The notes beneath the pieces were generated by a model. That model was not told where the DNA came from, searched no databases, and saw nothing but the letters and a program-made list of their open reading frames with translations. Made by a program: the position numbers and the translations under genes. Shown piece after piece: positions 1-56,725 of a stretch of DNA of 56,725 nucleotides. Origin of the DNA: a virus (Duplodnaviria; Caudoviricetes); the IMG/VR virus record IMGVR_UViG_3300020468_000008, positions 1 to 56,725 of that record; one strand, 5' to 3'. The number at the start of each line of letters is the position of its first letter. Position 1 is the first letter of the stretch.

Positions 1-1
1 T

Positions 2-52
2 CTCGATGAGGTAGAACATTGGAAAGAAAAATACTTTAGTCATCTACCCTAG
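2..52 (+). CDS. 3' end of an upstream gene, cut by the window edge
   Basis: Frame 2 is open from the edge (LDEVEHWKEKYFSHLP) to TAG at 50-52, same orientation as the downstream genes. Confidence 0.4.
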   Translation, partial: LDEVEHWKEKYFSHLP

Positions 53-75
53 ACGCGAAAGCGCAGAGAAGTAAT

Positions 76-222
76 ATGGCATATCATATGGGAAAGAAAA
101 AGAAGAAGAAAAAGAATGGTAAGAAGAAAAAGTCAATGGGAGGCTTAACTGCTAAGCAGAAGAAGTTGCCGCCTGCTTTGAGAGCTGCAATTCTTAAGAA
201 AAAGAAGCGCGGTAAAAAGTAA
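76..222 (+). CDS. 48-aa Lys-rich basic protein (not in ORF track)
   Basis: Translated by hand: MAYHMGKKKKKKKNGKKKKSMGGLTAKQKKLPPALRAAILKKKKRGKK*. Stop overlaps the next ATG (TAATG). Confidence 0.75.
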   Translation: MAYHMGKKKKKKKNGKKKKSMGGLTAKQKKLPPALRAAILKKKKRGKK

Positions 223-353
223 TGAAAGGACGCAAAACTTACAGGGGTAAACGAGCACCAAAAGGCTATCATTATATGCCTGGCGGCAAGTTAATGAAAG
301 ACTCTGCCCATAGGAAGAAACGTGGCCGCAAGAAAGCGAAGAAAAAGTACTAA
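222..353 (+). CDS. 43-aa Lys/Arg-rich basic protein (not in ORF track)
   Basis: Translated by hand: MKGRKTYRGKRAPKGYHYMPGGKLMKDSAHRKKRGRKKAKKKY*. Coupled to the previous gene by TAATG. Confidence 0.75.
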   Translation: MKGRKTYRGKRAPKGYHYMPGGKLMKDSAHRKKRGRKKAKKKY

Positions 354-507
354 AAGTAAAAGCCGTAATATTCCTACAAATAAAAAGCTATATGCCAGAA
401 TAAAGGCAAAAACGAAGAGAAAGTTTGCAGTTTATCCCAGTGCATATGCAAATGCTTATTTAGTACGAGAGTACAAAAAAGCAGGAGGGAGATACCGTCG
501 TGGCTAG
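322..507 (+). CDS. 61-aa basic protein with YPSAYAN motif
   Basis: GTG start after AGGAAG; K/R-rich; LYARIKAKTKRKFAVYPSAYANAYLVREYKKAGGRY resembles a small basic family seen in marine viruses (recollection, not searched). Confidence 0.75.
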   Translation: MAARKRRKSTKSKSRNIPTNKKLYARIKAKTKRKFAVYPSAYANAYLVREYKKAGGRYRRG

Positions 508-802
508 ACGAGGTGGCTTAACAAAATGGTTCAAAGAAAACTGGGTAGATATTAGTCGTCCAAAAAAAGGTGGCGGGTATAAAAAGTGTGGGCGTAAAAA
601 AGCTAAAACAAGTAGAAAAAAGTATCCTAAATGTGTTCCCGCTTCGAAAGCTGCCAGAATGACCGCTAGCCAAAAAAGGTCCGCAATAAAACGAAAAAGA
701 AGCAAAGCTCAAGGCGTTCGTGGTAAACCCACAAATGTTAGAACTTTTGCTAAGAGGAGAAAGAGAAAAGTAACACGTTCATCTCGAAAGAGACGGAAGT
801 AG
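500..802 (+). CDS. 100-aa basic protein with GGLTKWFKENWVDI and two Cys
   Basis: GTG start after GGAGGGAG; K/R-rich; motif recalls DUF5872-like viral proteins (not verified). Confidence 0.8.
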   Translation: MARRGGLTKWFKENWVDISRPKKGGGYKKCGRKKAKTSRKKYPKCVPASKAARMTASQKRSAIKRKRSKAQGVRGKPTNVRTFAKRRKRKVTRSSRKRRK

Positions 803-820
803 GGATTCCCGAAGGAACGC
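776..820 (+). ncRNA. glnA-type (glutamine-I) riboswitch aptamer
   Basis: CGTTC-A-TCTC-GAAA-GAGA-CGGAAGTA-GGG-ATT-CCC-GAAG-GAACG-C. P1 CGTTC(776-780)/GAACG(815-819); P2 TCTC/GAGA with GAAA tetraloop; P3 GGG/CCC with E-loop AGUA/GAA. Matches the known CGUU...CGGAAGUA...GAAG.AACGC glnA RNA layout and lies upstream of a YRG peptide gene. Confidence 0.85.
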
Positions 821-847
821 ACAAAAAGTGTTTTTAAGGAGAATATT

Positions 848-904
848 ATGTCTTGCCAAACGTTCATCTATCGTGGTGTCAAGTATACTAAGCCAAAGAA
901 ATAA
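848..904 (+). CDS. 18-aa YRG-motif peptide, DUF4278 / GS-inactivating-factor-like (not in ORF track)
   Basis: RBS AAGGAG at 836-841, 6-nt spacer, ATG 848; MSCQTFIYRGVKYTKPKK*, TAA 902-904. YRGxxY is the hallmark of short DUF4278 proteins found downstream of glutamine riboswitches. Confidence 0.75.
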   Translation: MSCQTFIYRGVKYTKPKK

Positions 905-905
905 T

Positions 906-1109
906 ATGGAAATAGATACACAACCAATAATAGTACCCCCGAGGCCCACTATCATAACATCTACCGAGAAAGTTCGGTATGAGGTCTATAGTGGGCCTCA
1001 ACCAGGTACTTATCAAGTTACAAAAGATGTATGGGAATTAACCATGTATAATCGAGCGGGAGTAATAAAAACAAGTACAAATAGAACCTCCCTAGACTTT
1101 ATGATATGA
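906..1109 (+). CDS. hypothetical protein (67 aa)
   Basis: In frame with track ORF 828..1109. ATG 906 lies 1 nt after the peptide stop and is preferred because 828-905 holds the peptide gene. Stop overlaps next ATG (ATGA). Confidence 0.6.
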   Translation: MEIDTQPIIVPPRPTIITSTEKVRYEVYSGPQPGTYQVTKDVWELTMYNRAGVIKTSTNRTSLDFMI

Positions 1110-1402
1110 GAAAACGTAAAAAGAGAGACTCAAGATTAAAGAGGGCAGGAGTATCCGGCTTTAATAAGCCAAAGCGTACTCCTAGTCATCCTAAAAAATC
1201 CCATATTGTGGTAGCAAAGGTGGGTGCCAAAGTTAAGACGATCCGCTTTGGTCAACAAGGAGCAAAAACGGCAGGAAAGCCAAAAGCGGGTGAAAGTGCA
1301 CGCATGAAAAAGAAGCGTGCTTCATTTAAGGCTCGACACCGCAGAAACATTGCTCGAGGTAAAATGAGTGCGGCATACTGGGCCAACAAAGTAAAATGGT
1401 AG
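1106..1402 (+). CDS. 98-aa basic protein (IRFGQQG...RASFKARH...SAAYWA)
   Basis: K/R-rich; motifs recall a widespread small marine-virus family (DUF6321-like, not verified). Confidence 0.8.
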   Translation: MRKRKKRDSRLKRAGVSGFNKPKRTPSHPKKSHIVVAKVGAKVKTIRFGQQGAKTAGKPKAGESARMKKKRASFKARHRRNIARGKMSAAYWANKVKW

Positions 1403-1410
1403 GAGGTACC

Positions 1411-1797
1411 ATGAAACGTTTATTAGCATTAATCGCGCTAACTTCTCTTACGTCCGCCGCAATGGGTGTAACAGTAGTTAATTACGACGATGGATCAACA
1501 TACACGCTCACTGATGGGCAAGAAGTTTATATTAGTAACAAAAACAGTACATTATTTAAACGCAGAGTTATGAAAACTAAGGATACTTATTTTTATGCTC
1601 AAGATCCTTGGACCGCAAGAGACTATGTATCTGGGCCCACGGATGGATTACAAGTTGGATCTCATGCTTGGTGTGAAGTTTATGACCCTTGGCATGAAGG
1701 CTTAACCTTTGACATGATCTCATGGCAAAGAGCTTGTGACACCAATAATGATGGTGTATATAATGAAGAGGACGCAAACTGGCCTCCAGGCGAATAG
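1411..1797 (+). CDS. exported protein with signal peptide and C-terminal EF-hand-like DxNxDG loop
   Basis: RBS AGGAGG then ATG 1411; MKRLLALIALTSLTSAAMG signal; DTNNDGVYNEED; two Cys. Confidence 0.7.
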   Translation: MKRLLALIALTSLTSAAMGVTVVNYDDGSTYTLTDGQEVYISNKNSTLFKRRVMKTKDTYFYAQDPWTARDYVSGPTDGLQVGSHAWCEVYDPWHEGLTFDMISWQRACDTNNDGVYNEEDANWPPGE

Positions 1798-1806
1798 AGA
1801 AGTACT

Positions 1807-2142
1807 ATGGCAGATGACGAGATAGTAACAGTTGACAAAGCTGTATCTGATAGAATGGATATAAATGGTGATGGTCATATATCTCAGCGAGAAATGGAGT
1901 TAGACCTTGAGTTTAAAAGAAAAGAGTATGAAGATGCTGATGCGATGCGCGATGCCCAAAGAAATATGGCTTGGTTTGCTCTTCTTGGTATGTTGGTCTA
2001 TCCTTTTGCTGTGGTTGCAGCTCAAGTTGCAGGATACGAACATGCTGCCGATGTACTCGGCGATATGGCTCCCACCTATTTTGTAGCTGTTGCTGGTCTC
2101 GTTGCTGCCTTCTTTGGAGCTACGGCATGGAGTAAAAAGTGA
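1807..2142 (+). CDS. holin-like membrane protein with N-terminal EF-hand
   Basis: DINGDGHISQRE loop; two hydrophobic helices; basic C-terminus; lies upstream of spanins. Confidence 0.55.
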   Translation: MADDEIVTVDKAVSDRMDINGDGHISQREMELDLEFKRKEYEDADAMRDAQRNMAWFALLGMLVYPFAVVAAQVAGYEHAADVLGDMAPTYFVAVAGLVAAFFGATAWSKK

Positions 2143-2705
2143 TTGATTTACTTCTTGAGCTTGCCATAACTTTTTGGCAGGCTGTTGTAGTTGGTATATT
2201 AATAATTTTTGGTTTCATTGTTACTTTATTTGATGGCCAAGGAGAAGAACGAGTAAACTTTACTTATCCTGAAATGCCATTAATGAAACCAGTAAAAATA
2301 GAAACCGCAGACAAAGGTTTTTGGAAAGCTATTTGGATGTGGTTAACTGGTACTCGTCAGTGGGAAGTTTGCGAAGATTTTTATTTCTGCTTAGGAGATA
2401 CAGAATATGTTATTGAAAAAGGGTTTGAGTTTGATGGAGCATCAGTACCTAAGTTTCTTGCAATGTGGCTTTCGCCCGTTGGAGTCCTTCTTATGGGTGG
2501 TCTTGTTCATGACTATGGGTACAAATACGCTGAGCTTATAACTAGCGATAATAAAGTTTATAAGAAAACTCAAAAAGAGATGGATTTACTTTTTAGGGAT
2601 ATTTGCATTGAACAAAACGGATTTAAAATTCTTAATTACTTGGCCTATTGGTCTTTACGAATATTTGGTTTTGTTGCTTGGAAAAGGCATAGGAAAAATG
2701 ACTAA
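2139..2705 (+). CDS. DUF1353-like protein with N-terminal TM helix
   Basis: IEKGFEFDGASVPKFL...GLVHDYGY...MDLLFRD pattern typical of DUF1353. Confidence 0.65.
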   Translation: MIDLLLELAITFWQAVVVGILIIFGFIVTLFDGQGEERVNFTYPEMPLMKPVKIETADKGFWKAIWMWLTGTRQWEVCEDFYFCLGDTEYVIEKGFEFDGASVPKFLAMWLSPVGVLLMGGLVHDYGYKYAELITSDNKVYKKTQKEMDLLFRDICIEQNGFKILNYLAYWSLRIFGFVAWKRHRKND

Positions 2706-2919
2706 ATTTTGGAGATGGTTAAAATCTTTATTTATTAAAGAATATCAAGTTATAATATGGGTTGATCCTTTAAAAAAGACAGAGTACTTTTTTCGTTCAA
2801 TTAATAAAGTTTCTCCGACCCATATAAAAGGAACGCTTGCATCTGGAGAGCTTTTTGAGCTTCATACGCAAGACAAATTCAATTATCAAATTGTGGAAAA
2901 AGAACCATGTTGGGATTAA
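2698..2919 (+). CDS. hypothetical protein
   Basis: Part of track ORF 2608..2919; ATG 2698 after AGGA overlaps the previous gene end. Confidence 0.6.
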   Translation: MTKFWRWLKSLFIKEYQVIIWVDPLKKTEYFFRSINKVSPTHIKGTLASGELFELHTQDKFNYQIVEKEPCWD

Positions 2920-3329
2920 TTAAAGCGCTCCCACTATTAGCAGTCGTAGGTGCAGGAGCATACGGATATCATACCCTAGAAATAGGCAAAAGAGAAACAA
3001 CCATTGCTCAGCTAGAAAGAAATAATACTACTTTAGCAGAGAATGCTCTTCGTCTCGAAACTGCGTTAGAAACAGAAACAACATCTAGGGAGCTAGCAGA
3101 AAATAACTTAAAGGTACAACTAGAAGCGGTAGGAAAGCTCACCGAAAAGAATAGTGAAATGCAAGCAGAAATGGATGATTATTTATCTATTTTTAAAAGG
3201 CATGATCTTACTCGATTAGCAAGAGCAAAACCGGGACTTGTTGAACCTAGAATTAACAATGGTACAAAAAAAGTTTTTGAACAAATAGAAAAAGACAGTG
3301 AAGAGGTGGAAAATGCGGATACTAACTAG
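2907..3329 (+). CDS. i-spanin (Rz-like)
   Basis: N-terminal TM anchor then long coiled coil; overlaps a lipoprotein gene. Confidence 0.65.
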   Translation: MLGLIKALPLLAVVGAGAYGYHTLEIGKRETTIAQLERNNTTLAENALRLETALETETTSRELAENNLKVQLEAVGKLTEKNSEMQAEMDDYLSIFKRHDLTRLARAKPGLVEPRINNGTKKVFEQIEKDSEEVENADTN

Positions 3330-3684
3330 TTTTTTAACTATACTATTTTTATCTGGCTGTTCTTTTATGCAAACTGACCCTCTGGTAACCCCCGAGCCAG
3401 TCATAAAAACTGTGACAGAGTATAAAACACTGGAAATTTATCAGCCTCAACTCCCTAGAAAAATAGATTTGCAAGATGTAGAATTTTTTGTAGTTACGGA
3501 AAAAAATCTGGAAGAACAAATCGCTCGTATCAGTAAAATGCAAGATGGTACTTTTGTTATATTTGGAATGACTCCACAAGATTACGAAAATATGGCGTTC
3601 AACTTACAAGAACTTCGTAGGTATATACGCCAGCAAAAAGAAATAATTATCTACTATAGAGATGCAACAAAAGTAGAGCAGTAA
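3313..3684 (+). CDS. o-spanin (Rz1-like lipoprotein)
   Basis: GAGGTGG then ATG 3313; lipobox LFLSGC; Pro-containing mature N-terminus; follows the Rz-like gene. Confidence 0.65.
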   Translation: MRILTSFLTILFLSGCSFMQTDPLVTPEPVIKTVTEYKTLEIYQPQLPRKIDLQDVEFFVVTEKNLEEQIARISKMQDGTFVIFGMTPQDYENMAFNLQELRRYIRQQKEIIIYYRDATKVEQ

Positions 3685-3686
3685 TT

Positions 3687-4991
3687 ATGACAGTACAAAT
3701 AAGCAGAGCAGACATCACTGGAGATGCTCTGCTAAATTTACAATCTGAGACACGCTTCCTCAAGCTTCCAGTAGACCCATATTTGGAGCTACTCGGCATC
3801 ACACCGCTACCTTCTCAGGTAGCAATCATAAATGCGATCAACAATCCTAAGTACAGATTTGTATGTGCCGCAGTGAGTCGCAGACAGGGCAAAACATACA
3901 TCGCAAACATTATTGGGCAATTAGTATCACTAGTTCCCAATTCAAACATTCTTATTATGTCTCCAAACTACGCGTTGTCTCAGATTTCTTTTGACTTACA
4001 AAGAAATCTTATTAAGCATTTTGACTTGGAAGTAGTAAAAGACAATGCAAAAGATAAAGTTATTGAGTTGAGTAACGGTTCAACTGTAAGAATGGGCTCA
4101 GTAAACCAAGTTGATTCCTGTGTTGGTCGTAGCTATGATTTAATTATATTTGACGAAGCGGCGTTGGCAGACGGACGTGATGCGTTTAATGTAGCACTTC
4201 GACCGACATTGGATAAAGATAATTCAAAAGCAATTTTTGTTTCAACCCCAAGGGGCAGGAACAACTGGTTTGCCGAGTTTTTTGATAGAGGATTTAATGA
4301 TGAGTTTGCTGAGTGGTGTTCTATAAGAGCAACTTATGTAGATAACCCTAGAATGAGCCCCTCAGATATAGATGAAGCTCGTAAAAGTATGTCAGACGCA
4401 GAATTTAAACAAGAATACGAAGCAGATTTTAATACTTATGAAGGACAAATTTGGAATTTTAATCATGAAACATGTATAAGTAATAATGAAGCCTTGGATA
4501 CCGTTAATATGGATATATTTGCGGGTCTTGATGTTGGTTATCGTGATCCTACTGCTTTTTGTGTAATTGGTTATGATTGGGAAGAAGAGTTATATTATAT
4601 TCTAGATGAATACTTGGATTCTGAAAAAACAACGGAACAACACGCGTTAGAAATACAGCGTTTAAGTGAGAAATGGGATATCGATTTTATATTCATTGAT
4701 TCTGCAGCACAGCAAACACGATATGATTTCGCACTGCAATACGATATTTCAACTAGTAACGCAAAAAAGTCTGTGCTTGATGGCATCGCACACGTAGCAG
4801 GAATAGTAGACAATGATAAGTTATTTGTCGATCAGAGATGTGATGAAACTTTGTCGTGCTTAGATCAATATCAGTGGGATCCCAATCCAAATTTAGCAAA
4901 AGAAAAACCAAAACATAATCGAGCCTCGCACATGGCAGACGCATTAAGGTATGCATTGTATTCATTTGAAACAACTCAGAGCGGCTTTTAA
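3687..4991 (+). CDS. terL: terminase large subunit (T5-like)
   Basis: Walker A SRRQGKT, Walker B LIIFDEAA, coupling motif STP, nuclease GLDVG and HMADALRY. Confidence 0.95.
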   Translation: MTVQISRADITGDALLNLQSETRFLKLPVDPYLELLGITPLPSQVAIINAINNPKYRFVCAAVSRRQGKTYIANIIGQLVSLVPNSNILIMSPNYALSQISFDLQRNLIKHFDLEVVKDNAKDKVIELSNGSTVRMGSVNQVDSCVGRSYDLIIFDEAALADGRDAFNVALRPTLDKDNSKAIFVSTPRGRNNWFAEFFDRGFNDEFAEWCSIRATYVDNPRMSPSDIDEARKSMSDAEFKQEYEADFNTYEGQIWNFNHETCISNNEALDTVNMDIFAGLDVGYRDPTAFCVIGYDWEEELYYILDEYLDSEKTTEQHALEIQRLSEKWDIDFIFIDSAAQQTRYDFALQYDISTSNAKKSVLDGIAHVAGIVDNDKLFVDQRCDETLSCLDQYQWDPNPNLAKEKPKHNRASHMADALRYALYSFETTQSGF

Positions 4992-5002
4992 TAACCCCTA
5001 GC

Positions 5003-5042
5003 AAAAATAATGTTTGACAATTTATCTTCCAGAGGTTAAAAT
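5003..5042 (+). promoter_or_regulatory. sigma70-type promoter with AAAAATAA upstream element
   Basis: TTGACA 5014-5019, 17 bp spacer, TAAAAT 5037-5042. Confidence 0.7.
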
Positions 5043-5049
5043 GGCAATA

Positions 5050-5433
5050 ATGAAAAAGCTCAAGAGAGACCCAGTAAAGTATATACGGGATCGAGCAAAG
5101 TCAAAATACAAAAAAGACAATGAATGTTTTATTTGTGGAACAGAAAAACAATTAGACTTTCACCATTTTTATTCTCTTGCACCTCTACTAAGGCTCTGGC
5201 TACAGAAAAAAACAAAAGAAAGACCAGAGCATTACACAAATGAGTATATTACTATTTGGCGAGATGAGTTTATAGAAGATAATTGGGCTAAGTTATACGA
5301 ACACACAGTGACTATCTGTCATGCACATCACCGGGAGTTACACAAAATTTACGGAAGAAATCCAGGACTTGGAACAGCGAATAAACAAATGCGCTGGGTA
5401 GACATTCAAAGAGAAAAGCATGGCATGGTATAA
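5050..5433 (+). CDS. HNH-type endonuclease (T5 nicking endonuclease-like)
   Basis: CFIC...LDFHH...TICHAHHRELH; lies between terL and portal as in T5. Start is ATG 5050 or 5041. Confidence 0.75.
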   Translation: MKKLKRDPVKYIRDRAKSKYKKDNECFICGTEKQLDFHHFYSLAPLLRLWLQKKTKERPEHYTNEYITIWRDEFIEDNWAKLYEHTVTICHAHHRELHKIYGRNPGLGTANKQMRWVDIQREKHGMV

Positions 5434-6607
5434 TTTTTGGCAGAATAGAAAAGAAGTGGAGGAAAAACTCAATCCTGCACAAATTCTAGACGGTCAAGTT
5501 TCGGAGCACTCAAGAGAGTTTACAACTTCATATGAGCGAATGTATGAACAGCTCGAAGTTGTAAATCGAGGCGTAAATTTAATTGTAGATGATTGTGCAG
5601 AAATACCTGCTACAATTAGTACTCAAGGTGCTTTTAGAGGTGTAGTAACAGGAGTCAAAAGAGGAAAAGTAGAAGAACTACTAAATCGTACTCCAAACCC
5701 TTTTCAAGACATTAACAGTTTTAAACGAAATCTAATTACAGATTTTCTTTTAGATGGAAATATATTTATATACTTTGATGGGGCTCACTTATATCATCTT
5801 CCTGCAGATAAAGTAGCTGTAAAAGCAGACTCAGAAACTTTTGTAGAAAAGTATACCTTACAAGATATTGATTATAAAGTTAATGAGATTATTCATATAA
5901 AAGAAAACTCATTTTATTCTATTTATAGAGGAGTTTCTCGTCTTAAACCTGCTATGAGAACAATGCAGCTTATGAAAGATATGAGAGATTTTCAAGATAA
6001 CTTTTTTCGTAATGGTGCAGTTCCTGGATTAGTACTTAAATCCCCAAATACACTATCAGAAAAAATTAAAGAAAGAATGATACAGTCTTGGACATTACGA
6101 TATCGTCCAGACTCCGGAGGTAGACGTCCTTTAATTTTAGATGGAGGTCTAGAGATAGATAGTTTTTCTAATGTTAATTTTAAAGAAATGGACTTTCAAA
6201 ATGCGTGTTTAGAACATGAAAAGATAATATTAAAAGCATTAGGAGTACCACCAATATTATTGGACTCTGGAAATAATGCTAATATTCGTCCTAACTTAAG
6301 ACTATATTATTTAGAAACTATACTACCCATAGTGCGAAAAATGAATTTTGCATTTTCAAGATATTTTGGATTTAATATTACTGAAAATGTTACAGATATT
6401 CCAGCCCTCCAACCAGAACTTAGAGATTCTGCAGCATATTATACTGCATTAGTTAATGGCGGAATTATAACTATAAATGAAGCTAGAGATCAACTTGGCT
6501 ACGAAACTATAGAAGGGCAAGATGAAATTAGGGTACCTGCAAATATAGCAGGTAGCGCAGCAAATCCTGATCTAGGCGGTCGGCCCGTAGAATCCGAAGG
6601 AGATTAA
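5420..6607 (+). CDS. portal protein (HK97/T5-like)
   Basis: PNPFQ, IIHIK, RGVSRL, FFRNGAVP, ALGVPPILL, GIITINEAR motifs. Confidence 0.95.
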   Translation: MAWYNFWQNRKEVEEKLNPAQILDGQVSEHSREFTTSYERMYEQLEVVNRGVNLIVDDCAEIPATISTQGAFRGVVTGVKRGKVEELLNRTPNPFQDINSFKRNLITDFLLDGNIFIYFDGAHLYHLPADKVAVKADSETFVEKYTLQDIDYKVNEIIHIKENSFYSIYRGVSRLKPAMRTMQLMKDMRDFQDNFFRNGAVPGLVLKSPNTLSEKIKERMIQSWTLRYRPDSGGRRPLILDGGLEIDSFSNVNFKEMDFQNACLEHEKIILKALGVPPILLDSGNNANIRPNLRLYYLETILPIVRKMNFAFSRYFGFNITENVTDIPALQPELRDSAAYYTALVNGGIITINEARDQLGYETIEGQDEIRVPANIAGSAANPDLGGRPVESEGD

Positions 6608-6608
6608 A

Positions 6609-6893
6609 ATGCCAGTTATTAATAAAAGAAAGAAAGTTTTAGCTGCAAAACAGCTAGCTGAATACTTTCGAAAGGTAGGAAAAATTTTAACTTGGGAAGA
6701 GTATTGTGCACGAGAAGATTTAGTTATTCGTGCAAATACTGTTGTAAAATACTTTAGAGGTTATCATGTTATGTTAAAGTGGCTTCCTATTGTAGATAGT
6801 ACTATCGAGGCGGATCTCACGCCCAAGCCAAAGGCTGCACCTAAGCCTAAGACAGCGCCGAAGGTGAAAACAAATGATTCAAAAAACGTTTAA
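6609..6893 (+). CDS. hypothetical protein with Pro/Lys-rich tail
   Basis: ORF between portal and protease; ends PKPKAAPKPKTAPK. Confidence 0.65.
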   Translation: MPVINKRKKVLAAKQLAEYFRKVGKILTWEEYCAREDLVIRANTVVKYFRGYHVMLKWLPIVDSTIEADLTPKPKAAPKPKTAPKVKTNDSKNV

Positions 6894-8916
6894 TTTAACT
6901 TCGACATTCAAAAGCGAAACACAAGAAGACGGTTCTGTAATGGTTCGTGGAATGGCAAGTACAAAAGATTTTGATCGTGTTGGCGACAGTATTATGTCTG
7001 AAGCATGGACAAAAGGGGGTCTTGGAAATTTTGAAAAAAATCCCATAATTTTATTTAATCACGATTACAATAAGCCGATTGGACGAGCAACAAAAGTTAC
7101 TCCGACAGCGGACGGCTTGCATATGGAGGCAAAAATTAGTAAACATGCCGAGTGTGCAGATTTAATCAAAGATGGTGTCCTTGGAGCGTTTTCTGTCGGT
7201 TTCAAAGTCAAGGATGCTGATTACCTTGAGGAAACCGATGGATTACAGATAAAGGACGCTGAATTGTTCGAAGTATCAGTTGTATCGGTACCTTGTAACC
7301 AAGCAGCAACTTTTTCTCTGGCGAAGTCATTCGACTCCCCACAGGATTACGAAGACTTTAAGAAAACTTTTAAAAGCGAGGAAGATTCCTCTTCAATGGA
7401 GACAGATATGTCGGAAGAAACAAAAACTCCCGAAGTCGACTTGGAAGCTTTTGCTAAAAAAGTAGCAGAGGAGACTGCTGCTAAAATTGCAATGAAGCAA
7501 GCCGAGCAAAAAGCCGCGGAAGCTGAAGCTGCAAAAGCAGCCGAAGAAGTCGAAGCGCAAAAAGCAACTGATGAAGCTGATGCTCAAAAAGCTGCTCAAG
7601 AGCAGCAAGAGAAAGTTCAGTCAGTAATTAAAACTGGTATTGAAACTGGGGCTGAGCGCCTTATGGAAGACCTCCGTAAAGAGTTCGAAGCAGATCAAGC
7701 CAATACTCAAGAAATTCTTGCTAAGTACAAGAAGGAGCTTGAAGAGAAAGGCGAAGAAATTCAAGCCATTCAAAACAGCAAAAAGCAATTTGCTGATCGT
7801 GGTCGAGCAGATTCTCTTGTAAAAGAAGGTGCTCAAGATCTACTTGATACTAAAATCTTCAACACTCTTACCCGAAAAGGTTGGGATAGCGGACGTTCTG
7901 CAGAAGTATTTCAAAAGTACGGCGCAGATATCGATGCTCTTGCTAACTCCGGTGCAGGTGCAAACTTGCAGGGTGTTAAACTCGATCTCATCGTAGAAAC
8001 TCAATTTGAGAAGGAGCTTCAGCAAGAACTTCGTGCTGCTTCTTTCTTCCGTGAGATTCCAGTTCAAACCAAGCAGACCATTCTACCCATCATGCCAGAT
8101 TCTGTAGCTGCTACATTTAATAGTGGTTCAGAGTCGGACGAGTCTAACACTCCTGCAAATCTGAATGATAATACTCGTGGTACTGCCGCAACAAATAATA
8201 AGTTCTCTACTGGTCAAAAAGTTCTTATCGCTGGTCGATTGAGCTCTACAACCTATATCGACAATGATACTGACGAACTTACTCTTGTTGCCCTGCTTCC
8301 CATGATTCGAGAAGCAATGGTACGCGCTCATGCTCGCGCACTTGATACTATGGTATTAAGTGGAACTGCTGCTTCTGGCGGCGCGGCTGAGTTTGGTGTA
8401 CTTGATAAGGACTCAGGAACTTCTCAAACTGTAACTGGCGGTAACGCTGCTACTGATACAGAGAAGCTTGTAGGTGATGATATTCTTGCTGCTCGAGCAG
8501 CTATGAAGAAGTATGGTATGAACCCTCAGGATCTTGTTCTGATTTGTTCTTACAGCGCTTACAATGATCTTCTTCAAGAGCCCGGGTTCCAAGATATCAC
8601 TGATGTAGGCTCTGATCTTGCAACTAAGCTCAGTGGCGTAATGGGTTCAATCTTTGCAACTCCTATTGTTGTAACTGATCACTCTGCCTCTACTGGTCTT
8701 CCTGCGGTTCGCGGTTCTGCAAGTGACTGTGCTGTTCTTGTTAACCACAGAAACTTCGTTATTCCTCGACTCCGTGGTGTTTCGATCGAAAGTGAGTACC
8801 AAATTGGTAATCAGCGCAATGCACTTGTTGCTAGTCAATCTCTTGGCTTCGAGCAACTGGTTGAAGGACATGCCAATACTGGCTTTGCTTCAGTCGTTTT
8901 TGCATACGCAGCTTAA
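6874..8916 (+). CDS. fused prohead protease + delta/scaffold domain + major capsid protein (HK97 fold)
   Basis: Protease motifs ILFNHD..PIG, AFSVGF, LFEVSVVSVPCN; Ala/Glu/Lys coiled coil; capsid-like C-terminal half; followed by terminator. Confidence 0.9.
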   Translation: MIQKTFNLTSTFKSETQEDGSVMVRGMASTKDFDRVGDSIMSEAWTKGGLGNFEKNPIILFNHDYNKPIGRATKVTPTADGLHMEAKISKHAECADLIKDGVLGAFSVGFKVKDADYLEETDGLQIKDAELFEVSVVSVPCNQAATFSLAKSFDSPQDYEDFKKTFKSEEDSSSMETDMSEETKTPEVDLEAFAKKVAEETAAKIAMKQAEQKAAEAEAAKAAEEVEAQKATDEADAQKAAQEQQEKVQSVIKTGIETGAERLMEDLRKEFEADQANTQEILAKYKKELEEKGEEIQAIQNSKKQFADRGRADSLVKEGAQDLLDTKIFNTLTRKGWDSGRSAEVFQKYGADIDALANSGAGANLQGVKLDLIVETQFEKELQQELRAASFFREIPVQTKQTILPIMPDSVAATFNSGSESDESNTPANLNDNTRGTAATNNKFSTGQKVLIAGRLSSTTYIDNDTDELTLVALLPMIREAMVRAHARALDTMVLSGTAASGGAAEFGVLDKDSGTSQTVTGGNAATDTEKLVGDDILAARAAMKKYGMNPQDLVLICSYSAYNDLLQEPGFQDITDVGSDLATKLSGVMGSIFATPIVVTDHSASTGLPAVRGSASDCAVLVNHRNFVIPRLRGVSIESEYQIGNQRNALVASQSLGFEQLVEGHANTGFASVVFAYAA

Positions 8917-8926
8917 TACCTGTTAT

Positions 8927-8957
8927 AAACTGGGGTGGTTCGCCGCCCCAAGTTTTT
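8927..8957 (+). terminator. rho-independent terminator after the capsid gene
   Basis: TGGGGTGG-TTCG-CCGCCCCA stem-loop followed by AGTTTTT. Confidence 0.8.
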
Positions 8958-8968
8958 ACTAATTGACT

Positions 8969-9541
8969 ATGGCTAATCTAATTACTTTACAGCAATTTAA
9001 AGACGCGGAAGGAATTACGAACCCTCGTGATGACTATAAGCTCAGCCGTATTATTGATTCTGTTAGCCAATTAGTAAAAACTTATTGTGGTAATAGTTTT
9101 GTAGACTTTTTTAGCGTAGATAAGGTTGAAAAATTTACATTGAACTGGTCTACTCATGCTTTACAGTTAACAGAAAGTCCTGTCAATTCCATTTCTGGAG
9201 TTGAAAAAAGAGCTTCTATGGCTTCAAGCTATGAGACTGTTACTTCTGCAAATTATTATTTGGAAGAAACGACCGACACCCTTTATTATGTAGATGGTGC
9301 TCGATATCAGGCTTGGCCAACTGGTCCCGGGTCTGTAAAAGTTAGTTACAAAGCAGGATATACTACTATTCCTGCAGATTTAAATATAGCAGTTATTGAC
9401 TTGATAAATTATTATTTTAAAGACGAGCACAAAGCTCGAAGAACTCTACAAGGAGCAACAATGGAAAATGCTCCAAGTGGCGATGGAAAAGGATTCCCAG
9501 ATCACATAAAAAGAGTTCTAGATATGTATAAAAATTTCTAA
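8969..9541 (+). CDS. head completion / head-tail adaptor
   Basis: LITLQQFK...VKTYCG...VKVSYKAGY..IPADL...FPDHIKRVLDMY; position after capsid gene. Confidence 0.85.
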   Translation: MANLITLQQFKDAEGITNPRDDYKLSRIIDSVSQLVKTYCGNSFVDFFSVDKVEKFTLNWSTHALQLTESPVNSISGVEKRASMASSYETVTSANYYLEETTDTLYYVDGARYQAWPTGPGSVKVSYKAGYTTIPADLNIAVIDLINYYFKDEHKARRTLQGATMENAPSGDGKGFPDHIKRVLDMYKNF

Positions 9542-10968
9542 TGGCCAAAAAAGATATAGACGAATTAGCAGCTTTATTTGAAGCTCAACTTCTAAAAACT
9601 TCCGAGGTATATAGAGCGGAAGTTTCTGATTATTTACCGCATGAAATTCATATAAGTATAAATAGTGTTAAAGCAGAGACAAGAACACAGCTTAGAAAGA
9701 TATTTCAAATTAAAGGTAGAAAAGCTCTCCCAAAGAAGTATGAAAACGTAATAAAAAGAGAAGTGCCTAAATTATGTGCTTATTTATATAATACTTTTAA
9801 TCCTGATAACTGGAAAGGAAAAGGTTATGTTGTAAGTGATTTGATAGGAACAAAAAAAGATTTTACTTTTTTACTTGCAGCAAAACCCGGAACAAGAGCA
9901 AACGTTTTTAGCAGGTTTCGCAAGGCAAAGCAAGAAGCTCAAAAAGGGTTGATAGATGCCTTAGATGCTGTAATGAAGGAAGATGGTGGTGCTGAAGGTA
10001 AAAGACTCAAAGAGGTAAAAAAGTATAAAGGTAAAGATGTAATAAATGATATTACAAAAGAACCTGTTATGATTCGTTCTTCTTTCCTAGCAATAGGACA
10101 CGCAGATACAAAAGCAGTCGCTACTCAAAGAGCTTTAAAATCTCAACAAATTTATTCAGAGTGGTTTAATCATAGTGGTCGAAGTGAAAAAGTAAAAGAG
10201 CTTATGACTAATACTTTTGGAAATCAATTTGTACAAGTAAATAAAGTCCCAGGCAAGGGAGAAGTAATCACAACAGTAGAAGTAAGTTTAGAATCAGATT
10301 TAGGAAACAAAGCAAAAGCAGCATCAGATTCAAAACGGGCAGGACATTTACAGGAAAAACTCGAACAATTAGCTAAACTTAAGAGCTCTAAAGAATATGC
10401 AGAATTAGAAGGATCTGATAGTCCTATAGCCGTTGTAGAAAAAAGAATGTTAAACCAATTGCGAGATATAAGCAAGGGAAGACGTGCATCAACTAATATT
10501 CGCAAACAAAAAATTAATAATTCAAAAACAAAAGGAGCTTCTAAAAAGTCTTCTGCCAAACAAAAAACGTCTTCTAAATTTATAGATAAAGGAGTAAAAA
10601 TTGGTGGAGCTGCAAAAGGACCAAAAAAAGCAGCTCGTGAAAATAAATCATCGCTTCCAAATGTTGTACAGTTAGTAGGTTTTTTAAATGAAAAATTGCC
10701 CGGGGCTGTAGAAAGAAATATGTCTCCTCCTAGATTACAAAGTAGAACAGGAAGGTTTGCAGCATCTACAAAAATTATAGATGTTTTAGCCACCCCAAAA
10801 GGACTTCCAAGTATTGGATATACATATCAAAAAAATCCTTATCAAACATTTGAAGTTGGATATAAACGAGGAGATTCTGAAAGAGATCCCCGTAAGCTAA
10901 TTGATCAGTCAATTCGAGAGATAATGGCTCAATTCGCAATAGGAAGATTTTATACTAGGAGAGTGTAA
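9541..10968 (+). CDS. tail completion protein (T5 p143-like C-terminus) with long basic N-terminal extension
   Basis: C-terminal LQSRTGRFA...YTY..NPYQTFE...RDPRKLI; position between head completion and tail terminator. Confidence 0.6.
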   Translation: MAKKDIDELAALFEAQLLKTSEVYRAEVSDYLPHEIHISINSVKAETRTQLRKIFQIKGRKALPKKYENVIKREVPKLCAYLYNTFNPDNWKGKGYVVSDLIGTKKDFTFLLAAKPGTRANVFSRFRKAKQEAQKGLIDALDAVMKEDGGAEGKRLKEVKKYKGKDVINDITKEPVMIRSSFLAIGHADTKAVATQRALKSQQIYSEWFNHSGRSEKVKELMTNTFGNQFVQVNKVPGKGEVITTVEVSLESDLGNKAKAASDSKRAGHLQEKLEQLAKLKSSKEYAELEGSDSPIAVVEKRMLNQLRDISKGRRASTNIRKQKINNSKTKGASKKSSAKQKTSSKFIDKGVKIGGAAKGPKKAARENKSSLPNVVQLVGFLNEKLPGAVERNMSPPRLQSRTGRFAASTKIIDVLATPKGLPSIGYTYQKNPYQTFEVGYKRGDSERDPRKLIDQSIREIMAQFAIGRFYTRRV

Positions 10969-11426
10969 TGTCTATAACAGCTAGAACTTATACTTCTCGA
11001 AGAGCTTCAATTGTAGATGCTTTAGTTGCAGAATTAAAAAAGATAAATCAAACAGGTAGTTTTTTGAGTGATGTATATGATAATGTACATCCTCGTTTAA
11101 AATTTTGGGACGAAGTAGACACCTTTCCTGCTATACATTTAAATGCAGGTTCAGAAACAAGAGAATACCAAGGAGCAGGTTATAAAGACAGATTTTTAAA
11201 TATTACAGTTCGTTGCTATGTAAAAGAAACGGACGCAGTAATCGCACTCGATAAGCTACTAGAAGATATCGAAACAGTCATCGAGGGAAATGGAAGATTA
11301 GCCTATGTAGATAGGCAAGGAGTAACACAAACAACTCACGATATTATTATAGTCAGTATTGATACTGACGAAGGCGTTCTTGAACCGTTCGGTGTAGCAG
11401 AGCTACAGCTCTCGGTTCATTACTAG
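10968..11426 (+). CDS. tail terminator protein (T5 p142-like)
   Basis: Size, acidic C-terminus SIDTDEGVLEPFGVAE, position before tail tube. Confidence 0.75.
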   Translation: MSITARTYTSRRASIVDALVAELKKINQTGSFLSDVYDNVHPRLKFWDEVDTFPAIHLNAGSETREYQGAGYKDRFLNITVRCYVKETDAVIALDKLLEDIETVIEGNGRLAYVDRQGVTQTTHDIIIVSIDTDEGVLEPFGVAELQLSVHY

Positions 11427-11467
11427 AAACGGCAGGCACGAGCAAAGGCTCACGTCCTAGCCCTTTC
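11426..11467 (+). promoter_or_regulatory. long imperfect RNA hairpin in the tail-tube leader
   Basis: GAAA-C-GGC-AGG-C-AC-GAGC-AAAG-GCTC-AC-GT-CCT-A-GCC-C-TTTC; GC-rich in an AT-rich genome; ends just before RBS AAGGAG. Confidence 0.55.
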
Positions 11468-11487
11468 AATCTCAAGGAGATAATGCT

Positions 11488-13134
11488 ATGGCAGAACAAT
11501 TATATTTTAGCAGAGACTCGAAACTGTACTTGGAATTTGATTCTCAAGTATGGGAAATTCCTGTGTTGGACGGTTTCAGTTTCTCCCAGGCTACAAACCA
11601 ATCGGAGATCTCTCTTTCAGAAATGCAAGGTTCCGATGGTTTGAGTCGACGAGGTAACAGAGTGTTTACAGACTCTCTGGCACCCGCAGAATTTTCATTC
11701 AGCAGCTATGTAAGACCTTACACAAAAAGCTCAGGAAATGAGCATCACGCAGTAGAAGAAGCACTCTGGGCAGTAATGGCAGGTGCGGATCAACATTTAA
11801 TTGGTACTACTGGAGGGGGTCTTGTAACAACAGGATTAACTGTTGGCGGAAACCTTTCCAATGCGCTAGTTAAAACTTATACAATTGATGATACAACTCC
11901 CGGAATTACTTATTCTTCTGGCGGCACAGCCGGTGAAGGTTGGGAAATTGATATTATTGTAGCTTCGGGCGGTGCTGTAGGTAATACTACTGTTGACGTA
12001 AAATCAGCAGGACAAGGCTTCGCAGCAGGCAATGTTATTAATGTTCCTACTAGTGTATTTAGCTCCGCGTCTGGACAAACTGTAGCTGGAAACATTACAC
12101 TTACTGTGGGTTCTAGTGCCAGCCACTTAACTGCAACGGGTGCAAGTTTTTATCGCGGAACAGATGCAGATACTAATTCAAGTTTTGGCCCTGCGGTAAT
12201 GATTCCTTCTGACGCAACAACCGGCTCTACAATTAACTTTGGACAGTCAAACCGTGCGGTACTTGGTACTTGTAACCTTTATTTTGTAATGGAAACTTCC
12301 TCTACAAATCCAATGGTATATAAACTAGAAAGTGCTGCAATTAATGAAGCATCAATTGACTTTGAAGTAGACGGTATTGCAACAATTAACTGGTCTGGCT
12401 TTGCAAAGCAAGTTAAAGACTTCCAGAGTTCTAGTACTGCAGGCTCAAGTGTTACTGTTCAAGGAGGCAAAACTATATCAGGAAATTCTTCTACTGGTAG
12501 TGCTTTTGCCGCCGGAGATGTAGTTCTTGATGAGAATGACGGCTTAAAGTTAGGCGTATGTACATCTTCAAGCGCCGCCGCTTTTGCAACCGATACAGGT
12601 GTAAATGCTACTACTACCTTTATTCGAAATCGATTGACTCAGCTTCTTGTAGTTGGTACGGATGCTAATGCATTCCCTTCAGGTACTTATAATCTTACTT
12701 TGACAGGTGGAAATATTACTATTTCAAACAATATTTCATACCTTGTACCAGAAGAACTCGGTGCTGTTAACGTTCCAATCGAGCACGTAACGGGTGGGCG
12801 CACAACATCCGGTAGTTTTACTTGTTATCTAACTCTGGATACTGATCCAGGAAATAATGGAACTTCTGTAGAACTCTTTAATGACATGACTACTACAGGA
12901 AAAGGCTTGGATAAAGTTGTAAACGACTTTGATGTAACATTCCAAATTGGTGGTAACGTTGCAGGTACTCCTCGTCTTGAGGTTAAAGTACCTAAGTGTC
13001 ATATTGACGTGCCTACTCACTCAATTGAAGATGTTATTTCTGTTGAAACAAACTTTGCTGCGTACACAACTGAGTTCAATATTGCAGACGAAGTACGTCT
13101 TGCTTATCATGGAGATACTTCTAACAAGTTGTAA
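11488..13134 (+). CDS. major tail tube protein (T5 pb6-like) with internal insertions
   Basis: IPVLDGFSFSQAT, LAPAEFSFSSYVRP, IDFEVDGIATINWSG, TGGNITISNNISYL; strong RBS; terminator downstream. Confidence 0.9.
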   Translation: MAEQLYFSRDSKLYLEFDSQVWEIPVLDGFSFSQATNQSEISLSEMQGSDGLSRRGNRVFTDSLAPAEFSFSSYVRPYTKSSGNEHHAVEEALWAVMAGADQHLIGTTGGGLVTTGLTVGGNLSNALVKTYTIDDTTPGITYSSGGTAGEGWEIDIIVASGGAVGNTTVDVKSAGQGFAAGNVINVPTSVFSSASGQTVAGNITLTVGSSASHLTATGASFYRGTDADTNSSFGPAVMIPSDATTGSTINFGQSNRAVLGTCNLYFVMETSSTNPMVYKLESAAINEASIDFEVDGIATINWSGFAKQVKDFQSSSTAGSSVTVQGGKTISGNSSTGSAFAAGDVVLDENDGLKLGVCTSSSAAAFATDTGVNATTTFIRNRLTQLLVVGTDANAFPSGTYNLTLTGGNITISNNISYLVPEELGAVNVPIEHVTGGRTTSGSFTCYLTLDTDPGNNGTSVELFNDMTTTGKGLDKVVNDFDVTFQIGGNVAGTPRLEVKVPKCHIDVPTHSIEDVISVETNFAAYTTEFNIADEVRLAYHGDTSNKL

Positions 13135-13150
13135 TTTTTATACTCTCATT

Positions 13151-13175
13151 AAAACCCGCTTCGGCGGGTTTTTTC
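13151..13175 (+). terminator. rho-independent terminator
   Basis: AAAACCCGC-TTCG-GCGGGTTTTTT. Confidence 0.9.
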
Positions 13176-13186
13176 TTTTATGTAAC

Positions 13187-13226
13187 AAAAATAATTCTTG
13201 ACTTTTTAGCTCCTCTCCCTTATAAT
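13187..13226 (+). promoter_or_regulatory. sigma70-type promoter for the tail assembly operon
   Basis: AAAAATAA upstream, TTGACT 13198-13203, 17 bp, TATAAT 13221-13226. Confidence 0.85.
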
Positions 13227-13265
13227 TACAAAATATAAATTTTCATTTAATAAAAGGAACCATAT

Positions 13266-13697
13266 ATGTCTGATTCACCTATCTCACTCGCAAGTCTAAT
13301 GACTGCAAGCAAAACCGTCGCTATTGACTTTCCTGGCTATAATGGAATGACAGTTTCTCTCTGCTATCTAGGACGAGAAGAACTAGTTAAACTTCGAAAG
13401 CGCTGTGTATCAACTAAATTTGATAGAAAAACACGGCAGCCAGAAGAAACTCTTGACGAAGAAAAATTTATTGTTGAATACTGCAAAGCCGTCATAAAAG
13501 GCTGGTCAGGTTTCAAGTATCGTTACCTAGAAGAGCTTCTTTTGGTAGATATATCAAACCTCGATGCTGAAGATGATCTTCCATATACTCAGGATAATGC
13601 CGAATTGTTGATGAAAAACTCAAATACATTTGACACTTGGGTTACGGAGGCAGTTGGAGACCTCGAAAATTTTACTGGGAACAACTTACCCGAATAG
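13266..13697 (+). CDS. tail assembly chaperone (gpG-like)
   Basis: Position between tail tube and tape measure; VIKGWSGF motif. Confidence 0.8.
   Translation: MSDSPISLASLMTASKTVAIDFPGYNGMTVSLCYLGREELVKLRKRCVSTKFDRKTRQPEETLDEEKFIVEYCKAVIKGWSGFKYRYLEELLLVDISNLDAEDDLPYTQDNAELLMKNSNTFDTWVTEAVGDLENFTGNNLPE
13667..13673 (+). promoter_or_regulatory. -1 ribosomal frameshift slippery site
   Basis: A-AAT-TTT (X XXY YYZ) in frame near the end of the first chaperone; the downstream ORF is in the -1 frame. Confidence 0.65.
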
Positions 13698-14101
13698 AGT
13701 CTCTGCTAGAAAGATCTATTCGGGAAGCAGACTCTAAGTTCGATGTAGAGAAATATCTTCTCGTCTGCGAACAATTAGGACAAGATCCCGACCCCACCAA
13801 AATGCCGCTCGAATCTTCGGATTTTCCCGAAGAAGTTCAAGTGGCATTTTTTATGTTTAGCTTATTACCAGATCACTGGGAAGGAATGAGTGGAACATAT
13901 ATGGGAAAATACTGGGATGGTATTGAATACTTTTTTAACCTGTATGAAGTTTCAGATAGAAAAACTGTTCTTTTTATTATGAAAAAATATGAAAGTCTTC
14001 TTGTATCGTATAGAGCAGAACAAGCAGACAGAAAACGAAAAGCACAAGAGCGCAAAACAAAAAGCGGTGGAAAAAACTACACCCATAATGTAAAAGGCTA
14101 A
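13670..14101 (+). CDS. tail assembly chaperone extension (gpT-like, made by frameshift)
   Basis: Track ORF 13637..14101 has a poor TTG start, overlaps the previous gene in -1 frame and abuts the tape measure gene. Confidence 0.7.
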   Translation, partial: FYWEQLTRIESLLERSIREADSKFDVEKYLLVCEQLGQDPDPTKMPLESSDFPEEVQVAFFMFSLLPDHWEGMSGTYMGKYWDGIEYFFNLYEVSDRKTVLFIMKKYESLLVSYRAEQADRKRKAQERKTKSGGKNYTHNVKG

Positions 14102-17100
14102 TGGCAAAGAAAATTGAAATCGACATTGTAGTTAATGGAAAAATGCAGAAAGCTACTGTGTCTGCAAAAAAACTACGCTCTGCCTTGGATGGAGTAGATG
14201 GTTCTACCCAAAGTACTGATAGAAGTACTCGTACCCTTGATCGAAATTTAAAAGGCGCTGCTAAAACTACGTCAAATAGTACAAAAGAATTTTCTAAAAT
14301 GTCTCAAGGAATGGGTGGCTTGGTTGGTGCTTACGCGACTGTTGCTGCAAGTGTCTTTGCTCTCTCTGCTGCTTTTGAGTTCTTAAAAAATGCGGCAGAT
14401 ATGGCAGCTCTTATAAGAGGACAAGAATTACTTTCTTCTAGTACTGGGGTCTCAATGAAGTTGATGACCTCAAACATTCAAGATGCCACGGCGGGAATGG
14501 TTGCATTTAAAGAAGCAGCCCAAGCTGCAGCAATTGGTCAGGCCGCAGGATTAAATGCAGATCAGCTAGAAAGACTTGGTAGAGTTGCAAAAAATGCTGG
14601 TACAATTCTTGGTAGAGATGTTACTGATTCATTTAATCGACTTACTCGTGGTGCAATCAAAGCAGAACCAGAACTACTTGATGAATTAGGTATTATTATT
14701 CGTTTGGAGAGAGCAACTGCTGATTATGCTGATGCTATAAATAAAAATGTAAAAGACTTAACACAATTTGAGAAAACTCAAGCTGTAGTAAATGCAGTAC
14801 TAGACCAAGGTGAGGCTAAATTTCAAGATGTTGGTGATGCTGTAAATAATGTTACTCAGTTTGGCGCCGCATTTAGAGACACATTTAAAGAATTATCTGA
14901 GCCCATAGCTTTTGTAGCTAATTTTATAGCAGGAGCATTTAAAGACAATATAATGGCTGTAGGCGCAGTAATGGGAATTCTTGGTCTTAATATTATAAAA
15001 GCTGTTGCCCCTGCAGGGCCTATGTTAATGAATACTGCGAAAGAAGGAGCAGCAGCAAGAAAGAGATTAATGAAAGCTGCAGAGACTCAACATGGTAGTG
15101 AAATAGCAGGAGAGGTAAAAAAAGGACGATTTACAAAACAAATTTTAAAAGAAATAGAAATAGATGCCAGGAAAAAGACTGGAAAAATTATAAATATGTC
15201 AAAAATGGAAACACAAGCAATACTGGCAGATTTAGCACAAATAAAAGCTCAAACTATTCGAATGGAAGCAGCAGGTAAAAATGCTTTTATGAGAATGTTT
15301 GCTTCTTGGCATGCACAACTCGCTTTCTTTGTAGTTCAGTACGGCGTAGCTATGGGCACACTAAAAGCATTGACTATGGCGGTAATGGCGGTAATTAATA
15401 AACTAATAGGCGCTATCGCAATAGCAGGTCTTATTGTAATGGTAGTAGAGCTGGGTAAACAGTTTCGAAAAACTTTTTTAATTACAGAACAATTAAAAGA
15501 CGCAGAAGAAAGTACAGAGAGTTTAACAAAAAAGTTTGAAAAACAACGAGATGCTATTGTTGAAGTAAATGCCAGTTTTGTAGAAACAGATAATGTTTTA
15601 ACAAATATAAATAGATCAATGAGTTTACTTTCGAATATAAATCTAACTCCTTTAATTACTCATACAAATAAATTTGGCGATGCTATAGAAAGACTTTCTT
15701 ACGTTGAAGAACAAAGAGCAAAAATGCGAGAAAAAGCTGGAAGAGACCAAATAGCTAATATTGGGGACGCAGGAGAACTTCTTGGTGGAACTACAGCTCA
15801 GGCAGGTAGGCGTACTAGAGATTTTCAAGTTTATATGCCACAAACTGCAGCGTTGAGAGAAGACGAATCTTTCGGTAAGCGTGCCATAAAAACTATGGCG
15901 GACCTTAATCAAGAAACAGTAGCAACTAGTGCGGCTCTTAGAGCACAAACAAAACAGATGATCGAAAATATCGATAAAGGCCTGAGCCCTTTGCAAGCAG
16001 GTATTGAAAGAGCAAGAATTCAGTATGAGCAGATGAACAGTCCTTTGGCTAAACACGCTAAACGTCTTGAGATTATTGCAGATAAAAGTAATGCACTTGC
16101 AATATCTACAACAGACGTTGGAAAACAAAATATGGCCTATGCAAAAGGCCTTGAAAGTTCCATTCCTCATTTAAGAAAGACACTAGAATTAATTGGAAAT
16201 ACAGGACTAGCAACAGATGCTAGTGAGGAAGCAATTAATAAGCTAGCGGACGACATAGCAAATTATCAAGCTCTTCTAGATGGTTTTGATGTAGACGCAG
16301 CACAAGAAGCCGGGCGAAAGTTACAAGAGTCTTTACTCGAACAAGTAAAAGCTATGCAAAAAACACAAGGAGAAGCTGCTCGTTTAGGAAATGCTTATGA
16401 TGCAATAACAAAAGCAGCATTAGCTTTTGGAGAGGCTTCTAGAAATTTTGTGCCAAAAAGTAGTAATTTTCAAGGGTTTTTTAGTGCTCTAGATGAAATA
16501 GATAGAAATTTAAATAATATAAATACTACATTTGAAAAAGTGGCAAATACTCAGTTCGGAACTTTAGCAGGCGAGAAACAACCGTATGGCCCGGATGACA
16601 AAGAAATTGCAGCTATGAAAAGAGCTGCCAAGTTGACGGGCGACTTTACCGATGCACAATTTGATGCTCTTACTCCTGCCGAATTACAAAAAAGGCTACA
16701 GATATTCCGAAACGCTTTAGCAAATGAGCATAATATAATAGAAGATAAAGGATTAGAAATACAAATACAAAGAGTAGGACAAAAAGAAAAAGCTTTAAGT
16801 TTTGAAAGACAAGCCTTAAACGCACAATTTGCTGCAGAAGATGCTCAATTAAAAGTATATCAAATAGAAGCAGACTTACTTGTATTAAAGATGTCTCAAA
16901 CAGCGCAAGACGATATACAAAAGAAACAAACAGAAGACAAGTTAAGGCTGGCAAAAGAAGAGTATGAACTTACATTAAGACAGTTAATGTTGGAAGAAAG
17001 ACTAAAACCTTTAAGAGAAGCTATATTTAATGATCAAATGGCTGCAGACTTAGCTTCTGCCAATAAAGCACTAAACACAGAATTCTCAAAACAAATAAAG

Positions 17101-18813
17101 TTACAGCAAGACATATTAAATATGCAAGAACGAAGGCTAATTACAGAAGATAATTTACGGATAAAAAGACAGGAAACATTAAATCCTTTTTTTGATGCAC
17201 AAAGAGCTACTGCTGACGCTACTTTAGCTAGAGAAGCAGCTTTTGAAGATGCTAAGAAAGTCTTGATTGAAGACGAATTTAAAAAGAAAGTACATGCAAT
17301 TAATTTAGAATATGAATTACTTCGTTTAAAATCACAAATTGCTGCAGAAGAGGCCGCAGTAAAAGCAACAGAAGCTAGAAATACAGGTGATGTTAAAGGA
17401 AAGGCGCTTGCGGCCCAGTATGATAAATTAGCAGCAGTGCATTTAGCAATGGGGGAGCAGTATAATGAGTCTGAAAAGCACGCACTTGTTCTTGCTAAAC
17501 TAACAAAAGATCAAGCTATGTCTGAGATTGATTTAAGACTACAATCAGCAGAGCTAGCAGTAACCGCGTTAGAGCCTAGTATACAAGTTATGAAAAAAGC
17601 TGGAGAAGCTTTTTCAGATGGGCTAGGAGACGCAGTTAATGGAGTAATTGATTCTTTAGGAGACTCTACGGTAAAAGCTGCAGATGTTTTAAAAAATGCT
17701 GCAAAAGGAGTTTTAGGCAGTATTCGAGATGAAATGACTGCTCGGTTTATTATTGACCCCTTAAAAGCAAAATTATCTAAATTTTTTGGTGAAGAAGAAG
17801 CAAAGCCTATTACTAAAGAGGATATTGAGACAACTTATAAAACAATTTTGGCAGAAGCAGAGAACGCATTAAAAAACGCAAAAGACACACAAACTTCTGC
17901 TATAGATCAAGCTTCTACAGCGATGCTTGATAAGCTTAAAGAAGCTGGAGAATTCCATGCAAACCTAGTAGCGGCTGCAATGCGCGGGGACGATGCCACC
18001 GTGGCAGATAGAAGAGCCCAAGCTATGAATAATCTTAATGCAAATCAAGCTGTTTTACCAGAGGACTACGTTAAGCCAGAAGTAGAAAATGCCAATAACG
18101 TGGAGGCTCAAGCTACTGCTGCTGCTTCGACCAAGCTTGCCTCCTGTGTGGCAGCTAATAGTGCCCTAAATGTAAATGTTATAAGTACTCCAGAAGGTAC
18201 TACTGCTACACGGGTTAGCAGTGGTCGAGGTCACGGTGCGACAGCAAATAAACCTAAGGAATCCACCACAGTAGCAGATGACATAAAAGAGGGAAGTCAA
18301 GCAGGAAGCACTATACTCAAAGAAGGATTAACAACAGCAGGAAATCAAGTAGCAAATGTTATTTCTTCCAATTTTGAATGGTCAGGGCGGCAAGTAGTTG
18401 CGAGTCTTGTTAGTTCTTTAGCAGGATCAGCTTTTAATTCATTTTTAGGCGCTGTATTTCCTGGTATGGGGGCTGGACTAACAGGCAGATATGGAGGAGT
18501 ATTCGAGTCGTACGGAGGCGGAGGAATTGCACGAGGACGAGAAGCAGGATATCCTGCTATGTTACACGGAACAGAAGCAGTTGTGCCTCTTCCAAATAAT
18601 CGTGCAATTCCTGTAGACTTAAACGGTGCAGGAAGCCAACAAAATAATGTAACTGTAAATGTAAATATGGAAGGAGGTACTTCGTCTGTACAGAATCAAG
18701 GAGCGGATCAACAAGGAGCAGAACTTGGCTCAGTAGTAGCAGCCGCAGTGCAGGCAGAATTACAAAATCAGAAAAGATCTGGCGGAATTTTAAATCCGTA
18801 TGGAGTATCATAA
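14101..18813 (+). CDS. tail tape measure protein
   Basis: 1570 aa, Ala-rich helical, hydrophobic segment near aa 400-455, T5 pb2-like N-terminal GLVGAYATVAASVFALSAAF. Confidence 0.92.
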   Translation: MAKKIEIDIVVNGKMQKATVSAKKLRSALDGVDGSTQSTDRSTRTLDRNLKGAAKTTSNSTKEFSKMSQGMGGLVGAYATVAASVFALSAAFEFLKNAADMAALIRGQELLSSSTGVSMKLMTSNIQDATAGMVAFKEAAQAAAIGQAAGLNADQLERLGRVAKNAGTILGRDVTDSFNRLTRGAIKAEPELLDELGIIIRLERATADYADAINKNVKDLTQFEKTQAVVNAVLDQGEAKFQDVGDAVNNVTQFGAAFRDTFKELSEPIAFVANFIAGAFKDNIMAVGAVMGILGLNIIKAVAPAGPMLMNTAKEGAAARKRLMKAAETQHGSEIAGEVKKGRFTKQILKEIEIDARKKTGKIINMSKMETQAILADLAQIKAQTIRMEAAGKNAFMRMFASWHAQLAFFVVQYGVAMGTLKALTMAVMAVINKLIGAIAIAGLIVMVVELGKQFRKTFLITEQLKDAEESTESLTKKFEKQRDAIVEVNASFVETDNVLTNINRSMSLLSNINLTPLITHTNKFGDAIERLSYVEEQRAKMREKAGRDQIANIGDAGELLGGTTAQAGRRTRDFQVYMPQTAALREDESFGKRAIKTMADLNQETVATSAALRAQTKQMIENIDKGLSPLQAGIERARIQYEQMNSPLAKHAKRLEIIADKSNALAISTTDVGKQNMAYAKGLESSIPHLRKTLELIGNTGLATDASEEAINKLADDIANYQALLDGFDVDAAQEAGRKLQESLLEQVKAMQKTQGEAARLGNAYDAITKAALAFGEASRNFVPKSSNFQGFFSALDEIDRNLNNINTTFEKVANTQFGTLAGEKQPYGPDDKEIAAMKRAAKLTGDFTDAQFDALTPAELQKRLQIFRNALANEHNIIEDKGLEIQIQRVGQKEKALSFERQALNAQFAAEDAQLKVYQIEADLLVLKMSQTAQDDIQKKQTEDKLRLAKEEYELTLRQLMLEERLKPLREAIFNDQMAADLASANKALNTEFSKQIKLQQDILNMQERRLITEDNLRIKRQETLNPFFDAQRATADATLAREAAFEDAKKVLIEDEFKKKVHAINLEYELLRLKSQIAAEEAAVKATEARNTGDVKGKALAAQYDKLAAVHLAMGEQYNESEKHALVLAKLTKDQAMSEIDLRLQSAELAVTALEPSIQVMKKAGEAFSDGLGDAVNGVIDSLGDSTVKAADVLKNAAKGVLGSIRDEMTARFIIDPLKAKLSKFFGEEEAKPITKEDIETTYKTILAEAENALKNAKDTQTSAIDQASTAMLDKLKEAGEFHANLVAAAMRGDDATVADRRAQAMNNLNANQAVLPEDYVKPEVENANNVEAQATAAASTKLASCVAANSALNVNVISTPEGTTATRVSSGRGHGATANKPKESTTVADDIKEGSQAGSTILKEGLTTAGNQVANVISSNFEWSGRQVVASLVSSLAGSAFNSFLGAVFPGMGAGLTGRYGGVFESYGGGGIARGREAGYPAMLHGTEAVVPLPNNRAIPVDLNGAGSQQNNVTVNVNMEGGTSSVQNQGADQQGAELGSVVAAAVQAELQNQKRSGGILNPYGVS

Positions 18814-19319
18814 TGGCTCGTAAGTTCAGTTTTACAATACCAAAACCTGTTGAAAATACTTCTGCAAGTACAGAAGCAGATAAGTTTGCAGATGCATTGT
18901 TTGACGAATTAGTATTACGATTTCCTACTTCAGGTGCGGGGTCTGATGATGCCTATAATAATATTATTTCTGTTTTATTTCCAAGCTCTGCTACAGAAAA
19001 AGAAATAACTTTTGATCGAGGCTTTTCAAAAGAATCAGAACAAAGAGTTCTTACTGCACAGTTTGGGGATGGATATGAACAAAGAATAAAAGATGGTATA
19101 AATACAAAAGTAGAAAAGTTTTCAATGAATATAAATAATCGAACATGGGAAGAAATTGAACTGATTTCTGCATTTTTAGATGTAAAAACTCCAAAAAGTT
19201 TTTCAATTACCTTACAGAGAGAGCCCATTAATGTAGTTTGCGACTCTTATAGTTTAACAGCCGCACAATCTTCAATTCATTCAATAAGTGCAGAACTAAG
19301 ACGAGTTTATGAGCCATGA
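18813..19319 (+). CDS. distal tail protein (lambda gpM-like)
   Basis: AQFGDGYEQRIKDGIN motif; directly after tape measure. Confidence 0.85.
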   Translation: MARKFSFTIPKPVENTSASTEADKFADALFDELVLRFPTSGAGSDDAYNNIISVLFPSSATEKEITFDRGFSKESEQRVLTAQFGDGYEQRIKDGINTKVEKFSMNINNRTWEEIELISAFLDVKTPKSFSITLQREPINVVCDSYSLTAAQSSIHSISAELRRVYEP

Positions 19320-20983
19320 GTATAACAAATACTACCCATCTTATAGCAAAAGAAGCTCAAGATCTTTCAATGGAAAGCGACGAAGCTTTAATTACTCTCT
19401 TTGAACTTGAGTATAATAGTACAACTTATAGATTTCATTCAGAAAATTCTAGTGAAGCCATACAGTTTGGTGGAAATAGTTATTTGGCTTTTCCTATGGA
19501 AGTAAGCGGAATTGAAACTACAAGTGAAGGAGCATCAAATAGACCTAATTTATCTCTTCCAAATGTAAACTCTTTGTTAAGATCAGATTCTGAAATCCCC
19601 TTAAACAATTTAGAAGACTTATTAGGGTCAAGACTTACTTTGAGAAAAACTTTATTTAAGTATATTACTCTTGGAAGTGGATCTTCTCCCTCAAATTCAT
19701 ATGAATTTAAAAAATCTATTTATGTTTTAGATAGAATAACCTCTAAAAATCAATTAATGGTTGTTTTTGAACTAGCCTCTCCTTTTGACTTAGCGGGAGC
19801 AAGAATTCCTGCTCGACAAGTAACAGGAAAATATTGTCCTTGGTATTATAGAGGATATGCAACAGGTAATTTAGAAACTCGAAGTGCATGTGACTGGGAT
19901 ACTCTTGTAAGAGAAGATAAAATAAGCACTATTAGCGCTACTGATCCAGTTAGAGGCATGCAGACGTCAAGTGGTACTATGGGGCTTTCTTTTAATTCTA
20001 GCTATGATGGACAAGGAACCAATGCTGATGGAAGTCAAGAACAATTTGAGGCAAATAGACATTTTAATCTACCTGCTACTACAGTTATAACAAATGTACT
20101 ACTTACAGATCCAAATACGGCCTTAGCAGATCCGGCTAAATTTACAATTAGTTTATCAAAAGGAGCCGCACAACAAGCTAACTCACACCCGAATGGGTAT
20201 GCAATTACTAATATAACTGTAACTCATCCCGGCTCTGGTTATTCTGTAGGAAATGTTATTACATTACCAAGTCGTTTATGGCATTCAGGCACAGACACAA
20301 GTAAAGATACTGTAAGCTATCTTCGAATGAGTGTAACAGCAGTAACTACAGTTAGTGCTGAAGTTTATTTTTCAATTGATGATGAACCTTTTGTTCCCGA
20401 GACTTATTTAAATAGTTTAAGCTTGTCAACTCATAATTCTAGTCAGCAATTTGCAGAGGGAGTTTTTGCAAAAGATAGTAATGGAGAATTTTATTTATCC
20501 ACTGCAGCTGTTCCTGCAAATAATCCTTTACAGGAAGTAAGTGTCTATTGGAAGAAAGTACGTCCTTTCACTATTTGGAATACTGATGCAGTCGGTAAAA
20601 CATATAGTGTAAATTCACTAGATGATAGAAAGAGTTCTTATGTTTATTATACGTTTAATGACCCAATTACGAATACAGTTAAAGGGAATATATGGAAAGC
20701 AATTCAACCACATAATCGGGCTGCTGATGCTTCGGATGGATCTAAAATCAATCCTCCTGGATTGAATTCTCTTTTTTGGGTATCAGCAGATGTTTGTGGA
20801 AAATTATTATCTTCTTGTAAAGCTCGTTATCAGTCTAGAATGATAGGGAATACTTCTATTGTAACAGATACTTCAACAACTCCGAATACAACTGTTCAGC
20901 TTGGCTGGGGAAGTGTCGGTAGGTTTGATACTAAAATTGGCTTGCCTTTTGGAGGGTTCCCAGGAACACGTAAGTTTAGATGA
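19316..20983 (+). CDS. tail tip protein L-like with a large insertion
   Basis: FELASPFDL..ARIPARQ..KYCPWYYRG...C, DVCGKLLSSCKARY, LPFGGFPG; Cys pattern of lambda gpL. Confidence 0.85.
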   Translation: MSITNTTHLIAKEAQDLSMESDEALITLFELEYNSTTYRFHSENSSEAIQFGGNSYLAFPMEVSGIETTSEGASNRPNLSLPNVNSLLRSDSEIPLNNLEDLLGSRLTLRKTLFKYITLGSGSSPSNSYEFKKSIYVLDRITSKNQLMVVFELASPFDLAGARIPARQVTGKYCPWYYRGYATGNLETRSACDWDTLVREDKISTISATDPVRGMQTSSGTMGLSFNSSYDGQGTNADGSQEQFEANRHFNLPATTVITNVLLTDPNTALADPAKFTISLSKGAAQQANSHPNGYAITNITVTHPGSGYSVGNVITLPSRLWHSGTDTSKDTVSYLRMSVTAVTTVSAEVYFSIDDEPFVPETYLNSLSLSTHNSSQQFAEGVFAKDSNGEFYLSTAAVPANNPLQEVSVYWKKVRPFTIWNTDAVGKTYSVNSLDDRKSSYVYYTFNDPITNTVKGNIWKAIQPHNRAADASDGSKINPPGLNSLFWVSADVCGKLLSSCKARYQSRMIGNTSIVTDTSTTPNTTVQLGWGSVGRFDTKIGLPFGGFPGTRKFR

Positions 20984-21684
20984 TTGATTTATTTTTTCAC
21001 GAAATAGAACGTCACTTTTTTAGAGAGTATCCAAAAGAAGCGTGTGGAATACTTGCTGTTCAAAAGGGAAAGCCTCAATGGTTTCCATGTACAAATATCG
21101 CAGAAGAAAATGAAAATTTTGTAATTGATTCTGCAGAATATCTAAAAATACATCGAACTTCAGATATTATAGGAATTATACATAATCATCCAGATAGTGA
21201 CTCAAAAGCTAGCGAAGCAGATATAGCACACTGCAATACTTTAGGAATTCCGTATTATATATTCTCATACCCCGGGATGGAATTAAATACTTTACAACCA
21301 GAAAAAAACTTAGTAGACTTATACGGTAGAGAATATTCTTTTGGAGTTTATGATTGTTTTGAAGCTTCACGAGATTATTTAAAAAGCGTAGGAATAAAAA
21401 TAAAATCTAGAGTATTGTTTGAAGACAACTGGTGGAAAAAAGGAATAGATTATTTTTGCACTGAAATGATGGAAGAGTGGGGATTTAGAGAAGTAAATCT
21501 TGAAAATATTGCTCCAAATGATGCAATTACTTTTTCAGTGCACTCAGATATACCAAATCACTGTGGTATTTATTTAGGTAATGATATATTTTATCATCAT
21601 GCAGAAAGTCGATTGTCATGCCGTGAAAATTTATTTCCGAGTTGGGCAAAATATATAAATAGGGTATATAGATATGCAGCGTAA
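20980..21684 (+). CDS. tail tip assembly protein K-like (JAB/MPN + NlpC/P60)
   Basis: YPKEACG, HNHPD...SEADI, FGVYDCF, PNHCGIYLG...HH. Confidence 0.9.
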   Translation: MIDLFFHEIERHFFREYPKEACGILAVQKGKPQWFPCTNIAEENENFVIDSAEYLKIHRTSDIIGIIHNHPDSDSKASEADIAHCNTLGIPYYIFSYPGMELNTLQPEKNLVDLYGREYSFGVYDCFEASRDYLKSVGIKIKSRVLFEDNWWKKGIDYFCTEMMEEWGFREVNLENIAPNDAITFSVHSDIPNHCGIYLGNDIFYHHAESRLSCRENLFPSWAKYINRVYRYAA

Positions 21685-22408
21685 TGTTTATTTAGAAGGA
21701 GAATTAGGGGATAGATTTATTCCTCATTTAAATATCGACTGTACTTCTATACCTGAGATATTTTCTTGTCTAGATGCTAATTTTTCAAATTTTCGAGAAT
21801 ATTTAGTAGAAAAACACGAACAAAATATAGGTTTTGAAATAGATATTGCAGGAGAAAAACTAGAATACGAACGTGAGTTATTAATGACTATAAATGAAGG
21901 GGATATTACAATAACTCCTCTTCCTGTAGGATCAAAAAGCGGTCCTGCTAAAATTTTAGCAGCTCTTGCAATTGCTTCTCTTTTTCTAATTCCTGGAATG
22001 CAAACTGGAGCCTTAGCGTTAACAGAATCAGCTACTCTTGCATCAGGAGCAACAACAACAGTTCTTACAGGATTTGGAAAATTTGTAGCTATGTTGAGCG
22101 TAAATTTAGCTACTATGGGACTTCAACAAATGATGGCGCCTGATCCTTCTACAGATGCAGACCAAGAGGAGTCTTATTTATTTAATGGTGCAGAACAAAA
22201 TATTATTGAAGGGGATCCTGTACCTGTTCTTTATGGAAAATTAAGAGTTCCCGGCCAACCTATTAGTTTTGAAGTAGCAGGGGCTTCACATAGTAGAAAC
22301 TGGTCTAATGGAGTTACTTCAGGAAGTGGCAATACTGATAGTGCAAATGGTAACGCTACCACTAATGCAAATGAATCACGAGTGCGCACGGTGCGGAGAG
22401 ATAGATAA
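21674..22408 (+). CDS. tail tip assembly protein I-like
   Basis: VYLEGELG, SYLFNG..N...EGDPVPVLYGKLRVPG. Confidence 0.85.
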   Translation: MQRNVYLEGELGDRFIPHLNIDCTSIPEIFSCLDANFSNFREYLVEKHEQNIGFEIDIAGEKLEYERELLMTINEGDITITPLPVGSKSGPAKILAALAIASLFLIPGMQTGALALTESATLASGATTTVLTGFGKFVAMLSVNLATMGLQQMMAPDPSTDADQEESYLFNGAEQNIIEGDPVPVLYGKLRVPGQPISFEVAGASHSRNWSNGVTSGSGNTDSANGNATTNANESRVRTVRRDR

Positions 22409-25400
22409 TGCCGTTTAGTATTTTAGGAAGAGACAGACGAAAAGCTTACCCAGGCAATAATAGCTTGCGTAGAGTTGTGGGTAGAGGATTTACTGAGCAA
22501 CAAATCTCTCTAACTGATATGATTTCAGAAGGCCCTATTCAAGGATTGGTTCGAGGCGGCGCAAGCATATATCTAAACAATGATAGTATGTTTAATTTTG
22601 ATACTTCTGCATATTATTCAGAACCAGGAGAAAGTATTAAATATCAAAGTCCCTCTAATATTACAGCCAATGCTAAAAAAGGTTTAGCTGAAAATGGAAC
22701 TACCGAAATTGGACATACATTAAATGTTTCCGAGTTTGGAGCAGGATTTATATGGAAAACTGATTCAGATTTAGGACAAAGATTTTTAACTATTTTTGAT
22801 ATATTTTCCATGGAAGGGTCTCTTTGGTCAGATATTACTAAAGAAACAGGATGGGGAAGTTCTTATGGGTATAAAGAAGCAAAATTTAATTGGGATGCTT
22901 CTAATTCTACTGCAACTCCAAATAATTTTCCCGTAGCAGCAAATACTAAAACAAATGCCAATAGATTACTTGGTATGCAAACTCCAGAATCTTCCCTAGG
23001 AAGCGGAATAGATGGCTATCGAAATCTAATAACCAAGGTCACAGTTACAGGAAAAAATGATAGAGTTGTAGATGGAATGCTGACAGAGATAGGTGCGAAT
23101 TATTTTATTGTAAGATTTTATAATTCTAGAGCAAATTTTGTTGTAAATCAAGATAAATCTGAGATAGACGTTTCTTTTTCGCAAGTATATGAAATTAAAA
23201 CTATAGATACTACAGCAAAGACTATAACTATAATCGCGGACCCTCGTAACTCTGCTCCGTATAATGTTGATAACAGACCAGGATTTGACTTTGAAAATAA
23301 AAAATTCAATATTAGTGCTTCAAGAAATCAAGCTGCAGAATCAAAACATAGGTCTTCTGGGTATCAATTTAGAAATGGTAATGTAGAACAAGAAGCAATT
23401 ACAGGATTATATGGTGTAGGAACTACTTCAGTATCTATAGATCCTCCCGGCGAACTTCATGCTGGAGTTTCTAAAACAGTTTCTTTTTCTGGGGCGCAAT
23501 CTTCAGAAATAGATACTGTACTAATAATGTTTAACTATCCTTCGGGTCTTTATGAAATTTTTACAGGAAACGGCGATAAACATAATGCAGGAGCAGGTTA
23601 TGTTATACAAGGAAGATTTTACTATGAATATGGAGCAGATGCTCTTCAAGTAGACAATAGTACCGATGGTAGAGACGGCAAGTTAGTTACTTTTGAAGGA
23701 AATCATGCAATAGAAGCACAAGCGGCTAGTGACTGTAATGAAGCAATGGGGCCAAATAGACCTTTTAGTGTAGTAGAAGGACAAAACGTTTTTGGTCACG
23801 GAGGAAAACATCTAACTGATGTTAGTTTTAGTCATGAAATAAGTTTAGAGCAGTATCAACCCTTTGTAAAATTTGATCTTATTATAACAAGAATTACTAA
23901 TTCTGAAAGTATGACAGATAAAGATAATGGTAGAGCACATACTTGGGGAAATAGCTCTGGACAGAATGATATTCATACGGGACAAAATTTAGCGTGGAAA
24001 TCTAAAGTCGCAAATCAAGCTATGCAGAGTGGTCGCTGCAATCAAATATTTGGAGTTGTACAAGACAAACTAACATACCCTTATACAGCCGTAGCAAATG
24101 TTAATTTTAGCTCACAAAGTTTTGATTCTCCCCCTGAAAGAGGATATGAATGTTATGGAATGAAAGTTCTTATTCCTGATAATTATCAAACAAGAGAACA
24201 AAAAGGACTACTAGCTAATAATACTTTTCCAGATGTAAAAGACTTATACTCAGGAATCTGGACAGGAACTTTTAAAAAAAATAAAGTATATACAGATAAT
24301 CCAGCTTGGATTTTTTATGATTTTATATCAAATAATAGATATGGACTGGGAGAGTTTGTAAAATCTTTAGATATTAATAAGTATTCTCTTTATAAAATTG
24401 CAAGATACTGTGATGAATTAGTTCCTGATGGAAGAGGTGGATTAGAACCTCGTTTTCGAGGTAATTTTTACTTTCAAAAAGCTACTGATGCTTATAAAAT
24501 TCTTAAAGATATAGCAACTAACTTTCGAGCCATGCTTTACTGGATGGAAGGAGAGCTAAGTCCTGTAATTGATGAAAAGAAAACTCCTGTATATGCTTTT
24601 AATAGATCCAATGTAATCGACGGAAGATTTGAATATCAATCATCAGGATCAAAAACTCGTACAAATCAAATTACTGTAAGTTGGAATAATCCTGACGCTG
24701 ACTATAAATTAGAGCCTTTAATAATAGAGGACAGGCAAAATATTCTTAATACAGGAACTTTAGTAAAAGAAGAGGCTACGGCTTTTGGATGCACTTCCGA
24801 AGGACAAGCAATTCGATATGGTAGATGGAAACTGTGGACAGCTATTAATCAAACAGAGGTAGTAAGTTTTCAATCATCTTTAAACTCAGCTTTTTTAACT
24901 GTTGGCGATATAATTACTGTTCAAGATAATCATGACTTTGGAGTATCTTTTAGCGGGCGTGTTTCAGAAGCACAAGCTGGCACAGTTAGTAGTGGGCAGC
25001 GCACTCAGACATTTACAATTGATAGAGAGGTAACAACAAAAGATGGTAATTTATTTGGACTAACAGATAAACAAATTTCATTTTTAGTTGTTGATAGTAG
25101 TGTTATTCTTTCTCAATCAACTTCTGTAACAATAGATAGTGTTGTCTATAATCAAGGGGATAAATTACCTAAAGCATATAACGAAGCAGGTACTTTATTT
25201 ACTTTTACGGGATCCGATAGTGATATTCAAAAATTAGTAAATAATTCATATGATGCGAATGGAAACACTATTTCGGTAGAGTACTTTCCAGAAACTAGAG
25301 TAATTACTGCAGAGATAAATAATAATTGGGTTGGTATTACTCCTAAAGATATTACTGTAACATACCCAGAATCAGAAGATGCAATTGATTTAATAGAAAA

Positions 25401-28400
25401 AGGAACAATTTGGGGTATAAAAGATAATCCTATTACTAAAGAAAGTCCAAAAGAGTACAAAATTATTAGCATCGCGGAAGAAGAAAATAGTGTTTATAAT
25501 TTTACGGGAATAGAATATTATGAAGGTAAGTTTGATACAATAGAATCAAATTTCAACCTAGCTATTCCAGATCCTCTTAATTCTCAAGTCAGTGAAGAAG
25601 TTCCTCCCCCTACTAATTTAAGAATTTTAAGAATCCCTGACTTTAATAAAAATGGGGAAGAAATAATTGTTTCTTGGGATCGTCCAACTAGTGGTCTTTA
25701 TAAAGAATTTGAATTAGAGGATACAACTAAAAATCCTCCTGAATTAGTGCGCTTAGACCAAACTAGCTATCCAATAGATGGCGTACAAAGCGGCTCTTAT
25801 GTATTTACAGTTTATTCCGTAGATGACATTGGAAATAGATCAGTTCCAGTTAGTGCAGAAGTTATTATTGAAGATTTTTACGAAGGAACGCATGAAAGAT
25901 TTAAAGGATTGTTAAAAGGAGGGAAAATAAATTCTAAAGAGCTTATTGTACATGATAGCACTACAACTCCTGGTATTTTTACTGCAGGACTAGAATCTTC
26001 TTCGCCTTTGTTTTATTCTCCGACAGATACAGATGCTATTTCAACTGCTATAACTAATAATACTCATAAAACGGCTGATTGGTATGCTTTGGCCTTAAAA
26101 TTTGCGGAAAACGGACAACCTCATCCATGGTGGGGCCCAAATACTGATGCGAATGACCCTCGTGACTATCCATATGCAAGTGAGGAAGCTTTTCTTGCAA
26201 TTATAGGATATAACACAAGTAGTCCTCGTTTAAGATTAATTAATTTTGTTCAAGACCCTGTATTAAATGTTGATTATTGGTATGATCAAACATATTTAAA
26301 TAAACTTAAATACAATGAAAACTTTCCAAATACATTTTTTGCACAAGGTGAAAAGAATCATATTTGGGGAAATGGAAGAACTAACGGTAGTCATATTACT
26401 CCCACAGAACAAGGACTAGCAACATCAGAACAAGGAACAAATAAAGTAACCCTTAGCACGTCTACCCCATTATCTCTGACAGATATAATTTGGTTTTTTG
26501 GAAATATGGCCGCAAGAATTACCGGAATAGAGGGGTATGATTCGAGCAATAGTACTCAAACTATTTTTCTAGATCGTACTTTTAATACTGTTAGTTCAGA
26601 TATTTCTGTAGCTCAACAACATTCAACTTCTGCATTTATTGATAGTTTTAACCTTCAAGGTACAGATTCAAATTTAAATGGAAAAACACGATTTACAGTT
26701 GCAGATGCTTCAGCTTTCCAAGTGGGTGATTATGTTCGTACTCATTCAGGGGAGTCAACTTCTCACCAAGATAATTCTGTAAGATTTAGAAAATATAGAA
26801 AGATACTCCATATTTTTGACAATGAAATTATAGTAGATGTTGCTTATAGTACAAGTGATGCGTATTCAGGTTGGATAGCCGGAGATAGATTAACAACTGA
26901 GATTACAAATCAACCTTTCATTCTTCCTGAGCTTCGTCCTGATCCTACAGCTGATTTTCTTCTTGGAAAATTAAAGTATACAGGCGGAACTCCTTCCTTT
27001 ACCTATGAAAGTTTTTGTAATGTGCGAACTGATCTCACTAATGAAAAAGCAATTATTGCAGAGGCAAATGTAGCATTTATTCGATATGGGGGAGAAACAA
27101 CTCCGATTCAGTTATCTGACTCAGGAGGAGGGCCTCTGTATCAAAATTTAACTGTCAATATTACAGCGATTGGATATGCAAATCCAGAATTTAATATTGC
27201 AGGTGATAATAGTACATGGACACAACTAACTTCAGCTCCGGGCGATGGAATTATTCCAGCAAACAATACAGCTTTTGTAGCCGGTAGCGCAACAGGAGTA
27301 AAATCTTTTCAAGTTGATACAGGCGCAGGTCTTATTGCATTTGGAGATGGAACTCCGTTAGAATTTACTGTAACTGTAAGAGATGCTAGTGATCCTACAA
27401 ATACTGCTAAAACTATAAGTAATACTGTACTGATAGAAAAAATAAAAGATGGGGCGATTGGTCTCGATGGAAAAACTGCTAGAATAGTTGCAGGTGATAG
27501 TAGTATTTTATATGATAATGTGGGAACAAACCCGAAGTTCCTAGACCCTGATGGTGATGGTTTCATTGATTTTAGTTTATTTTTCAATGGTTTTGTAGCT
27601 CCTCTTTATAGAATAACACTTACAGAGGGAACAGGAAGTCCCGGAACTTTGGCCAATTATGACTGGCGACAAGCGAGTTCTGCTGATACGGATAGTTTTG
27701 AGTTCGAAATTCCTACTACTTTTGTAGCAAATACATATCCAAAAGTATTTAAGGTAGAAGTCGCAGAAAAACCAGATGGATGGACAACTGGAACTGCAGT
27801 AGCTAGTTCAGATATAAAAGCTACTGATGTTACTTCTGTTATTGGTCAAAAAGCAGGCTCAGATGGAGTCAGTATTAGTATACCGAATAGTACTCACCCC
27901 TATAATACAGATAAGTTTGGAAATATAGGCTCAAATGCTACAGAAGTTATTCCAGACTCAGGAACAACAATAGAAGTATTACTTGGAGGCACTCCAGCTA
28001 TTTATGTAGGTAATTCTACTGCTGTGGGTAAGCCGAGCAGTACAACTTTACAAGATAATCAATGGTATTTTGAAAGTATAACAAATAGTGGAGCTGATTT
28101 AACTATTGGAGGTATATCTATAGATTCTTCAGCTACTCCTGCGAATAGTGTAATTAATATTGGTAATCACACTATGTTTAATTTACACTCAAGCAATACT
28201 AATCCTACTGATGATAGAGAAGTAATTACTTATTTAATAAGAGCAAAAATAAACGGGGTTGAAACAGTTAGAAAAGGACTTCAAACTTTAAGTAAATCAA
28301 TTGAAGGTATTGAAGGTTCAGAAATTGTAAATCTTCATAGAATAAATAATAGTCAAAGCTCTCCTGGAACTTTACCCACAGCAAGATATAATTTTACTGA

Positions 28401-30414
28401 TGGAACAGTAGACCAAATTTCGGACAGTGCTTGGACAGTATCAGCTCAATCTCCAACTGCAAGCAATCGTTATTTGTGGCAAATTTCAAAGAGAGTTTTT
28501 CCTCCAACAAGGACTACAAGCACAGATGCTTCTCAGTTTGTTACCGTTCCAGATTCAGATTCAACAGATAGTATTACAGAAACTTGGACTACTCCTGTAA
28601 TTATTGGAATTTTTGGAGATGTTGGTAGAAATGCACGAGCGATTAAGTTGATACCAAATTTTCAATTCATGCCTAAAGACGATCTTACCCAGTCGGGTGC
28701 AGATTCAACTGTTACATGTAAAGTTGATATTCAGCCATTCGAGGATGATGCAGGTACAGCAATAGCGGCTTCTAACTGGAAAGTAGAGTTTTTGGTTGAT
28801 AAAAATGATGGTAATGGTTTTGTTTCTAAACAGGGTCCGGCCAATCCTACTAATCCATATCTTAGTTCTAATGCTAATGAATTTACACTTGCGGATGCAG
28901 ATGAGCCTGTAGGAGGTAATGATACTGTACTGATTAGAGTTCAGTTGACTGAGACAGATGATAATTTTGCAAGTATAGTAGCTCAAGATACTGTTACAAT
29001 TACAAGACTTAGTGAGGGAATTTCGAGTAATCTTACAAACTATTCTCATATTGAGCCTGCAAATGTCCTAGGACACTTAACAGATCCACTTGTAAACGGA
29101 AGAATAGCTGGTGCAGGCGGAGGATTCCAAGTTTTTAGAAATGGAACTGAAATAAGCACTGCAACTGAAAATGCAAACAATAGTCAACTTACTTTCGAAG
29201 TAGTAGGAGGATCTGATGGCGGGTCATATAGTACTAAAACACAAGGTGGATTGGAATTTAGAATAGATGAAATTACTGGAAGTTATACAGTAAGACCATA
29301 TAACGGTGCCGTGAGCAATTGGACCTCTGATAGAGAAAGTTTTGACGTAAAAGCTACTTTTTCAGGACAGGATCCTCACGCACCAATAACTTATACTTAT
29401 GTTATTACTAAATCAAGAGAAGGACTGGCTGGAGCAAGTATAGCTACTTCTTCTTCTACTGTTTTATTTACAAAACTATTAGCCACTTTAACTACCCTTA
29501 GTCCAAGTAATAGTGGAAATAGTACTCAACAAGTAACTTTTGATGACTCAATATCAATAAATAGTGCAATTGCATTTGAAGCCGGACAATCTGAAAGCGC
29601 AGGGGCTGTAAATGTAAATGGTAGTATTCAAAGTATAGGTACTCCTACTATCAATAACAATACGGGGAGCAAAAGCATAACTGTTGTTACACAGTTAAAA
29701 GATAATAGATCAGTAGCTCAAATCTCCTCTGATATAAAAATTATTATAAAAGCAAATGTTACTCAAGACGGCGGTACCGCAAAAAATTTGAAAATTCCTG
29801 TAGTTGTTAATACAGGTATTAACGGAGAGGATGGCTCAGGATCGAATGGATTCAGAACTGCAGAAGGCTATGTATACTACAATGTAGCTACTGCTTCGGC
29901 TCCTTCTGCCCCTACATCAGGCGGTATAGTAACATATACTTGGGGAGCTGCCAATCCATTCGTTAGCGGAGGTTCTAGCACACTTGCAAGCGGGTGGCAA
30001 TTAAGTCCTCCAGAGATGAAGCCCGGGCAGCAAGGACAGTATTACTATGCTCGTTATTCTGTTGAGGAAATAGATTCTGATAGTGATGGAACTCCAAATG
30101 CAACAAGTACATCAGGTGGCGGAGGATTAACTTTTGGAGCCGCAACTCTCGGACATAATTTTACAGGTCTTGTTACTTTTCATAGTACGTCAGGTATAAA
30201 TGGAAGCGGAGCATTTTCTGATGACGGAGGACAAAATTTCACCACAATTGATGGTGGAAATATATCAACAGATTCAATAGCAGCAAACAAGTTGAATATT
30301 GGTAAGACAGGGCTGAGTACTAGTAGAATGCTTTTACTAGAAAATTCTCTTAAAATTTTCGAAGGAAACAACTTAAGAGTGCATCTAGGAGATCTTACCA
30401 ATACTACTGAGTAA
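22408..30414 (+). CDS. central tail fibre / host specificity protein J-like (2668 aa)
   Basis: ISEGPIQGL, YPYTA, YTDNPAWIFYD, YCDELV, AFGCTSEGQAIRYGRW, FN3-like PPTNL..VSWDRP, long beta-rich C-terminal half. Confidence 0.9.
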   Translation: MPFSILGRDRRKAYPGNNSLRRVVGRGFTEQQISLTDMISEGPIQGLVRGGASIYLNNDSMFNFDTSAYYSEPGESIKYQSPSNITANAKKGLAENGTTEIGHTLNVSEFGAGFIWKTDSDLGQRFLTIFDIFSMEGSLWSDITKETGWGSSYGYKEAKFNWDASNSTATPNNFPVAANTKTNANRLLGMQTPESSLGSGIDGYRNLITKVTVTGKNDRVVDGMLTEIGANYFIVRFYNSRANFVVNQDKSEIDVSFSQVYEIKTIDTTAKTITIIADPRNSAPYNVDNRPGFDFENKKFNISASRNQAAESKHRSSGYQFRNGNVEQEAITGLYGVGTTSVSIDPPGELHAGVSKTVSFSGAQSSEIDTVLIMFNYPSGLYEIFTGNGDKHNAGAGYVIQGRFYYEYGADALQVDNSTDGRDGKLVTFEGNHAIEAQAASDCNEAMGPNRPFSVVEGQNVFGHGGKHLTDVSFSHEISLEQYQPFVKFDLIITRITNSESMTDKDNGRAHTWGNSSGQNDIHTGQNLAWKSKVANQAMQSGRCNQIFGVVQDKLTYPYTAVANVNFSSQSFDSPPERGYECYGMKVLIPDNYQTREQKGLLANNTFPDVKDLYSGIWTGTFKKNKVYTDNPAWIFYDFISNNRYGLGEFVKSLDINKYSLYKIARYCDELVPDGRGGLEPRFRGNFYFQKATDAYKILKDIATNFRAMLYWMEGELSPVIDEKKTPVYAFNRSNVIDGRFEYQSSGSKTRTNQITVSWNNPDADYKLEPLIIEDRQNILNTGTLVKEEATAFGCTSEGQAIRYGRWKLWTAINQTEVVSFQSSLNSAFLTVGDIITVQDNHDFGVSFSGRVSEAQAGTVSSGQRTQTFTIDREVTTKDGNLFGLTDKQISFLVVDSSVILSQSTSVTIDSVVYNQGDKLPKAYNEAGTLFTFTGSDSDIQKLVNNSYDANGNTISVEYFPETRVITAEINNNWVGITPKDITVTYPESEDAIDLIEKGTIWGIKDNPITKESPKEYKIISIAEEENSVYNFTGIEYYEGKFDTIESNFNLAIPDPLNSQVSEEVPPPTNLRILRIPDFNKNGEEIIVSWDRPTSGLYKEFELEDTTKNPPELVRLDQTSYPIDGVQSGSYVFTVYSVDDIGNRSVPVSAEVIIEDFYEGTHERFKGLLKGGKINSKELIVHDSTTTPGIFTAGLESSSPLFYSPTDTDAISTAITNNTHKTADWYALALKFAENGQPHPWWGPNTDANDPRDYPYASEEAFLAIIGYNTSSPRLRLINFVQDPVLNVDYWYDQTYLNKLKYNENFPNTFFAQGEKNHIWGNGRTNGSHITPTEQGLATSEQGTNKVTLSTSTPLSLTDIIWFFGNMAARITGIEGYDSSNSTQTIFLDRTFNTVSSDISVAQQHSTSAFIDSFNLQGTDSNLNGKTRFTVADASAFQVGDYVRTHSGESTSHQDNSVRFRKYRKILHIFDNEIIVDVAYSTSDAYSGWIAGDRLTTEITNQPFILPELRPDPTADFLLGKLKYTGGTPSFTYESFCNVRTDLTNEKAIIAEANVAFIRYGGETTPIQLSDSGGGPLYQNLTVNITAIGYANPEFNIAGDNSTWTQLTSAPGDGIIPANNTAFVAGSATGVKSFQVDTGAGLIAFGDGTPLEFTVTVRDASDPTNTAKTISNTVLIEKIKDGAIGLDGKTARIVAGDSSILYDNVGTNPKFLDPDGDGFIDFSLFFNGFVAPLYRITLTEGTGSPGTLANYDWRQASSADTDSFEFEIPTTFVANTYPKVFKVEVAEKPDGWTTGTAVASSDIKATDVTSVIGQKAGSDGVSISIPNSTHPYNTDKFGNIGSNATEVIPDSGTTIEVLLGGTPAIYVGNSTAVGKPSSTTLQDNQWYFESITNSGADLTIGGISIDSSATPANSVINIGNHTMFNLHSSNTNPTDDREVITYLIRAKINGVETVRKGLQTLSKSIEGIEGSEIVNLHRINNSQSSPGTLPTARYNFTDGTVDQISDSAWTVSAQSPTASNRYLWQISKRVFPPTRTTSTDASQFVTVPDSDSTDSITETWTTPVIIGIFGDVGRNARAIKLIPNFQFMPKDDLTQSGADSTVTCKVDIQPFEDDAGTAIAASNWKVEFLVDKNDGNGFVSKQGPANPTNPYLSSNANEFTLADADEPVGGNDTVLIRVQLTETDDNFASIVAQDTVTITRLSEGISSNLTNYSHIEPANVLGHLTDPLVNGRIAGAGGGFQVFRNGTEISTATENANNSQLTFEVVGGSDGGSYSTKTQGGLEFRIDEITGSYTVRPYNGAVSNWTSDRESFDVKATFSGQDPHAPITYTYVITKSREGLAGASIATSSSTVLFTKLLATLTTLSPSNSGNSTQQVTFDDSISINSAIAFEAGQSESAGAVNVNGSIQSIGTPTINNNTGSKSITVVTQLKDNRSVAQISSDIKIIIKANVTQDGGTAKNLKIPVVVNTGINGEDGSGSNGFRTAEGYVYYNVATASAPSAPTSGGIVTYTWGAANPFVSGGSSTLASGWQLSPPEMKPGQQGQYYYARYSVEEIDSDSDGTPNATSTSGGGGLTFGAATLGHNFTGLVTFHSTSGINGSGAFSDDGGQNFTTIDGGNISTDSIAANKLNIGKTGLSTSRMLLLENSLKIFEGNNLRVHLGDLTNTTE

Positions 30415-30428
30415 ATATGAGACTAGCT

Positions 30429-30468
30429 AAAAATAAATCTTGACATTTTATGTTACGGTTGATATAAT
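30429..30468 (+). promoter_or_regulatory. consensus sigma70 promoter for the fibre operon
   Basis: AAAAATAA upstream, TTGACA 30440-30445, 17 bp, TATAAT 30463-30468. Confidence 0.9.
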
Positions 30469-30516
30469 CATCTTAATTGTACTAAAAGCCTCCTCTAGGA
30501 GTAAGTCGAAAAACAA

Positions 30517-30855
30517 ATGGATATAATTCAAGTAGTAAAAGGCGATACCGGACCCCAGCTAAAAGCGACTGTAACTCGCTCTGATACTGGAGAGGCTTTT
30601 GTAGGTTCTGGAAGTATAAATTTACGTATTCGTAAAAAAGGTACTACAGCCATAATTTCAACTATTGCTTTGGATACGAGTGCTTCTACTCTGTCTAATG
30701 GTATACTTGTTTTTCCTCTGTCCGCTTTCTTGACAAACAATAGTACGGAAGAAGGCTTTTATGAAGGAGAAATTGAATTCACTCTTGGAGATGGATCAAT
30801 TATGAGTGTGTTTGAATTAATTGATTTCAAAGTTCGAGATGATTTTGGAACATGA
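30517..30855 (+). CDS. BppU N-terminal-like small structural protein
   Basis: VVKGDTGPQL...GFYEGEIEFT...IDFKVRDDF pattern. Confidence 0.6.
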   Translation: MDIIQVVKGDTGPQLKATVTRSDTGEAFVGSGSINLRIRKKGTTAIISTIALDTSASTLSNGILVFPLSAFLTNNSTEEGFYEGEIEFTLGDGSIMSVFELIDFKVRDDFGT

Positions 30856-31037
30856 AAAAGACTCTTATTTTTACTATGGAGCCTATATTACATAACTCTC
30901 CAAGGTTAAAGAGAGCAAAGTCTACACTTCCAGATTTAAGGCAACGTACTTCAAATACTGCACAGTTTTTTGGATTAATTGAAAATACTCCAAAATTAAA
31001 AGCAGCGGAGGTTTTAGAAATATTAGTGGCGGTGTAA
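30852..31037 (+). CDS. hypothetical protein
   Basis: ATGA overlap with previous gene; fills the gap to the next gene. Confidence 0.55.
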   Translation: MKKTLIFTMEPILHNSPRLKRAKSTLPDLRQRTSNTAQFFGLIENTPKLKAAEVLEILVAV

Positions 31038-31038
31038 A

Positions 31039-33675
31039 ATGTCTTTAGAATCTAAAATTAATTTATTGCTTTCGCAGGCAAAAGATGATCCTAGATTTAA
31101 AGAGATTTCTTCAACCAGCCTTAGAATGGGCACGACTTCTGTATCGAATGAGCCTTTATTAGAGGGGTTTAATATAGGAGTCAGCCCTTTAATATCTGGA
31201 ACATCAGCAAATACACCACAATTTTTAGATTTAAGATTAGAGTTATTTGTAGTACTGAAAGTAAATATTGATAATGTAAAAGTAGCTGTTAGTGATGTAT
31301 TTAAAGAAATCAAAATATCAAAAGAATTTATTGATGCTCTTGATATTGCTGAAAAAGTTACAAAAGAAGTATTTAAGCCCTTTAAAGAAAGTTTAACTTT
31401 ACATACAGAAATAAAATTTGCACAAAAATCTTCTTTAAAAGATATTTTTAACATACAAGACTTTGCTGAACATTTACAAACCAAAAGTCTTTTATCAAAT
31501 GTAGAAACTCGGCAGCAAGTATCTAAGTTTCTTAAAGAAGAATTTTTACGAAGACAATTTCGTAAAGAATATCCGCTTTATGAGTTAGCAAATAGACTGT
31601 CAAAAGATCATGGTGTAGTTGGAGGGTTTGGAAGAGATTTTGGCTTCGGAGGAGCCCAAGAAGATCAGTATTACTGGTTAGATAGCACTGCGTGGCTTGG
31701 ATTCAGTGCAATTAATAGGCACCCAAAGTATGGTATAATAAATATAGGAGGATCTGGGTCTGCAGAAATACCCCCTTTAGCACCAATATTTGTTTCTGGA
31801 ATAAGCAATCCTCCCTTTTGGTATGGAAATACAGGAGGTTGGATTTATTGGTGGATGCCCGGCTATGGATTACAGTCCGGAGCAAACGTATTTGAGGATG
31901 AAGCTTACACAGGAGTACCCAACTCATCCGGGTATACAAATAGAAGAAATAATATATATGTATGGAATTTAACTAACTCTAATCCTTACATCCCCAATTT
32001 TTTTACTAACCCTACAGATTCTAACTATTGGAAAAAACATCCGCAAGAAATTATAAATGCTCAGACTTTGCCCGCAAGCAGTGAAATTATTAATGAGCCA
32101 GGAGAATTAGCTCAGTTTGTAAATGAAATAGTACAAATTCTTAGAGAGATAAAAGAAAAACCAACAGATACTATAACAGCTAGAACTTCTACTTTAGTGC
32201 CTAAAGCAAAAGTAACAAAAGAAACATTAAACTCTCTTTCTGCCTCTAGTTTTTTACTGAATAGAATAACAGAAAGCACAAATGCAAAAACAGTTAGTGA
32301 TCTAAATAAAATACAATTAGATAAAACTCTTAGAGAGATTGCAAGTATTAGGGCTTCTTCAATATTACCAAGTAAAGGAAAGATAAAAGTAGATCAAGTG
32401 TCTGCAAAAGATGAAGAGCTCAAAAAATTACTAAGAACTATTACTGTAAAAGCAGAACTTGATGATAGAAGCAAATTAAAAGTAACTAAATCAAAAGGCG
32501 AAGGAGAAACTGTAGGAAAATCAAGAAGTAGTTTAGTTATAAATCCTGCTTTTTTTGAACTTTCCACTGATAAGTTTTCAAGCATCATAGAAAAAAGATT
32601 TAAAGTTTCTAAAGAAACAGACAATAAAGCAAAAACATTAAGCAGTACTTCAAAAATTCCCGGTAGAGGAGAGCGAGAAGTATTTGATATTAGAGATGCA
32701 GCTCTTACGCCCTCTAAATTTTATTTTGATAGTGATAGATTTTTAAGCTCAATTACTTCTTCAATAAAACTTGACTCACCAAAAGTAGAACAAATATTAT
32801 CAAAAGCAATTGCTAAATTAAATCCTAATAAACCGGCAGAAGAAACTTTAAATTTACTAGACTCTTCTCCTCTTGTACCAAAAGCAAAATCAAATTTTGA
32901 TAGAGTCTTTGTTATTAGTGATATAGATTTTGATAGACGAATGGCGTTCGAAAGTTTTATAGGATGGGATGCAGCCAATGAATTTATTACAAAAGACTTT
33001 GAAAAAATAATTCATGGAAAAGATAAAGTAAATTTAATCAATTTAGTTTTAAGCCCAAAAGGAAAGGTGTTAGGAACTAAAATAGGAGTACAAAATAAAG
33101 ATAGAGATAGTGGATTTTTTGGAGATGTTTTCTTTTTATTCAATCGAGCAGTAACAGAGGAAACAGCAAAGACACTTTCATTTACATCAAAACTTTTCGG
33201 TAGAACTACACAAACTAAAATTAAAATTAGAGATATGTCTCTAAGTCCAAAGGCAAAAATTCTACTAGAAAGATTATTGCTTGAAGATACTCGTCATACT
33301 TTTTTAGTGGGAAAAGGACTAACTGAACAAAAACTTTTTATAAAAGATGAAACAGTAACAAAAGATGTTGTAAAAAATGTAAAAGTTTCTTTGCTTAAAA
33401 GTAATAATTTTGTACTTGTACCAAAAGCTAAATTAAATATAGATATTTTTAAAGCTTCAGATAATTTTAATCCTTGGCTTTTTAATAAAGTTAGAGATTT
33501 TATACTTGAAGTGAAAGATGAGCCCAAAAAGGGTCCAAATACTGGTATTAATAACACTCTTTCGTCCTCTATGAAAGGTTATGCTTTCATTAGGGACGAA
33601 GACTACGTAAAAGGAGCATATTTTTTACAACCATATGTTGCTACAATACCCCCTGGCAGATCACGCCAATTTTAA
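31039..33675 (+). CDS. putative virion protein, Lys/Ser-rich degenerate repeats with an aromatic insert
   Basis: 878-aa ORF in the fibre operon; recurring PK(A/G)K motifs; C-terminal DY...YF...YV. Confidence 0.55.
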   Translation: MSLESKINLLLSQAKDDPRFKEISSTSLRMGTTSVSNEPLLEGFNIGVSPLISGTSANTPQFLDLRLELFVVLKVNIDNVKVAVSDVFKEIKISKEFIDALDIAEKVTKEVFKPFKESLTLHTEIKFAQKSSLKDIFNIQDFAEHLQTKSLLSNVETRQQVSKFLKEEFLRRQFRKEYPLYELANRLSKDHGVVGGFGRDFGFGGAQEDQYYWLDSTAWLGFSAINRHPKYGIINIGGSGSAEIPPLAPIFVSGISNPPFWYGNTGGWIYWWMPGYGLQSGANVFEDEAYTGVPNSSGYTNRRNNIYVWNLTNSNPYIPNFFTNPTDSNYWKKHPQEIINAQTLPASSEIINEPGELAQFVNEIVQILREIKEKPTDTITARTSTLVPKAKVTKETLNSLSASSFLLNRITESTNAKTVSDLNKIQLDKTLREIASIRASSILPSKGKIKVDQVSAKDEELKKLLRTITVKAELDDRSKLKVTKSKGEGETVGKSRSSLVINPAFFELSTDKFSSIIEKRFKVSKETDNKAKTLSSTSKIPGRGEREVFDIRDAALTPSKFYFDSDRFLSSITSSIKLDSPKVEQILSKAIAKLNPNKPAEETLNLLDSSPLVPKAKSNFDRVFVISDIDFDRRMAFESFIGWDAANEFITKDFEKIIHGKDKVNLINLVLSPKGKVLGTKIGVQNKDRDSGFFGDVFFLFNRAVTEETAKTLSFTSKLFGRTTQTKIKIRDMSLSPKAKILLERLLLEDTRHTFLVGKGLTEQKLFIKDETVTKDVVKNVKVSLLKSNNFVLVPKAKLNIDIFKASDNFNPWLFNKVRDFILEVKDEPKKGPNTGINNTLSSSMKGYAFIRDEDYVKGAYFLQPYVATIPPGRSRQF

Positions 33676-33687
33676 AGGAGAAATTAA

Positions 33688-35796
33688 ATGTACCAAGACG
33701 ATTGTCGCTTAAAAGGTGTTGTAAACCTAGTCCTTCGTGATAAAGATGGTAAGGTAAAGCAACACAAAACAATACGAAATAAAGTAACTCGGTCGGGCAT
33801 TGCTCATATCATCGGAAGAATGATAGACGATGGCCAAGATAAGTTCGGTTTACATAAAATGCCTCGAATGATGAGCCATATGGCAATCGGAATCGGAGCC
33901 GCAGCTAGAGCCGACGCAAATGATTATACTTCTAAAACTTACGACGCTCTACCTACAAATAAGCCCGGCCAAACAGACGCTGGAGGTACTACAGGTACTT
34001 CAAGAAAAAGAGCTGCAAGCCCTCAGACATTTGATAAAATGTTACAAGATGAGAGAGGGTTTCGTGTACAGCTAATGAAAGATACTACTCTTGCTACTGA
34101 TTATGGTACGCTGGATCTTGTTCTAACAAAAGATGGAAGTAACGATTTTACTCAAAGCAGTGGCACTAAACTGACTTTTTTAACAGGAAGTACTACAAAT
34201 AGTATCTCTAGCTTAAATCAACTTCGTGTTGGTTTAAGAATTAATAAAATTGATACAAATTCTGCTTTTTCTGGAGGAAATGCAGATATTACTGCTTCAA
34301 ATATAAAAATTAGTAAAATAGAATCTGGAGTATCTCCGGGCTCTTCTGGAGGCTCTACAATTACATTTGATGGTGCAATTCCTAGTGGAGCAAGACCCGG
34401 TGCAGGAGCTGCTGGACCTGTTTATATTCAGTTAGAGTACGTAGATAGAATTAATCTTACTACCTATAGTACAAATACTGCGATGCCAAATCATCCTACT
34501 CTAACTCATGAAAAATCAGTTTTTGAGCCAAAAAATTCTGCCGCTAACAAGATGGGGCCCTTTGGAGCTGCTCTTGAACGAATAGCCGGAAGCTCGGCAG
34601 ATACATTCTCAATGAATCTTGGAGCATCAGAAGAAAGATCAACTTCTGGAACTTTAGATAAGCAAGGACCTTTTACAGAGTTAGGTCTTGGTATGCTTGG
34701 AGTTACTCGAGGACGAATTGGTGCATTTTATGAAAGGTATATGGAGTATAACGTAAAACTTATACATACTACTTCTGCAGGTTTGACCGATGCAAATAGC
34801 GCAAATCAAAACCCAGTTACAACAAACTTACACGAGCCTTCTTACGCCGTTTTAGATGGAACTGCAAATACAAATACAGATCAAGATAATAGAACGGCTC
34901 GCTTCCCTTTCTTGGGGGCAGAAGAAGATAAGCCTGCAGGACAAGCTTCTGTTGGTGTTGAAACAAATCTTTCTGCTGCATCCCTTAATAATCCAACTAC
35001 AAGTAGCGGAGGTAGTGGTAGAGGGACTGAATTTATTCAATTCGGAACAGCGGTAGATGGAATTTTTCAAGGAGAGCTTCTTGGTTCAAGTATTACTGCA
35101 GACAGCTCAAGCACTGTCCCAGAAGGTTATGCCCCTACAGAAAATGACTACGGAACTATTGGAGGATTAACTGTAGACGCTGGAGAAGGTGCAGAAAAAC
35201 TTGCTGTATATGATATATCGAGCGGAAAAGCTTTTATTTCATATGATTTCTCTGGTGCTTCTTATGCTCCAAACGCTGTTGCAGGCTCAAAGAAAAACGG
35301 TGACAGAGTTGTTTACGTTGCTACTTTCAAAGAAAATAACCCTCGTCCTGAGCTAGACTATCAACAAGTTCATGCGACTGCAACAGGAACTTTGATTCCT
35401 CCAACAAATAGAATTTATCCTATTACAGAGGCGGGAATCTTTAATAAGCATAAGAAAGATTTAGGTATTTTTGATGTAGCTAATAGAACGTACACTGGCA
35501 GTGATGCAGCAATTTCAGATATTGCACATATTGATACTAGAGTTGGGTTGTCTAAACCTACTTCCGGTACAAGTATCGTGTTGGCTGCGGGAACAGTTGC
35601 AGATGATACTAATCATCCAGAAATAGAAGGAGTACTTACTTCTGGAGGCGTAAATATTACAGCAAGCTCACATGGATTTACACAAGGCCCAATTTCACAA
35701 ACTATGCTTTGTAGAACTACTTTTGATCCAGTGAATAAAGCAACTGCAGACACTCTGCAAATTACTTGGTCTGTTCAACTTCAAGACGCTACGTAA
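33688..35796 (+). CDS. tail collar / fibre attachment protein (T5 p132-like) expanded by insertions
   Basis: Core motifs GVVNLVL..NKVT..G, HMAIGIG, VVYVATF, ITEAGIFN, MLCRTTFDPVNKATADTLQITW spread over 702 aa; RBS AAGGAG. Confidence 0.65.
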   Translation: MYQDDCRLKGVVNLVLRDKDGKVKQHKTIRNKVTRSGIAHIIGRMIDDGQDKFGLHKMPRMMSHMAIGIGAAARADANDYTSKTYDALPTNKPGQTDAGGTTGTSRKRAASPQTFDKMLQDERGFRVQLMKDTTLATDYGTLDLVLTKDGSNDFTQSSGTKLTFLTGSTTNSISSLNQLRVGLRINKIDTNSAFSGGNADITASNIKISKIESGVSPGSSGGSTITFDGAIPSGARPGAGAAGPVYIQLEYVDRINLTTYSTNTAMPNHPTLTHEKSVFEPKNSAANKMGPFGAALERIAGSSADTFSMNLGASEERSTSGTLDKQGPFTELGLGMLGVTRGRIGAFYERYMEYNVKLIHTTSAGLTDANSANQNPVTTNLHEPSYAVLDGTANTNTDQDNRTARFPFLGAEEDKPAGQASVGVETNLSAASLNNPTTSSGGSGRGTEFIQFGTAVDGIFQGELLGSSITADSSSTVPEGYAPTENDYGTIGGLTVDAGEGAEKLAVYDISSGKAFISYDFSGASYAPNAVAGSKKNGDRVVYVATFKENNPRPELDYQQVHATATGTLIPPTNRIYPITEAGIFNKHKKDLGIFDVANRTYTGSDAAISDIAHIDTRVGLSKPTSGTSIVLAAGTVADDTNHPEIEGVLTSGGVNITASSHGFTQGPISQTMLCRTTFDPVNKATADTLQITWSVQLQDAT

Positions 35797-35807
35797 AGAG
35801 CATTTAA

Positions 35808-37694
35808 ATGACAAACCGATCTCAGTTTCCTGTATTTGACGCGAATAATGCGGCTCATGCCCCTTATATTTTAGATGGTATAAAATATAATTATAATACC
35901 TCTACGGGGCATTGGGAAACTGAGATCGGTAAAAATGTAACAATTGTTACAAAAGATACAGATGCTACATATAAAGTTACTCCTACTGTTGATCAATTTG
36001 TAGCACATTTAGCAAACGAACAACTTTTAACAGTAACACAAGTAGACAGTAACTTTATAAACTTAAAACAAGGTATTCTTGATCTTGAAAGAGAAACAAA
36101 TTATTTTCACGATGCTCTTCAAGATGGAATAAATAATGAAGCTAGTACTAGATTAGCAGAAGATACTAGAATTGAAGGTATTCTAACAAATTCTTCTACA
36201 GGTCTTGGATCAAAAATATCTACTTCTGGAGGTACTTTTACAGGTGCAGTTTTTGGTCCAACAGGCGCTGTAAATAGTGTTAGTGCACAATTAGTTAATG
36301 AGCAATTTTTAAATAGAGAATTTGGACAGTTTAATACTTCTCTTATTCCAAAAGTAAATAGTACACAGACTATTGGATCTTCTACAAAACAGTTTTCAGG
36401 AGTACATACTGAAAGTATATTTGTAGATACTTCAATTGAGCCAAGAGTAGCAAAAGCTCCTGATATAACTTTAAATGAGCTTCGATTCAATAGTACAACT
36501 GGTCAAAATGATTTAATACAATACAAAGATGTAAATATTGGTAGTACGACAAATAGATTTAATAAGTTATTTATTAGAGATATAGATGCAGCAGGAGACA
36601 CACTAACTTTAGGTACCTCCGCGTTAAAAGGCAAATCTGGTGGGGGTCTTCTTATTCCTGCAAATAGTGCTGTAGGAACTGCAGATAATGAAATTCCTAG
36701 TAATTTTGCTAATACTTTATTAGATGAAAGATTTGCAAATTATTTATTTAATAGTGATATTTTAAGTTCAAGTTTTACTGCGGGCGGAGCAATTGCATCG
36801 GGTAAACCTGTAAAGATAAATTTTGAAGGTACAGTTACTCAAATAACATCAAGTGTAAACTCTACAGGATTTATAGGATTTGCAACAAATACTGTAGCGG
36901 ACGGAGGCACTGTATTTGTTACAGTAAGCGGAAGAATCTCTGGACAAACAAATTTAACAACTGATTCTTTAGTTTATTTAGGGGATGATGGAACTCTTAG
37001 TCATACTAAAACAGATACGAATAAAAAAATAGGAGTTGCAGTATCAACAACTACTTTATTTTTATTTTCTACTGCTCCAACTTCTGAGTATATTCTTGCT
37101 AAAACCAAACTTGGATTTGATGATTTAAGTGCAGTTACAGGTACTCCTACAGGAGATGGAAGCTTAGAATATAGCTCTCTTACTGGAAGATTTACTTTTA
37201 CTCCTCCAAATTTATCTCCTTATGCTACTCAAACATATGTAACAACTCAAATAAATAATTTAATTTCCGGGGCTCCCGATGCTCTAAACACGCTAGATGA
37301 GCTAGCATCTGCTCTTAACGATAATGCAAATTTTGCTGCAGGAGTTACTACTGCGATTGGCTTAAAAGCTCCTTTAGCTTCACCAACATTTACAGGAACT
37401 CCTACAGTACCAGCGCCAGATTCTTCAAGTAATAGTAATCAAGTAGCTACTACTGCTTTTGTAAAAAGTCAATCCGGATCTTCTAGTTTATCTGGACTAA
37501 CAGATGTAACTATATCATCGAATTTACAAGATGGACAAGTTATAGCTTACGATGCGGTGGCAGGAATATTTAAAAATAGAGTTGGAACAGGTTCTGGATC
37601 TGGATCTTCTAATATTACTTTTATTGTTGATGGTGGCACAGCAACTACAGCAGCAAGTTCAGTAGATATATTTCTTGATGGGGGCGCCGCATAA
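35808..37694 (+). CDS. tail fibre-like protein
   Basis: APDALNTLDELASALND and KAPLASPTFTGTPT fibre repeats; C-terminal DGG motifs. Confidence 0.75.
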   Translation: MTNRSQFPVFDANNAAHAPYILDGIKYNYNTSTGHWETEIGKNVTIVTKDTDATYKVTPTVDQFVAHLANEQLLTVTQVDSNFINLKQGILDLERETNYFHDALQDGINNEASTRLAEDTRIEGILTNSSTGLGSKISTSGGTFTGAVFGPTGAVNSVSAQLVNEQFLNREFGQFNTSLIPKVNSTQTIGSSTKQFSGVHTESIFVDTSIEPRVAKAPDITLNELRFNSTTGQNDLIQYKDVNIGSTTNRFNKLFIRDIDAAGDTLTLGTSALKGKSGGGLLIPANSAVGTADNEIPSNFANTLLDERFANYLFNSDILSSSFTAGGAIASGKPVKINFEGTVTQITSSVNSTGFIGFATNTVADGGTVFVTVSGRISGQTNLTTDSLVYLGDDGTLSHTKTDTNKKIGVAVSTTTLFLFSTAPTSEYILAKTKLGFDDLSAVTGTPTGDGSLEYSSLTGRFTFTPPNLSPYATQTYVTTQINNLISGAPDALNTLDELASALNDNANFAAGVTTAIGLKAPLASPTFTGTPTVPAPDSSSNSNQVATTAFVKSQSGSSSLSGLTDVTISSNLQDGQVIAYDAVAGIFKNRVGTGSGSGSSNITFIVDGGTATTAASSVDIFLDGGAA

Positions 37695-40540
37695 TGTCAG
37701 TAGCACGAATACAGCTAAGAAGAGACACTGCATCCAACTGGTCAGGAACAAATCCTATTTTAAATGCTGGAGAAATCGGTTATGAAACTGATACTGGCAA
37801 AGCAAAAATTGGAGATGGAACGGCGGCTTGGAGCACACTAGCTTATCGTATCTATACTCCTGCTTTTTCAGATTTAACATCTACTCCTACTACTATAGCA
37901 GGCTATGGAATTACAGATGCTTTTGATGGAGCATATGCAAGTCTTACGGGTAAACCTACGCTTTTTGATGGAGCTTTTACTTCTTTAACAGGTAAACCTA
38001 CTACTATAGGTGGCTATGGTATTACAGATGCTTTTAACGGTGCCTATGCAAGTCTTACAGGAAAGCCTACGCTTTTTGATGGGGCTTTTACTTCTTTAAC
38101 AGGTAAACCTACTACAATAGCAGGATACGGGATTACGGATGCTTTCAATAGTCAGTTTAGCAGTCTTCAAGGATTACCAAATACAATAGCTGGATATGGT
38201 ATTTCAGATGCATTTACAGGTAATTTTACAGATTTAACAAATGTACCAACTACTGTAGCAGGATACGGCATTACTGATGCGTTAACTTCGGTAGCTTTTG
38301 CAGATTTAACCTCTAAACCAACTACATTATCTGGGTATGGGATTACGGATGCAGCTCCTTTAGCTTCCCCTAGTCTTACAGGTGCTCCAACAGCTCCAAC
38401 AGCAAGTAGTGGAAGTAATACTACTCAATTGGCTACTACTGCTTTTGTTCAAAGTGCAATTACTCCTTTCGCAGAAACAGAAGCTTCCGGTAAACTTTAT
38501 TTTCAAGACAACGCTCCTACTATTTTAGCTCTAGGAGAGTTATGGTTAGAAACTGATACAGGAGGATTTTATAAAGCGGCTGCAGGTAGCACAACCATAC
38601 CGCTTAATAATGGAAATGTTGCAAGTTCCTCAAATACAATCACAGTTCCAGCAGCAGGAGCATCAGATACAAGATTAGTAGTAGCTACAGGACTTCCTTC
38701 TGGCTCTGTTACATTAAGAGTTGCTGTGCATTTTGAATCTTTTACTAGTACCGGAGTAAATCAACCTGAAATTGGACAAGTAACATACGAAGACAACACA
38801 ACAGCAAATATAAATTCTAATAGTTTTACTCGATCTTCGGGTAATGCTTTTGATATAAAAAAGATAAAGAGTTTTACTTTTACATCGGGAGGAACAAATA
38901 ATAGTTCTGCCTCTCATATTACTCTAACTGTTTCTTCGGCCCCAGAGTGGCAAGTAAAAGAATCTAATATACAAGCAAAAGTTGATGCAATTATTGATTC
39001 TGCTCCAGGAGCATTAAATACATTAAATGAGTTAGCAGCAGCTATAAATGATGATGCTAGTTTTAGCACAACAATTACAAATAGTATTGCTACTAAAGCA
39101 CCTTTAGCATCTCCTACATTAACAGGGGCCCCTACCGCTCCTACAGCTAGTACTAATACAAATACTACTCAAATTGCTACTACTGGATTTGTTCAGCAAG
39201 AGATTACAAATAAAACTATAAATTTATCAGATTTAAGCGTTACTCAAAATGCTGCATCTGGAACAGGCACTTTAAATTATAATAATAGTTCTGGAGTATT
39301 CTCCTATACTCCCCCCGCCGGGCTTACTTCCATAGGATTTGCTGCAGTTACTGGAAAGCCAACTACTATATCAGGGTATGGTATTACAGATGCTTTAACT
39401 ACTGGGGCAAATGCAGATATAGGAAGTAATAACTTTATCACTACTGGTAAAGTTTTATTTGCAAACATGTATGCAAATCTTAGTGATCTTCCTAGTGCTA
39501 CTACATATCATGGTATGTTTGCGCATGTTCATGCAACAGGAGCTGCCTATTTTGCACACGCCGGAAACTGGGTAGAGTTAACAAATAAATCAGATACTAA
39601 TGTAGTATCTATAAGTGATTCAGCTCCAAGTTCTCCTGCATCGGGAGATTTATGGTTTGATTCTACTAATTTAAACTTATATGTATATTATGCTGACGGC
39701 TCATCAAATCAATGGGTTCAAACTAATCCAACAGGAGGAGGGGGTGGAGGTAGTGGTAGCGGAATAAGTAGCGTAGTAGTTGATACAACTCCACAATTAG
39801 GTGGAGATTTAGATGTTAATGGAAATAGTATTGTTAGTGTAAGTAACGGCAATATCCCAATTACACCAAATGGATCAGGAAAAGTAATACTAGACGGTCT
39901 TAGCTGGCCTACTTCGGATGGCACTGCTAATCAAGTAATTAAAACTGATGGCTCTGGCAATTTAAGTTTTGTTAATCAATCCGGAGGAGGGGGAGGTAGT
40001 TATGCTAACTCCGATGTAGATACTCATTTAAATCAAAGCACTGCAGGGACAAATGAAGTACTGAGCTGGGACGGAAGTGACTATGCTTGGGTATCAAATA
40101 GTGGCGGTGGAGGCGGTAGCTATGCAAACTCTGACGTAGATACTCACCTAAATAAAAGCACTGCAGCAACAGGAGAAGTACTAAGTTGGAATGGTAGTGA
40201 TTATGATTGGGTAGCACAAGAATTCATTAAGTCTTATCGTTATGACGGGTCTTTATCTACAAATACAGGAACAAAAAGACTCTATTTACAAAAAGGATAC
40301 ACTTTAAAAAGTATTCATGCCTATGTAGATACGGCTTCTGCAGGGGCAGCAGTAAATACTCAGATAAAGAAAAATGGATCAAATTTACAAGCTGTAAGTA
40401 TAGCAGCAGGAGCTACAACAGCAAGCTCAACTTCTTTATCTCATTCTATTGCTGCAAATGATTATTTAACAATTGATATAACTCAGGTAGGCTCTTCAAC
40501 AGCGGGCGAAAATTTATACCTAGTGTTTACATTTAACTAA
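37694..40540 (+). CDS. tail fibre protein with Mtd/hyaluronidase-type N-terminal domain
   Basis: RIQLRRDTASNW..NPILNAGEIGYETDTGKAKIGDG; many KPTTIAGYGITDA repeats; APLASP repeats. Confidence 0.8.
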   Translation: MSVARIQLRRDTASNWSGTNPILNAGEIGYETDTGKAKIGDGTAAWSTLAYRIYTPAFSDLTSTPTTIAGYGITDAFDGAYASLTGKPTLFDGAFTSLTGKPTTIGGYGITDAFNGAYASLTGKPTLFDGAFTSLTGKPTTIAGYGITDAFNSQFSSLQGLPNTIAGYGISDAFTGNFTDLTNVPTTVAGYGITDALTSVAFADLTSKPTTLSGYGITDAAPLASPSLTGAPTAPTASSGSNTTQLATTAFVQSAITPFAETEASGKLYFQDNAPTILALGELWLETDTGGFYKAAAGSTTIPLNNGNVASSSNTITVPAAGASDTRLVVATGLPSGSVTLRVAVHFESFTSTGVNQPEIGQVTYEDNTTANINSNSFTRSSGNAFDIKKIKSFTFTSGGTNNSSASHITLTVSSAPEWQVKESNIQAKVDAIIDSAPGALNTLNELAAAINDDASFSTTITNSIATKAPLASPTLTGAPTAPTASTNTNTTQIATTGFVQQEITNKTINLSDLSVTQNAASGTGTLNYNNSSGVFSYTPPAGLTSIGFAAVTGKPTTISGYGITDALTTGANADIGSNNFITTGKVLFANMYANLSDLPSATTYHGMFAHVHATGAAYFAHAGNWVELTNKSDTNVVSISDSAPSSPASGDLWFDSTNLNLYVYYADGSSNQWVQTNPTGGGGGGSGSGISSVVVDTTPQLGGDLDVNGNSIVSVSNGNIPITPNGSGKVILDGLSWPTSDGTANQVIKTDGSGNLSFVNQSGGGGGSYANSDVDTHLNQSTAGTNEVLSWDGSDYAWVSNSGGGGGSYANSDVDTHLNKSTAATGEVLSWNGSDYDWVAQEFIKSYRYDGSLSTNTGTKRLYLQKGYTLKSIHAYVDTASAGAAVNTQIKKNGSNLQAVSIAAGATTASSTSLSHSIAANDYLTIDITQVGSSTAGENLYLVFTFN
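37880..38352 (+). repeat. coding tandem repeats (PTTIAGYGITDAFDGAYASLTGK)
   Basis: Six GYGI(T/S)DA units, including two near-identical longer DNA blocks. Confidence 0.8.
39982..40218 (+). repeat. two-copy coding duplication (GGGGGSYANSDVDTHLNxSTA..EVLSWxGSDYxWV)
   Basis: Direct repeat of about 120 bp visible in DNA and protein. Confidence 0.8.
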
Positions 40541-40551
40541 GGAGAAAATAT

Positions 40552-41802
40552 ATGTATGCTAAATTAGTATTCCCCGGCAACACCAAAACTGGGGAGCAAG
40601 TTAGAGACATTGTAAGACTAATTACAAGCTCTACATCAAGTACAGCAAGTCTTTCTGGGCTTGAATTTATTGACACAACAAACTCTACTGTTGCTGGTGC
40701 AAACAGTGGCTGGAGCCTACACTCAGGATCTTCGCTTCCAAGTTCGGGAACGGCTGTAAGTGCAGCAGACTCTAACTTTACAATGCAAGCAGTGTGTGCA
40801 ACAGCGAGTAAAACAAAGTATTGTAGTATTCATGTAAATGGTTCATGGACTCATGCGCTTGCAACACATACTGGAGATGATTTTGGATTTACAATGTCAA
40901 GTGTACTAGATCCTGGCGCGTCTACAGAAATGTGGAGCAATGGCTATACTGGCACTACCGCAGATATTGGAGATGCAAATTCAATTTGTGGAAATATAGA
41001 ACACTCAGATACAGGAATACATATTTTTGCAGATGCGCGTCGAATAATTATATTTGGTAAAGATGGAAATGGTTATAATATTTTACAAATGAATGGTGAG
41101 TTTACTGAAACTGATACAACTACTCGCTATACTCTTGTTCCTCAAGCTCAAATACAGTTGGCAGGTATGTATCACGGCACAGTTACAAACAATGTTAGCT
41201 ATCGCGGCGATACTTATGCAATTTGGCAACAACAAACATATTCTTGGTCTTGGATTAGTTTCTGTGAGTCTATGTACTCCTATCAGCAGGGGTGGACAGG
41301 AAAACTTCGATATACAGGATGGCATCATATTAATGATAGAGCTACCTATGATGGAAAATATCGCAGACGAAGTACACTAGATGATAGTACTCAATATGGT
41401 AGTAGTACAAATGAAGTACTCGCAGGATATGGAGCATCTCACGCAAGTTTTGAGCATGTAGATAATCCGGCTAGAATTATGTTTGGTCTAGAATCTTATA
41501 ATCAAAGCTATAATGCTACTACAGGATATGATGCAGGATATGGAAGAGCTTCAAGTGGCGCTGTTGATTATGATTCAAGTGGAAATGCTGGCCTTGCTTT
41601 GTATAAGTTATGGTGGTCTTCTCCAAGATGCTGGAATTCAGATCAACAAATTTTTTCAGATCTTTGTAATATTTGGAGATGTGCAGGAGGTCTTGGGTCA
41701 GATGGAGATACTGTAACAATTGGGTCAGATGTCTACGTTTATCTCAATGAAAACCATACCACCCCAACTAGTCTAGGTGGTTACTTAATTAAGAGAACAT
41801 AA
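40552..41802 (+). CDS. putative virion protein, Tyr/Trp/Ser/Gly-rich
   Basis: RBS AAGGAG; 416-aa ORF in the fibre operon. Confidence 0.6.
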   Translation: MYAKLVFPGNTKTGEQVRDIVRLITSSTSSTASLSGLEFIDTTNSTVAGANSGWSLHSGSSLPSSGTAVSAADSNFTMQAVCATASKTKYCSIHVNGSWTHALATHTGDDFGFTMSSVLDPGASTEMWSNGYTGTTADIGDANSICGNIEHSDTGIHIFADARRIIIFGKDGNGYNILQMNGEFTETDTTTRYTLVPQAQIQLAGMYHGTVTNNVSYRGDTYAIWQQQTYSWSWISFCESMYSYQQGWTGKLRYTGWHHINDRATYDGKYRRRSTLDDSTQYGSSTNEVLAGYGASHASFEHVDNPARIMFGLESYNQSYNATTGYDAGYGRASSGAVDYDSSGNAGLALYKLWWSSPRCWNSDQQIFSDLCNIWRCAGGLGSDGDTVTIGSDVYVYLNENHTTPTSLGGYLIKRT

Positions 41803-41803
41803 A

Positions 41804-42127
41804 ATGGCAGCTTTACAACATACATACGGGGATCCTGCAACTTCTTATAATATAACAGCGCTACATATTGTAGATTCTGGTATGGCCGATCATACATTTT
41901 TACAAGGTGCAGGAAACTTTATAAAAGATAATATAACCGCTCTACATATTGCAGATACTGGAATAGCTGATCATACATTTTTACAGGGTGCAGGAAACTT
42001 TATAAAAGATAATATAACCGCTCTACATGTTATGGATACTGGAATAGCTGATAGTATCTTTTTGAAAGGAGGAGTTTCAAGTCAATATGCAGAAACAACA
42101 GCCGCAGATCCGGAAAGTTGGGAATAA
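41804..42127 (+). CDS. small protein built from a 27-aa tandem repeat
   Basis: NITALHIxDxGxADHTFLQGAGNFIKD, two full and one partial copy. Confidence 0.7.
   Translation: MAALQHTYGDPATSYNITALHIVDSGMADHTFLQGAGNFIKDNITALHIADTGIADHTFLQGAGNFIKDNITALHVMDTGIADSIFLKGGVSSQYAETTAADPESWE
41849..42070 (+). repeat. 81-bp tandem repeat
   Basis: Units start at 41849, 41930 and 42011. Confidence 0.9.
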
Positions 42128-42129
42128 TT

Positions 42130-42378
42130 ATGAAACTAACAAAAACATATACAGATTCTAGTAGTAAGATAACTCATGTAGAAATTTCTATATCTGAAAC
42201 AGAAGAAGAAACAACTGTAACAGTATCAGATATATTTGCCCTCCGAGAACCAGTAGATTCTATTGATGAAAAGTCTGCAGTAAAAAGTATTGCTGTATGG
42301 TCTTCTCAAATAGGGGCACTACAACAAGCAGCCAGAACAAAATTACATATTGCCTCATTAACAGAAGCAACAGTTTAG
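42130..42378 (+). CDS. hypothetical protein
   Basis: ATG 42130 just after the previous stop, in track ORF 42118..42378. Confidence 0.6.
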   Translation: MKLTKTYTDSSSKITHVEISISETEEETTVTVSDIFALREPVDSIDEKSAVKSIAVWSSQIGALQQAARTKLHIASLTEATV

Positions 42379-42387
42379 GAGTAAATC

Positions 42388-44175
42388 ATGGCGTTTAATT
42401 TTCCAAACAGCCCATCCAATGGAGATACTACTACAGTAGGAGGTATTACTTATACTTATAATTCTACATTAGGCGTTTGGAAAAGCACTCCTGCAACAGC
42501 AGCTACTCCTGCTATTACTAGTGATGGTTCTACCCCAAGTTTATCTTCTGGAATTACTGCTGCCGAAATAAAAACTTTACTTGGAGTTACTACTGATATA
42601 TCGGCTGTAGTAAATGGAGCTCCAACAGGTCTTGATACTTTAGATGAAATAGCTGCTGCTATTAATGATGATACTACTTTTCATACAACAGTAACAAATG
42701 CTTTAGCAGCAAAAGCAGCACTAGCTTCTCCTGCTTTTACAGGTGCTCCTACAGCACCAACAGCAGGGGCAAGTACAAATACTACTCAGTTAGCAACAAC
42801 TGCATTTGTACAGCAAGAAATAGGAACTCCTTTTGTAAAAACAGATTTAAGTGTAACAACTGGAAGTGCAAGCGGCGGAGGCTCTTTATCTTATAATAAC
42901 TCTACTGGAGTATTTAGTTTTACGCCTGCAGGCACTGGATTTAGTGGAGTATTTAGCGATCTTAGTAGTAAGCCAACTACTATATCTGGATATGGTATCA
43001 CAGATGCATTTGATGGTGTCTTTGCATCTCTTAGTAGTAAGCCTACTACCATATCTGGCTACGGCATTACCGATGGATATACTACAGGAGCACATATTGT
43101 TCCTGCAACAACTGATGTATATGATTTAGGCTCTTCAACTCATAGATTTCGACACTTATATCTAAAAGGAAGTAGTATATATTTAGGGGCAGGGTCTGAT
43201 CAAGTTACTTTAACTGCTAGTGGTGGAAAATTACAATCAGGTAGTAATGAATATTTAATTAAAGGCGAAAATATTGACCTAGGAAGCTATAATCTTACTA
43301 CTACTGGCAAAATTTTATTTGCAAATATGTATTCAGCGCTTTCTGATTTACCAAGCGCTACAACGTATCATGGTATGTTTGCACACGTTCACGCAACTGG
43401 AGCAGCATACTTTGCACATGCGGGAAACTGGGTAGAACTTGCAAATAAATCTTATGTAGATACACAAATTACTGGCTTAGTTGACTCTGCGCCAGGTGCA
43501 TTAGATACTTTAAATGAACTTGCAGCAGCTCTTAATGATGATGCAAGTTTTTCCACAACAGTTACAAATAGTTTAGCTGCAAAAGCGCCTTTAGCAAGTC
43601 CTACATTTACAGGAGCCCCTGCAGCACCTACAGCAGGTTCTGGAACAAATACCACTCAACTTGCAACTACTGCATTTGTAACTGCAGCTGTTGCTGCAGG
43701 AGGTGGAGGAGGAGGTGGAGCTTCTGTATCTACTTCTGATTCTGCACCAAGCAGTCCAAGTGATGGAGATCTTTGGTATAATACAAGTGTAGGTGGATTG
43801 TTTGTATACTATCAAGATGCAGACTCTTCCCAATGGGTAGAAATTGTAGGTAAAACAGGTGCTACAGGTCCTGCAGGAGCAGGAGCAGGATCTTTTGTAG
43901 AAAAAACTTCATCATATACAGCAGTTGCAGGGGATAAATTAATAGTAGATACATCTAATGCTGTTACTATAACTTTGCCTACAAGTGCAACAATAGGCGA
44001 TGAAATAAGAGTTATAGATGGTACTGGAAACGCAAATACAAATAATATTACTATTGCAAGAAATGGGCATAAAATTCAAGGTGCAGCATCAAATTTAACA
44101 GTAGGTACAGAACGAGCCGCATTTGGCCTGGTATATTATAATGCAGCCCAAGGCTGGCTGTTAACGGAGCGATAA
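42388..44175 (+). CDS. tail fibre-like protein with NFPxSPSNG N-terminal module
   Basis: RBS AGGAG; fibre repeats; APSSPSDGDLWY module; C-terminal DTS..VTITLPTSATIGDEIRVID..NNITIARNG domain. Confidence 0.75.
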   Translation: MAFNFPNSPSNGDTTTVGGITYTYNSTLGVWKSTPATAATPAITSDGSTPSLSSGITAAEIKTLLGVTTDISAVVNGAPTGLDTLDEIAAAINDDTTFHTTVTNALAAKAALASPAFTGAPTAPTAGASTNTTQLATTAFVQQEIGTPFVKTDLSVTTGSASGGGSLSYNNSTGVFSFTPAGTGFSGVFSDLSSKPTTISGYGITDAFDGVFASLSSKPTTISGYGITDGYTTGAHIVPATTDVYDLGSSTHRFRHLYLKGSSIYLGAGSDQVTLTASGGKLQSGSNEYLIKGENIDLGSYNLTTTGKILFANMYSALSDLPSATTYHGMFAHVHATGAAYFAHAGNWVELANKSYVDTQITGLVDSAPGALDTLNELAAALNDDASFSTTVTNSLAAKAPLASPTFTGAPAAPTAGSGTNTTQLATTAFVTAAVAAGGGGGGGASVSTSDSAPSSPSDGDLWYNTSVGGLFVYYQDADSSQWVEIVGKTGATGPAGAGAGSFVEKTSSYTAVAGDKLIVDTSNAVTITLPTSATIGDEIRVIDGTGNANTNNITIARNGHKIQGAASNLTVGTERAAFGLVYYNAAQGWLLTER

Positions 44176-45494
44176 TGGCAACTTATTCAAGCATAAGATA
44201 TGTTTCTACAGGAGGTGGGGGTGCAGGAGTAACTGTATACGCAAACTTTGCTGCATTTCCTGCAAGCCCGAGTGAAGGAGACTTAGCATACGCAAACGAT
44301 ACAGACGCTTTGTATGTGCGAAAAGGTTCTTCATGGAATAGAATTGATAGTGGCGAAGAAGCGCCTGTAATTCTTACTGAACCTCCTACAGCAACTCAAA
44401 ATTTAGCTATTGATGGAACAACAAAAGTAGTTACAATGACTGCTCAAGATCCTGAAGGATTTGGTATTACTTATGGAATTGCATATGCTACCGCAAACAA
44501 TGCTCGTCCTACTCAACTAAGTGCTGATACTACTATAAATCAAGGCACGGGAGCATATACTTTTACTCCCTCTACAACTCAAGCCCATGCAGGAAATTTT
44601 AAAGCGCGACTAAGTGCTTCAGATGGGGCAAAAACTACGACTCGACTAGTAAATTTTGGACTATCATTTAATGTAACACTTAGCTACCTTGTTGTAGCAG
44701 GAGGAGGTGCAGGAGGTAAAGGCGTATCTGGAGGTGGTGGCGGTGCTGGAGGTTTACTTTATAGCACTAGTGGAAGTTTTCCTTTAAATACAAACTTTAC
44801 AGTCGCAGTAGGGGCAGGAGGTGCATATGTTTCGGCAAATGCAGATGGTAATGCTGGAGCCAACTCTAGTATTTCGGGTTCCGGACTCACTACTATTACC
44901 GCCATAGGCGGAGGCGGTGGTGGAGGACAAAAAGCATCTACTTCTACTGCTGCAGAACTAGCGGGGGGTTCCGGTGGTGGTGGTACAGGATATAATAACA
45001 CTGGTACAGTTACAGGCCCCGGAGGTAATGCTACTAGTGGTCAGGGTAACGCAGGAGGTACTGGAAGCTATGGAACAGGTTTTGGCGGCGGGGGTGGCGG
45101 TGCCGGTCAAGCCGGAGGCAATCATAATGATTCTGGCAGTGCTCAATCGAAAGGAGGAGACGGCCTAGAGTATAGTATTAGTGGTACAGCTACTTACTAC
45201 GCAGGTGGAGGCGGTGGCGGTGGCTATAACACTTCGGGCAAGGCAGGAGGACAGGGCGGAGCTGGAAATGGCGGTTCAAGAGCTGCTATTGGAGGAGATG
45301 CTACAGCTAACACTGGTGGTGGAGGAGGTGGAGTAAGTGATGCAGGTCGAAGTGGTGCAGGCGGTAGCGGTATTGTTATTATTCGTGCTGCTAATACATA
45401 CAGTGCCAGCGGCTCTGGCTTTACAGAAACAACCTCTGGATCAGATAAAATTTGGACATTTACAGGCAACGGAACAATAACATTCTCATCATAG
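44175..45494 (+). CDS. virion adhesin-like protein: Ig/cadherin-like module + glycine-rich domain
   Basis: AQDPEG..ITY..ASDG module; YLVVAGGGAGG...GGSGIVIIR. Confidence 0.7.
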   Translation: MATYSSIRYVSTGGGGAGVTVYANFAAFPASPSEGDLAYANDTDALYVRKGSSWNRIDSGEEAPVILTEPPTATQNLAIDGTTKVVTMTAQDPEGFGITYGIAYATANNARPTQLSADTTINQGTGAYTFTPSTTQAHAGNFKARLSASDGAKTTTRLVNFGLSFNVTLSYLVVAGGGAGGKGVSGGGGGAGGLLYSTSGSFPLNTNFTVAVGAGGAYVSANADGNAGANSSISGSGLTTITAIGGGGGGGQKASTSTAAELAGGSGGGGTGYNNTGTVTGPGGNATSGQGNAGGTGSYGTGFGGGGGGAGQAGGNHNDSGSAQSKGGDGLEYSISGTATYYAGGGGGGGYNTSGKAGGQGGAGNGGSRAAIGGDATANTGGGGGGVSDAGRSGAGGSGIVIIRAANTYSASGSGFTETTSGSDKIWTFTGNGTITFSS

Positions 45495-45503
45495 GAGTAG
45501 ATA

Positions 45504-46934
45504 ATGGCAACTAACTTTCCAAACAGTCCTTCAAATGGTGCAACTCATACTTTTGGGGGTACTACATATACCTATAGTACTTCTGTAGGTGCTTGGACTG
45601 CTCCTGCATCTGGGGGAGGGGGAGGTGCCTCCGTAACTGTATCAGAAACTGCTCCTTCTAGTGCTTCTGTAGGAGATCTATGGTTTGATCCAAGTGTATT
45701 GAAGACATTTGTCTACTATAATGATGGTACTGCAAATCAGTGGGTTCAGAATAATCCTACAGGTAGCGGAGGAGGTGGTAGTGCCGGAGCATCTGTAACA
45801 GCATCGGATACTGCTCCCTCTTCTCCAAGTGCAGGAGATTTATGGTATAAGTCAGACACAAATGCACTATATGTATACTATAACGATGGAGACTCAAGTC
45901 AATGGGTCGGAATATCTGGACCTGCTGGAGCCACGGGAGCTACGGGAGCCACGGGAGCCACGGGAGCTGCTGCTACTGGCTATGGACAAGTTCCAATTGT
46001 TTATACAGAGCCACCTACAACTCATACTTTAAATAGTGATGGTAGTACTAGCACTGTGCAGATGCAGGCAGTTGATCCTGAAGGAACCTCAATCACCTAT
46101 GCAATTGCATATGCAAATGCTACAAATGCACGCCCAAATCAACTTGCAGCAGATACAAGTATAAATCAAACTACAGGAACTTTTACTTTTGATCCTTCTA
46201 CAACTACTTCTCATGCAGGAAGTTTTAAAGCACGACTAAGTGCTTCAGATGGAATTACACACGCTACTCGTTTTGTAGATTTTACTTTGAGTTTTTATCC
46301 TATTGCGAGCAGTGCTATACTTGCACAATATCATTTTTATGACACAAATTCGTATAATCCTTCTACAAGTACGACTGCCTTGAATGATATTTCAGGAAAT
46401 AGTAATAATCAAACAATTACTAATCCTGGGACTCATACTTCAGACAGTAATCTGACTTTTAATGCTAACACTTATATTAATTTCACTGGTTTGAATGCAA
46501 CAAAAGCTTGGTTTGTATTACTGTATCCTACTACTGGATGGGATGCGACAGTTTTATGGAATGAGGGCACTGCTGGCAGTGTTTTTCACTCGACTTTCCA
46601 TTCTACCGATTCATCACATGGTTACTATAGTGGTTATTCAGCTCACTCTGGAGAAACAATTGTAGATAGAGTTAATGGTACAAATCCAACTAATAGACAG
46701 ACAGCATATAATGCTATTGATATAGGTAAAATGAATAGTGTTATAAACTCAGGAACAAATATGACACCTGGACTTCAATACGCTAATTACCCAAGTTGGG
46801 ATGATGAACACCTTGTAAGAGCAATGGTATTTTTTAATAGAGCAATTACTTTAACAGAAATGGAAGCTTTACACAATTTCTATAGAACAAATTGGCTTGC
46901 AGCAGGCGGCACAATGCCAACGTGGGGTAACTAA
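45504..46934 (+). CDS. virion adhesin-like protein: NFP module, two GDLW modules, collagen-like linker, Ig-like module, lectin-like C-terminus
   Basis: Motifs visible in translation; C-terminal FFNRAITLTEM recalls a LamG/ConA end. Confidence 0.7.
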   Translation: MATNFPNSPSNGATHTFGGTTYTYSTSVGAWTAPASGGGGGASVTVSETAPSSASVGDLWFDPSVLKTFVYYNDGTANQWVQNNPTGSGGGGSAGASVTASDTAPSSPSAGDLWYKSDTNALYVYYNDGDSSQWVGISGPAGATGATGATGATGAAATGYGQVPIVYTEPPTTHTLNSDGSTSTVQMQAVDPEGTSITYAIAYANATNARPNQLAADTSINQTTGTFTFDPSTTTSHAGSFKARLSASDGITHATRFVDFTLSFYPIASSAILAQYHFYDTNSYNPSTSTTALNDISGNSNNQTITNPGTHTSDSNLTFNANTYINFTGLNATKAWFVLLYPTTGWDATVLWNEGTAGSVFHSTFHSTDSSHGYYSGYSAHSGETIVDRVNGTNPTNRQTAYNAIDIGKMNSVINSGTNMTPGLQYANYPSWDDEHLVRAMVFFNRAITLTEMEALHNFYRTNWLAAGGTMPTWGN

Positions 46935-46935
46935 A

Positions 46936-48276
46936 ATGGCGATTAATTTTCCAAATAGCCCATCAAACGGGGCAACTCATACAGCTGCAGGCCAGACATT
47001 TACATATGATGGCACTGCAGGAGTATGGAATCCTCAAGAAGGTACTCCTGTATCTACGGGTACAAGTGCGCCTTCGAGCCCCTCTGCTGGTGATCTTTGG
47101 TTTGATACATCTTCGGGCACTCTTTACTTTTATTATGCCGATGGTTCTTCCAATCAATGGATTGGTGTAAGTGGTCCTGCTGGAGCCACTGGAGCCACTG
47201 GAGCAACAGGTGCGGCGGGAGCAAATGCTGCCCCAGTAAGCTATACGGCACAAACAAATCTTCCGAGCTCTGGAAATACTGTAGGATCTTTTGCATGGCT
47301 TACAAGTACAAATCAACTAGCAGTAGCAGAATCTACAAGTAATTGGAGTATATTCACTAGAGATACTACAACTGATTTTACTGCAACAGGAGGAACAACT
47401 TCAACATACACAGGAGATGGAACAAATGGAACAAATGGTGTTGGCTATAAAGTTCATATTTTTACTTCTTCTGGAAACTTTGTAACAAGTGCATCAAAAA
47501 GTTTTGATTATATTGTAGTTGCAGGAGGAGGTTCTGGAGGACCAAGACACTCTGGTGGTGGAGGTGCTGGAGGATATATTGCACAAACAGGAGTAACAAT
47601 TGCGGCAGGAACGCATGCAATTGTAATCGGAGGTGGCGGTGCTGGAATCGCAGCGTCTGCGGGCACTGCCGGAAATAATGGTAGTAATACGACTTTTAAC
47701 AGTCATACTGCTATAGGAGGTGGAGGTGGTGGTTATTCAACGACTGCTGCGGGTAATGGTGGGTCCGGAGGCGGTTCTTCAAGTTGGAACAGTCTTACTA
47801 GTCAAGGTAGTGGAACAACCGGACAAGGATATGCTGGCGGGGCTGGATTTTTTCAAAGTGCAGGAGATATTCGAGTCTCCGGAGGAGGTGGAGGTGCTTC
47901 CGAAGTCGGTGAAAGTGGTAGTGCAACCACAGATGGAGATGGAGGAGACGGAATACAAAATTATATAACCGGTACAGGACACTACTGGGCCGGGGGAGGT
48001 GGTGCTGGTAACTGGAACACTGGTCGAGACGGCGGAGACGGCGGAAAAGGTGGTGGAGGTGGTGGCGGAGCCACTCACGGTAGCGGAGGAACAGGAGACA
48101 CTAATGCTCTAAATGCAGGAGCTAATGGAGAAGGTTCTGGAAATCCTTCTGCAGGAGGCGCGGGAGGTGCAAATACTGGAGGAGGTTCCGGTGGCGGAGC
48201 ACAGACTTATAGCAGTTATGTAGGGGGCTCAGGTAACGGCGGTTCTGGCGTTGTAATTATAAGGTACGAGACATAA
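46936..48276 (+). CDS. virion adhesin-like protein: NFP module + glycine-rich domain
   Basis: ATG 46936 (MAINFPNSPSNG); YKVHIFTSSG, YIVVAGGGSGG, GGSGVVIIRY. Confidence 0.7.
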   Translation: MAINFPNSPSNGATHTAAGQTFTYDGTAGVWNPQEGTPVSTGTSAPSSPSAGDLWFDTSSGTLYFYYADGSSNQWIGVSGPAGATGATGATGAAGANAAPVSYTAQTNLPSSGNTVGSFAWLTSTNQLAVAESTSNWSIFTRDTTTDFTATGGTTSTYTGDGTNGTNGVGYKVHIFTSSGNFVTSASKSFDYIVVAGGGSGGPRHSGGGGAGGYIAQTGVTIAAGTHAIVIGGGGAGIAASAGTAGNNGSNTTFNSHTAIGGGGGGYSTTAAGNGGSGGGSSSWNSLTSQGSGTTGQGYAGGAGFFQSAGDIRVSGGGGGASEVGESGSATTDGDGGDGIQNYITGTGHYWAGGGGAGNWNTGRDGGDGGKGGGGGGGATHGSGGTGDTNALNAGANGEGSGNPSAGGAGGANTGGGSGGGAQTYSSYVGGSGNGGSGVVIIRYET

Positions 48277-48277
48277 A

Positions 48278-48589
48278 ATGGCACACTACGCAAAAGTAAA
48301 AAATGGAATAGTAGAGACTGTAATTGTAGCAGAGGCAGAGTTTTTTGAAACTTTTGTTGATAATTCTCCAGGTGAGTGGATTCAAACATCCTATAATACA
48401 CGTGGAGGAATACACTACGATCCTGTAACTGGAGAGCCTAGCGAAGATCAAAGCAAAGCTTTGCGAAAAAATTATGCAACTCCGGGAGGCTCTTATAATA
48501 AAGAAGCGGATGTATTTTATCATCCCCAGCCCGGAGCAGATTGGACACTAGATACTACTACGTACCTGTGGAAGGCCCCAGAGGAGTAA
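48278..48589 (+). CDS. small partner/chaperone-like protein after the glycine-rich gene
   Basis: MAHYAKV..GIV..VIV, WIQTSYN, LRKNYA, WTLD..TYLWKAP; pattern I associate with marine phage fibre regions. Confidence 0.6.
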   Translation: MAHYAKVKNGIVETVIVAEAEFFETFVDNSPGEWIQTSYNTRGGIHYDPVTGEPSEDQSKALRKNYATPGGSYNKEADVFYHPQPGADWTLDTTTYLWKAPEE

Positions 48590-48592
48590 AGA

Positions 48593-51133
48593 ATGACAGC
48601 GTTAAACTTTCCAGACAGTCCTAGCAATGGTGATACATACCAAGGGTATACGTACAATAGTACAAAAACTGCTTGGGCTAAACCAGATACTCCAGATCCT
48701 GATGCAAGAACCGCAGTATACGCAAACATTGCAGCACTGCCTACAAGTGGCACTGCTGGTGATATGGCATATGTAACTGCCACAAATCGACTTTATTTGT
48801 GGAATGGTTCAGGCTGGTACAATATTGCACTTATTAATACTACCCCTTCAATCTCTGGAGTAAGTGCTACTTACAACTTGGCAATTGATGGCACTGCCAC
48901 AACTGTAACGATTACAGCTTCTGACCCAGAAGGGCTGCCAATTACATACAGCATTGTTTCTGATACTTCTGGAAATACTGCGACAGTAACGCAAGGTACG
49001 GGTGCAAGTACAAATGTATTTACAATTACTCCTTCAACAAATACGGCTCATGCAGGAACTTTCTCGCTTACTTTCCGTGCTTCAGATGGTGTAAATATTG
49101 CATCGTCGGCAGCATCGTTTACGCTTGTGTTTAGTGTACAAAATCAAAAATATACAACTGCTTTGTTTACTTCAGTAGGTGCAAATAATGCTACAAATGC
49201 CTCATTTGATGATAAGTCTACTAGCAATCATACAATTTTAGCAGGGGGAGAGGCTCATCAAACTACATTTAGTCCTTATCGACATGGAGGGCACTCTGTA
49301 TATTTAGATGGAGACGATGCAATAGGTGTAGGAGTTGGCTCCTATGCATTGGATTGGAGTAATGGACAAACTTGGACAGTTGAATTCTGGATGAAAAGAC
49401 AAGGTAGAAATCCAGACGGACACCTATTTATGAAGTATCCTGGAAGTGGTTCAAATATTAGCGGTATACGTGCGTATGTAAGCGGAAGTGAAGGAAGAAT
49501 TGGACTTCACTACAATAGTGGTACAGAGTTGACCACTGCTGGTACTAGAGCAGATATTGCAGATGGAGACTGGCATCATGTTGCAGTAACTCGTGGAAGC
49601 GGATATTTTAAAATCTGGGTGGATGGCCAACTAGATGCAACGGTCAGTAATTCAGATGCAGATGGCATGGCTAGTAGTAGTAGCTGGGCAATTGGACGGC
49701 ATGGAAGTGGAACTGCAAGTTCTTATTTAAAAGATACTCTTCTTCGAGATTTTCGAATTGTAGGAAGTGAAGTATATACATCAAACTTTACTGCTCCTAC
49801 CGAAACTTTAACAGCGATATCAGGAACTCAAGTACTTATAGCAAATAATTTGCCATACTTAAAAGATTCAAGTAGTAATGCAACTCCTTTGACTTATTAT
49901 GGGGATCCTTCGATTGAAGGAGCAGGGCCGTTTGATAAGCTAGAATACACAGCAGCAACGCATTTAGGATCTGCACATTTTGATAGTAGCGGCGATTATT
50001 TAATGGCTCCCTCTGGTACTATATCAAGTCAAAATAACAGTGCTGATTTTAATTTTTCAAGCGGAGCATGGACATGGGAGGCTTGGATATATCCTTCAAG
50101 TTTGACAAGTCCTGCATCTCCTCATGTATTTACATCTCGTTATAATGGTACTTATAGAAGCTCTTTTTACTATAATTCTAGCGCCAGTCAACTTACGTAT
50201 TGGTCAAACGGCAGTGCAAGAATATCAGGCCCTGCATTAAATCAAAATCAGTGGTACCATGTAGCTTTATCTTCTGACGGCACAACAACAACTATGTGGG
50301 TAAATGGAGAATCTAAAGGAACTACTACTCATATGCAATCAAATTATGATCAAACAATGTATGTGGGAGCTGCAGCAGGGGCGAGTCTAGAGACTGCAGG
50401 GTACTGGAACGGAAACATTACAGATGCTCGCGTAGTAAAAGGAACTCAAGTATACACAAGTAATTTTACTCCTCCAGCAGCACCTCTCACGGCAGTTACA
50501 AATACAAAACTACTTATACAAAATACTGATGGAGGTATCATTGATAGGTCTCAAGGACAACGGCGAATAAAGTTAATAGGAGATGTAAAATCTTCTACTA
50601 CTCAAAATAAATTTTTAAGCTCTTCAATAAAGTTTGATGATAACGGTGATTACATACTTTTAAAGCCTGGACAAACCTTTTGTTTTGGCACTAAAGATTT
50701 TACAGTAGAATACTGGATTTATTATAATGCGATAGGAAACTATGATTATGTATATGATGGTAGAAATAGTAGCCAAACTACAGGGTCTTGGAGTGTAGCT
50801 CATGGTTACGGTGGAGGAAATGCCACGATACTTCAGTGGGCAAGTGGAGGTGGCGCAGTTCTTACTGCCGCCAGTAATCCGTCTACAAATCAATGGGTGC
50901 ATGTTGCATTCTGCAGAAGTGGCTCAACCTTAAAACTATTCTATGATGGGACTGAAAACCAAAGTGTTACAGATACTACAAACTACTCTACAAATCTTAC
51001 TCATTCTTACTTTGGATGTAGACACAGTGTCGAACATTATTTAAATGCATACCTAAGTGATTTTCGAGTAACAAACGGCCTCGCAAGATACACAGCTAAT
51101 TTCACAGCCCCAACGGCAGCATTAAAGGGATAA
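48593..51133 (+). CDS. virion protein with three LamG/concanavalin A-like domains
   Basis: Three (W/F)T(V/W)ExW...WxHVA...D(F/A)R(I/V)...YTxNFT units after NFP and Ig-like modules. Confidence 0.8.
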   Translation: MTALNFPDSPSNGDTYQGYTYNSTKTAWAKPDTPDPDARTAVYANIAALPTSGTAGDMAYVTATNRLYLWNGSGWYNIALINTTPSISGVSATYNLAIDGTATTVTITASDPEGLPITYSIVSDTSGNTATVTQGTGASTNVFTITPSTNTAHAGTFSLTFRASDGVNIASSAASFTLVFSVQNQKYTTALFTSVGANNATNASFDDKSTSNHTILAGGEAHQTTFSPYRHGGHSVYLDGDDAIGVGVGSYALDWSNGQTWTVEFWMKRQGRNPDGHLFMKYPGSGSNISGIRAYVSGSEGRIGLHYNSGTELTTAGTRADIADGDWHHVAVTRGSGYFKIWVDGQLDATVSNSDADGMASSSSWAIGRHGSGTASSYLKDTLLRDFRIVGSEVYTSNFTAPTETLTAISGTQVLIANNLPYLKDSSSNATPLTYYGDPSIEGAGPFDKLEYTAATHLGSAHFDSSGDYLMAPSGTISSQNNSADFNFSSGAWTWEAWIYPSSLTSPASPHVFTSRYNGTYRSSFYYNSSASQLTYWSNGSARISGPALNQNQWYHVALSSDGTTTTMWVNGESKGTTTHMQSNYDQTMYVGAAAGASLETAGYWNGNITDARVVKGTQVYTSNFTPPAAPLTAVTNTKLLIQNTDGGIIDRSQGQRRIKLIGDVKSSTTQNKFLSSSIKFDDNGDYILLKPGQTFCFGTKDFTVEYWIYYNAIGNYDYVYDGRNSSQTTGSWSVAHGYGGGNATILQWASGGGAVLTAASNPSTNQWVHVAFCRSGSTLKLFYDGTENQSVTDTTNYSTNLTHSYFGCRHSVEHYLNAYLSDFRVTNGLARYTANFTAPTAALKG

Positions 51134-51137
51134 TACA

Positions 51138-53960
51138 ATGGCAGTAGTAAATTTACCAGATAGTCCAGCTAACGGTACTACACAGACTGTTAATGGAATT
51201 ACTTATACTTACAACTCTAGTAAGGGATACTGGACGACCGCGAGTTCCGGCGGAGGCGGTGGAGGCGGTGCTTCGGTAACTACAAGTGATTCGGCTCCTT
51301 CTAGCCCTTCAGATGGTGACTTATGGTACGATACTGATGATGGTGGTATGTTTGTATACTACTCAGATGGAACTTCAAATCAATGGGTAGAAGTGATAGG
51401 GACGCAAGGAGCCCAAGGAACTTTAAGTACTAGTGACTCGGCCCCTTCTAGTCCTTCGGATGGAGATCTTTGGTATGATACTGATGACGGAGGATTATTT
51501 ATATACTATGCAGACGGTTCTTCAAATCAGTGGGTAGAGGTAGTGGGCCAAACTGGAGCTACAGGTCCTCAAGGCTCGGCAGGAGCCGCAGGAGCAACAA
51601 CAATTGTAGCAAATACAACAGCGCTGCTAGCAATTTCTTCTCCCTCTACAGGAGAAATGGTATATGTAACTGGAAATAGTACTCTATACTTCTACAATGG
51701 TAGCGGGTGGTATAAAATTGCACTTATCAATACAACTCCTTCTATATCAGGAGCAAACTCTACTTATAATCTTGCAACTGATGGATCAGCAACTACGGTA
51801 ACTATTGTAGCTTCGGATCCAGAAGGATTGCCAATTACTTATAGTATCGCTTCTGATACATCAGGAAATATCGCTACCGTGGCTCAAGGTACTGGAGCAA
51901 GTACAAATGTATGGACAATTACTCCTTCAACGAATACATCTCATTTTGGTACGTTTAGTCTTACGTTCCGAGCATCAGACGGTGTAAACTTTGCAACAGC
52001 AGCGTCGAGTTTTACATTAGCATTTGCTATACAGAATAGTAACTATACAACTGCATTAATTACTTCCGTAGGAGCAAATAACGCTGTAAATAATTCTTTT
52101 GATGATAAGTCCGCTTCAAACCATACACTAACCCCCGCAAATCAGGCGCATCAAACTACTTTTAGTCCTTATCGACAAGGTGGATATTCAACTTACTTTG
52201 ATGGTGCTACGGATTATTTAACAATTGCAGATTCAGCAGAACATGATTTTGGTACAGGAAATTTTACTGCAGAGTTTTGGTGGTGGCCCGAAACTGTTAC
52301 AGGAAATCCTAGTGGATATCATATTGCAATTAGTAGTCTTTCTGCGAGCGGAACTCAAATAGGATACGACGAAGGAACTAGAAAATTATATTTTTATAAC
52401 GCTACAAATATTATACAAAATACTTCTGCTACACCAAATGTCAAAGCTTGGAATCATATAGCAGTAAGTAGATCAGGAACAACTGTTAGTTTATATTTAA
52501 ACGGCACTCGAGTGGGAACAGCAACTCATAGTGCCGGAGTAGATTTTAGTACTTTAAGTATTGGAAGATATAACTCTGGTAGTTATGAAATTGATGGATA
52601 TCTTCGAGATGTACGATTTGTAAAAGGAACTGCTGTTTATGATCCTGCACAAACATCTTTAACAGTTCCAGATGAGCCTCTTACAGCGATAACAAATACA
52701 ACACTTCTTACTTGTCATCTGCCATATATAGCAGATGGCTCGACTACAGGACATACTATAACTGTAAATGGAAATGTATCTACAAAACCCTTTACTCCTT
52801 TTGACTATGAAACATATAGTGTTGCGGCTAATTCTGGATCTATGTGTTTAGATGGAACAACCGATAGAGTAAGCGCTGCTGCTAGCACAGATTTTGGTTT
52901 TGGAACAGGAGACTTTACAGTAGAATGGTGGATTTATTTTAATTCTATTACAAATTATGAATACCATATTGATATGAGATCAGCAGACAATGATACTCCA
53001 TTATCAATTTTTACAAGAACAAACTTACAAAATCAAATCGGAGTATATGTAAGTAATTCAACTATAGCGTCCGGAACATATAGCTTTAAACCTGGTATTT
53101 GGACTCATTATGCGATTTGTAAGACTGGAGGATATCTAAAAGGATATTTCGATGGTAAAGAAGACTTTTCTATATCTTGTACAAGGGACTATGGAACGAG
53201 TGAAACTATAAGTATTGGATCAGTTTATGGAAATAATAACTATTATGTAAACGGTAATATGGCAGATGTTCGTATAGTAAAAGGCACAGCAGTTTATACC
53301 TCTGCATTTACTCCACCAACTGCCCCACTCACAGCAGTTACAAATACAAAACTACTCGTACAGAGCACAGATGCAGGCATTATTGATAAGGCTCAAGTAG
53401 CCCAGCAAGTAAAGTTATTTGCAGATGCTAAGTCTTCTACAACTTATACAAAGTTTTTAACTTCTTCTATGAAATTTGATGGCACCGGAGACTACTTAGA
53501 GACAGGACCACATGATTTTCTTATGGACGGTGATTTCACTTTTGAATTTTGGATATATCCAGTTGGTACTCAAGTTGCATACTGTGCAGTAATGTGGGGC
53601 ACCACACAGAGTGACCCAGGTATTTTCTTAGCGTATGATGCGAGTGCTGCAAATTTTAGATTTACAAATTGGAGTGCAACTCCACTTACTTCTTCTGGAA
53701 TTCCAACTGCGGGGCAGTGGACTCACGTAGCAATAGTAAGAAACGGAACAGGATCAAACAATTTAAAAATATACTATGATGGTACTATGAATGCTCAAGC
53801 TACAAATACAGCTACTCATGGGCGTAATGAAAAATATCATATAGGAGCAGGTGCGGGAGGCTATGGTTTTAATGGGTACTTATCAGATTTTCGCGTAACA
53901 AAAGGTTTAGCAAGATACACAAGTAATTTCACAGCGCCGACAGCGGCTTTAGAGGGATAA
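51138..53960 (+). CDS. virion protein with three LamG/concanavalin A-like domains (paralog of 48593..51133)
   Basis: Same architecture plus two APSSPSDGDLWYD modules. Confidence 0.8.
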   Translation: MAVVNLPDSPANGTTQTVNGITYTYNSSKGYWTTASSGGGGGGGASVTTSDSAPSSPSDGDLWYDTDDGGMFVYYSDGTSNQWVEVIGTQGAQGTLSTSDSAPSSPSDGDLWYDTDDGGLFIYYADGSSNQWVEVVGQTGATGPQGSAGAAGATTIVANTTALLAISSPSTGEMVYVTGNSTLYFYNGSGWYKIALINTTPSISGANSTYNLATDGSATTVTIVASDPEGLPITYSIASDTSGNIATVAQGTGASTNVWTITPSTNTSHFGTFSLTFRASDGVNFATAASSFTLAFAIQNSNYTTALITSVGANNAVNNSFDDKSASNHTLTPANQAHQTTFSPYRQGGYSTYFDGATDYLTIADSAEHDFGTGNFTAEFWWWPETVTGNPSGYHIAISSLSASGTQIGYDEGTRKLYFYNATNIIQNTSATPNVKAWNHIAVSRSGTTVSLYLNGTRVGTATHSAGVDFSTLSIGRYNSGSYEIDGYLRDVRFVKGTAVYDPAQTSLTVPDEPLTAITNTTLLTCHLPYIADGSTTGHTITVNGNVSTKPFTPFDYETYSVAANSGSMCLDGTTDRVSAAASTDFGFGTGDFTVEWWIYFNSITNYEYHIDMRSADNDTPLSIFTRTNLQNQIGVYVSNSTIASGTYSFKPGIWTHYAICKTGGYLKGYFDGKEDFSISCTRDYGTSETISIGSVYGNNNYYVNGNMADVRIVKGTAVYTSAFTPPTAPLTAVTNTKLLVQSTDAGIIDKAQVAQQVKLFADAKSSTTYTKFLTSSMKFDGTGDYLETGPHDFLMDGDFTFEFWIYPVGTQVAYCAVMWGTTQSDPGIFLAYDASAANFRFTNWSATPLTSSGIPTAGQWTHVAIVRNGTGSNNLKIYYDGTMNAQATNTATHGRNEKYHIGAGAGGYGFNGYLSDFRVTKGLARYTSNFTAPTAALEG

Positions 53961-53963
53961 ACA

Positions 53964-55349
53964 ATGGCAACTAACTTTCCAGATAGTCCGTCAAACGGCG
54001 CCACACATACGTTTGGAGGGACTACTTATACTTACAATTCTACAAAAGGTGTGTGGACAGCTCCTGCAGGAAATACTCTAACAGGATTAACAGATACTCC
54101 TGCTAACTTTAGTGGTGCAGGAGGAAAAACTTTAAAAGTAAACTCCGGAGCGACTGCGGTTGAGTTTGTAACGGTAGGTGCTGCAGGAGCAGGAGAAACT
54201 CCAATTATTTATACGGAACCGCCTACTACTCATGCGCTAAATGTAGATGGAAGCACTAGTACAGTTCAGATGCAAGCCTATGACCCGGAAGGAACAGCCA
54301 TTACATATGGAATTGCATATGCAAATTCTACAAATGCTCGTCCTTCTCAGCTTGCGGCAGATACAACTATTAATCAGACTACGGGTACATTTACATTCGA
54401 TCCTAGTAGCACAAATTCAGATGCAGGAAGTTTTAAAGCTCGATTAAGCGCGTCGGATGGAATTACAAGTTCTACTCGTTTTGTAAATTTTAATCTTACT
54501 TTTAATCATACTTTGCACTGGCTTGTAATCGCCGGCGGGGGTGGTGGTGGTTCTACACTTCCTGCATATGCAAATGGTGGTGGTGGAGGTGCCGGGGGTT
54601 ATCGCGCTTCTTGGAACAATGAGGCTTCTGGTGGAGGAGGCTCTGCAGAGGCAGCAATCGTAGGAAGTCCTGGCAATGTATATACAATTACAGTAGGAGC
54701 AGGAGGAAACGGAGCAAGCTCTTCAGCGGTTGGAACAGATGGAGCAGATAGCTCACTAGCAAGAACTACTGGAGCATCAATGACCACAATTACATCAGTG
54801 GGAGGAGGTGCAGGAGGCTTCGCGAGTGGAAGTGCTGGACGTAATGGTGGTTCCGGTGGTGGTGCTAACCATTATCAAGGTACAGCAGGAACTGGAACTG
54901 CAAACCAAGGTTATGCCGGAGGTACTGCAGGAGGCGCGCCTTATGGAGGTGGTGGTGGTGGTGGTGCTGGAGGTGTCGGCGAAAACCAAAATTCCGGAGA
55001 TACTGTAGGCGGTGATGGTGGTGTAGGAGTGGTTTCTACAATCACTGGATCTTCTGTTGAAAGAGCTGGTGGTGGAGGTGCTGCTTCGGCAGGTACAGCT
55101 AGCGGTGGCGGTGGTGCTGGTGCAACCTCTCCAGGAAATGGTACTGCAGGTACTGCAAATACTGGAGGCGGTGGTGGTGCTGGAGGTATTACTGGAGGTC
55201 AAAGTGTTACAGGTGCTGCTGGAGGTAGCGGTGTAGTTATTATTCGAACTTCTATTGCAGCACAATCTACAACAGGTTCTCCTACTATTACTACAGTTGG
55301 TTCTGATACTGTATACCAATTTAATGCTAATGGAACAATTACTTTCTAA
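53964..55349 (+). CDS. virion adhesin-like protein: NFP module, Ig-like module, glycine-rich domain
   Basis: MATNFPDSPSNG; AYDPEG..ASDG; WLVIAGGGGGG...GGSGVVIIR. Confidence 0.7.
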   Translation: MATNFPDSPSNGATHTFGGTTYTYNSTKGVWTAPAGNTLTGLTDTPANFSGAGGKTLKVNSGATAVEFVTVGAAGAGETPIIYTEPPTTHALNVDGSTSTVQMQAYDPEGTAITYGIAYANSTNARPSQLAADTTINQTTGTFTFDPSSTNSDAGSFKARLSASDGITSSTRFVNFNLTFNHTLHWLVIAGGGGGGSTLPAYANGGGGGAGGYRASWNNEASGGGGSAEAAIVGSPGNVYTITVGAGGNGASSSAVGTDGADSSLARTTGASMTTITSVGGGAGGFASGSAGRNGGSGGGANHYQGTAGTGTANQGYAGGTAGGAPYGGGGGGGAGGVGENQNSGDTVGGDGGVGVVSTITGSSVERAGGGGAASAGTASGGGGAGATSPGNGTAGTANTGGGGGAGGITGGQSVTGAAGGSGVVIIRTSIAAQSTTGSPTITTVGSDTVYQFNANGTITF

Positions 55350-55378
55350 TAAAAAAGGGGCTTAGAGCCCCTTTATTT
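55350..55378. terminator. bidirectional rho-independent terminator between convergent units
   Basis: AAAAAAGGGGCT-TAG-AGCCCCTTTATTT. Confidence 0.85.
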
Positions 55379-55601
55379 CTTCTTGAAGTGCCATTGTGAA
55401 TCCACGTATTGCCATTTCAAGTCTTTGTACTTTTAAATTTTCTTGCTCTAATTGTTCTTGTAAATCTTGAATTTGAGCAAGATAAGATATAGCATTATCT
55501 GAAAGTTCTGGAGCTTCTTCTACTGATCCTCCCTCATTCTCCCATTCATTTTCAGGCAAAAGCTCAATACTGTCATTCTTCTGATTCGGAGATTTTGTCA
55601 T
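55362..55601 (-). CDS. small acidic coiled-coil protein
   Basis: YLAQIQDLQEQL...LEMAIRGF; similar to the neighbouring gene. Confidence 0.65.
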   Translation of the reverse strand: MTKSPNQKNDSIELLPENEWENEGGSVEEAPELSDNAISYLAQIQDLQEQLEQENLKVQRLEMAIRGFTMALQEEIKGL

Positions 55602-55836
55602 CGCCTACCTCATCTGTTTGAACTCTATTTTGTGCTTCTATTTCAACTTTTAGTAAACTAATAAAACCTGCTCTAGCAACTTCTGCTTGATGCATTTTTG
55701 CTTTTAATTGAGTCATTTGTGCATTTAAATCCTGCACTTGATCTATATAATATTTAGAATTATAATTTAGTTTTTCAATCTCATGCTCTTCTCCGTCTAA
55801 GACAAGAGTAGGATTGTCTGGGTTAATAATTTGCAT
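55573..55836 (-). CDS. small coiled-coil protein
   Basis: RBS AGGAG on - strand; LVLDGEEHEIEKL...YIDQVQDLNAQM...AEVARAGF. Confidence 0.7.
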   Translation of the reverse strand: MQIINPDNPTLVLDGEEHEIEKLNYNSKYYIDQVQDLNAQMTQLKAKMHQAEVARAGFISLLKVEIEAQNRVQTDEVGDDKISESEE

Positions 55837-55844
55837 TGGCTCTC

Positions 55845-56725
55845 CTATTTAAAAATATCTTGCCAGTTTCCGGTAGTGCTAGCACGAGCATACTCGGTAG
55901 CACGATTTTCAAAAAAGTTTGTATGTTCTACTGCATTTAGCATATAATCTAGCCAAGGTAATGGATTATCTTCACTATGAAAAATCTTTTTCATACCAAG
56001 ACCTAAAAGTCTTCGGTCTGCAATATATCGAATATATTCCTTAACTTCTTCGGGAGTGAGATCTGGAACATCTGCATCTTCAAAACAAAGATCAATAAAA
56101 GCATCTTCAAGTTCTACTGTACGCTCTGCTGCACAATAAATTTCATACTTAAGATCATCGTTCCATAAATCTGGATTTTCTGCAATAAATGTACGAAATA
56201 ATTGTGACATTCCTTGTACATGTAGAGTTTCATCTCGTACAGACCAAGTAACAATTTGACCCATTCCTTTCATAAGATTATGTCTTGGAAAGTTTAAAAG
56301 TATTGCAAAACTACTAAATAATTGTACGCCCTCTGTAAATCCAGAGTAAATAGCCATAGTTTTTGCAATATTCATATCAGTGTCCATACCAAAGTTTGAT
56401 AGATGTTCGTGCTTATCCATCATAGCTTTATGTTTCATGAACTTTTTATACTCATCGTCTCGAAACCCAAGAGTCTCTAATAGTAATGAGTATGCTTCTT
56501 GATGTACTGCTTCCATTGCTGCAAAAGCAGACAACATCATTCTAACTTCAGGTTGTTTAAAAGTAGGCAAGTAGTGAGTTGCATAACCACAACATACATC
56601 TACATCTGCTTGTGTAAAGAAACGAAAAATTTGATTTATAAGTTTCTTATTGCCTGGAGTTAGTTTCTCTCGATAATCTTTTAAATCATCCGCAAGATTG
56701 ACTTCATCAGGAAGCCAATGCATAT
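55845..56725 (-). CDS. nrdB: ribonucleotide reductase class Ia beta subunit, 5' end outside the window
   Basis: HWLPDEV, FFTQADVDV, MEAVHQEAY (radical Tyr), TEGVQLFSSF, RDETLH, HTNFFENRATEY. Confidence 0.95.
   Translation of the reverse strand, partial: MHWLPDEVNLADDLKDYREKLTPGNKKLINQIFRFFTQADVDVCCGYATHYLPTFKQPEVRMMLSAFAAMEAVHQEAYSLLLETLGFRDDEYKKFMKHKAMMDKHEHLSNFGMDTDMNIAKTMAIYSGFTEGVQLFSSFAILLNFPRHNLMKGMGQIVTWSVRDETLHVQGMSQLFRTFIAENPDLWNDDLKYEIYCAAERTVELEDAFIDLCFEDADVPDLTPEEVKEYIRYIADRRLLGLGMKKIFHSEDNPLPWLDYMLNAVEHTNFFENRATEYARASTTGNWQDIFK

Follow-up and report, generated by a model that had tools for sequence, protein, structure and literature searches.

A glutamine aptamer and an 18-residue YRG micro-ORF in a marine T5-like phage genome

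A stretch of DNA of 56,725 nt from an uncultured marine phage (hereafter the window) carries near its start an RNA motif of the glutamine-binding type, followed by a ribosome-binding site and an ORF of 18 codons. The locus raises the question of whether a phage uses a glutamine switch to produce such a short peptide and, if so, which target the peptide would have in the host. In Synechocystis sp. PCC 6803, glutamine raises expression through the leader switch of gifB with a KD of about 2.3 mM, and the aptamer together with a DUF4278 gene was reported in 25 of the 28 cyanobacterial genomes having the aptamer (PMC6212724, excerpted text). DUF4278 is the N-terminal part of IF17, where it is disposable for function although it contributes to stability and apparently makes inactivation more efficient; the arginine that matters most (R110) lies in the IF7-like C-terminal part (PMC6316151, excerpted text). 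This makes DUF4278 a puzzle: it is the commonest gene behind cyanobacterial glutamine riboswitches, yet the corresponding part of IF17 is dispensable for the shut-off of glutamine synthetase (GS). An earlier note on this DNA had read the locus as a phage glutamine riboswitch controlling a YRG peptide related to DUF4278, with GS or another nitrogen enzyme as target. The aptamer, the conserved YRG micro-ORF, the T5-like context and, as a prediction, the ON direction were retained after the present analysis, while the implied novelty, the GS target and the membership in DUF4278 were not.

Glutamine aptamer and predicted switch

The whole window was compared with 4227 Rfam families using cmscan. 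The sole match was RF01739, the type-1 glutamine aptamer (glnA RNA), at 774..823 on the plus strand. It covers model positions 1–53 of 53 and scores 56.5 bits with a cut-off of 35 (E 7.9e-10), which bears out the identity proposed in the earlier note. Direct inspection of the sequence located P1 (CGTTC at 776–780 with GAACG at 815–819), P2 (TCTC at 782–785, a GAAA loop and GAGA at 790–793), the junction CGGAAGTA at 794–801, and P3 (GGG at 802–804 with CCC at 808–810) followed by GAAG at 811–814. The hallmarks of the RF01739 three-stem junction are all present, namely the conserved P1, CGGAAGUA, GAAG and covariation support. The AAGGAG sequence and the 18-codon ORF were likewise found in the sequence as first described.

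Covariation was analysed in 17 mutually related aptamers, that of the window plus 16 from a set of 21 single-YRG cassettes. Paired cells amount to 96.1%, and both sides change in 5 of the 12 pairs, located in P2 and P3, while P1 is invariant in this set, being fixed by the search patterns. None of 500 shuffles matched this level of covariation, and slid controls were only 35–62% paired. The isolated aptamer shows no unusual stability (folding energy z 0.15), a point overlooked in the earlier note; the evidence for the aptamer is therefore the covariance-model match and its conservation, not folding energy. The aptamer very probably binds glutamine.

Contigs from two other runs (X3, 518–969; X6, 714–1017) cross the cassette without any gap and show 2 differences, which rules out an assembly error. 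Contigs from RNA libraries, which can contain DNA, cover 628–935 (X10) and 712–862 (X18) at a depth of 2–4. In the marine metatranscriptome X18, a 31-nt contig with a depth of 1200 matches 776–803, the 5' half of the aptamer; it is not assignable to either phage or host because SAR86 aptamers share 776–803.

The aptamer overlaps the end of the upstream gene (500..802, plus strand), which encodes a 100-aa basic protein matching phrog_23735. The overlap comprises the last nine codons of this ORF, which run through P1, P2 and the junction to a stop codon (TAG, 800–802) inside the aptamer, a feature that the earlier note had overlooked. A frameshift error was considered as the cause of this overlap and ruled out by the gap-free contigs in other runs.

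As in other RF01739 switches, the aptamer is placed 5' of a ribosome site and an ORF, with a predicted alternative fold. The Shine-Dalgarno (SD) sequence AAGGAG (836..841, plus strand) is located 6 nt before the ATG. In the ligand-free fold of minimum free energy, the strand at 828..835 (plus strand) is predicted to pair with 813–820, the 3' strand of P1, thus acting as an anti-aptamer strand, and AAGGAG is predicted to pair with the 3' strand of P3. The same spacer was found in three other viral contigs, at a different site within the gene cluster.

Opening of the ribosome site (834–850) was calculated to cost 6.45 kcal/mol in the free RNA and 3.66 kcal/mol with the aptamer imposed. This difference was equalled by none of 200 spacer shuffles; as closed a free state was reached by 16 of the 200. 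Under rough constraints, a shift of more than 1 kcal toward the open state was obtained for 16 of the 21 single-YRG cassettes, and the opposite shift for none, while the same rough constraints opened 23 and closed 13 of 76 non-YRG cassettes. Imposing P1 alone left the SD largely paired. The aptamer fold lies 6.7 kcal/mol above the free ensemble in the folding model, and switching would therefore need tertiary contacts or co-transcriptional capture. These folds favour a translational switch that is likely turned on by glutamine, and the predicted direction agrees with the tested gifB switch of Synechocystis. With a ribosome placed at the upstream stop codon, the opening cost is 3.42 kcal/mol, about the same as in the aptamer-formed state; ribosomes terminating the upstream ORF inside the aptamer could, according to the model, open the site without glutamine. 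A sigma-70 scan gave 5 sites for 4.0 expected, and none of them was located ahead of the aptamer.

The YRG peptide and its phage context

The micro-ORF (848..904, plus strand) runs from ATG 848 to TAA 902–904 and encodes the basic 18-aa peptide MSCQTFIYRGVKYTKPKK with a single YRGVKY unit. The combination of SD, ATG and YRGxxY was obtained in none of 200,000 shuffled 130-mers of the window, and ATG with YRGxxY but without SD in 7, in line with the earlier assertion that chance is unlikely. Across 16 aligned phage peptides, there is no variation at Y, R, G, V or the second Y, and within the six-codon core third positions vary in 6 of 6 codons, first and second positions in 1 of 6 each, the alignment and codon sets being partly chosen by the peptide pattern. 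The micro-ORF is quite probably translated.

When the peptide was submitted to Pfam in frame with two upstream codons, no family was found at E up to 10, and the threshold of DUF4278 (PF14105; 25.3 bits) was not reached, so that membership in this family could not be upheld. Three-repeat SAR86 (30.2 and 27.0 bits), phage and cyanobacterial peptides do pass the DUF4278 model. The family is characterised by 2–3 YRG repeats in about 55 residues, and the cellular members examined mostly have three repeats; the window peptide has one repeat in 18 aa. On a profile built from 89 cellular riboswitch-led units, the YRG unit of the window scores 9.9 and is equalled by 2 of 89 background YRG sites. Since it scores above the other 87, the peptide is considered as one DUF4278-type unit. 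The single-unit form of 16–23 aa was not found among the cellular loci examined. With regard to IF7 and IF17, the 18-mer contains only the YRG unit and neither the IF7-like C-terminal region nor its critical arginines. A PDB sequence search gave no useful match.

The peptide stop codon is followed after 1 nt by the start of a 67-aa ORF (906..1109, plus strand), which relatives have without the cassette. Further genes of the window encode small basic proteins, spanins, terminase, portal, a fused protease-capsid, tail proteins and many fibres. The terminase large subunit (3687..4991, plus strand), identified by PHROG and Pfam, was used as clade marker. The closest cultured terminases are 48–50% identical and belong to Serratia phage Slocum, Pectobacterium phage My1 and Vibrio phages, which we take to be T5-like. 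The gene block fits the T5-type block of terminase, portal, protease-capsid and tail genes of Demerecviridae, the record consisting of the window alone and being a fragment. Together with the PHROG gene content, the terminases support the T5-like, non-cyanophage context that had been noticed earlier. All runs containing at least half of the words of the stretch are marine metagenomes, runs with small word shares being excluded. ARAGORN detected no tRNA in the window, and annotated phages, when searched by blastn with the cassette and with the aptamer, gave chance matches only.

The region 76–1402 is a series of short Lys/Arg-rich ORFs, the order of which is shuffled among relatives. One of these neighbours (222–353) has a second YRG, which scores below the background mean on the repeat profile. 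In the part of the window from 18813 to 55349, the T5-like backbone has lambda-like tail-tip genes (minor tail L, JAB-NlpC/P60 and a J-type fibre of 2668 aa), after which come about 25 kb of fibre-like accessory genes, their domains being Mtd_N, laminin-G and glycine-rich.

Distribution of the cassette and counterparts in SAR86

In viral contigs, the exact aptamer pattern was found at 120 loci or more. A closed ORF with an SD-like site lies behind 116 of the 120 viral aptamers listed, each of at most 78 aa and 115 of them with net positive charge: 2 are short single-YRG ORFs, 18 other YRG ORFs, 40 have an early WC/YC motif and 56 belong to none of these classes. The four remaining aptamers are either cut by the locus end (2) or without ORF (2). 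It follows that phage aptamers gate small basic peptides, of which the YRG type is one class of several. An enzyme-sized gene was observed behind none of the 120. Given these loci and the phage glutamine riboswitches already in print (PMC9004378, PMC9964418, both in their excerpted text), the novelty implied in the earlier note cannot be claimed for the riboswitch as such.

The pairing of aptamer and peptide was followed in several sets of loci, which overlap in contigs. Of 80 loci fetched with a neighbouring gene, 4 have the aptamer, and so do 6 of 80 relatives by terminase, a set in which many loci are truncated upstream; each time the aptamer is followed by a YRGVxY peptide of 16–17 aa. Two further scans blind to the peptide (122 loci) revealed a short single-YRG peptide at all 14 loci sharing genes with the window. 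Conservation of the pair in relatives, which the earlier note had named as a check along with stem covariation, was thus observed. A scan making use of the peptide gave 32 loci, podoviruses included. In HMO-2011-type podoviruses, the aptamer and a peptide of 16–17 aa are located directly 3' of the major capsid gene (L205:4620–4742; L221, near 4980–5080), the capsid protein being 61% identical to that of Pelagibacter phage HTVC115P and 44% to that of HMO-2011. That ocean phages of two unrelated groups keep a natural one-repeat form suggests the single unit to be the working element, and such a unit can be directly tested as a synthetic 18-mer.

On a terminase tree of 40 rows, from which aptamer-free loci with an upstream part shorter than 3.3 kb, incomplete terminases, terminases below 65% identity and duplicates were left out, the cassette is present in 9 rows and absent in 31, corresponding to at least 5 gains or losses. 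Since the aptamer regex misses long P3 inserts, absence was re-checked with Rfam in 12 of the 31 rows and on four whole records; no aptamer was found in any of the 12, and the positive control was found. In the nearest relative (L355, terminase 94% identical), the two flanking genes are joined without the cassette. The cassette is thus a mobile and optional unit of about 130 bp, and it is dispensable, as indicated by the 31 rows lacking it. It is real and conserved, and probably functional.

Regarding the host, terminases 82, 72 and 71% identical to that of the window were found with the same gene block in 2 of 266 assemblies of the SAR86 order, defined here as the order holding the record titled SAR86. 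The 82% identical terminase nests in the clade of the window. Control searches gave none in 401 and none in 187 assemblies of two alphaproteobacterial orders, and one in 401 (28–29% identity only) in the order of a Porticoccaceae record. SAR86 is a probable host and no more than that, because the two assemblies may be bins into which viral contigs have strayed. One of the three phage contigs in the host-linked assemblies was scanned with Rfam, and no aptamer was detected on it. A related T5-like contig in a SAR86-order assembly (L475:554–1849, G133:C42) carries a full amtB upstream of the terminase gene. The cassette of the window brings metabolite-sensing RNA control to T5-like siphoviruses, probably those of SAR86, an abundant ocean group.

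In GTDB genomes, the aptamer pattern occurs at 122 loci or more, in cyanobacteria, SAR86, other marine Gammaproteobacteria and marine Alphaproteobacteria. Heterotrophs have it ahead of genes named by sequence likeness as GS, ammonium transporter, outer-membrane and small basic genes, and the own GS gene of SAR86 sits behind an RF01739-type aptamer. Non-cyanobacterial aptamers of SAR86 and marine Alphaproteobacteria are often arranged in tandem (L233–L354, L435–L448). These loci also give taxa for metagenomic glnA-linked aptamers that are left unassigned in the excerpted text of PMC6212724.

DUF4278 was detected in 22 of 201 SAR86-order genomes, in 9 of them over the cut-off, and RF01739 is present at 11 of the 12 DUF4278 loci tested. 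Two of the 22 loci adjoin amtB, and one of them reads glnK–amtB–aptamer–three-repeat YRG gene. SAR86 aptamers before three-repeat YRG genes display a long P3 insert, of 78 and 91 nt in two alignments (L451–L468), and 28 nt of the window aptamer are identical to some SAR86 copies. When the SAR86 peptide was searched in the Atlas, clusters of DUF4278 were returned that stayed below the 0.9 level. The GlnD-type domain was found in 1 of 12 DUF4278-positive genomes as opposed to 44 of 89 other SAR86-order genomes (101 in total; one weak match with internal stops was scored negative), with a Fisher p of 0.011 that ignores kinship and genome incompleteness. PII is kept in 159 of 201 SAR86-order genomes. 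The idea of a SAR86 lacking PII was rejected on the basis of this count, and the peptide is consequently no substitute for PII.

Possible function of the peptide and relation to known systems

The T-loop of PII reads Y46-R47-G48-x-E50-Y51, and the peptide has the YRGxxY core of residues 46–51. The T-loop plugs AmtB and carries the uridylylated Tyr51, and marine phages carry GlnK and AmtB (PMC4285133 and PMC8115048, excerpted texts). The peptide thus shares with PII and with virus-encoded glnK–amtB the core motif and the link to nitrogen status. In contrast to PII, it has no PII body, no nucleotide or 2-oxoglutarate site and no trimer, and the acidic residues of the T-loop are replaced by basic or hydrophobic ones: the window peptide has Phe at the place of Glu44 and Lys at that of Glu50, and the latter is Lys in 20 of 22 phage rows. 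PII loops obtained modest scores on the YRG-unit profile, equalled by 11–19 of 89 background sites, and no more than 33 of 89 cellular YRG units have the second Tyr. A complex prediction of the SAR86 AmtB monomer with the adjoining 53-aa three-repeat peptide, used as stand-in for the 18-mer, gave 0.09 and 0.08 for a mark of 0.34 and speaks neither for nor against binding.

The reading which we prefer, tentatively, is that the peptide is a one-repeat decoy of the PII/YRG nitrogen signal of the host, acting at the GlnK–AmtB node. A mobile cassette of about 130 bp, located upstream of lysis and packaging genes in a marine T5-like phage with SAR86 as probable host, would be co-transcribed with its neighbours, as the lack of promoter space in relatives indicates. 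Without glutamine, the 3' strands of P1 and P3 would pair with 828–842 and hide the ribosome site; glutamine would lock the three-way junction, AAGGAG would become free and the 18-aa peptide would be made. Being a single copy of the YRG unit, of which SAR86 makes a three-repeat version under an RF01739 aptamer, the peptide would occupy the T-loop/YRG binding site, with AmtB as first candidate, just when the host would stop uptake. It would block, or else copy, the signal of nitrogen sufficiency, and nitrogen would keep flowing to virion production while the host would throttle the supply, a role comparable to the one proposed for viral GlnK.

Counted in favour of the decoy are the peptide pairing at 14 of 14 loci, the SAR86 genome with glnK, amtB, aptamer and three-repeat gene in a row, the contrast between DUF4278 and GlnD, and amtB on a related phage contig. 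Counted against it are a PII likeness limited to the core, the fact that only 2 of 22 SAR86 DUF4278 loci lie by amtB, and the absence of the cassette from 31 of 40 tree rows. More doubtful is the extended proposal that marine T5-like siphoviruses and HMO-2011-type podoviruses share a glutamine-induced copy of the PII T-loop tip of 16–23 aa, as a decoy versus a riboswitch-made three-repeat YRG protein by which GlnD-less SAR86 lineages would pass the glutamine signal to trimeric AmtB or another PII target. If true, this would provide a first function for DUF4278, and the peptide would count among the smallest effectors through which phages act on nitrogen control in the host.

Several other explanations were weighed against the decoy. 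The peptide may be a small basic nucleic-acid-binding or virion-core peptide, with the switch tying supply or assembly timing to nitrogen and with no signalling target in the host. The position of the cassette amid the Lys/Arg-rich ORFs of 76–1402, its place directly after the capsid gene in podoviruses and the net positive charge of 115 of the 116 closed ORFs behind the listed viral aptamers, only 20 of which have a YRG, would all suit such a role. It is nevertheless unlikely, as the YRG unit of the window beats 87 of 89 background sites, whereas the YRG of 222–353 remains below their mean, and both SAR86 and cyanobacteria have the unit as a gene on the chromosome. A largely neutral passenger, consisting of a host-derived aptamer and repeat hopping among phage genomes and partly disabled here by upstream read-through, would account for the repeated gains or losses, the missing cassette at the same site in L355, the varying insertion sites among relatives and the upstream stop codon inside the aptamer. 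Considering that SD, start, frame and YRGVxY are conserved in two unrelated phage groups, with variation mainly at third codon positions, that P2 and P3 show compensatory changes, and that the 16–23-aa single-unit form is missing from the cellular loci examined, a passenger appears distinctly unlikely.

The GS target of the earlier note, with the peptide as a minimal IF17-like inactivator or modulator, is suggested by the cyanobacterial pairing of aptamer and DUF4278 gene, by the aptamer driving IF17 in Synechocystis (PMC6212724), by the contribution that the IF17 N-terminus seems to make to inactivation (PMC6316151) and by the aptamer leading the GS gene of SAR86. The DUF4278 part is however the disposable one in the excerpted text of PMC6316151, and the part bearing R110 has no equivalent in a peptide of one repeat. 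Furthermore, among the 12 DUF4278-positive SAR86 genomes, the GS family is represented in 11 solely by a short protein (open frames, about 330–360 aa) and in one not at all, the type of about 470 aa being absent. This target is consequently improbable. The same low probability is given to the ORF being a mere leader which couples glutamine sensing to 906–1109 or to later lysis genes. TAA 902–904 is indeed separated by 1 nt from ATG 906, for which no SD is evident, and a role in lysis timing was proposed for the switch of phage Melnitz (PMC9004378, excerpted text). The gene 3' of the peptide varies, however, with three different ORFs in 6 loci, homologues of 906–1109 occur without the cassette in L355, L382, L423 and L428, and an invariant YRGVxY would be superfluous in a pure leader.

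The concept of a phage glutamine riboswitch and the pairing of aptamer and DUF4278 in cyanobacteria are already known. What is new is the one-repeat peptide form in T5-like phages and podoviruses and, in the genome of the window, the stop codon inside the aptamer. The gifB/IF17 leader has in common with the window the RF01739 family, a small ORF of the YRG/DUF4278 type behind it, an SD-hiding helix (proposed there, predicted here) and the ON logic. The window cassette differs by being phage-borne, by its 18-aa single repeat without IF7-like region, by the overlap of the aptamer with the upstream stop codon and by its non-cyanobacterial context. SAR86 shares with the window the aptamer family and the YRG unit; its protein has three repeats in 52–56 aa, often behind long-P3-insert or tandem aptamers, whereas the phage form has one repeat.

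In the open-access literature, no paper was found in which a YRG peptide, a T5-like phage or mimicry of PII is connected with an aptamer of phage origin. The sister motif was reported in 2010 to be followed by short peptides; according to the excerpted main text of PMC2864571, a conserved motif in them is discussed in Additional File 1, which may already contain the PII likeness. RF01739 in SAR86 is mentioned in PMC12379486, a SAR86 phage is predicted in PMC5332604, where the excerpted text does not use the term T5-like, PMC7885011 lists only a host DUF4278 gene, and PMC9602691 mentions phage glutamine riboswitches in passing. Published phage cases comprise Methylophilales phage Melnitz, Pelagibacter phage Mosig, Prochlorococcus phage AG-345-P14 and related contigs (PMC9004378) as well as the glnA RNA of cyanophage S-CREM1 (PMC9964418). 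Like the phage of the window, all four are marine lytic phages with an RF01739 aptamer. Three of them (Melnitz, Mosig and S-CREM1) are however T4-like myoviruses for which tmRNA or lysis control was proposed, with no peptide linked in the excerpted texts, whereas the window belongs to a T5-like siphovirus with a YRG peptide. In Melnitz (MZ577097), the aptamer (46398–46446) is followed by an SD and an unannotated basic non-YRG ORF of 32 aa (L496:1572–1670); the CDS annotated there in the record lies on the other strand. The Melnitz switch more likely gates this 32-aa ORF than the upstream tmRNA proposed in the excerpted text of PMC9004378.
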